Shown here: positions 1 to 64,000 of the stretch, piece after piece
Numbering within the stretch: position 1 is the first letter of the stretch
Layout: every line of letters begins with the position of its first letter
From: Ministeria vibrans ATCC 50519
Lineage: Eukaryota; Protista; Filasterea
Direction: 5' to 3'
Length of the DNA stretch: 64,000 nucleotides
Assembly (NCBI GenBank): GCA_943704425.1
Contig: CALSCP010001139.1
Coordinates: 1 to 64,000, forward strand
Notes under the pieces: generated by a model
Database searches by the model: none
What the model saw: the letters and a program-made list of their open reading frames with translations, nothing else
What the model was told of the DNA's origin: nothing
Translations under genes and position numbers: made by a program

Positions 1-12500: not shown

Positions 12501-12911
12501 GCCACGGCCGACCACGCCACGCCGCACCATGCGGAGCAGGTCTGCGCGCTCGTCGTCGCTCTGGGCCGCTGCGGCTGTGGTCTCGTCCGGCTGCTCGTCA
12601 GGGTGCTGGTCAGGGATCACTGGGGGCCACAGGAGAGACGGATGAGCGTTTTTTTTGGGGGGATTGCTCAGATGGCATGATAAGAAAAATGGGGATTGAA
12701 GGTGTTTTAGGGACAGTGTGATGAACGAGAAGGTACAGGGGGGGCAGTGGTGTGTGTGTGTGTGTGTGGGCGAGAGAAGGAGATAGATAGATAGATAGAG
12801 AGAGAGTGAGAGAGAGAGAGTGAGAGATTTCGTACCGCTGAATTTTCGTCTGCCAAAGTTCGAGGCATTCTTGGGCGTCTTCAATACGCTGGCAGGAGTG
12901 CCCGCAGACAT
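8632..12911 (-). CDS. Multi-exon fusion: class-V PLP aminotransferase (cysteine desulfurase-like) plus TtcA-like PP-loop tRNA sulfurtransferase
   Basis: About ten exons join in frame via GT-AG sites. N-half: YGDYAASGR, YANTHT, GPYEHHSN, ATHK (PLP Lys), EGGTP, RGGCACAGPY. A linker exon reads ...RFHLPHKRDISGK into MSNAIL. C-half: SGGKDS, CSYCSRMKRG, GHHLDD, VIRPL, ENCPAC. Confidence 0.88.
9449..9502 (+). repeat. (CT)n microsatellite in an intron
   Basis: Pure CT run of about 54 bp. Confidence 0.95.
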
Positions 12912-13026
12912 GGTACCTTGTAGGTGTTACGGAAGCGAGACAGATTTTGAAGTGATTATAGATTGATCGATTTTTGGAAAATAAGATTTGGAAGAAATAT
13001 TTTTTTGACACACAATTTTTTTTTTG

Positions 13027-14344
13027 ATGAGACTACTGATTGTATTGGTCTTGGCTGCATGCCTTCAGCAATGCATTGGAGTGGTGGCGCCCAGCACTGC
13101 GCCGGTGTCGATTGCGAAATCAGACCAGTCATTGGTTGTGACTGCAAACACTCTCGTTGTCGAGCACGGCGTCGCCTCGGCCGCACTGGGGCCCTTGATG
13201 CTGCGCATTGGCTCTGTTTCTATTGACGAAGCGGATCTGGCGTCGATTATTGCCATGGCGGACACAGTAAGCAAATGGAGTAACCGCAAAATTCTATTTC
13301 ACACTTGTCCGTCTCTCGTTCCGACAGGCGAACGCTCTGGAAGCGCAGGTGGCCGCGCTCCGGCTCAGACTAGACGGCACATGCGGGTGCAGTGCGTGCG
13401 CGTCGACGCCGTGCCTGAACAGCGGGACATGCACAACGGACGCGGTGGGTGGGGCTGTGTGTGTGTGTGCGGACGCGTACACGGGCGACCACTGCGAGAC
13501 GGAGCGCGACGAGTGCGCATCAATGCCGTGTCAGAATGGTGCCTCGTGCATGGACATGTTTGGCGGCTTTGTGTGTTTGTGCTCCGCAGGGTTCACAGGA
13601 GACCTGTGCGACGAAATCGCCGAGTGTGATTCGTCGCCCTGTCAAAATGGTGCCGTGTGTCACGATGGCTTTATGTCATACACATGTACGTGCCCCGTGG
13701 GCACAACTGGGTTTAATTGTGAGTCGGTGATTGACTGCGCAGCGGCCTGTCTCAACGGCGGCACCTGCTACGAGATTGCCAGCAGCGATTTCGCGTGTGT
13801 GTGTGCTGCGCCTTACACGGGCAGTCAGTGCGAGTCGGTCGTTGCCGAGTGCACGTCGAACCCATGCTTGGTAGACCAGACATGCTACGAATCACCTACA
13901 TCCGGATATTACTGCGACTCGCCGTGTCCCTCCGTCCCGCCTGTCGTCGGCACCTGCGATTTTCTTCCGGGCAACTACACGGGCGTCAGCACCGAAACGC
14001 AGTTTGTCACTCTCGTCATTGGGCCATACACCACTGACTACACATGGCCAGGGTATCCAGGCTCTCCTCAGCCCGAAGAGACGCTCGTGACGGTCGATAT
14101 GCAGTGCGAGGGCAGCAGAACGCTCGATGAGGCAGTTGCATTCAATGACTATTTCAATGTCGACGCGACCATTCTCAGTCCAACCCGCGCCACAGGCGCT
14201 GTCGCTCGCTCTCGCGTACGCATGATTTCGCCCACAGACATGGAACTCATTTCGACACTTCCTTTTGTGTGCGAACGCTATACGGAGAGTACTGCCGCCA
14301 GTGCTTCACAGTATGCTGAACGTGTCTTCTTGAAATTGGAGTAA
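13027..14344 (+). CDS. Secreted EGF-repeat protein (2 exons; intron about 13267-13327)
   Basis: Signal peptide MRLLIVLVLAACLQQC; gtaagc...acag intron joins ...MADT|ANALEAQVAAL; about five EGF repeats (e.g. DECASMPCQNGASC); no TM segment. Confidence 0.85.
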
Positions 14345-14762
14345 AGTATGATTTTTTGATATTATTATTATTACTATCATTAATAAATGGGTTGTATTCT
14401 TCTTCTTCTTATTATTATTATTCAAGTCGAGAAGTATTTAAGAGCCAGGATGTGTCCCTGTGAGAAGTGTCGGTTGCCAGGCTTGTCAAGAGACTGATCG
14501 TATTTTAGGTAGTGAGTCTGACATTCGTCTGACAGTAAGTCTCACTGGCGTCTCACCACTCGCTCACTCCAGTCACTTGTCTGTCTCAACACTGAGTAAG
14601 TAAGTGAAGTCGTGAATCATCAAGTCACCTAACTCGACACGAATTGACTTATTTGTGACTTATTTGGCGGAAGAAGTGCAGAATTTCGTATCATTAAGAT
14701 CAATAATATTAATGAAACAACAAAATAGAAAACTTATTCCTTAACACTTTTTTTTTATTGAA

Positions 14763-15394
14763 ATGATCATCCCTGTCAGGTGCTTCACGTGCGGAAAGGT
14801 CATTGGCGACAAGTGGGACAGATACCTGGGCTTTCTCATGGAGGACTACTCTGAAGAGTAACACACAAAAAAACGTTGTTTCGTTTTTCTCTCTGCCATT
14901 TCTGTCCATCTCGCTGTACACACGTGTCCGCCCGCCCACCCACATACCTAGCGGTGTGCATGCGGTCGTGTGCGCGTGGCGTGGAAAGGGTTCGCGCGTC
15001 AGTTTTTCTCGTCTGAAAACGAATCGTCTGACACGTTTTCCTTCCGTTTGCTCTGTCGGCCGTTTGCGCGTCGCACACGCACCGCGCTGCCNNNNNNNNN
15101 NNNNNNNNNNNNNNNNNNNNNNNNNNNNNNNNNNNNNNNNNNNNNNNNNNNNNNATCATTATGAATAGTAAGACGTAATAATATTAAATTGTGTGTGTTT
15201 AGGGAAGCTCTGGACACAATTGGACTGAAGCGATACTGCTGCCGTCGAATGGTTGTGACGCACGTTGATCTTATTGAGAAGTTCCTCAACTACAACAGTA
15301 CGGCGTGAGCAGAGAGATTAGTCATGGTCGTATTAATTGTCCTTCTATTCTTCTTGCTCTTGCAGAGCGTGAGCGAGAAGGTCACGGTGAATAA
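14763..15394 (+). CDS. RPB10: RNA polymerases I/II/III shared subunit RPB10 (RPABC5), 3 exons
   Basis: Not in the ORF track. Exon 1 [18 protein letters not shown] (14763-14857); exon 2 [26 protein letters not shown] (15203-15297); probable exon 3 15366-15394. Confidence 0.96.
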
Positions 15395-15503
15395 GGAATG
15401 AGAACATGCCCCGCTACCTGTACAATACAATCGTCACTCAATCGTCAATCCATGATATCGAATTTTGAAGCATTAAATATTATTGTTTATTACATTCCTC
15501 TTC

Positions 15504-18329
15504 TTATACGTCGGGTGGTGGAGTAAAGTTGTGAAGATAGGCATTTGTTTTGAACTCGGGCAAGAAGCGGTGAGAGGTGGGGAGAGACTGGCGTCGTGTT
15601 TGCAGCGAGGCAATGGCCTTTTCGTGGGTCGTAGTGGAGACGATGGAGAGAAACGTTGCCATGTCAACGTCGCTCTCGATAGTGTCGATAGACTGTTGCG
15701 ATGAAGGACATGACACCGTTGAGATGTGTGCGGTGATGTCGCGCAGTCGTTTAGTGCGCTCTTCGTGCGCCCTCTTGAGCTGCTGGAGTTGCATTTCGCG
15801 TTCGTGGCGTCGTTGCTTCTGGTGTGCCTTGACCTCCTCCATGCGTCGCTCGTAGCTGCCCGATGCAATGGACGACGTTGACGAGGTTGCACTGCTGCTT
15901 GCGTTGCCGACGTAGAGGGTGTTTGAGAGGGCGGTGTGACGCGTGAGCGACGATGTGGAGGAGGACGTGGGCGGCGGTGAGCTCACGCTGTCAATGCCCA
16001 TCACATCGTTGAGAGTGACTTCGCCGTCGTTCGAGAGCGACCGACGCAGTTTGTGGGGTGGCGAGAGTTGAGATGAGGTGAGAGGCAAGTCAACAAGGTT
16101 GCTGTTGCTGGTGGGGCTGTGCGGAGTGGGCGAGGCAGTCACAGTGTTGGGACTGCGACTGCTGCTGCTGTTGGTGTCGGTTCGCACCGGTGTCAGCGTG
16201 GTCGTGGTGGTTGTCGAGGTGTTCATGCTGAAGTTGGTGGAGGGATTGGTGTTGATCACTGGCGAAGGGGAGGAGGAGGCATTGATGGTGGGTGAGGTGG
16301 ACGGTGGAGCGACCGGGGAAGCGTTAGATTGCGTGCGGGGCACTAGCAGATTGTGTCGCATGCCAGTGAGCGTGGACGCCCGTGAACTTGAACAGTCTTC
16401 TTCGTCCTCCTCCTCCTCCTCCTCCTCGTCGTCGTCGTCCATTCCGTTGTGGAGTCGGCCGTCGTCGCTTGCGCTGCAACTCATGTCTTGGCTTTCATCG
16501 TCTATGTAAATGATGTTCTCGTCGCGTTTTCTCTCTCGTGGCTCGTCCACACTGCAGGCGGTTCCGTCGTCAAAGTCGTTTGCTTCGCCATTGGCGGATG
16601 TCTCGGGGATCTCCACGAGCGCTCTGGGAGTCAGAATCAGCGATGACATGCTCGCATTGAGCGACGACATGCTCGCCGACAGCGATGCAAGACTCACGTT
16701 GAGGAGCATCCGGGGACGCGACGTGTGCTCGTTTGCCTCGTCCACCGTCGTCTCCTCCTCCGGATCAAACATGTCCTCCATGCTGAGCACCTCGCTGTCG
16801 CGCCGCCTTGACTGCTGCATGGTACCCACCGGTGGCAGACTGGTGAGCCAGGCGGCGGCGCCGCTGCCCGAGACGAGCGACTGACGACGGCCACTCACAC
16901 CGCCCAAGCTGTGCTGCTCGTTTGGACTCATGTGTGGCAGGTCTCCGAGGCGCTCAATGAGCGCGCCCCGTACTCTCTCGAGATCCGCCTCGCGCTGCAA
17001 TGCCACCGCGTCCATGTCAATGACAATGTCTGGCGAGTACGACGGCGGCATCGAGTGGGGTCGTTGGGTGCCGCGTTGGGTGTCGCGTTGGGCGTCGTCT
17101 TGACGAGGGTGACGTTGGATGACGTCGGTGGTGCGAATTGGTGGTGGGTTGCTAAACAGTTCACGCATCGAGTCGCTTTGTGCCCACTGGCGAGCCTTGA
17201 GGTTGCCAACGCCGCCATAGAGGGACGCATTGGCGCCACTTTCGAGAAGCATCGTCACAATGGGAATGTTGTCCTCTTGCGTCGCAATGATCAGAGGAGT
17301 CACACCATCGTCGTCGCTCATGTCCACGTCGGCACCCGCCTGAATGAGATCGCGTACCACAGATGTGTGACCAAGGGCACACGCTGTGAACAACGCCGTG
17401 CTGCCGTCGATGGCACGGTCGTTGATGCGCGCACCATTCATGAGCAACACTCGCACCGCGTCAACGTGACCACCGGCGGCAGCAACGCGAAGAGGTGTTG
17501 CGCCTTTGATGGATCGAGTACGGTTCACATCAACGCCGTGGCGGATGAGAAGTCGGATAAGCTTGGCATGGCCATTCTGTGCGGCTACCAGCATGGGCGT
17601 TGCGTTGTCGTCGTGCTTGCTGAGCGACGTGTCCGCATTGGCATGGAGCAGGCGCCGCACCACGGCAATGTCGTTGCGTTGGCACGCCACATACAGGGGG
17701 GTGGCGCCACTGCGGTGCTGCGCGTTCGCATTGGCTCCGAGTCGGATGAGAGCGCGCACGACCATTTCGTGACCGCGCTGCGCCGAAATAAACATTGGTG
17801 TGGCACCCGTGTTCTTGGGCGTGTTGACGTTGGCGCGCGCAACGCTCCCCAGCCACTGGACAATGCCGACATGGCCATTCTCGGCGGCGACAAGCATTGG
17901 AGTGGCGCCATTGACCGCCTGAAGGTTCACTCGCGCGCCAATAGTGACAAGGTCAACAACAATTTCAAGGACGCCCTCGCAGCAGGCCACGTGCAGCGGC
18001 GACATGCCCTCCGTCGTGGCCTTGTCGACGTCGACGTTGGCCGCGAGCAGCAGCACAACAATGGAGCGGCAGCCATTGGCACACGCCACCAGTAGCGGCG
18101 TCGCCCCATCACACATCGGCTTATTGGGGTCCGCACCGCACTCCAGCAGCGCCTCGACGCAGCTCACGTGTCCCCGGTACACAGCGAGCAGCAGCGGCGT
18201 CCATCCGGCGCTGTTAAACGCCTTGTTCACGTCAGCCCCTCTGGAATGCAGAGCCCGCACGGCATTTCCATGTCCCGCAATAATCGCATCGCGCAGCGCT
18301 CGCTTGCTGCTGCTCGTCGTGCTCGACAT
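15504..18329 (-). CDS. Ankyrin-repeat protein with disordered Ser/Thr-rich region and C-terminal coiled coil
   Basis: About 11 ankyrin repeats (GxTPLxxA...G) in the first 390 aa; a probable 5'UTR intron at about 18355-18501. Confidence 0.9.
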   Translation of the reverse strand: MSSTTSSSKRALRDAIIAGHGNAVRALHSRGADVNKAFNSAGWTPLLLAVYRGHVSCVEALLECGADPNKPMCDGATPLLVACANGCRSIVVLLLAANVDVDKATTEGMSPLHVACCEGVLEIVVDLVTIGARVNLQAVNGATPMLVAAENGHVGIVQWLGSVARANVNTPKNTGATPMFISAQRGHEMVVRALIRLGANANAQHRSGATPLYVACQRNDIAVVRRLLHANADTSLSKHDDNATPMLVAAQNGHAKLIRLLIRHGVDVNRTRSIKGATPLRVAAAGGHVDAVRVLLMNGARINDRAIDGSTALFTACALGHTSVVRDLIQAGADVDMSDDDGVTPLIIATQEDNIPIVTMLLESGANASLYGGVGNLKARQWAQSDSMRELFSNPPPIRTTDVIQRHPRQDDAQRDTQRGTQRPHSMPPSYSPDIVIDMDAVALQREADLERVRGALIERLGDLPHMSPNEQHSLGGVSGRRQSLVSGSGAAAWLTSLPPVGTMQQSRRRDSEVLSMEDMFDPEEETTVDEANEHTSRPRMLLNVSLASLSASMSSLNASMSSLILTPRALVEIPETSANGEANDFDDGTACSVDEPRERKRDENIIYIDDESQDMSCSASDDGRLHNGMDDDDEEEEEEEDEEDCSSSRASTLTGMRHNLLVPRTQSNASPVAPPSTSPTINASSSPSPVINTNPSTNFSMNTSTTTTTTLTPVRTDTNSSSSRSPNTVTASPTPHSPTSNSNLVDLPLTSSQLSPPHKLRRSLSNDGEVTLNDVMGIDSVSSPPPTSSSTSSLTRHTALSNTLYVGNASSSATSSTSSIASGSYERRMEEVKAHQKQRRHEREMQLQQLKRAHEERTKRLRDITAHISTVSCPSSQQSIDTIESDVDMATFLSIVSTTTHEKAIASLQTRRQSLPTSHRFLPEFKTNAYLHNFTPPPDV

Positions 18330-19004
18330 TCACCAATACCTACACCAACAACCCTGTGTGTCAGCCCATCTCTAATATCCGCTCAATCACATTAACCAGT
18401 CGGTATTTTTTTATTCTTTTTTTTTCGCAAAAAAAAAAAGCATTATCGTCACACAAACCGCACTTGCGAGACTAACGCAGCACAGCACACGCACACATGT
18501 ACCTTCAGGGGAACCTCTATGCACTCGTAGTTCTCCCCGGAGTAGAGAGCGAGCGCCTGAGCAGTTTCAAGCGACTTTTTTTTGGGTGTGAAGTGATATG
18601 GAATGGGACGGAATCGAAAGAACGATTGGAAAAAAATTGAAGACAAAGGTCAAAACGGCCGTTTTCAACTCACAGCGGCACTCACACGCCCTTTTGAGAA
18701 GGACCAGGAGAACAGGGAGAAGAGAGCAAGACGATTGAGTTGTTAATTGTCTTTTTTTTTTAACTTTGCAGAGCTAAAATATTTTAACAACTTTGATAGA
18801 GAATACTGATAAGAATAATAATTAAAATATAATTGACAATTATCTGAATTTTAAAAAGGGTTTACAAGAAGTATGCAACAAAAGAATACGCGTGTGAGAG
18901 AGAGCGACACGTATGGTGTGATCACACTACCACATCAGGCTAAGCGGGAGAGAGAGAGAGAGAGTCATGGCATTTTGGGTTGTGTTGTTTTCTTATTTAG
19001 GGTC

Positions 19005-20843
19005 TCAGGGCAACCGAGCGCGGAAATTGAAGACGCGCTGTCGTCTGCGGCCCACAAGGGCAATCCAAAAGGTGAGGATAAGACCAATGACGACGGCAGA
19101 GGAGAGCATGAGAACTGGAGTGCCGATGGCGGAGGGGAGGTGTGAGCTGAGGTTGAGGTGTTCGTGGAGTGAGCGGTCGCGCTGTTGGACGGCGCGCAGG
19201 GGAAAGAAACGCGTGAGGAACACAATGGCGCCCAGCGTCCAATTGATAAGTTTTCCATCGATGCGTTCTGCTGTGGTCAGCTTCTTATTTCTTTTGGCTG
19301 TTGCTGCATCGTCGTCGTCGGCAGGCAGAGTGTCAGCTTGGGCGTGTGCGAGACGGTATGCGTCGCGGAGGGTCACTCTAAGCCAGGCGGCCTTGAAGCA
19401 CTGCAGGCGCAGGCGACGCGGGTTCGCATTGGGCAGGCCACCGGCAAGTGCCAGCGTGTCCACGCTTGTCCAGTTGCGACTGCAATACTCGTGCGTGCGC
19501 TCTTCAAATAGCTCCCAATCAAAAGGACCGTCAATGCCATAGATGTCGCGTGTGGTGTACCAGTATTCGCTGAGCCCGTAAAACTCTTCGACGGCGTCCA
19601 CTGCCGCCATGTGCACTCCATCAAAGCTACACGGGGGCTCGCTGCACACGCTGCCGTCCGAGGGCATCAACCACGCACGTACATTGCGCTCGCATGCGTC
19701 AAAGTCCCCTCCGCCTTGCAGATTGACGCTAGAGGATGGGAGGGACTCGTCGAGTCCATGCAAGAGACACGGGTCCACAATGGTCTCCGACGTTGCAGCG
19801 TGGTTCTTTACGAGCGCTGCAATATAGCGATCACGCGCGGCATTGGCACCGTATGACAGATGCGTGGCGGTGTAGAGATCATAGGAGTGCGATGGGTCGT
19901 TGTCTTCGCAGCCCAGATTGATGTGGATGAGGTGCTCGGGAATAATGTGTGTCTGTTCGGAGGGTGACACTTCGTAAGTAATTTGCTGTGAGCCACCGCC
20001 CATGTCGAGCACACCGACTGTGAGCGGCAAGGTACTCGCCCCGTAGACCAGTGGCTTGACTGGATTGAGACGTCCCAGCGCGTAATTGACGGCAATCCAG
20101 CCGTAGATGCCCTCGACACGGCCCGTGATCACGTCGACGTGCTCGTCCGTGAACCCAAACGAATACTCTTCCTTAACACCGGCGCGAATGGCATGGAGAA
20201 TGGCCGTCTGCTGTGCGTCGGTGACCATGCGCAGGCCGGCCGTGGCAAAGATGTACAGCTGAGTGAGTTTGATTTGGTCTTGTGGCACATTTTCAAGGGC
20301 AAAATTGAGCAAGGGACGCAGTGAATTGTACGCGCCCGCTGGATCAGTGGCATAGCTTGAGACACCCGGCTCGACCTTGAGCACGGCAGGACCACCGGTG
20401 CCCTGAATGTGCTCGCTAATGTCGAGCAGACGGCTGTGTTCGCCCGTGTGCTCGGGCCAATCGTAGATGTAGATGCGAGAGCCGCTTGAGCCGCAGTCGA
20501 TGACAATGCCGTGGTAGCGCAACTCGTCGTCGGCAGCCGTCGTTTCCTGAGCGGCTGTCCAGCCAGTGCGCGCGTCTATGGAGGCCACGGTTGAGCCGAC
20601 AAGGTATGTCTGCGTCGACCAGAGCACGAGCGTGACCAGGGCCAGCGCGACAGTGGCCACAAGAACGCGCGACATGCGCCGTCGACTTGTCTCGCTGTCG
20701 TTGCCGCCCAGCGAGATCCTCGCTTCCATCGGCGGTGCCACTCGCATGGCAAGTGGAAGCCCTCCGCCTTCGTACGAGGCCAGGTCCGCCGCGGGTCGAG
20801 GTAAGTCGCTACGGAGGGAGTGACACATTCTTATCTTTGGCAC
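19005..20843 (-). CDS. GDA1/CD39 family nucleoside diphosphatase (ENTPD4/7-like); start codon uncertain
   Basis: Apyrase conserved regions IDCGSSGSR, ATAGLR, EGIYGW, DMGGGSQQ and INWTLG; N- and C-terminal TM helices. Confidence 0.93.
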   Translation of the reverse strand: MPKIRMCHSLRSDLPRPAADLASYEGGGLPLAMRVAPPMEARISLGGNDSETSRRRMSRVLVATVALALVTLVLWSTQTYLVGSTVASIDARTGWTAAQETTAADDELRYHGIVIDCGSSGSRIYIYDWPEHTGEHSRLLDISEHIQGTGGPAVLKVEPGVSSYATDPAGAYNSLRPLLNFALENVPQDQIKLTQLYIFATAGLRMVTDAQQTAILHAIRAGVKEEYSFGFTDEHVDVITGRVEGIYGWIAVNYALGRLNPVKPLVYGASTLPLTVGVLDMGGGSQQITYEVSPSEQTHIIPEHLIHINLGCEDNDPSHSYDLYTATHLSYGANAARDRYIAALVKNHAATSETIVDPCLLHGLDESLPSSSVNLQGGGDFDACERNVRAWLMPSDGSVCSEPPCSFDGVHMAAVDAVEEFYGLSEYWYTTRDIYGIDGPFDWELFEERTHEYCSRNWTSVDTLALAGGLPNANPRRLRLQCFKAAWLRVTLRDAYRLAHAQADTLPADDDDAATAKRNKKLTTAERIDGKLINWTLGAIVFLTRFFPLRAVQQRDRSLHEHLNLSSHLPSAIGTPVLMLSSAVVIGLILTFWIALVGRRRQRVFNFRARLP

Positions 20844-21214
20844 GACGGAATTTGTATTGGAAGGGACTCACTCAATCGATAGGGCGCTATTGATCCTGCG
20901 CATTTAGATGGGCGCAGCACCGTCAATCGATTGCTACTATGGTTGAAGAATGTGAGAGTAAAGTAAAGTAATTATTATTTATTACGACAGTTTTGAGTTT
21001 GTTTTACTGATTATTTACTGACAACTCATCAATGTCAAAACAAGACTATAATTATAAGATGAAAAGAAGAAGAAGTCATTGATTAAAGGTTAAACAGGTC
21101 AACCATTAGTGAACCATAGTCTAAGAGAGTGATAAAAAAAGAATCGGATGATTAACATATTTTATTCTCTCATTGGCAGTATTGCTCACACAGTCGTTTT
21201 TTGTTCTCTCTCTA

Positions 21215-24200
21215 TTACACACGGGATCGCGTCGAACGGCGCGTTGCCACAACAGGCTCGGCAGCTTCAGCCACCTTGCGAGTGGTCCTCTTGCGCTTGG
21301 TGGGCTCAGGCTCACTCACTTCGGGCTCCACAGTGACAGCGGCAGTCGCCGCCGCCTTGCGCTTGCTTCCTCGGGCAGTAGGTGCGGCAGCAACAGGCTC
21401 CTCAACAACCGCAGCTGCGGTGGCGCGTCTGCTGCGCTTCGCGGGTGCCTCCACAACTGGCTCATCAACCACGGCGGCGGCAGCCTTGGTAGCACGCTTG
21501 GCGCGCTTTACGACAGGCTGCTGCTCCTCAACAGCCACAGCCTCAGGCTCAGCAACCGCCTTGCTTGCCGTGCGCTTGGTACCACGCGTGGCTCGCACCG
21601 GTTTCTCAACGACATCAGTAGCAGCAGCAGTAGCAGCAGCGCGTCTACCACGCTTGGCCGGCACCTTCTCCACCACCGCGGGCTCCTCCACTACTGCCTT
21701 GGCAGTACGCTTGGCGCGCTTCACGACGACCGGCTGCTCCTCAGCCACCGCCTCAACCTCAGCAGCCTTAGTCTTGCGTTCACGCGTCGTTCTCTTCACA
21801 GGCTCCTCCTTCTCCTCCACTGCAGCAGCAGCAGCGGCCCTCTTGCGGCCACGCTTAGGTGCCACCACCGTCTCCTCAACCACACTGACTGCCGGCTCCT
21901 CCTGCACCACCGCTGGCTCAGCTGCCGTCTTCTTAGAGGTCTTCTTGGGGGTCTTTTTTGCCTTGACTGCCGACACAGGCGCCTCCTGCTGCTCCTGTTC
22001 CTGCTCAACAACAACAAGTGCCTTCTTGGCCGTCTTAGGCGTCTTGACAAGTTGTGCAACACCTGTGAGATCTGGCGACGCCACGAGACGCGCTGACTGC
22101 TCATGGAACATCTCACGCACACCAGTGAGTCTGGGACTGGCACAAGGAGTGCGAGGCTCGCGCAAAAGCTCTCGAACGCCCGTGAGCACAGGAGACGCAG
22201 TCGTACTAGCAGTAGCAGTAGCAGTAGTAGTAGCAGAAGTGGTGGTGGGGGAAGAAGCGGGTGAGACATGGGTGAGCTCAATGCCCTTTCTGATGGCATT
22301 GCGGACGGGGGTGTTAAGGGCCTTCTTGAGAGTGCGCTTCTTGAGCTGAACGCCCTCCTTGATGGCAGTGCGCACGGGGGTGTTGAGTGCCTTGGTGACC
22401 TTCTTGCTCTTGAGTTGAACACCCTCCTTGATTGCGTTGCGCACTGGTGTGTTGAGTGCGGTGGGCAGTGGCTCTTTGCTCTTGAGTTGAACACCCTCCT
22501 TGATTGCGTTGCGCACTGGTGTGTTGAGTGCGGTGGGCAGCTGCTTCTTCTTGAGCGTGACACCTTCCTTGATGGCAGCACGCAGTGGGGTGTTGAGGGC
22601 CATGGGCAGTGGCTCTTTGCTCTTGAGTGTGACTCCTTCCTTGATTGCGTTGCGCACGGGTGTGTTGAGGGCCTTGGTCAGCTCTCGCTTAGTCAGTGCA
22701 ACGCCCTTCTTAATGGCCTCGCGCACTGGCGTGTTAAGGCCCTTGCGCAACTCCTTCTTGCGCAGTGCAACACCCTGAACAATTTGCTGGCGCACAGGCG
22801 TGTTGAGACCCTTGGGCATCTTCTTGCTCTTGAGTTCGACTCCTTCCTTGATGGCAGCGCGCACAGGCGTGTTGAGACCCTTGGGCATCTTTTTGCTCTT
22901 AAGCTGGACACCTTCCTTGATTGCGTTGCGCACGGGTGTGTTGAGTGCGGTTGGCAGCGGCTCCTTGCTCTTGAGCTCGACTCCTTCCTTGATGGCAGCG
23001 CGCACAGGCGTGTTGAGACCCTTGGGCATCTTCTTGCTCTTAAGCTCAACTCCTTCCTTGATGGCAGCGCGCACAGGCGTGTTGAGACCCTTGGGCATCT
23101 TCTTGCTCTTGAGCTCGACCCCTTCCTTGATGGCAGCGCGCACAGGCGTGTTGAGACCCTTGGGCATCTTCTTGCTCTTAAGCTCAACTCCTTCCTTGAT
23201 GGCAGCGCGCACAGGCGTGTTGAGACCCTTGGGCATCTTCTTGCTCTTGAGCTCGACTCCTTCCTTGATGGCAGCGCGCACAGGCGTGTTGAGACCCTTG
23301 GGCATCTTCTTGCTCTTGAGCTCGACTCCTTCCTTGATTGCGTTGCGCACGGGAGTGTTGAGTGCGGTAGGCAGAGGCTCTTTGCTCTTGAGCTCGACTC
23401 CTTCCTTGATGGCAGCGCGCACAGGCGTGTTGAGACCCTTGGGCATCTTCTTGCTCTTGAGCTGAACGCCCTCTTTGATTGCGTTGCGCACGGGAGTGTT
23501 GAGTGCCTTGGTGACCTTCTTACTCTTGAGCTGGACACCCTCCTTGATAGCAGCGCGCACTGGAGTGTTGAGTGCCTTCATCATTTCTCGCTTCTTGAGC
23601 GTGACTCCTTTGCGAATGGCATCGCGCACGGGTGTTCGCAGTGCCGACTTGCGGTATACCTTGTTGAGCGAGGCCCCTGCGTCTCCCTGCTCAATCGCCC
23701 GCTTGAGTGCCTCGTCCATTCGTGCGCGGTTTGCACTGCCCGTCAGCTTCTCCATCGAGTCGTCTGAGCTGTCTTCCTCGTCCTCGGCCTCGTCATCGTC
23801 GTCACTTTCCTCGTCTACGTCTTCGTCGCTCTCCTCTTCTTCGTCACTGTCGCTCTCCTCTTCCTCCTCCTCTTCATCGTCGTCCTCCTCGGGATCCTCC
23901 ATGGCACTGCGTCGCGATGACAGATGCTCTTTCAACTCCTCCACTTGGTCCGGCTCCGGCACTGCTGCTGCACTGACAGTGGGCATGGCTGCGCGTCGCA
24001 GCTGCACTCCCTTGGCAATATCCTGGCGCAGTGGTGTGTTGAGGCGCAGGGCACGCTTGGCGGCGACACGCTCCTTGGGCGTAAGCTGCTTGGCGGGGGT
24101 GTTGTCCTCCTCCTCGTCGTCGACGTTGTCCGCCTTGGACGGCGACTCTTTGGCCATCTCGGCAACCGCTGTCAACTTGATGCCCTTGGCAATTTGCTCG

Positions 24201-25500
24201 CGAAGTGGTGTCTGCAGACGAGAGCGCGATTTGAGCGCAGGAGAAGATTTGGCAGGTGAGAGGGTGGCGGGCACGGGCGACGAGGGCGCACTGGCGGCGA
24301 CCGCGGCGAGACGGGGCGAGCTGCGGATCTTGAGGATGGTCTTGCCGGGGGTACCAGACTTGCGGGGCTGTGTGCCGCGGCGCACGGGCGTGCTCGGCGG
24401 GAGGTGCTTGTCGATGAGCTCGGGCGTGAGCTGTGGGCCAAAGCTGACCGAGTAGCGCTTGCTCAGCGGCTTGTGTGGCGTCACAAGATTTTCCAGGTTG
24501 CCCAGGGCTCCGCTGGACGGCGCAGCGGCGTCAACAGGCTGCTTTGCAGTGGATGTGGCGGCGGCAGGAGTCGGCATGGCGCGGGGGGCGGCGGGTGCGG
24601 CGGTGGAAGCGGAAACGGGAGTTGACGAGAGCGAACGACGCTTTTTGCTCGCCGACACGGGCGCATCGGCCGCCGCATTGGCCGGGCCCAACGGAGAACG
24701 GCTTGCCTTGGTGGTGCGGCGCGAAGGGTGGACTTTGGACGGAGTCACCTGTAAACACGATTGATTTTTGAAAAAAATGAGATGACGCGAAGTATTATTT
24801 GAAAATTTGACACAAAATCGAACCGTAAGGTATTCAAAGCGGAACTTGCGTTCTCCAATCTGGATCACATCGTCATGGCAGACTCGCTGAGCACTGGCAG
24901 CGACTGGCTTGCCGTTGACATACGTCAGATTTGTCGTACTTTCGTTTTTGATAAACACCTGTCAAAAAATTTATGAGCTTTGTTTTTTTGAAATTTCTCG
25001 TTGGGAAAAACTAAGAAAAAAACAAGAAAAAATTGCCCACGTCTAGGATCCAGCAGTTATACATCAATGAAAAACGCCTTTTGGAGCTTCCAAAATGTCT
25101 CGGTGGACAACAAAATGAAAATTTGCTTTTTTTGAATAGTTCTGTTTCACTCCAACAGGCAACAAGGACGATATTCCAAGCGCCGGGTTTGTTTGAAATG
25201 ACATCAAATCAATGCATTGAGCGGGATGATGAAGGAGATCAAGTGAAGAGTGGCGCACAAATGAAATTTACGAAAATTTGAATTTTTTTTTGAAAATGTA
25301 AATTTTTCGAAATGTCTTACGCTTCCGTCAGTTTCGTCACGCCAGAGCTTAGTGTGAACCTTGCTGACGTTCTGCAACTGAATGCGCACGTCGCAAGTAG
25401 GATCGCGTCCAAATATGCATTCGGAACGAGAGAAGGGGAATTTGTTGCCGTCGACGCCGCTGCGGCGGATCACTACAATGCTGCCAATACGCGATGACAT
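21215..25500 (-). CDS. Ki-67-like protein (FHA, PP1-binding motif, tandem repeats, basic tail), 3 exons
   Basis: Exon 1 IVVIRRSGVDGNKFPF..CIFGRDPTCDVRIQLQNVSKVH closely parallels the Ki-67 FHA. Exon 2 completes it (TYVNG..HDDVIQIGERKFRFE). SVSFGPQLTPELIDKHLPPSTPVRRG matches the Ki-67/Repo-Man PP1-binding region. Introns at about 25319-24959 and 24823-24749. Confidence 0.85.
22270..23645 (-). repeat. Coding tandem repeat, 20 units of 69-72 bp (LNTPVRxAIKEGVxLKSKKMPKG)
   Basis: Counted in the ORF translation; the central units are nearly identical at DNA level. Confidence 0.97.
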
Positions 25501-25942
25501 TGTGGGGAGGGATTTATTAGGGAAGGGAGTAAATAGGGAAAGGGAATGAAAATAAAATAAAAATTAAATTGATTGAATAAGTTAGATTATCACTATTCAG
25601 TCTCATCAGTCAACATTTTTTGTGTGAATAGTGGCGGCACGGTGGCTCTCGATGGCTAGCGTCGCCGTCTGTGAGTATGCCACCAACAAGCCTAGTTTGC
25701 CTACATGACGAAGTGCCATGCGTCAACATGATAACACGATCGGAGCTCTTGACGACTGTTTCGAGCAAAGGTGGAGCAAAGAAGGTTGCACCTGTTTAAT
25801 TATCTATCAATTCATTTTACTCTGCTTTTGTTTTGATATTTTCTTCTTAAATTACTTTTTTTTTTTGGGTTCTTCTAATTTTTTCATTCACGTCACACAC
25901 AGAGAGAAAAGAAACAAACACACACACACACACACACTTCGT

Positions 25943-27730
25943 TTAAAAGAAGCTTTTCGGTTGTTGCGACTGCTGTTGGAACATGGGCTGTCCCATCATC
26001 TGCTGTTGCGGCTGTTGCGACTGCTGCATGCCCATGGGCGCCTGCATGCCCCCCATGGACATCTGACCCATGCCACCCATCTGACCCATTCCACCCATCT
26101 GACCCATTCCACCCATCTGACCCATTCCGCCCATCTGACCCATTCCACCCATTTGTCCCATTCCGCCATAGTGCGGTTGCTGCTGCATCATAGGAGCACC
26201 GCCAGTAAAGCCCATTCCTCCTCCCATGGCACCCATGCCACCCATGCTGCGCGCGGGCGACGCTGTGTTGCTCGAGCTCGCTGGCTTGGCCTGCATGGGG
26301 CTCAGAGAGGCTGCGTCAATGTTGACCAGACCACCAAAGGCGGTGTTTGCTGCTGCAGGGCGCGCCGGTTGCTGTTGTTGTTGCTGCTGCTGCTGCGGTT
26401 GCATAGACATGGAGCCCATTTGAGCAGTAAGAGGCGTCATACTTGGCTGTAAGGGTTGCATGGGCATTGTAGCGGGTGCTGGTGTCATAAACTGCTGCTG
26501 CTGCTGCTGCGGGTACGACGAAGTCGGCTTTACTGCGGCAGGCGCGGGTGCCGATTGCCACGACTGAGTGGTGGTAGGCGCGGCAGATTCAAAGTCACCA
26601 AAGTCGGCAAAGTCATCGTCGGCAGCAGGGGCAGCGGGAGCAGATTGCTGGAAGGCGGTGAATTGCTGTTGTTGCTGGGGAGCGGGAGCAGTCGTGGTGC
26701 CGCGCGGGTTGAAAAAGTCGTCTTCGACAGCAGCGGGCGCGGCAGCCGAGACGGGCGCGCCAAAGTCGTCGTCGAGGTCAAGGAGAGAGGGGGCAGCGGC
26801 AGCGGGCTTGGCGGGCGCAGCCGCAGCAACAGGAGCGACAGCGACTGGAGCGGGAGCGGGGGTGACACGTTTCGGTGCAGGGGGGGACATCTGCTTGCTG
26901 TGGACGGGCGGAGGAAAATCATCGGCGGGATCGCGACGTCGAGAAGTCTTGGGCGATGGCGAGTCGTAGTCGTAGCGACCACGACCATTACCATCACCAC
27001 CACCGGCTCGTCGTTGCATCTGGGGACTCGACATGGGACTTGAGTTGTCACTGTAGGGTTTCTTTGATGATGTGGATCGTGAGGTGTGCGAGGAGGGCGC
27101 GTAACGGTCGTCATAGCGATCACTGCTGTGACCACCACCACCGCTGCGACCACCATAGCTCGACTGGTGACCATAGTCGCTTCCAAAACCGCCACTGCTA
27201 CTACTGCCACCGCCACCGACACCCACATATTTGTCACGGTTGGTGCGCGCGCGCTTGCGCTCCTCGCGCAGTCGCTCGTCGTCGTTGATCAACGTCGTCA
27301 GCTCCTTGGCCTTGTGACGCACATTCACTCCTTGGTCCTTGTGCTTATCGTCCACAAACTCGTACTTCTCCAACGCACGAATGTCGTAGATGCGGTCACG
27401 CGACTCCTCAACCACTCGCTCCGATCCGTTCTTCACAAGGTACTCCAACAGAAGCAGTGACTAAGACAAAAAAAAGAGAGAGTGTTTGAGACCATCACTT
27501 GGCCGCAAGCATCGTCCCTTGCGTCTCAGACATACCTTGTAGGTGTGGCGCCAGTTCTTCTCCGTCAACATCCGCTTCCACAGCATGTTCATCACTTCCG
27601 GCAAGTGATCGTACGAGTAGGTCGCCTTAGCAATTTCCGTCATCAGCGCACTCGACGCTCCCCACGCCTCCTTGTTCGTCGCCTCGCGCACTTTCACCTC
27701 AATTTCGGTGTAGTTCATGACAACGGCAGT
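25943..27730 (-). CDS. CLINT1: ENTH-domain epsin-related clathrin adaptor (EpsinR/CLINT1-like); first exon not found
   Basis: VVMNYTEIEVKVREATN..WGAS and WRHTYK|SLLLLEYLVKNGSERVV..DQGVNVR; clathrin box LLDLD; DFADF/DFGDF motifs; Met/Gly/Gln-rich tail. Confidence 0.88.
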
Positions 27731-27794
27731 TCTGTGCACAACGCAATGCAAAAGGAGTCAGATGTACGGACGACAGAGTCAAAAATATGAAACC

Positions 27795-27838
<44 letters not shown>

Positions 27839-27869
27839 AAACTTATCATTTTGGTTCGATCTGTTGCAG

Positions 27870-29102
27870 CTGTCGTCACTGGGCTCGGTCTGCTTATCAT
27901 GGCGGTTCTGACGTTAGCCGGCGACTTTGAAAAGAACCTCTACGGCTTCTATGGGCTTGGTAGAGACGCAAACGTTCAAAGTTCGCTGTCTGATTCTGTC
28001 AATGAACCCTTTTGCAGGATTTGGGGCGTTCACTCTCATCTTCGAATGGCCGCGCGGGAAGCGACCGCGAGGGTACACCCCCAAGAGACCCGGACAGCAA
28101 TACATTTCGCCGATGCTGCGCGCGCTGGGGCCGCTGGGGCGCAACTACTACGTGCGTTTTGTTGTGTATCTCTGCGCCGCAGTCCCTTGCTTCTTTGCAC
28201 TCCCGCTCATCCTTGCCGGTATCTTCTACGTCATCACGGGCCTCACATACTTCCGCGCCGCCATCAACGGTGAATTCTGGGCGGTGGACACAAAGAGATT
28301 TGCCAAGTCCAAACTCATCATCTCAGACGCACCCACGCGCCCTCCACCCCGGTACACCGCCCATCCTTCCCTATTCACGACGTATGCCTCTTGTCTTTCT
28401 CATCGTTTGTTTGTTTGCGTCCTTCTCGGCAGTGCGAATGTGCCCGACGACGATTACAACACCGACTACGGCAGCGGTACCGTGACCGTCCCCTCCGTGG
28501 CCTATGGCGAAGACGGTTCCATTCCCATGCAGGATCTCTCGCTCTCACAATCAGTACGCTGCATTGCAAAGCACCAAACGAGAGAGAAAGAAGCAACGAA
28601 GTACTCATTTTCTTTGCTGCGTTAGGCAACGGCCGATGATGGACTGCAGTATTACATGGGACCTGACGGACAGGTGTACGCCTACGACGCACGGCAACAG
28701 GGCGATGCCACACAACAACAACAAGAACAACAACCACAACAGCCGGAACAGGACAGTGCGAATATGCAGTACTACATTGGCGACGATGGTCAAACCTACA
28801 TGTACGATGCATCTGCCGCGAGCGCGCCAGCAGCCTCAGCAACAACACAGCCCGACGGCAACATGCAGTACTACGTGGGCGAAGATGGTCAAACGTACAT
28901 GTACGATGCGTCTGCGACCACAGACACCACTGCCGACCCCAACGTGCAATACTACTACGACGAAGCGACCCAGCAATACCTTGCCGTGCCCACACCTGTT
29001 CCCGAGCCCATCCCCTCCGCCGACGCCGCCACCGCCGCGCGCCCTCTGCGCCCGCGTACTCGCCCTAAGCCCGCCATGTCTACAAACTCTTCTGAGATTT
29101 AG
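27870..29102 (+). CDS. CYBA: p22phox (cytochrome b-245 light chain) with long Tyr-rich C-terminal extension; first exon not found
   Basis: FEWPRGKR..GQQY..LGPLGRNYYVR..AAINGEFW parallels p22phox EYPRGKR/RNYYVR/AAVRGEQW. Proline-rich APTRPPPR follows. Further exons splice in frame to 29102. Confidence 0.88.
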
Positions 29103-29271
29103 GTGTGTTTTTGTTTCTTCTCATTTTCTGCGTGTTCTCTCTCAATCCTGCTGGCGGGGAGAGTGGCGAACTTTAATAAACAAACCGTCTATATTCACTC
29201 AATCTTGAGTCAGTCAGCAGTCAACACTCATTCTCAACTTTCTACTTTTTTTTCTATTATTCAAGTGATTC

Positions 29272-31236
29272 ATGTCCAGCAATAAATCGTACCGATTTCG
29301 AGGCACCAACTTCACGGTGCCGAGGCGGTACGCTATGACGCGCGAAATTGGCCTGGGTGCCTTTGGCGTTGTTGTGGCGGGGAGCGACACGCAGACGCGC
29401 GCCTCTGTCGCCGTCAAGAAGGTAGGCGCCCTCGAATCGATCCGCCGACACGCCCCGCATGGACACATGCCTCATGTATGCGCGCGCGCGCGCAGTGTCT
29501 GTTGGCATCTTGCGCATTTGCATTGCAAATTTCAAAACACAAAAAGTCACGTCACATTTTGAGACCGTTTTTTGATCACTGTTCACGTCGCGCACCAACC
29601 TGTGTAGGTTTCAGGGGCGCTTCAGCACGTATCGGTTGCGCGTCAGACCTTACGTGAGCTACGGCTGTTGCGACACTTTCGTGGACATCCGAACATTGTG
29701 ATGTTGCGCGATACGTTTCGCACCGAAGAGGAGTCGGGCGATCAAGCGACGCGCGCGCTGGGCGACACACCTCGCGGCGACATCTACCTTGTGTTTGAAT
29801 TGATGGAGGGCGATCTGTCGCGTGTGCTCGGGTCGGGTCGGGCGCTGACGGTCGAGCACTGTCGTCTCTTTGTCTACCAACTGTTGCGCGGTCTCAAGTA
29901 CCTGCACTCCGCCAATGTGATCCATCGCGACATCAAGCCGCAGAATCTTCTCATTAACAGCCAGTGTGCCTTGAAGATTGCTGACTTTGGCATGGCTCGC
30001 GTTGTCGCCGATTCCACAGAGGTATTGCGCCAATCGTATGATTGGCTTATGTATAATTGACATTCATTCTCTCGTTTTGAGCAGAGTCACATGACGTTTA
30101 TGACCGAGTATGTTGCGACGCGCTGGTACCGAGCGCCGGAAGTGATGTTGTCGTTCAGTTCGTACGAGACGGTGATGGACATGTGGAGTGTGGGGTGTAT
30201 ATTGGCGGAGATGTTTGGGAAGGGAGTGCTGTTTGCAGGCGAGAATTATGTGCACCAGCTGCGGCTGACGCTGGGCGTGACGGGTCCGCCCGACACCGCT
30301 TTTATAGCTCGCGTGGGTAGCGAGCAGGTGCGTGCATATCTGGCGTCGCTGTTGGCGAGCACAACAGGGCCATCGGTGCCTCTGCGTGCGCTCTATCCGG
30401 ACGCAGACAGCGAGGCACTGTCGCTGCTCGCGCGTCTCCTTGTGCTTGACCCCGCACGTCGCATGACCGCTGCCGATGCTCTTGCCCACCCGTTTATGGG
30501 GCGCTATCACAACCGTCCGGGCAACAGCGAGCCGGTGTGTCCTCCGGCAGTGCTTGAGTTTGATCGGGAGGAGATGGGACTGACACGACTCGCTGATCTC
30601 ATTGACGCTGAAGTGGTCGCATCGGCTGCAGCCCAGGCCCTTATGGCGCCCATTGGCGATGCGCCAGGCGGAGCGCGAGGCAGCAGTAGTGTCAGTGACA
30701 CAGGTGCAGCGGGATCGGCAAAACGGACTCATCCCGATGACTCGGATGAGACGGGAGTGAGCAAACGCCCACGACACACCAGCACAACACAGCCCCTCAC
30801 ACCCGTGCGCGACCACCGACCCGAACTGAAACGACTGCAAGCGCAGCAACACTTGCTTATGGACACACATACAGATACAGGCACCGCACTGGCGAGCGCG
30901 GCGGCTGTGCCTTCCTCTCTGCTCTCTTCGCTGCTCCCGTCTGCCTCCCTCCCTGCCCTTACTCCTCGCTCCTCCATTGCAGTTACCGACCTTGCCACAC
31001 AACTGCGCTCCCAGATCCAAACTCCACGCGCCGACACCACCGCTCTAGAGCCCACAGACGCATCACCACTGGAAGTGCCCAGTGCGTCCGACGCACTTCC
31101 TGCTTCCGTCTCTGCCTCTGTCTTGCTTCACTCGTCCACTGCCAGCCACGCGCCTACTACCCTCTCTGCAGACGACCTCAGAGACATCCAAGACCTCCTT
31201 GAACTTGGCGATGCCAATATCTTTCCCCGCATATAG
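29272..31236 (+). CDS. MAP kinase, ERK5/MAPK7-like (TEY), 3 exons
   Basis: GLGAFGVV, VAVKK, IHRDIKPQN, DFGMAR, FMTEYVATRWYRAPE, and GENYVHQL..VGSEQVRAY (ERK5-like); long C-terminal tail. Confidence 0.9.
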
Positions 31237-31370
31237 CATGTAGACTCCCACCCACGCGCACACTCTATCTCTCTCACTGCCTCATTCTTCCCTCCTGTTC
31301 TTTGTCCAAAGTTTGTACAGTACATTTTCGTGTTTTCTCTCCTTTTCACACAGACAAACGGAAAGGTCCA

Positions 31371-32198
31371 TTAGACAGCAACATTCTTGGCATACTTGCG
31401 CTGCAAAGCAATGCGCATGAACGACGCGACCTTTTCCGCGGCAAGTCGTGCCACCTCTTCCGACGCGACCAGCTGTGCATCGCTGAAGAGACCGCGTCCG
31501 TGCGACAGCACTGCGCCTTGTGGCGCATCTGCATCGTCAACTTTTTGCTGCTGTTGTTGCTGTTGAAGAGCATGTGGTGACTGTGGGGCGACGCGAAAGG
31601 CGTGTGTGATGGTGGCACGAGTGTGGGCGGAGACTTCTTCGGCAGTGGCGTCGAGAAGTAGATGCGACGCGTCGCTCGGTGTGGCGACTGTCGCGGCTGC
31701 CACCATGTTGTCGAGAGGCACAGCTGCATCGGCGAGGGCCATTGCAACGGCGTTGATGGCGCAGGCAAGGAGAGAACCGTCGTCAACGAGAACCTGCACG
31801 TCGACGTGAAAGGCGCAACGCGGATGCAATGGCAACTGTACAATGGAGGAGACAAGGCGCGACAAAACGCCCTCCAGCGCTCGCTCAGGCACCCCTGCTA
31901 CCCCAGTAATCGGCTTGAACACCACTTCGACAACGGCGCGGTCGGGCAGCTCGCGTGCCGCGCGTGCTTCGACTGGGCCGTACACACACGCGAGAACACT
32001 GCTGTTGCCCATGGAAAACTGTGCACTGCCGTCGGCGCGACCAAGCACACCCTAGACCACAATCACACACATGCACACACACACACACACATACACACAG
32101 GGTATCGGTTTAGTATCGGTGCGGCAGACGATCGTCGGTACAATTTCGCAAGCGAGCGGTCGGATTTCGTTGTCTTCTCTTCCGTCTGGTCGTGTCAT
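31371..32198 (-). CDS. EXOSC5: Exosome core subunit Rrp46 (RNase PH fold), 2 exons
   Basis: MTRPDGR..IRPLACEI|GVLGRADGSAQF..VLACVYGP..DDGSLLACAINA..ALADA. Confidence 0.9.
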
Positions 32199-32374
32199 AT
32201 TCAGTATCTGCAGTCCGATGCGCTACAAAGTGTACTAGCTAGCTGTCCTTCTACCAAGCTAATCAACACAATTATTATTGTTAATGATTATTAATTTTCG
32301 CTGAAAATTGCAATCTAATTTATTCCAAAGATCAAAATAAAAAAAACCCAATAAAAATCTTATTCCTCGTCGCC

Positions 32375-33968
32375 ATGGAGACACCCAATGGACCAGCACC
32401 TGTTCCGATTGCCAAGGGATCGTCGGAGCAGCTTGTGGTGGTCAAGAGTCCGTCAGGGACGGCAGCCGACCATCAGATTGCCTGTTCGCCGACGTGGAAC
32501 GTTCGACAGCTGAAGGAGCGGCTCGAGAACGAGTATCCCGGGTCGCCTAGCGCCCGTGCACAGCGGCTTATCCATGCCGGCAAGCTGCTGGACGACCGGC
32601 AGCTCCTGAGCGACGCGCTTCGCCATTCGACCACAGTCCACTTGGTCGTGCGAACGCCTGACCCCGACACACGCCGCACAGCGGGCTTACCGCGCCCCGT
32701 GCAGCGTCGCCCCGATCCCGCCGCCACTGCCGAGAGTGTCGCTGCCGTGGTGGCGGCAGACGCACCCTCGTTGAGCCGTGTCCCGCAGACCGCTCCACGT
32801 AAGTTCGTTTTGGCTGCGTCTCGCAAAAATTCCCCCGCTTTCCCTGACTCTCCCACTGCCAGCGCCCCAAACCTGCTCAAACGGAACATTCACCGTGCGG
32901 CGGGTACGATACGCCGGCGGCCTTGCCGTTTTGTCTTGTGCAGCTGCCAATCGAGAGTGTCATACTTTTTCTTTCCTTCTTTTTTTTTTTTTCTTTCTTC
33001 TTTTTTCTCTGACTCGTTTTTGGTTGTTTCTGTCTTGCCACACAGCAGCAGCAGCAGCAGCACGACCCACCGCTCCAACGACCCCCGCGATGGCGGCACC
33101 ACGCTCGCCGATGTCAGCGGGACACTATTCGCAGTACACTCAGTGGGGCTATCAGGCGCAGCAGCCACCGCCCGGCTACCGCTTTGCCGTCATCAATGGG
33201 GTCACGTATGCCGTTCCCATTCGCACACCCGAAACACCCACGACGGCGTCGCTTGTGCAAGGCGCAGCAGCAGCAACTGGAGCGGGGAATGCCGAAGGTG
33301 CAGAGCCAGCAGAAGCAGTGGCAGCACCCGTTGCCGGTGCGGCAGCGGATGTAGCACACAATAACAATAACAACAACAACAACCATGGGGCGGCAATGGC
33401 CGTGGCAAGGGAGCCTCGTGAGAGCCAATGGCGCATTCTGGTGAAACTGGTTTTGCTCGTGTGGATTCTGTCGCCAGGTGCCTCCGCTCAACGACTCGCC
33501 ATAATGATCATTGGAGCATTTGTGGCCTTTCTGTACGCAATCCACACTTTGCCTTGTTGGAATGTCTAATTTTTTTTTTTACATATTCTTTTGTTTGTTT
33601 TCTTCTTGTTTGACAGGTGGCAAACGGGACGATTAGAGTGGACGCCGAGTCCGGCTGGTGCTCCTGTGGAACGAGCAGGTGGCGGCGAGGGAGCGAGAAG
33701 AGGAGAGGAAGAGGGAGGAGGAGAGGGAGAAGGGAGTGACGCGGAGTATGTGACGACGGACGACGAACAGGGCGCAGAGGAAGGAGCTGCAGCGGAGGCA
33801 GCGACGAGCGTGCGACGCAGACGCAGACGCACCGCAGAAGGGGAAAGGGAAGGGGAAGGGCGACCGGTCGGGGCTGCGGCAACCGCTCTGGCGTGGTATG
33901 TGTCGCTTATCGACATGCTCCATCTCTTCGTTGTGTCACTCCTGCCCACCCGTCCCGCACACGCTTAG
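32375..33968 (+). CDS. HERP-like ER membrane ubiquitin-like protein, about 3 exons
   Basis: N-terminal UBL (WNVRQLK..YPGSP..QRLIHAGKLL..VHLV); hydrophobic hairpin LVKLVLLVWIL..AFLWQTG; C-terminal FVVSLLP as in the HERPUD family. Confidence 0.8.
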
Positions 33969-34123
33969 CCCTAACCCTAATATTTCGTCTTTTTTTTCTC
34001 TCTTTCCTCTTTACACTCTCACGCACACAGTTGCTCTCCCCTCTCTGTCTCTCTTTTTGTTCTCTCTCTTATACATAAACGAAAGCTGCTTGTGATTCTT
34101 TTCTACGTTTTTCGTGTTGCGGT

Positions 34124-34923
34124 TTACTCTACAAGGACACCCGGCGATGCCTTTGGGCCTTTGCCCTTGCCCTCGACAGCCTTGGGCGCTGCACTCGTAG
34201 CCTTCTGTCGCTGCATCTCGCTCATCTCTTGCCCAGACACCATTCGCAGGTTGTACTTCTTCGTCAGTGCGTTGATTTCGTCGCCCTTGGCCACCAGATC
34301 CTCCTTCAGCAGCTCCGTCTCCCCGTCAATCTACGAGAGAGAGAGAGAATGGAAGCACAAGACACACGTCGAATGGGATCTTGTTGTACCTTCTTGACGG
34401 CCGCCTGCAGCATCGGTAATACCTCGCCGACTTTTCGCTTGACAAGGACGCATCCCTCCATGCGGTAGCACGTCCTGTCGGGGCTCGTCTTTTCGAGTGT
34501 GTTGATCACGACACTGCACAAAACGAATGAGTGGTGCAAAAAGTGCTAATGTCAACCACACGGCGCAATTCAAAGACATGCGGCGATGAAAAAACACGTA
34601 GACGTGTGAAACATTGACGTGTGCGTATCCATGCGGTGGAGGCGTGCAAAACCAAGATGCGTTGCCGATGTGTCGTTGGAAAAAGAGAAGAAAAAAGTCA
34701 AATCGCATCAACGACCGTAAAATGCGCGCAAAACAACCCGGCAGACGCAGGGAGGGTGTCAAGGTGTACGCAAGGAGAGACATGCAGGGGTGGTTTCCTA
34801 CGTGAATTCGTGTTTCTCCTGGTCTTTTTGACCCATCATTTGAGCGCACTGCTGCTGCTGTTCACGCAGCGCCTGGAACTTTTTGACTGCGGCCGTAGCC
34901 TCGGGGGACGCACCAGAGGCCAT
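34124..34923 (-). CDS. PFDN2: Prefoldin subunit 2, 3 exons
   Basis: FQALREQQ..EKHEFT|VVINTLE..DRTCYRMEGCVLVKRKVGEVLP..|..KGDEINAL..KYNL..GVLVE*. Confidence 0.88.
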
Positions 34924-35092
34924 ACTGAGATGTACGTTAGAAAATGAGATCTAAATTAATAAAATAAGACACTCGGACTGTCGGACAAATCGCAAAACTG
35001 ACAAAAGTTACACACGTTCAGATATTTGGTAACGGTAAAAGAGACAAAGTATGTATAAGGGAGAAGAAAGCGGCCACAGCCTCGCAGCATGA

Positions 35093-35642
35093 TCAATGCC
35101 ACAGTTGAAGGTCGTCGTTCATACCGGGAGGGGGCCCACAAATAAAGCCTTTGCGCTTGGTGAACAGCTCAACTTTTTGGGCGAATTCCTGGGCGCAAAT
35201 GGGCTTCGTGGGCTGCAACGAATAGCGGAGAGGCGTCTCTTCCACCAGGACGAGCGAATCGTCGCCCAGTGGCTCGCCTGCCTCAAAGCGACGGCACACC
35301 GGGCTGCCTGAAGCGACAAAAGAAGTGAGTAGGGCAGAAGGAAGGGTCGAGAGAGCGCTTGCCGTGAGGGAGAAGCGTTTCGGCGCTCAAGAAGTCGCGC
35401 AACAGCTGCATGGAGGGCCGGTAGAACAAGACGCCATTGGGGTAGGTGTAGGGGCCTGGTTCTAAGGGTGTTATCATCTCGTTGCCGTGCCAATCAATGT
35501 ACTCAAAGGGCGGAGGCAGGCGTTCGTCGATGTGGATAGGAACCAGAGGGTTACGGGCGGCGCGAAAGCGCACGTAGGGCACCGCCTGGGGCCGGAACAT
35601 GACGTGCGGGAAGAAGTTGAACCTTCGCATCGCACCCGCCAT
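35093..35642 (-). CDS. Small protein resembling the Tse2-like ADP-ribosyltransferase fold; 2 exons with a probable GC-AG intron (about 35362-35309)
   Basis: FPHVMFR, YTYPNG..RP and GEPL.DD.LVLVEE...YSLQP..I...F recall the eukaryotic ADPRTs_Tse2 pattern. The two ORFs join in frame only via cacg|gcaagc...ttcag|gc. Confidence 0.6.
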
Positions 35643-35860
35643 AGTAGAGAGGGGAGGACGCAGAAAAGTTTGTGAATCTGAATCATTATTTGATTATTAC
35701 TATTGTTATTACAATAATACTTATTTTATTTCCATTTTAATTGCACACTAATTATTTGTTGTTAGCCATTCCTTGTATAACAGACTCGTACAAAATACAA
35801 TAGTTATTATAGACAAAAGTCGAAAATAAAACCTATAAATTCAACAATGAGTCATTTCTT

Positions 35861-36442
35861 TCACTTCTTCTTTGTGTACAATGCAACGGCGACTACAGCA
35901 ATAGCCGCAGCAGCCACAAAGAACAAGGTGGTCGCCGTCGACGATGGCGAAGAAGAAGAAGCAGCAGAGGGAGCAGGAGGAGAAGCAGCAGAGACAGTGG
36001 GTTTGTGAGGAAGCGGGGCGGTAGTGGCAGTGGGCTTGGGGGCAGTCGGGACGGTCCTCCTGGGCTCTTGCACAGACACATTGGGTGTAGTCACTTCCTC
36101 TTCATCTTCCCACTCATCATCGCTCTCTCCACTCTGATCCTCCTCCACCTGATCGTATTCCTCCTCCGCTTGATCGTCCTCATCCGCCACTTGATCGTGC
36201 TCCTCCTCCACTTGATCATGCTCCTCCTCCTCTTCCTCCTCTTTCTCCTCCTCTCCCCCCACTGTCTGACGTGCCAGCTTCGCCACTGTCTGGAAGCAGA
36301 ACCGCATCTGCACACACGACTGAACCACTAAAATAACAACACGCACAATAGCAATAGTCAGCGAGAAAAGGAGAGTTAGAGAGTTTAGAGGATAGATAGA
36401 GAAGTGATAGCAAAACAAAAGTGGTAGAGAAGACAGACAAAT

Positions 36443-36484
<42 letters not shown>

Positions 36485-37595
36485 AATGAAAGTGGGTGTA
36501 TATAGATGTGTAAAAGAAAGAGATAAAAAATAACAAAGACAAAACAAAAATGAGAAACAAGAGACGTACTGTTCGCGCGTTGCAGTCGGAGGGTATGGAC
36601 TATCTGTGGCAGAGAGACCACTTGTTCGTACTGGCCCGCCCGCAACAGTGCCCGGCACACGTCCACGCACACAAACGTGCCCGTTCGTCCAATACCCGCA
36701 CTAATCAGAAAACACGCACACACACACACACACGCAAATTTAATGCGTCTTGTTTGACGTGTTTTCGTGTGGAGGATACCTGCAATTGACAACGACTGGT
36801 TTTGACGGGTCCAAGCGCTCAACGGACTCGTTGACAGCGTCAAGGAATTGCAAAAATATGTCTGATTGGTTGGGAACACCGTGGTCGGGCCAACCAATGA
36901 AGTGGTGATGTACAATGGTGTGTTCGCGACCGTCGAGCTGCGCAGTCACCTTGCGCGCCACATGTCCATTGTACTCCTCCTCCCAGGTAGTTTCGAGCGT
37001 CAGACCCGGCGCCAGCTGGGACTCACCTTGGCCGACCGTCGGCCAGTATTTTGCACACTTGTCGCGTCCATTTTCACGCAGATTGGTCGTCATTGCGACC
37101 ACTTTGACATCGTTGTCGAGCAGCATGCGCCAAAAGTCCACCACCGTGTTTGGCATGGGCCCCTGAGCCGCAATGTACTTTCGATCGACGCTCGGCAGCG
37201 TCACATGACTCGCGTTGATGTAGTCGCTCGGCCGATGGTCCGTCGTGGGCAGCACGACACGCGTTGCGTCAACTGCAAGAGAATGAGAAAAGAGGCATCA
37301 GGAGAAGAAAAAAAAAAAGAAAAAAAAGATGTGAAGGGGATGAGTTCGTGACGAACGTTGGACGATGGCTTCCATTGCGATGCATACATGGAATAACGTC
37401 GGAGTAGCGGTTCATGGAGCTGTTGGCGCGGCTAAGGCCCGCTCGCTTGGGGTATTTTTCGGACGCCAGGCGTGCACGAGCAATGGAGCGCTGGAAGAAA
37501 TCATCCCACGACTGACTGTTGTCCAATTTGGCCGAGAACCCCTCGAGGTTCTGGGCACACATGTCGGCCGTCATTTGGTGGTTCGGATGTGGCAT
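35861..37595 (-). CDS. Classical non-receptor protein tyrosine phosphatase with C-terminal TM anchor, 4 exons
   Basis: NRYSDV, DYINAS, YIAAQGP, DFWRM, KCAKYWP, WPDHGVP, spliced VNCSAGIGRTG and MVQS; acidic linker; hydrophobic tail followed by KKK. Confidence 0.92.
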
Positions 37596-37859
37596 TGAAG
37601 GATAACTTAAAAAGTAAAAGTGTGTGTGAGTGTGTGTGAGAATCAAGTTCAGCGTGAATAAAGTTCACTATTAATTTTTTTTTCGAAGAGTTATCGGGAG
37701 GTAGTGTCAAATAAAAATCTGAATAAATCACCATTCTTGTTCCTGATGTACTTTTGCTTATTGTTGTTCATTGTTCTACGCTCTTTTAGATTGATCGCTC
37801 TATATCTCTCCTCTCTTTCTCCTTTCTCTCTCTCCTCTCTTTCTCCTTTCTCTCTCTCC

Positions 37860-38636
37860 TCAAGATCGAGTCTTGTGAGCCTGCTCGCGCTTGAGTTCCG
37901 CCTCGTGACGCTCCTTGTCATCGAGGAGGCGTGCAAGCATGTCGTAGTCGGCGCGGAGTTGCTCGAGACGCAAACGGAGCTGCTGGTTCTCGCGCTCCAG
38001 TTCGTCGGCGTGGCGGTCCTTGGCCTCCTGCAGCGCACGCTTCTTCTCGCGGCACTTCTCGGCGGCAATCTTGTTACGGTCACGCTTGTCGCGCTGCTGT
38101 TCTTCGCTGAGCTCGCAAATGCGGGGCTTCTTCTTGCGCACGCGACCCGGCTTGCTCACGCGGTTGGCGGTAGCACGACGCGCCGGGGTGGTGGCAGTGG
38201 CGACTGTGCTCTCGGAGATGCCACGCGCACGCACACGCAGAGGAAGTGCAGCACCACCGAGCATTGCCTCGTACTCGAGCGTGTCTGGCAGGGCGCCACC
38301 GGAAAATGGAGAGATCGCTCCGCTCGATGTGGTCGAATCCATGTCCAGGTCAACAAAGTCGAGCATGTCAACGTCGTCGTCATCGTCGTTGGCAGCGCCG
38401 TCGTCGTTGTCGGTATTGCTATAGTGGTCATGTTGGGGAGAAGCTGCGGCAGTGGAAGGTGCCGTGAGACGGCACGACGCCTCAAGTGTGTTCAGTACGG
38501 CGACTTCCTTTGCAAAATCGGTGGTTGTCGTCGTTGAGGGAGTCATAGGAGAGGAAAGCAGATCAAGCAGGTCTGCCGTCTCGAGTTGCAGGCTGAAGCT
38601 GTCGGGCACAATGTGCAGATCCTCGGGCTGGCTCAT
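37860..38636 (-). CDS. bZIP transcription factor (Fos/ATF3-like basic region)
   Basis: KRDRNKIAAEKCREKKR followed by a Leu heptad zipper; acidic N-terminal region. Confidence 0.88.
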   Translation of the reverse strand: MSQPEDLHIVPDSFSLQLETADLLDLLSSPMTPSTTTTTDFAKEVAVLNTLEASCRLTAPSTAAASPQHDHYSNTDNDDGAANDDDDDVDMLDFVDLDMDSTTSSGAISPFSGGALPDTLEYEAMLGGAALPLRVRARGISESTVATATTPARRATANRVSKPGRVRKKKPRICELSEEQQRDKRDRNKIAAEKCREKKRALQEAKDRHADELERENQQLRLRLEQLRADYDMLARLLDDKERHEAELKREQAHKTRS

Positions 38637-38861
38637 GATGATGATGGTGGTGATTGAATGTTACTGTTGTTACTCGCGTGCGCTAGGCAACAAAGGGTGG
38701 CTCGTGCTTGTAGCGAAGTAGGGCCAGTAGATGATGACGTGTGTCGTCGACGCGGTTCTGGAAGGTGTAGCGCGGTTCGCTTGTACAGGTAGTGGTGTAC
38801 TCAAACGAATGGAATGTGGTGTAAGTTGTAGCTATAAATTCATATCGTTGCTTTGTGCTAC

Positions 38862-38892
<31 letters not shown>

Positions 38893-39712
38893 ACAAAAAA
38901 GGATGAGTATAACTACAAAAATAGATTGACAACGGTTGAGCAAAGACGGACGCGAAAAAAAAACGATAGTAAAATGATGCGCGATTGAAAGATCGTACAG
39001 GTAGTGATGGAGGGGGGGCGAATGGAACAGACGGAATATCAAAACAGCGTCGCGTTCGGGCCGGAAATCAAGAGGAAAGGTTTTTTTTTTGAAGCACGTG
39101 AATATTGAAATGCGACTCGACTTCGAGGAGACGAGTCGATTGAGTCGATGAATAAAGGCAGGGAAGATGCAAGGGCGGTAAATCGAGGTAGACTGATGGT
39201 GTAATTTGGATAGTTTGAGGGGTTGCGCAACTTTTTTTTTTTTCTCGGGTCGAGGAAGTGTTATGGAATGACATCAAAGTGGATTTACCTCGCCATGGCG
39301 CACGGCCTAGTCTGTGGTGTGAAGTCTCAGGTACTAAGAGGAGGATACTCCGCTCACTGCATCATGGAAACACACAAACGCAACAGAGGATGGGAAGAAT
39401 CACAGGCGGGAAATCGGCGGTCGCTTGATCGATGAAGCGCCGCTCTAGGGACCGGTCCTCCGCGGACGAGTCAGGTAGAGAAGGATAGAGTAGTTTATGG
39501 TCGAGTGAAGCAGATGGACTCTTCAAGAGTTGAAGAAGAGACCAAAAGGAAGTTGAAAAAAAAGTGTTTTATTAATTTATAATTTTTTGTCGAAACAAAC
39601 ACAAATCAAGATCAAAATCAAGTGAAAATCAAAAAGAAGATGTTAAAAGAACAAAAGGTTGCATCACGTGTACAGTTGTATTGGAGTGGAGTTACAGTGG
39701 AGGGGGGATAAG

Positions 39713-41455
39713 TTAGAAGAGAAAGTAGTAGGCGTCCCAACAGGCACGACCGGCCTTGTCGAACACATAGACGTTGCAGACACGAATGCAATGCTCGGCC
39801 TCACACAGCACATGGTACGTCATGTGCAACCCAGTATCGTCGGTGCGCTGCGAGACGGGGCGGGCGCCACGCGACTCGAGGCCCGTTGAGATGTCCAGGT
39901 CGAGCGCATGGCCGGCACGGAGACGCGGCCCGTCGTTCCATCGTGTGTGCAGGAACGAGGCACATTCCCACAGAGTTGGTTCGCGACGATGGACAGCGTC
40001 GTTGAAGAGAAGACACGAGACGGCGTCGCAAAAGATGAACTGGTCCAGCGCTTGCTTGCGTGCCGACAGGTGCGGATGGACACCAGCTTCCTCAAGGTCC
40101 TCGTCGCTGATCTCGCGCAAGTCACTGACACTCAGTGACACACAATGGCGCTCGACTGCCGGCGACACAACTGTGGGTGGTAATGCAAGAGTGGTTGAGC
40201 CGGGAGTGGCAAGGGACCAACATCTCGGACGGAATCCCTGGCGCTCCGTCCACTTCTCCGTGCCGTCCATGAGCGACCCGAGAGTCGCGTGCCACTGTAC
40301 TGTCTCTGTGTTGGTCTTGCCGCGCAGGCACCACACACGTCGGTTGTCGCCAAACCGTCTTTCACGTGTCTCCGTCACTTCCATGTACAGTGGCGCATCG
40401 GGCAACAACGGTCGCACAAGTCGCACACGGTCCAGCTTCTCGACGACCATTTTGTCGCTTGCGTACGAGCCCTGAACAGCCAAGAGAGGGGAAGAGAGAG
40501 AGAGAGAGAGACAATAATTATTAGTTGATTGTTTACAAAAAAAAACCAAATGTGCAGGCTCGAATGAGAGACACCATCAACAATCTCGCAAACAGTCAAC
40601 TACAGGTGTGTAGCCACCATGGCAAATACGTCGCAAAACGACACATTTAAAGGAGCACTACGTCCCACAGCGGATCTTGGTGTGTTTGTGGGATGATTTT
40701 ATATGCCGTGCGTGAGATATAGGGAAATCTGAGAGAAGCAGAGTCTCGCAACACATCTGAACTCGTACAATCATGTCGGACCCACGATTTGCTGAGTTGA
40801 CGAGGGCATTTTATAGCGCACAGTAAGCAAACGTGTTTCAAGTCAAAAGCTTTTTTTTTCAAATTTCGCGGCAAATTGTGAGTTCAACTTGACGCGAGAG
40901 GTTGGTGGCGCCATTTTCTCGCCTGTGTCACTTGTACAAGTGGTACAAGTGATTTAGGCATGTTCACGGAGCAAAAAAGTACGCAGGTGACAAGATTGCG
41001 AAAAGTGATCACACGACAACGGAAAATGTGACTGCGGCTCCTGCAAAGACGGGCCCTTCTCATGGCCTCTGCACTGCACAATACACTACAACATGGTGTG
41101 TCGCACACGATTCTGCGCAAGTACCGCGCAGTGCAAGTCCGCTTGATGGCCCATGACGAGTTCGTCTATTTTTTTTTTTTCGCAAGTGCGAAGATTGTGG
41201 GCAATCGTATAATTGAACATTGTGGGCAGTTACCCAGAACGATCGACAAAAGGGATTGCAATGCACGGCGCAGGCCAAACGCGTGTCACCCCAACTGCCC
41301 TCTCAACCTCTTACCCTAGGCTTGAACTGATGCAAGTACTTTTCGTCCAGGACGAAGAGACGTTTTCTCTTGGTGTTGATGTCGGTCAAAATTCCCTCAA
41401 TGAGAGTCTTGGGAACTTCGTCAACAAGTAGCTTAGATTTGCTTCTACTCGACAT
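39713..41455 (-). CDS. PH-domain protein, probably 2 exons (intron about 41314-40474)
   Basis: Exon 1 MSSRSK..LIEGILTDINTKRKRLFVLDEKYLHQFKPR|gtaag joins in phase 0 to GSYASDK..WCLRGKTNTETVQWHATL, giving a complete PH-like pattern. Confidence 0.65.
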
Positions 41456-41587
41456 AATGGCGAAGTTGACTGTTGATAAAAAAAAAAATGAAAAATGAAA
41501 AATGAATGAAAATTAATCATCGACTCAGGTCTCCTTGGCTTCTGCCCAGAGTGACGGTGACCAGACTTTTTAGCGTTCCACTGCTGC

Positions 41588-42297
41588 ATGCTGCGTGTGT
41601 GTAGAATAGACGTATTCAGATGTCTTCTTGCGAGACAAGCTGTTAGATCATACGTACGATTGAAAGAAACATAATGTGTCATCTTACACATGCATTTGTA
41701 GGTGAGTGTCGCGGGTAGCTTCAAAGGCACTATTCCCGAAGGTACATTCACCCTGGACGCATCCCGGGTCCCTCTCATATGCTTGCTTTGTGCAGATAAA
41801 CTTAATATCGCGTTCTCGCGAAGCTCTGGACCCGGCGGCCAAAATGTGAACAAAGGTTTGAAGGCAGTGCCATTGCTATTCGCTGCTGACTCGCATGTCC
41901 TCGGGAACTAGTCAACACAAAGACAACGCTTCGGCTTCACGTTGCCAGTGCAAGCTGGATCGAGCAAGAGATCAAGGAGAACCTCCTCGTACAGGTACGA
42001 CAAGAGCAGACAAGACATCCTGGTTGATCTGACAGCCGGCAAAAGGAACGGAGTCGCTTGAACAAGTCGGGGGAGCTCGTACTGTCCTCCCAAGAGCACC
42101 GCACGCAACGCGACAACCTCAACAATGTCATTGCCAAACTGCGCGATGCCCTCGACCGCGCAGCCTACGTGCCCGAAGGCCCCTCCGAGGCGAAGCAGCA
42201 GCGCGTGCAGAAACTCATTCGTGTCGAGCGCGACCGACGCAAAAACGCAAAAATGTTCCAGTCAAACAAGAAGCGCGAACGGTCACAAAGAGACTAA
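41588..42297 (+). CDS. ICT1: Mitochondrial peptidyl-tRNA hydrolase ICT1/mL62 (ArfB-like), about 5 exons
   Basis: Arg-rich presequence MLRVCR..; FSRSSGPGGQNVNKVNTK; RLNKSGELVLSSQEHRTQRDN; basic C-tail. Confidence 0.9.
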
Positions 42298-42377
42298 GTG
42301 CGGTCGAAACGAGCCGGGCCGTTGTATATCATGAACAAACAAACGAACAGAACAGAGCCATCAGAGTGTATTCATTC

Positions 42378-43367
42378 TCATTCGCTCGCGTTGCTCTTGG
42401 CCATGAACGCGTCAGTCGGCCCCATGACCTGCGCGTGCCACGCTTGCTCACCCATGCGCTCCAGCCACGCCTTCACGTTCGAGTTCGCCGCAAAGATCGG
42501 CACAAACGTCGGGTCGTTGCGCATAGGTCCCAGTTCACCTACAGCGAAAAGAAGATGAGTTGTACGAGAAATAATGCGTCTCACTTCGTACCGTAAGCAG
42601 ACAGGTCTGCAATGCTAATCTCGTCGCCAGCAATGAAGGGGCCCTTCGCCAGATTGTGCTTGTTCAGGAACTCAATCGCTTTGGTGTACTCTTCGATACC
42701 GCTCTGCGCAATTGGTGATAAAACAATTCGTTATTCGTTGATCTGGGGTTTTCGCTGTGCATACCTGGATCCGACCCGCGTCGGGAGACATGCCGAAGGC
42801 GGACGCAACGTATTGGTGGAAGAAGTAAGGAACACCCTGGTCAAAAAAAGGGGGAGGGGAGGGGGAGGAGGAGGGGAGAGAGAGAGAGAGCGAGAAACAC
42901 AATCATGAGAATTCCATTGATTTGCACGATGGCATGATTCGACTGAATGCGCCGCCTTGCAACAAAACACTCAAACAGTAGAGCTCGTACCTTTCGCGTA
43001 TGCGTGTGATGCCAATCAAGGTACTCGTCAACCTTGGCGCGCTTCTGCGCGTCCGCCGGGTACCAGTGATCGGCGACGCCCGAGTGCGCTGCGATCAGAT
43101 ACTTACAGATGGCGTGACTTTCGCCCAGACCAAATCCATTGTCATCGAGCATCGGCACCCCTCCCGCAGGGTTCAGTGCAAGGTTTGCGGGAGCCTTCTG
43201 CTCGCCCTGTTACAGTGGTCAACGGAGGCGCGCTCGTGATTGTGCGCTCTGCGTACTTTGGTCAGATCAACATCAACAAATTCCACTGCGGCCAACGCCG
43301 GATCCGCAAGACAGAGCGACCACACCATGCGCGACGGCTGGCTGAGTTTGGCATAGAGAACACGCAT
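42378..43367 (-). CDS. Glutathione S-transferase, theta class, multi-exon
   Basis: LSQPSRMV, NPAG.VP..DNGF.LGESHAICKYL, HWYPAD..RAKVDEYLDWHH, FIAGDEISIADL. Confidence 0.9.
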
Positions 43368-43623
43368 GTTCTGTGAAGATGTGTAGGAAGTTGAGACGAA
43401 AAAAAGTGATTTAATATTTGAAATAATATTATAATTATTACGTTTTCGGTAAATTTTTCCGATCGTGATTAAATCTGATCTCCTTCCTGCTTCGCCTCTA
43501 AGTCGTAACGACTTCACTCATTATCACAGATCTGAGATCATTCAATCTATCTGTTCATTCTGTTGTGACTTGTCAATCGGCAGCCACCTTTCTTTCCTGG
43601 TGTGGACGTCCAACACTATTATT

Positions 43624-46600
43624 ATGGTGCGTCGTCTCGCAGGGACGGTGCTGTTCATCCTGGCCACGACGGCCGTCTCGGCGTCACTTCCGCCCCCCGT
43701 GCACGACCTCATCTTTCTTGATCCTGCTGCCCTTGAGCAGGCCCACCAGCGCAGCCGTCGTGATGCCCAGCCGTCCATCTCGTTTTCCTTTCAGACCCCC
43801 TCCTTGCGGTATGCCGCTACACGCACCCCCACCCTCTCCCCGGCACCACACCCACACCCACACTCTCTCTCCCCCCCCNNNNNNNNNNACGTAAAGAGCC
43901 CCACACCACAGTAGAAGTCAAGCAGGACGGACGGAAGCGCACCCGCACTCCTCCACGCGTCTTGTTGTTGCAGGCAGTTCGACGTCCATCTTCACTCGCG
44001 CGCTTATGCAAACCGCAAAGTCGATTTTGTCGCTGTTCGCGGGAACCGCACCTCCACCGTCGACTACGACGCTTCTCGCCACTATCTCGGCAACCTAGGC
44101 ACTCCCAACTCAACAGTGGTTGGGTCGCTCCACGACGGTGTCTTTGATGGCGTCCTTTGCGACGCACAAGGCACTCTTTTCGTCTTGCAGCCTCTTTCGC
44201 ACTTTCACGCTCTCCCACCACAGCGAGGCGCCACGCACGTCTTCTACAACTTTGACGACGCCCCGCTCGAGACCGATTCGTGCGCCTACCTCGAGGCCGA
44301 CGACCGCGACAGCGTCCACCGCTCCAAGACGCCCTCGTCCGCCTCGTCACGCCCCCGACGGTCCACCCCGTGCGTCTCCCAGGTGCCTCAGTCAGCCGCT
44401 ACCTGTGCCTTCTCCATCTACGCCGACAGCACATTCTACGACGAGTATGGCTCGATCAAAGGTACGTCAAAATGACCAATTGAGCGCTTTGTTTACATAA
44501 TAAATATATTTTTGTGTAGCGGTCATCAATGAAATGCTCCTGCACATGAGCACCGCGGAAACCATCTTCAGCCAGACTGTCTGGGGTGTGTCGTCGCCGT
44601 CGCTTTCCTTTCGCATTTCACGCGTCGTCGTGTACACGTCGGAGCCATCGCTCATGCCCCTCTCCATATCCAACGCTGGCGAGCTGCTGGATGCCTTTGG
44701 TGACCAGGCGTACGCCGACGGTGCCAATGCCATGTGTCTTGCGCACCTTTTTACGTTCCGCAGCCTTGGTACTACCAACGGCATTGCCTATCGGGGCCAG
44801 GTGGGCTCGTCGACTGGCGGCGTTTGCGGCCGAACATCCACCAGTCGTGCCAAAAACACCGGTCTCACCAGTACCAATCGTCAGGGCATCCGTCGCGACC
44901 GCTCCGGCTCAGTACTCACCTGCACCCACGAGATTGGTCACAACTTTGGATCGCCTCACGACGACACAGACCCCGACCAAGAGTGCTATCCACCCGACCA
45001 ACTCGGCGGAAACTACATCATGTGGCCCCTGTCGAACGAGCGCACCGAAACGAACAAGAAAAAGTTCTCAGAGTGCTCCCGCGAGTACGTCTGCACCGTC
45101 CTCAACGACAAGCACGACATATGTTTCATCAGCGACGCCACTCCAGCACCTGCCGTCTGTGGCAATGGTATTGTCGACAGCGGCGAACTCTGCGACTGCG
45201 GCCAGGCGGCCGGTGGCGACGCCTCCGCCTGTGCCCTTGTTGACCCTTGCTGTCAACCTGGCTGCACTCTCGTGCCCGCCGCCGCTTGCTCACCCTCTGC
45301 CGACGGGTGTTGCACCGCTGCCTGTGCTCTTGCGTCCCAGAACACTGTGTGTTCCGTCGCCACCGAGTGCCTCTCCGCCGCCGTCTGCTCAGGCGTCTCC
45401 AAGACGTGTCCCACGCCGCAGTCCAATGCCGACGGCACCCCATGCGACTGTGCGGGCAACACGGCACCAAATTGCCCGAGCACGTGCCAGTCGGGTGCCT
45501 GCTCCGTCTCGCGCTGTACCTCTCTCTTTGGCTTGCAGCCGTGTGCATCGAGCAGTCATGAGTGTACGTTACGCTGCGACCACCCCGTGCGCGGTTGTGT
45601 GCCTCTCGATCAGCTCAGTCGCTCGCTTGGCACTGTCTTTGTGCCCGCCGAGTCTCCATGTACGCTTGCTTCCACTCTCGAGAGCACCTGTACGTCAAAC
45701 TTTCCACCCACTTGCATCCCCGAGTCGTCCTTGTCCGGCTGCTCCTCCTCCCCATGTGCCTTTGGCGGTATCTGCACCGACTTTAGCAAGGGCGCCTTCG
45801 TGTGTCTCTGTGCCGCCGGCACAACCGGTACCATGTGCGAGACCAACATTGACGAGTGCGCCTCGTCACCGTGCGCCGCAACTGCCACATGCGTTGACAC
45901 CTTTGGCGCTCCCGTGTGTGTCTGTGCTCCCAACACCTCTGGCGATTTCTGTCAACTTCCCGACGGCTGTGCCTCCGTCACCTGTGCAAACGGCGCCCTC
46001 TGCTCTCCCGAAGTCGCCGGTGAATTTTCCGCATCGCTCCTCGTGCCTGGTGACCACTTTTACCCAACCGAGACCCAAGTGACCTTCGCCAATGTGCCCA
46101 AGCCGGTTTCGAGCGGCACTGTTCTCGTCACGGCTCGCGGTGACTTCAGTCTTGTGCAAGAGTACATTGACATTGAGACGAGCAGTGGTGTTCTCGTTGC
46201 GCGGCTCTTTGACACATCGGGCGCCGACTGCTCCGTCATCGCCGATCAAAGCTCAGCTTCGTATGCCGCGCTCAGCACTGCGTACTCGACCAATTCTTCT
46301 TCTCTCACCTTCAAAGTCGTCTTTCCCCTCAACGTCAACGACCTCTGCTCGACGAGTGTCGTGAATCTCACTGTCGCCTACTACACCTCTGTCTCGGGCG
46401 TCTGTCACTGTACTCCCGGCTACACTGGTACTCTGTGTGATACCCCCGTGCCCGCCGGTTGTCTTTCGTCGCCATGCGACACTGGCTCCACCTGCGTGGA
46501 TCAGACTGTCGTGCCCGGTAGCTTTGTCTGCCTCTGTCCACACCATCGCCAGGGCACACTCTGCGACCAGGTGAACATGTGTTTAGCTGCAGACTCGTGC

Positions 46601-49600
46601 GCCACCGCAACAAACGTGTGCGTGACACGGTCGAGTGTGGTCAACAGCGTCGTGCACTCCTTTGATGGATTCCAGTCGAGAACGTACACTTTTACGCTCG
46701 GCTCGCGCACACCCACTGCAAACGTCCGCCTTATTTTTGACGGTTCGCTTGACCTTGAGAGCGCCCACGAGTCGGTCCATGTCACGGGACCCGGTGGTTT
46801 CTCGCGCACCATCTTTTCGTCAAGTGTGGGCGCACGCGATTGCCACCAGAGCACTGAGTCGCTCTCGCTGTCGGTCGCCGAGCTCACGGCGCTCGCTGCC
46901 GGCACCGGTGCCTTCGACTTGACTGTCACTCTGTCGGCGTCCGTCACCGAAGATCGCTGCCTCCTCCCCCGTCTCAATGTCACTCTTCTCTTTGAAGTTG
47001 CTCCCCACGCCAGCTGCTCGCCCGCACTGGGCGCCTGTGCTTCGTCGCCTTGCCAAAATGGTGCTACTTGCACACCCAGCAGCACCATGTCGCTGTTCAA
47101 CTGCACATGCGCCATTCGCTACACGGGCACCCTCTGTGACATGGCCATTGACGAGTGCGCGTCGTCGCCGTGCGAGTCGGGCGGCACGTGCGCCCCTCTG
47201 AGCACTGGGTTTCTCTGTACCTGCCCAGCGGGTCGTGCTGGTTCCACCTGCTCGCTCACGTACGACTTTTGCTCGTCGTCACCGTGTGCCACGGGTGCCA
47301 CCTGCTCCGGCTCGAGTTGTGTGTGCGCGCCCGCGCAGTCGGGCGTCTTTTGCACCGAATCCAACTTGTGCGCGTCTATGCCATGTGCCAATGGTGGCAC
47401 CTGTACGCAGGAGACGTCGACCACGTCACGCACGCTTACCATTTCGCAGTCGTCCGAAGACATTTACTTTCCCAACCAACTCGCCTTTGCCTTCACCGGT
47501 CTACCTGCGCCCTCCTTCACTTCGACGACTCCTGGAAAGCTCACTGTTGTGGCGTACACGGACCTTGCCAACGATAACGAGTACCTCATTGTAACGGGAC
47601 CCGCCTCGCTCAATGCCGAGCTCTTCCGTGGCTCTACCGGCCAAGATTGCGTCATTGTGACCGCTAGCCTTAATCTTCCAGCGCCCTACATGGTCCAGTT
47701 GCTCTCCTCGTCCGACCTCACGCTTCATCTCAACTTCTCCAGCGACGTAGGCTCCAACTGTGGCTCTTCCTTTGTCACCCTAACCCTCGAGTACGAGCAG
47801 GCGTCGACTCCCATGTGCGCCTGCGCCACCGGCTTTGGCGGCGACGCCTGCCAGACCATCTTGAGTATTTGTGCGTCTAATCCTTGCGCAAACTCTGGGC
47901 TGTGCACGACAGTGAGCGGCGGCTCTACCTACACGTGCACGTGCGTCGGTGGGTTTACGGGCGATCATTGCGAAACGTTTGTGGACGGCTGTCTCTCCAA
48001 TCCGTGTGCCAACGAAGGCACCTGTATCTACGAGTTCACGACCGACTATCGACGCGACGGCTCCCTCACCACTGTCTCCGCGACAATTGCGCAGGTACCC
48101 GAGGCGACGGGCGACGTCTCATATACCGTGTCGGTGCGCGGTGACGTAGCAAGCGCCGCGGAAACATTTACAGTTCCCGACGTGGGCACTTTTTTCACCA
48201 CAGCAGCCGGCAGCGACTGCTCGTCGACGTTGTCGTCGACCGCGACTGTTGCGGCAGCAACTTTGAATGCCGCACGCTCCGCCTCCTCCGGGGGCATTTC
48301 CATTTCGGGGGTATTCTCGTCTGAAGTGAATCCCTCGGCGTGCACCAGCACCTCGTTCATTGCTGTCTCACTGGCGTACCCCGTGGCGCAGGGCATCTCC
48401 AAGTGTCTGTGTGCAACCGGCTTCTCGGGCGCTGACTGTACCACCAGCGTGGACAGCTGTGCCTCGTCGCCCTGTCAGAACGGCGCCACTTGCACCAACG
48501 GTGCCGCTGCCACCTTTTCGTGCGCCTGTGCGACCGGCTTTGCCTCGCGCCTGTGCGACGCCATTGACACGTGCGCTTCCCTGTCGTGTCAGAACGGCGG
48601 TGCTTGTGTCGTTGCCGCACCCTCTTCGCTGCGGTACGACCTCACTGCATCGCCCAGCACCTTTGTCTTCACCAATCTGCCTGTGGTGCCCTCCTCGGTC
48701 ACCCTCAGCATCACGGCACTGGGGGACTTTGGAACGGCCGTCGAGTTTATCACGCTGTCCGGCTCGAATTCCTTCTCAACAACCCTCTTTGACGACGCGA
48801 CCGTCTCTGACTGTGGTCTGCGAACCGCGACCATTACGCTGACTCCTGCTGAGTTTGCCAATCTCAAGGACAGCTCGGGCGCCATTGCGCTACTGGCACT
48901 TGTCTCGGGTGACGTCAATCCCTCCTTCTGCACGTCCAACTACCTTGATCTGAGCATGAATGTTGGCACGCAGTCGTGCGATTGTTCTGCAGGAGTCACC
49001 GGAGACCTCTGTGAGACAACCATCGCGTCCTTCGTGGATCCGTGCACCTCTCAGCCTTGTCTCAACAGCGGCTCTTGCCAGTCCTTTCCAACATTTACCC
49101 AGAGTGTGGCGCTCGCCCAGGCCTACGCCCCTCATTCGCACACTGTCACCTTTACCGCCCTTCCTCAGTACACGGGCGCAACTCGTCTGAGGCTGACAAC
49201 CGATGCGGACGTGTTGGGCTCGGGTGCGCTTGTGCTTGTCACCCACCCCGCTGGTTACTCCCAGACGTACTTCACAAGTGCCGTTGGCGTGAACTGTGCC
49301 GAGCAGACACAGAGTGCCGCCATTGATGCGGATACTGTGTCACTTTTGCGCTCCGGCGACACCCTCTCGTTCAGCTTGAGCTTTTCGTCGGGCGTCAGTT
49401 CGTCGGTGTGTGGCTCGGCAACGCTTACGGCCACACTTGAAATTGATCCGGCCAACGTGTTTGTCTGTGCGTGCACTCCTAACGCGTTTTACGGCGAACG
49501 TTGCGAGACGGCCTTTGGTGAGTGCTACTCGCTGCCATGCCTCAATGGCGGCGTGTGCAGCGAGGGTGCGGGCGGCGTGTTTTCTGCGTGTGCCTGTCCC

Positions 49601-52600
49601 GCCGGCTACACCGGCGTCCACTGCGAGACAGAATTCCACCCGTGCTCCTCGTCGCCGTGCGAGTCAGGCGGCACCTGTGCTCTCGAAACAGGCAACACAT
49701 TCTCGTGCACCTGTGCCTTTGGCTTCTCGGGTCCCACCTGTGCCGTCACGGTCGACGAGTGTGCGTCGGCGCCCTGTCACGCCTCCGCCACCTGTGTTGA
49801 CATGGTTCTGGAGTATATGTGCACCTGTGCGGCGGGATACACAGGCGCCGCTTGCGACGAGGACATCAACGAGTGTACGTCGCAGCCGTGTGCCATGGGC
49901 GCCACCTGCAACGATATGACTGCCGCGTTTACATGCACATGTGCTCTAGGCACGACCGGCAGTGACTGTTCGCAGGACATTGACGAGTGTGCTTCGTCGC
50001 CATGCCATCCGTCGGCCACATGCAACAATGAGGCGGCCAAGTTTACGTGTGTCTGCGCGCCGGGTCGCACTGGTGTCGATTGTGCTGTTGACATCAACGA
50101 GTGTACATCGTCTCCGTGTGAGAATGGGGGCACGTGTGTGAACGGCGATGACATGTGGTCGTGCGTGTGTTCGAAGGGCTACACTGGTTCAGACTGCCAC
50201 ACAGACATTGACGAGTGCGCCTCGTCGCCGTGCGAAAATGGTGCCGTGTGCAGCCACTCACTGGACGCCTTTTCGTGTCTCTGTGACATGGGCTACACGG
50301 GCGCTACGTGCAACGTTGATATTGACGAGTGTGCGTCGTCGCCCTGCCAGAATGGGGGCACTTGTGGCCAGGCGGGCATTGTTCAGGTGCCCTGGTGTAT
50401 TGGTGGGAACTGTGTGCCCGCGTCAAACAATGTTAACGTTGGCGATCTTGTGCGCTGGACAATTCTTTCGGGATTTCACACAGTGTCGACGACGGGTGGC
50501 GTCATGTCGTTTGATTCGGGTGGCCTTGCGTCGGGCGCCACCTATGAGCAAGTGATGAACACTGCGGGCACCATCAGCTACCAGTGCAACTTCCACACGT
50601 CCATGCAAGGGGAGCTGATCGTGTCGGCTGGTGCCAGTGGTGGGGCAGGACGATTTGTGTGCCAATGCGATTCTGGCTATGATGGCGTAACGTGTGCCAC
50701 CGACATTGACGAGTGTGCCTCGTCACCGTGTGTCAATGGCGCAACATGTGTCGACGGCGCGAACGCCTTTACATGCACATGTGCCGCTGGCTACACCAGT
50801 ACCTTGTGTGACGGCGACATTGACGAGTGTGCGTCGTCACCGTGCCACACAGCTGCCACCTGTGTTGACGGAGTGGACGCGTATGCATGCGAGTGTCCAC
50901 CGGGGCTCACTGGTAGTGAGTGCGATGTCGATGTTGATGAGTGTGTGTCGTCTCCGTGTGAGAATGGCGCTACGTGTACCAACGGCAATGCCATGTGGAC
51001 ATGTACGTGTGTTGCTGGGTATGCTGGGGCGTCGTGCGCCGTGGACATTGACGAGTGTGCGTCGAGTCCGTGTGAGAACTCTGCCGTGTGCACAGATGTG
51101 TTGCTTGGGTACACGTGTGCCTGTGATCCTGGCTACACTGGCACGGTGTGTGACGTCGACATTGACGAGTGTGTCTCTGGGCCGTGCGTGAATGGTGGCA
51201 CATGTGTCGACATGGTAAACGAGTTTACATGCTCGTGCGCTCAGGGAACTACCGGTACACTCTGTGACGTGGACGTGGCCGAATGCGATTCGTCACCGTG
51301 TGTCAATGGCGCAACATGTGTCGACGGCGCGAACGCCTTTACATGCACATGTGCCGCTGGCTACACCAGTACCTTGTGTGACGGCGACATTGACGAGTGT
51401 GCGTCGTCACCGTGCCACACAGCTGCCACCTGTGTTGACGGAGTGGACGCGTATGCATGCGAGTGTCCACCGGGGCTCACTGGTAGTGAGTGCGATGTCG
51501 ATGTTGATGAGTGTGTGTCGTCTCCGTGTGAGAATGGCGCTACGTGTACCAACGGCAATGCCATGTGGACATGTACGTGTGTTGCTGGGTATGCTGGGGC
51601 GTCGTGCGCCGTGGACATTGACGAGTGTGCGTCGAGTCCGTGTGAGAACTCTGCCGTGTGCACAGATGTGTTGCTTGGGTACACGTGTGCCTGTGATCCT
51701 GGCTACACTGGCACGGTGTGTGACGTCGACATTGACGAGTGTGTCTCTGGGCCGTGCGTGAATGGTGGCACATGTGTCGATTGGTGNNNNNNNNNNNNNN
51801 NNNNNNNNNNNNNNNNNNNNNNNNNNNNNNNNNNNNNNNNNNNNNNNNNNNNNNNNNNNNNNNNNNNNNNNNNNNNGTGTTGCTTGGGTACACGTGTGCC
51901 TGTGATCCTGGCTACACTGGCACGGTGTGTGACGTCGACATTGACGAGTGTGTCTCTGGGCCGTGCGTGAATGGTGGCACATGTGTCGATATGGTGAACA
52001 TGTACAGCTGTTCGTGTGTCAGTGGGTATACTGGCACCGACTGCGACGGCGACATTAACGAGTGCACGATCGGTACCTCCGGGTGCGACGTGAGCACCAC
52101 CGACTGTGTCAATTCGGTGGGATCCTTCTCGTGCGAGTGCAAGAGCGAGCACTACCGCCAGTTGTCCACTGCGTGTGGCGCCTGCCTGGCCATCAGCAAC
52201 TGCCTTGCTGGCGCTGTGACGTGCATCGACAGCAGTGCGTCACAGTGCGAAGTGTGCATGCCCACGTATGTTCACACCGACGGCGCTCCTGTGGACGAAT
52301 GTGACTTGCTTGTGAATAGTCCGTTGTCCATCGAACAGATTGCCAATGAGGTCCGACTTACCTTTGGGGCGTCCATTGCGTCGCAGCTGCTGGCCATCAT
52401 CCGTGCGCTCGTCGATGCCCTCAATCAGTACTTTGCGGCGCAACTTGGACGTCGTCGCGCAATTGTCGCGGACGATGTGGTTGTGGTGAGTCAACAGGGT
52501 GCTGAGGTGGTTGTGGTGGCGCGGACTGACGCACGCAATGGGTCGGTGAGTGTGGTGGATGTGAGTGCAGCCACGACTGCGTCTTCGTCGGCGCTTGGTG

Positions 52601-52965
52601 CAGCTGCTGGAAGTCCGCTTGTGTCGGCGCAGAGTGCATCGACCAACACGGGTGGCAGTGGCTCGGGGAGTGGCGGTGGGAGCATTGCCGCGATTGCGGG
52701 TGGTGCAGCTGCAGCCGTCGTGGTTGTTGCGGCTGCGTTGGGACTGTTGTGGTATCGCCATCGCCAGGCACACTTGCGCACATCGCTCACCTCCTATGAC
52801 TCCTATTACGGCCTGAGCACCGATACGAATCTGTTGAACACTTCGCGCCTGTCCATGGCTAGTGCTTCCGAGCCGACATCGGATGTTGTCCCCATGCAGC
52901 TGGTGCGGGTCAACTCGTTGCTACTTCACAATTCTTCCAGCAATAATCACGGAGAGAAAGTGTGA
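43624..52965 (+). CDS. Giant type I membrane protein: ADAM10-like prodomain, metalloprotease, disintegrin and Cys-rich region; more than 30 EGF repeats with inserted domains; TM; cytoplasmic tail
   Basis: Signal peptide; HQRSRR and RPRR convertase sites; HEIGHNFGSPHD zinc motif; NYIM Met-turn; CGNGIVDSGELCDCG; many D-I-D-E-C Ca-binding EGFs; TM at about 52684-52755. The frame change at 51787-51876 coincides with an N gap. Confidence 0.88.
50720..51989 (+). repeat. 570-bp tandem duplication (five EGF units), two copies plus a further partial match across an N gap
   Basis: About 50720-51211 is repeated exactly at about 51290-51781, and identical ORFs appear 570 bp apart. 51877-51989 repeats part of the unit again. 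Confidence 0.93.
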
Positions 52966-53500
52966 CATTATCACCGTCTCGTCTAGAAGTCTACGGTGGA
53001 AGTACTGTGCTGCTCTTTGTTGTATAATTATTATGGTCTTGTTTTGATATTACATTTTTTTTTGGGTTTTCATGAATTATTTGAAATAATTACTATGGTC
53101 GTTTGAAAAACACTGGCTCGGCGACTAATAAAATAATTAATAACAATAATCAATTTATTATACATTAATTTTTATTATTATAGTACTAACTACTAGAAAG
53201 ATGCAATCAGTTTTTTTATCAATCTCATATATTTTTAATAATAACAATAACATCAACTCTATTACTATTATTGTATTAAATAAACAAAAAAATAAAATAA
53301 TTATAATAATAATAATTATTATTATTATTACTCTTCATTAATAATAGTAATAAGAAAAATAAATAGTCAATAGAGAATCAAGAGCTGTACTCATAACTCA
53401 ATGTCAAAACAAGACAATATACAAAACAAAGCTGATAATAATCATTAATAATTGTTGAGTAAAGTGTACAATCTGAAATCTTCTTCTTCATTTATTTTCT

Positions 53501-54424
<924 letters not shown>

Positions 54425-54701
54425 TAAACACAGCCAGAATCCAACCTGTCGCACATGAAAGTGAAAGAAAGATCATACCTGAGGATCCGCAATGGTGCCG
54501 CCTACGACTGCCTTGTACAGCGTCTACCTGTGCCTCCGTACATTCTTCTCATGGGTGTATCAGTGGGTCCATGGGCTTTTTTTGGGGACATTCTCGTCTA
54601 GAAGTCTACGGCGAAAGTATTGTGCTGCTCTTTGTTTTGTATGTAGTTTTGTTTTGACATCTCTCGATTGAAAATCGATTCCTATTTTCAATTTTTCATC
54701 A

Positions 54702-54922
54702 ATGTTCCCCTCGCTCACCGCTGTACTTGCTGTACTTCTGTCGACACTGGCTTCGGCCAGCGGTACAGCCGTGCTGCAGCGTTCGGGGGCGCTGTGGAGC
54801 AATGCGTCTGTGTGGCTGCCGTCTGCGGTGGCGCCTCCTCCGCTGTGCAGCACTGTGGACCTGTCCGTCTTGGTAAGAGCTCCGTCTGGGCTCATCCCCA
54901 CCGCCACTTCCCTCTTCATCGG

Positions 54923-55005
<83 letters not shown>

Positions 55006-55441
55006 CTTTGTTTCTTTCTCCCTCCCTCCTTTCTCTCTCTCTCTCTCTTTCTCTCTTTGTGTGCCACCTAGGGTTCTTCCGTTGTTTGTCCACTTCTTCC
55101 TGCTTGAAACTCTCCTTTTCTTTTAGCCGCTCTTGCGAAGTTCGCAACACACTCAAAAATCAACAATGTACGATCCGCTAGTCGCCTGGCTGGGCACCGG
55201 ACTGCTCACGAGTTATGGACACAAGTGGAAGTCGCGGCGCAATCTCTTGACCCCCTCGTTTCACTTTGAGATTCTCAAAGACTTTGCCAATGTGTTTGTC
55301 GAACAGGTGGCTACTCGAACAACATTCTCCCTCTCTGTCACTCTCTCTGTCTCTGTCTCTGTCTCTGTCTCTGTCTCTGTCTCTGTCTCTCTCTGTCTCT
55401 CTGTCTCTCTGTCTCTCTGTCTCTCTATCTTTCTCTCTCTA

Positions 55442-55482
<41 letters not shown>

Positions 55483-57127
55483 CTCACTCACTCACTCACT
55501 CACTTACTCACTCACTTACTCACTCACTCACTTACTCACTCACTCACTCACTCACTCACTCACTCTCTCTTTCTCACTCTTTCTCTCCCTCTCTCTCACT
55601 CTTTCTCTCTCTCTCTCTCATTCTTCCCCCCCTGTTAATAGGCTGAAGTGTTTGCATCGCGTTTCGACGCCATTGCCGAGTCGGGCGAAGCAGTGGATAT
55701 TTTCCCTCTGGCATGTGCGTGTACTCTGGACGTCATTTGCGAGACTGCCATGGGCCGCACTGTCGACGCACAGCACGGAAGGTCCGTTCATATCATTCGC
55801 CTCTCTTTCCCCTTTCTTTTCTATTTCTTCATTTGTGTCGTATATTTTATGTTTATTGGGTTGTCTTGCGTAGTGGAAAGGAATACGTTGAAGCTGTCCA
55901 GAGTGCGTCGCTTCTGTTGCACATCCGTCAAAAGAGGTACTGTGACACATCCAGAATCTAATATATTCATCACTCATTCACTTTATTGCTTTCGTTTAAA
56001 GTCCTTGGCAGTGGAACGACATGATCTACAAGTACCTGCTTCCCGACGGGCGGCGCTTCCACCGCGCACTGCGCATCCTTCACGGCTTCACATCCAAAGT
56101 CATCCGTGAGCGACAAGAGCACAACGAGAGTCAGAGCCTACTTGACCTCAATGTATGTGCATTTTTGTTTGTTGATTGTTGTGTTGCACCCCTAAATTTT
56201 GCGTGTGTTTGGTTGTGACCAGGCACTAACGAAGGAAGAAGGAACGAGCGACGACAACGATGGACTGGGCCTTAAGAGGAAGCGTCGCTTGGCCTTTCTC
56301 GATGTACTCCTCTCGTGCAAGGACGAACATGGGAACCGTGCACTGTCCGACGAAGACATTCGTGAAGAGGTATAAAGTTATATATATATATATATATATA
56401 ATTGTTATATAATTATAATTATAATATTATATATCTAATAACTAGAGAGGGTTGTTGCTAATGAGTTTCATTTTTTTTTTTTTGTTAATCAGGTGGACAC
56501 GTTCATGTTCGAAGGACACGACACGACTGCGGCAGCAACGACATTTGCACTGCATTTGGTGGGTCACCATGCGGACGTGCAAGCGCGCATTCACGCCGAG
56601 CTAGACGACGCCATGGGCGACCAATCGTCCCCCGACTGGGACACCCTCAACAAGCTTCCTTACCTCAGGTTTTTTTTTTTTTTTTCACTCTATCTGTCTG
56701 TCTCTTTTCTTAATCTTACATTGCGGTATCTCTATCACAGTGCGGTGATCAAGGAGGCGCTTCGTTTGTTTCCTCCTGTGCCCATTATGGGCCGAGTGAC
56801 CAGCGAAGAGTGCGAAATCGATGGATACACTCTGCCCAAGGGAGTCGATGTGGGTACGTCTACTACAAAGTAATGTCTCTCACTCACATTCACACTGGTT
56901 CTCTCGCGTAGTCGTGTCAGGCTATGTCCTTCAGCGTGACGCCCGCAAATGGCCTGAACCCGACCGCTTTGACCCCGAGCGCTTCTTCAGCGACACCACA
57001 AAACGCCATCCGTACGCCACTGTGCCTTTTAGTGCAGGCCCGCGCAACTGCATTGGCCAAAAGGTAATAATTATAATTATTATTATTAAACTTTTCGTAC
57101 CAATTTATGCTAAAATTTAATTATCGC

Positions 57128-57158
<31 letters not shown>

Positions 57159-57168
57159 NNNNNNNNNN

Positions 57169-57218
<50 letters not shown>

Positions 57219-57383
57219 GCATAGTTTGCTCTGCTCGAACTCAAAGCTATTTTGGCGACTGTGCTCAAGAAGTTCCGTGTCGAGAGCATGGACGACACGG
57301 CGTCACTGCGCCTCATTCCCGAGATTATTCTGCGTCCCGGTCAGCCTATTCTTCTCAAGTTTCATAAGCGAACGGGTGAATAG
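54702..57383 (+). CDS. Cytochrome P450, CYP4 clan (CYP4V-like), multi-exon; N-terminal exon structure unresolved
   Basis: [59 protein letters not shown] (ExxR), [21 protein letters not shown]. Confidence 0.92.
55330..55620 (+). repeat. Compound microsatellite (CTGTCT)n/(CT)n/(CACT)n in a P450 intron
   Basis: Directly visible low-complexity run. Confidence 0.95.
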
Positions 57384-57603
57384 ACAATGTTTTTATTATT
57401 ACCTTAAAAATGTCTTCTTCTTCTATTACATTAAAATAATTAATTTTCTTTTTCTAATCACTACTCTCTGAGCGTGTGTTACATCAGCACACACATTCTG
57501 TATTTCACGTTAATAAACAATTCGCGGCCCATCCATCAAGCATCAGATGTCCAACTGTAACTTCCACCTAGGTCCACAAAGAGTTGTCCATTTGTGTTCC
57601 TCA

Positions 57604-57885
57604 GAACCCAAAGTAAAGTGATCAAACAATCATTTGTCCCGGAAACAAACACATTTTCATACAACTTGACGAACCCAAAGTAAAGAACGTGATCAAACAA
57701 TCATTTGTCCCGGAAACAAACACATTTTCATACAACTTGACGAACCCAAAGTAAAGAACGTGATCAAACAATCATTTGTCCCGGAAACAAACACATTTTC
57801 ATACAACTTGACGAACCCAAAGTGAAGAACGCGATCAAAAAATCATTTGTCCATCGGCAACAAACACATTTTCATACAACTTGAC
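57604..57885. repeat. Four-copy tandem minisatellite with a unit of about 71 bp, between convergent P450 and XPD 3' ends
   Basis: Unit gaacccaaagtaaagaacgtgatcaaacaatcatttgtcccggaaacaaacacattttcatacaacttgac; copies 2 and 3 are identical, copies 1 and 4 are diverged. Confidence 0.95.
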
Positions 57886-57903
57886 TATACATGCACCTCT
57901 CCT

Positions 57904-61433
<3,530 letters not shown>

Positions 61434-61609
61434 GGCAAGTCGACAAAGAGAGGGAGAAGGAGAGAGGGAGAAAAAAAAAATGAAAGTATGAAACTGAAAA
61501 AAAAGAAGAAATTCGTTGATCAACGTCCAAAGAAGCAGTGAAGCAAATAAGAAGCGAATATTTTTCTTTTTTTATTATACTTTACAACAATATTAATATA
61601 ATATATCCT

Positions 61610-63206
61610 TTATTGACCTCCCTTCTTTTGAATCTCAATCGCCATCTTCTCGCACACGCGACACACAAAGGGAACCGAACATATTTCGTTGTTGAGTTTC
61701 CTCAGCGGTTTCAAATCCCACGCAAAGTAACTCTCGTAGAGTTCGCGACTCGCAATAATCTTATTGATCTCCGCCGCCATTTCGATCGGAGTGTAATCGG
61801 ACGTTTTCAAGAGTGATTTGGGTCCAGGTACAACCTACACACACAAAAAGAGAGAGGCAAAAAAAAACAGTCAAACATTCGACTTACCAACTTCCTCTCA
61901 CTCACACCCAATACGACCATAGTCCTTACCTGATCAACTTCCTTTGCGCCCAAAAAGAGGGGAATGCACTTGCTACGCAATGCATGGTAGACCTTTTCGG
62001 TGACGTAGTGCGGGTAAAAGTCGTTCTCCATAGCAATGGCAAACATGTACTTGTTCATGACTGCCATCTGAATGCACATACACCACACCACATCGCGTAT
62101 CACACACAATAGTCAGTCACACACACACACCTAATCATCGTGATAACCATTCACCTTATCGTGTTCCCATTCGCCGAACGACCCTCGTTTAATCTCGGGC
62201 TGATTGCGTAGACACCCTCCAAACGAGTCAATCGTCACATTCGCTGCCATCAAGCCCTTGATGTAGTCAAGGCGGTTGCTTCGTGCAGCACAGTTGCTAC
62301 AGACACACTTAAAACGTCAGAATGAATGGTACTACTGAACGGATCGACTTCACCTGATAATCATAGCAACGCGCGGCAGTCGCGAGCCCCACTCGGGCGC
62401 AGACGGCTCTGGCTCGACAATGTCCTTAAGCCACGAACAGGCGTAAGGTAGAGGTACGTCTGAATCGAGAACATAGCTGATCTTGTAGTCGTAGTGTGCC
62501 CGCTGAGACACAAAGTTTTCGTGTTCTGGTTCGTGAGTCAACGTAAAAATGTACTGCGATGGATGATTCGCTCGCCACGCCCGCAATTTGCCGCTCTCCC
62601 AGATCACCTAGCAGAAACCAAAGAAGTTTGAGTCACACAAAAGTTGACGCGAGGCGATATACAAATACGTGAAGCGAAAAAGTTTACCGTCTTTCGATCG
62701 ATCAAACTTCCAGTCGACTGATCTGCTCGCGTGTGATCGTGATGCGCATCGCACCGCACCCGCTTGCACTGCTTTGCCTCCTCAATCCATCGTGAAGGGT
62801 TGCCACCGTAGAACTTGTTGATGTAGTCGTAGTCGTAAATGTACAGTGACACGGCCGGCAAAGAGGACGAAGAGGTCGACGGCGACTTGGTGTCTGCGGT
62901 GACAGTGCCAGGCGCAGCCACCGCCTCCTGCCCTGCCCCGGCTGGAGGCTCGTCTGGCACAACAGGCGGAGAGGGAGGAGCCACAACAGCAGCAGCATCA
63001 GCAGCAGCAGGCGGGGGAGCAAGAGGGGGAAGGGCAGCAGAGCGCGAAGGAGGTCTCCAATCTGTCTCATCTTCGGACGCCCCTCCCGACGCCCCTCGCG
63101 ATAGACTCGTCAAACCAACGTCCGCAAACCGTTCTCGAAAGGGATAGGCAACGATCAAGAGTGCTGCAATCAACATGAGCACTCTGGTGATGGACAGTCG
63201 TGCCAT
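61610..63206 (-). CDS. Alpha-1,3-fucosyltransferase-like (GT10), type II Golgi membrane protein, multi-exon
   Basis: N-terminal TM and Pro/Ala stem; [12 protein letters not shown]; [10 protein letters not shown]; [19 protein letters not shown] (GT10 motif). Confidence 0.88.
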
Positions 63207-63433
63207 TTTGAATCGAAAGGAAAAAAAATGACTTGAATTATTTTGATTTTTGAGAGGTATGTCAAATTTCAATTGTACTCTCTGTTAACTATTTTTTCTT
63301 ATTCGCCCACGGCCGGCACACAGTCTTTAGTTTGCATATTATCAAAATCCAAAAAAAACACAAAAGATTAATGAGTTATGAGTTTGCATCAGTAAGTAAA
63401 CAAACAAATTATAATATTGTACACAATGGCTGT

Positions 63434-64000
63434 TTACAAGAGCCTCAATGATTGCAGCCAATCTACAAGGTCAACGGGAACGGCAACCTTGTTGCGCACA
63501 ATGGCAATGCGCGCGCGATTCGCCAGAGTCCACCATTTCTTGTCCATTAACACCCGCAGTGCGTCGCCCGGCAGTCTTCGATACATTCCCAGGACATAGT
63601 CCCGCACACGCTCGCCATTGTGCTCGCAGATCACACTCGGATCACCGCCCATCTTCAGCAGCATCTCAACCGTCTGAGCGCGTCGTGTACCCTGCGACAG
63701 ACATGCGAACAGCAGTGCATTCTCTTCGTTCACGTCCACTCCATGCTCCACCAGTAACTGCGCAATCTCCACGCGTGAGTAGATGCACGCCGTCTTCAAC
63801 AACGTTCGATCGCGCACCGGCGGGTTCTTGAGCGGATTCGCGCCACGCTATACAAAAGAATATCAAAAAATGACACCAGAAATTGATTACATTTTGTGTG
63901 CCTACATCGAGCAAAAACCTGACAACGTCACTGTGTCCCATGGCCACAGCACGGTACAGGGGCGTCTCCAAATCAACGTCATCGGGCTTGTCCAAAAGTT
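63434..64000 (-). CDS. Ankyrin-repeat protein, 3' part, with a possible SOCS/BC-box-like C-terminus
   Basis: ETPLYRAVAMGH..VVRFLL, intron, GANP..LLKTAC..LVEHGVDVNE; 5' end lies outside the window. Confidence 0.75.

What the first reader, a model, noticed from the sequence alone, without database searches (positions are those of the whole stretch)
21215..25500. Ki-67-like protein with the full vertebrate-style architecture in what looks like a protist genome
Seen: an N-terminal FHA whose first exon (IRRSGVDGNKFPF..CIFGR..CDVRIQL..VSK.H) tracks the Ki-67 FHA. Next is SVSFGPQLTPELIDKHLPPSTPVRRG, then three degenerate repeats SPVLTGVRELL / SPRLTGVREMF / SPDLTGVAQLVKTPK, then a Lys/Arg-rich tail with PKRGRKR ending RRSTRSRV. 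Established: vertebrate Ki-67 has this order (FHA binding NIFK, PP1-binding RVxF region, L.G.KELF.TP repeats, basic chromatin-binding tail) and organises the mitotic chromosome periphery. It is usually regarded as an animal protein. Inference: a chromosome-periphery/PP1-targeting system may pre-date animals.
Basis: partly seen in the sequence, partly recalled or inferred. Interest (0 to 1): 0.82.

Follow-up and report, generated by a model that had tools for sequence, protein, structure and literature searches.

The report
Ki-67-type gene in a protist
This is a real three-exon gene for a Ki-67-like protein in a small, apparently protist genome. Such pre-animal Ki-67 relatives were already reported in a 2026 preprint, so the gene is a new member of a known family. 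Its main repeat region is an overlooked 23-residue unit shared with choanoflagellates, sponges, a jellyfish and a fungus.

Summary
A minus-strand gene (exons 25500-25321, 24958-24827 and 24748-21215) encodes about 1,281 residues.

- **FHA domain:** among solved structures, both halves match human Ki-67 far better than any other FHA protein (E 1.6e-12 against 0.04 for the next).
- **PP1 dock:** it scores above Pfam's PP1_bind cut-off. It matches the published KiR-SLiM motif at 11 of 15 specified positions, and its best structural hit is the Ki-67:PP1 complex.
- **Tail:** the C-terminus is basic.
- **LTGV motifs:** the three motifs are real but do not match the vertebrate Ki-67 repeat profile.

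It holds 20 tandem and 2 dispersed copies of a 23-residue unit, each with a full CDK site (TPVR). The unit is under purifying selection (pN/pS 0.31). It recurs in Ki-67-like proteins of a choanoflagellate, sponges, a jellyfish and a fungus, but in no vertebrate Ki-67 retrieved. Its core resembles WH2 actin-binding motifs but stays below the Pfam cut-off.

The idea that Ki-67 pre-dates animals is not new. A June 2026 preprint lists homologues in Capsaspora, Monosiga, fungi and beyond.

I could not confirm the host species myself; earlier notes of this scan say Ministeria vibrans. The scan had also flagged the repeat array separately, on this same DNA (s1-774571).

Verdict: a new member of a known kind, of moderate interest.

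The parts
25321..25500 (-). Exon 1: start codon and the first half of the Ki-67-type FHA domain (60 codons)
   Evidence: PDB Ki-67 FHA 2AFF E 1.6e-12, next FHA 0.04. Pfam FHA 22.7 bits. 324 library hits, mostly N-termini of long Ki-67 proteins. Single copy in the genome.
24959..25320 (-). Intron 1 (362 nt, GTAAGA...AG)
   Evidence: Read from the sequence. AT-rich. No RNA evidence.
24827..24958 (-). Exon 2: second half of the FHA domain (44 codons)
   Evidence: The only PDB hits are Ki-67 FHA 2AFF/1R21, E 0.004. Pfam FHA profile positions 34-67.
24749..24826 (-). Intron 2 (78 nt, GTTCGA...AG), in frame and without a stop
   Evidence: AT-rich, and its hydrophobic translation is unlike its surroundings. 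Inferred to be an intron.
21215..24748 (-). Exon 3: 1,177 codons plus stop, the disordered body of the protein (pI 10.2, 45 S/T-P sites, 30 full CDK sites)
24344..24463 (-). PP1 docking region: RVxF-like SVSF, the hydrophobic pair, and the KiR-SLiM (exon 3 residues 96-135)
   Evidence: Pfam PP1_bind 36.1 bits above the cut-off of 27. PDB 5J28 Ki-67:PP1 at 4e-7 and RepoMan 5IOH at 6e-6. It is the only such locus in the genome. Motif compared with PMC5005033.
23981..24220 (-). Two dispersed copies of the repeat unit (24155-24220 and 23981-24046)
23714..23953 (-). Acidic block (80 residues, net charge -38)
   Evidence: An equivalent acidic block follows the PP1 site in the sponge and jellyfish proteins.
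22256..23644 (-). Tandem array of 20 units of 23-24 residues. Each unit has a CDK site (TPVR), then I-x-x-G-x-x-L-K and a basic end. Net charge is +79.
   Evidence: TRF period 69, score above 1,000. Alignment A1 with seven invariant columns. pN/pS 0.31. The unit HMM hits relatives and not shuffled sequences. Low-confidence AF2 model with one short helix per unit.
22043..22195 (-). Three copies of SP-x-LTGV-x-[EQ]-[LM]-[LFV], about 20 residues apart
   Evidence: No Pfam Ki-67 repeat hit. A single similar motif sits at the same relative place in three sponge proteins.
21218..22003 (-). C-terminal tail of 262 residues with alternating basic KR clusters and A/V/E spacers (net +21), ending in RRSTRSRV
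   Evidence: No Pfam family (protein 3). Similar arginine-serine/threonine-rich ends occur in sponge, choanoflagellate and unknown relatives.

Best explanation
The gene encodes the single Ki-67-family protein of this genome. This is the non-vertebrate form of Ki-67, a largely disordered basic scaffold.

**Shown here**
- It has a Ki-67-type phosphothreonine-binding FHA domain at the N-terminus.
- It has a PP1 docking site built like that of Ki-67 and RepoMan. The RVxF-like core is SVSF, followed by a KiR-SLiM that matches 11 of the 15 specified positions of the published motif. Three of the four changes are conservative.
- The genome's PP1 carries the arginine equivalent to PP1-gamma Arg20, the residue this motif reads.
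- The rest of the protein is an acidic block, 22 copies of a selected 23-residue unit each with a full CDK consensus site, three LTGV motifs and a basic tail.

**Inferred from what is established for vertebrate Ki-67 and RepoMan**
- The basic tail and array hold the protein on chromatin or nucleolar RNA.
- Mitotic CDK phosphorylates the roughly 45 S/T-P sites. This would cancel the net charge of about +90 and change how the protein coats chromosomes.
- Phosphorylation inside the dock (two of RepoMan's three CDK positions are kept) would keep PP1 off until anaphase.
- PP1 then binds, is concentrated on chromosomes and reverses the phosphorylation at mitotic exit.
- The vertebrate 122-residue Ki-67 repeats appear to be a later replacement for the older 23-residue unit.
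For: - FHA. The library search with exon 1 gave 324 hits. Almost all the long ones start with this FHA, and most carry a KiR-SLiM downstream. The ones I looked up by name are Ki-67 or Ki-67-like: Sapajus, Phallusia and Oscarella.
- PP1 dock: and the motif definition in PMC5005033.
- PP1 Arg20 equivalent.
- Same module order in named relatives: FHA plus PP1_bind in Oscarella, Sanderia, Mylnosiga, Jimgerdemannia and Phallusia. FHA exons lie upstream of the PP1/repeat exon on sponge contigs L002 and L006.
- Repeat unit shared and constrained.
- Charge and CDK sites.
- Quick tree of the exon 1 region: the window sits with the non-vertebrate Ki-67-likes, outside the vertebrate clade and away from the non-Ki-67 FHA proteins, but the tree is weakly resolved.
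- Prior report of non-animal homologues.
Against: - There is no functional or localisation data.
- There is no RNA evidence for the two introns.
- The strict RVxF pattern [RK]-x(0-1)-[VI]-{P}-[FW] is absent. The site reads KRYSVSF, with two residues between Arg and Val. The arginine two residues before the serine, which I recall as part of the Aurora B consensus, is therefore lost.
- The most buried KiR-SLiM residue, Phe, is Ile here.
- The vertebrate Ki-67 repeat profile is not matched.
- No NIFK-binding motif was found in the genome. The preprint predicts no NIFK binding for the Capsaspora homologue.
- The type of mitosis in the host is unknown to me, so a chromosome-periphery role is an extrapolation.
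Confidence: 0.78

Rival explanations
1. The 22 repeat units are WH2-like actin-monomer-binding motifs gated by the CDK site at their head. The protein would then be a PP1-and-actin scaffold, comparable in logic to Phactr or spinophilin, and not only a charged chromosome coat. Another first-stage note (s1-774571) raised this idea.
For: - A profile of the window's units searched against all PDB sequences returns almost only WH2 motifs: N-WASP 3M3N at 9e-9, 2VCP at 4e-6, 6UHC, WAVE1, VopL, MIM and WAVE2.
- An independent profile made only from two other organisms' units again puts WH2 motifs in 5 of 7 hits.
- Six of seven WH2 signature positions fit: hydrophobic at -4, I at 0, G at +3, hydrophobic at +4, L at +6, K/R at +7.
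- Jellyfish units read I-x-x-G-x-x-LKKT.
- The AF2 model gives a short helix followed by an extended stretch in each unit.
Against: - The match covers only 10-13 residues.
- Single-domain E-values are 0.05 to 7.
- Pfam WH2 stays below its cut-off of 23.1 bits: 15.2 bits for the window and 17.9 for Sanderia, with no hit in P0001-P0003.
- The second leucine of the WH2 helix is replaced by a conserved Arg/Lys.
- One sponge lineage has Pro in place of Gly.
- The AF2 confidence is low (pLDDT 54).
- No paper I could search links Ki-67 to WH2.
Confidence: 0.12
2. The protein shares the FHA and PP1 modules with Ki-67 but does not coat mitotic chromosomes. It would work in interphase, for example in the nucleolus or heterochromatin, or as a general chromatin PP1-targeting subunit like RepoMan. 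This fits if the host keeps its nuclear envelope in mitosis.
For: - It is the only PP1_bind gene in the genome, so it may cover both Ki-67-like and RepoMan-like roles.
- Choanoflagellate relatives carry SAP DNA-binding domains instead of LTGV motifs, so the C-terminal parts vary between lineages.
- The preprint reports divergent behaviour of the Drosophila homologue.
Against: - RepoMan lacks an FHA domain, whereas this protein has the Ki-67-specific one.
- The high density of CDK sites points to mitotic regulation.
Confidence: 0.2
3. The feature is an artefact. Either it is a mis-joined gene model or pseudogene, or the contig comes from an animal, so nothing here is pre-animal.
For: I could not verify the splice junctions with RNA, and I could not verify the species.
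Against: - The open frame of 1,177 codons runs through a repeat array that is under purifying selection.
- The splice sites are canonical and in phase.
- The genome is 29.7 Mb and compact, with short introns.
- Several earlier notes of this scan independently name a filasterean.
- In the tree the FHA sits outside the vertebrate clade.
Confidence: 0.04

Closest known systems
Vertebrate Ki-67 (MKI67)
   Same: Both have an N-terminal FHA with the Ki-67-specific leading strand and the phosphothreonine-binding residues. A PP1 dock with the KiR-SLiM lies downstream. Both are long, basic and disordered, with many CDK sites, internal repeats and a basic arginine-rich C-terminal end.
   Different: - About 1,281 residues against about 3,000.
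- No match to the 122-residue Ki-67 repeat profile.
- The repeat region is a 23-residue unit that is absent from the vertebrate proteins retrieved.
- The RVxF core is non-canonical.
- No NIFK-binding motif was found in the genome.
Non-vertebrate Ki-67-like proteins: Oscarella lobularis XP_065828196, Sanderia malayensis and Mylnosiga fluctuans EukProt entries, Jimgerdemannia RUP42697, and the homologues listed in preprint 10.64898/2026.06.18.733134
   Same: - Same order of modules: FHA, PP1_bind, often an acidic block, then an array of units of about 21-24 residues with TP-[VLIM]-[RK]-x-x-I-x-x-G-x-x-L-[KR], then a basic tail.
- Sponges also carry one LTG/FDG-x-x-LF motif before the tail.
   Different: - Sequence identity is only 32-37% over the alignable half.
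- The window has three LTGV motifs and no SAP domain. The choanoflagellate protein and P0001 have SAP domains and no such motif.
- The preprint text that I read or term-searched does not name this repeat unit, the KiR-SLiM or RepoMan. It states that homology outside the FHA is unidentifiable.
RepoMan (CDCA2)
   Same: Both have the RVxF plus KiR-SLiM PP1 dock (PDB 5IOH at 6e-6 and 5INB at 2e-5), with CDK sites inside the dock.
   Different: RepoMan has no FHA domain. The window's dock scores slightly better against Ki-67 than against RepoMan. The genome has only one such gene.
WH2 actin-binding motif (N-WASP, WAVE, VopL, MIM)
   Same: Both have a core of hydrophobic-x-x-x-I-x-x-G-hydrophobic-x-L-[KR]. 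WH2 motifs are the top PDB hits of two independent repeat profiles.
   Different: The match is below Pfam's cut-off. The helix lacks the second leucine. Twenty copies in a row, each headed by a CDK site, are not known for WH2 proteins. There is no experimental link to actin.

Membership tests
Ki-67 family | N-terminal FHA domain of the Ki-67 subtype | tested here: met
   Tested as two exon halves, not joined. Exon 1: 2AFF at 1.6e-12, against 0.04 for the next FHA. Exon 2: only Ki-67 hits. Library hits are overwhelmingly Ki-67 N-termini. The quick tree is weakly resolved.
Ki-67 family | PP1-binding region (RVxF plus KiR-SLiM) downstream of the FHA | tested here: met
   PP1_bind 36.1 bits against a cut-off of 27. 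5J28 at 4e-7. 11 of 15 specified KiR-SLiM positions are identical to the motif in PMC5005033. The strict RVxF regular expression is not met; the site reads KRYSVSF.
Ki-67 family | Ki-67 repeats (Pfam Ki-67 repeat profile, with the FKELF core) | tested here: not met
   No hit in the whole exon 3 at E up to 1, nor in the 97-residue LTGV segment at E up to 10 in the correct frame. Only a short L-x-G-x-x-E-L/M-F/L resemblance remains. This feature defines vertebrate Ki-67 and is not required for the wider family as used in the 2026 preprint.
Ki-67 family | Basic C-terminal chromatin-binding (LR) domain | tested here: inconclusive
   The tail has pI 10.3, net charge +21 and arginine-serine/threonine clusters. 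There is no profile for this domain and no binding data.
Ki-67 family | FHA partner NIFK with its Ki-67-binding motif | tested here: not met
   The Pfam hNIFK_binding profile searched in the whole genome gave one 18-bit hit below the cut-off of 25, in a low-complexity frame. The preprint also predicts no NIFK binding for Capsaspora.
Ki-67 family | Location at the mitotic chromosome periphery, with PP1 recruited at anaphase | not testable with these tools
   Needs microscopy and pull-downs.
RepoMan (CDCA2) | KiR-SLiM PP1 dock without an FHA domain, plus the RepoMan N-terminal domain | tested here: not met
   An FHA domain is present. There is no second PP1_bind locus in the genome.
WH2 motif | Match to the Pfam WH2 profile above the gathering score | tested here: not met
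   15.2 bits for the array and 13.6 for exon 3, against a cut-off of 23.1. Sanderia scores 17.9. P0001-P0003 give no hit.
WH2 motif | Amphipathic helix followed by LKK[TV], as seen in actin-bound structures | tested here: inconclusive
   PDB profile searches put WH2 motifs on top. The AF2 model shows a helix plus an extended stretch in each unit at pLDDT 54. One of the helix leucines is replaced by Arg.
Linker histone H1/H5 | Winged-helix globular domain | tested here: not met
   Pfam Linker_histone scores 43.7 bits on the array, summed over six partial stretches that each span two units. There is no H1 or H5 hit in the PDB, and no such hit in P0001-P0003. I read it as a match of repeats and composition.

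The most novel reading that the evidence does not exclude
The ancestral Ki-67 repeat is the 21-24-residue unit found here and in a choanoflagellate, sponges, a jellyfish and a fungus. On this reading it is a CDK-gated WH2-like motif that binds actin monomers. Early Ki-67 would then have been a chromosome-bound scaffold that brought together PP1 and actin. The vertebrate Ki-67 repeats would be a later replacement.
Probability: 0.12. Interest if true: 0.8.

Novelty: new member of a known kind. Interest (0 to 1): 0.42.

Why it matters
The main claim is real but no longer new.

What this gene adds:
- **A clean non-vertebrate example.** The complete PP1 docking motif is conserved almost residue for residue, and the organism's PP1 keeps the matching arginine.
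- **Recognisable homology in the disordered body.** A repeat unit with a CDK site is shared from fungi to cnidarians, so Ki-67 relatives can be found and aligned without relying on the FHA domain alone.
- **A culturable test system.** If the host is Ministeria vibrans, as earlier notes of this scan say and as I understand that organism to be, the system is a single-copy one. It could show what Ki-67 and PP1 did before animals, and whether the repeats act through charge or by binding a partner such as actin.

Tried and rejected
- **Pfam Ki-67 repeat profile on the LTGV motifs:** no hit.
- **Frame errors of mine:** my first test of that segment (protein 1) and two queries ('pp1' and 'motif3') were out of frame. 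They must be ignored.
- **Pfam WH2 and Linker_histone membership:** rejected as explained in the membership table.
- **NIFK-binding motif in the genome:** only a spurious sub-threshold hit.
- **Word search restricted to the PP1 region:** nothing.
- **ESM Atlas on residues 90-840:** no usable hit.
- **RNA evidence for splicing:** a search with the first 383 residues of exon 3 found no near-identical transcript fragment. P0009 turned out to be an unspliced metagenome ORF.
- **Own check of the species:**
  - Papers on the Ministeria genome gave no assembly figures to compare.
  - The sample accessions are not in the library.
  - The histone genes are spliced, so they could not be looked up by exact sequence.
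  - Eight long ORFs from other contigs are not in the protein collection.
- The FHA domain was therefore never folded or searched as one piece.
- **Human sequence:** nothing in the window looked human.
Full report
**What is there.**
The finding lies on the minus strand. I read a three-exon gene from the sequence:
- Exon 1 is 25500-25321: 60 codons from an ATG, with donor GTAAGA.
- Intron 1 is 362 nt.
- Exon 2 is 24958-24827: 44 codons, with donor GTTCGA.
- Intron 2 is 78 nt, AT-rich, in frame and free of stops.
- Exon 3 is 24748-21215: 1,177 codons plus the stop.

I never joined them, so the FHA domain was tested only as two halves and was not folded. No RNA evidence for the junctions could be found. 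The gene is flanked by ordinary eukaryotic genes: a GDA1/CD39 nucleoside phosphatase downstream and an ENTH-domain gene upstream.

**FHA domain.**
- Pfam sees the FHA profile split across the two exons.
- Against all sequences of solved structures, exon 1 hits the human Ki-67 FHA (2AFF, 1R21) at E 1.6e-12. The next FHA protein is at 0.04.
- Exon 2 hits only those two Ki-67 entries.
- The Ki-67-specific leading strand and the Arg, Ser, His and Asn of the phosphothreonine pocket are aligned and conserved in those alignments.
- A search of 1.84 billion representative proteins with exon 1 gave 324 hits at E up to 0.001.
- Nearly all the long hits start with this FHA, and most carry a KiR-SLiM-like motif further on.
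- Of the ten hits I looked up by name, three are Ki-67 or Ki-67-like (monkey, tunicate, the sponge Oscarella lobularis). Most of the others are unnamed or hypothetical proteins from a whitefish, a jellyfish, a choanoflagellate and a fungus. One, P0011, is a bacterial FHA protein outside the family.
- A quick tree of the 59 alignable columns puts the window in an unresolved group with the non-vertebrate proteins. The nearest by path is the choanoflagellate Mylnosiga. The window lies outside the vertebrate clade and away from two non-Ki-67 FHA proteins. Support is weak, and the careful tree search did not finish.
- The FHA exon is single copy in the genome.

**PP1 dock.**
- Exon 3 residues 96-135 score 36.1 bits on Pfam PP1_bind, against a cut-off of 27.
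- Their only PDB hits are the Ki-67:PP1 complex 5J28 (4e-7) and the RepoMan:PP1 complexes 5IOH and 5INB.
- The published KiR-SLiM is FDxxLP(P/A)N(T/S)PL(R/K)(R/K)Gx(T/S)P (PMC5005033). The window reads I-D-K-H-L-P-P-S-T-P-V-R-R-G-T-Q-P.
- That is 11 of the 15 specified positions identical, with three conservative changes (F to I, N to S, L to V) and one loss (T/S to Q).
- Two of the three CDK positions that block PP1 binding in RepoMan are kept as TP.
- The RVxF core is not canonical. The site reads KRYSVSF, so the strict pattern used in the preprint finds nothing in this protein. I recall that Aurora B phosphorylates a serine two residues after an arginine. On that recollection, that context is lost here.
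- It is the only PP1_bind locus in the 29.7 Mb genome, so there is no separate RepoMan-like gene.
- The genome's PP1 gene (contig C760) has an N-terminal exon that aligns best with PP1-gamma. It carries an arginine at the position of Arg20. That is the residue through which the KiR-SLiM selects PP1-gamma.

- Between about 22256 and 23644 lies a 69-bp tandem array. It encodes 20 units of 23-24 residues, and two more copies stand upstream.
- Seven columns are invariant: L, T, P, R, I, G, L. Every tandem unit carries a full CDK consensus, TP-x-R.
- The array has a net charge of +79. Exon 3 as a whole has pI 10.2, 45 S/T-P sites and a net charge of +90, so full phosphorylation would roughly cancel the charge.
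- Units that are identical in protein are written in different DNA versions. Across all unit pairs pN/pS is 0.31, which shows selection on the protein.
- A low-confidence AF2 model (pLDDT 54) gives one nine-residue helix per unit, often followed by a short extended stretch.

**The same unit elsewhere.**

The word search found only eight relatives, all with PP1_bind and the same unit:
- P0001, from a Logan run of unknown origin.
- P0002 and P0003, one from a contig labelled sponge metagenome and one from a Logan run. Ki-67-type FHA exons lie upstream of them on both contigs.
- P0004 to P0008, from ocean metagenomes.

A profile of the window's units finds 10 to 19 copies in these proteins and none in shuffled versions.

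Among the FHA hits of the library search:
- The window-only profile finds the unit in the jellyfish Sanderia, the sponge Oscarella and the choanoflagellate Mylnosiga.
- A broader profile, built with units from several of these proteins, also finds it in the unnamed protein P0091 and in the fungus Jimgerdemannia. Neither was used to build that profile.
- Neither profile finds it in any vertebrate Ki-67 retrieved.

Pfam confirms FHA plus PP1_bind in the jellyfish, Oscarella, choanoflagellate, fungal and tunicate proteins.

The window's protein therefore has the common non-vertebrate layout. The unit is at least as old as the split of animals and fungi, if the fungal copies are homologous. In mammalian Ki-67 a single TP-x-V-L-K-K-I-I-K-E stretch follows the PP1 dock. 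It looks like a relic copy, but it does not score with the profile.

**The LTGV motifs and the tail.**
- The three SP-x-LTGV motifs are a true internal triplet.
- They resemble the core of the vertebrate Ki-67 repeat as I remember it.
- They give no hit to the Pfam Ki-67 repeat profile.
- Three sponge proteins have one similar motif at the same relative place. The choanoflagellate protein and P0001 have SAP domains there instead.
- The tail alternates KR clusters with A/V/E spacers and ends in an arginine-rich stretch, as in the relatives. No profile exists to test it.

**WH2 resemblance.**
- Another first-stage note (s1-774571) called the units WH2-like.
- Pfam WH2 stays below its cut-off.
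- Even so, a profile of the window's units searched against the PDB returns almost only WH2 motifs: N-WASP at 9e-9 over three motifs, then WAVE1, VopL, MIM and WAVE2.
- A profile built only from two other organisms' units does the same, at non-significant E-values.
- The shared part is a core of about 11 residues. The second leucine of the WH2 helix is a conserved basic residue here.
- I regard actin binding as possible but unproven, at about one chance in eight.
- The Linker_histone hit on the array is best read as a repeat and composition effect.

**Host.**
- The genome has 29.7 Mb in 2,860 contigs. It is gene-dense with short introns.
- Several earlier follow-up notes of this scan name it Ministeria vibrans, a filasterean.
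- My own attempts to verify this failed, so I use the name only as a lead.
- A nearly identical exon 1 occurs on an environmental metagenome contig.

**What is known already.**
- A bioRxiv preprint of June 2026 (10.64898/2026.06.18.733134) identifies Ki-67-like proteins across invertebrates. It also finds them in Capsaspora, Monosiga, three fungi, Thecamonas, Dictyostelium and a thraustochytrid, using the FHA domain and biophysical features.
- It finds PP1 sites only with the RVxF pattern. It states that homology outside the FHA is unidentifiable.
- Its text contains no mention of the KiR-SLiM, RepoMan or WH2.
- The conserved dock and the shared repeat unit are incremental additions.

**Verdict.**
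The gene is a new member of a known kind. The most likely mechanism is a CDK-regulated, chromatin-bound PP1-targeting scaffold. The modules are shown here; their action is inferred from vertebrate Ki-67 and RepoMan.

Noticed in passing
window 24749-24826: Intron 2 is 78 nt long, in frame and without a stop codon. If it were retained, it would add 26 hydrophobic residues just after the FHA domain without breaking the frame.
   Followed up: no
L007 (ENA ERZ23497376, 670-nt contig); P0009: An environmental metagenome contig carries exon 1 at 100% protein identity. Its intron read-through differs slightly from the window, so a very close relative of this organism is present in that sample.
   Followed up: partly
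P0121 and P0113 (mammalian Ki-67), about 13 residues after the KiR-SLiM: Mammalian Ki-67 has one TP-x-V-L-K-K-I-I-K-E-x-P stretch directly after the PP1 dock. It resembles the 23-residue unit of the non-vertebrate proteins and may be a relic copy, but it does not score with the repeat profile.
   Followed up: partly
P0120 / P0159 (Jimgerdemannia flammicorona, fungus): A hypothetical protein of a mucoromycete fungus has a Ki-67-type FHA, PP1_bind above the cut-off, and five weak copies of the TP-x-[RK]-x-x-I unit.
   Followed up: partly
P0125 (ENA, 767 aa): This protein has an FHA close to the Ki-67 type, followed by two PHD fingers and no PP1_bind. It is a different architecture that uses the same FHA subtype.
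   Followed up: no
G000:C760:61935-62461 (L022, L023): The only STPPase_N (PP1-type N-terminal domain) locus found in this genome. Its N-terminal exon is closest to PP1-gamma and has Arg at the Arg20 position. The neighbouring introns are full of (CA)n/(GT)n runs.
   Followed up: partly
L016 (G000:C1671): The histone H2A and H3 genes of this genome are interrupted by introns close to their 5' ends.
   Followed up: no
window 25943-27448 (minus strand): The upstream neighbour is an ENTH-domain (epsin-like) gene. It has a long Q-rich tail and a run of GGMGQM repeats.
   Followed up: no
L001 (Logan SRR24908252); P0001: The closest relative of exon 3 (37% identity) comes from an unidentified sequencing run. 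It has SAP and HeH/LEM-like DNA-binding motifs in place of the LTGV motifs, like the choanoflagellate protein.
   Followed up: partly
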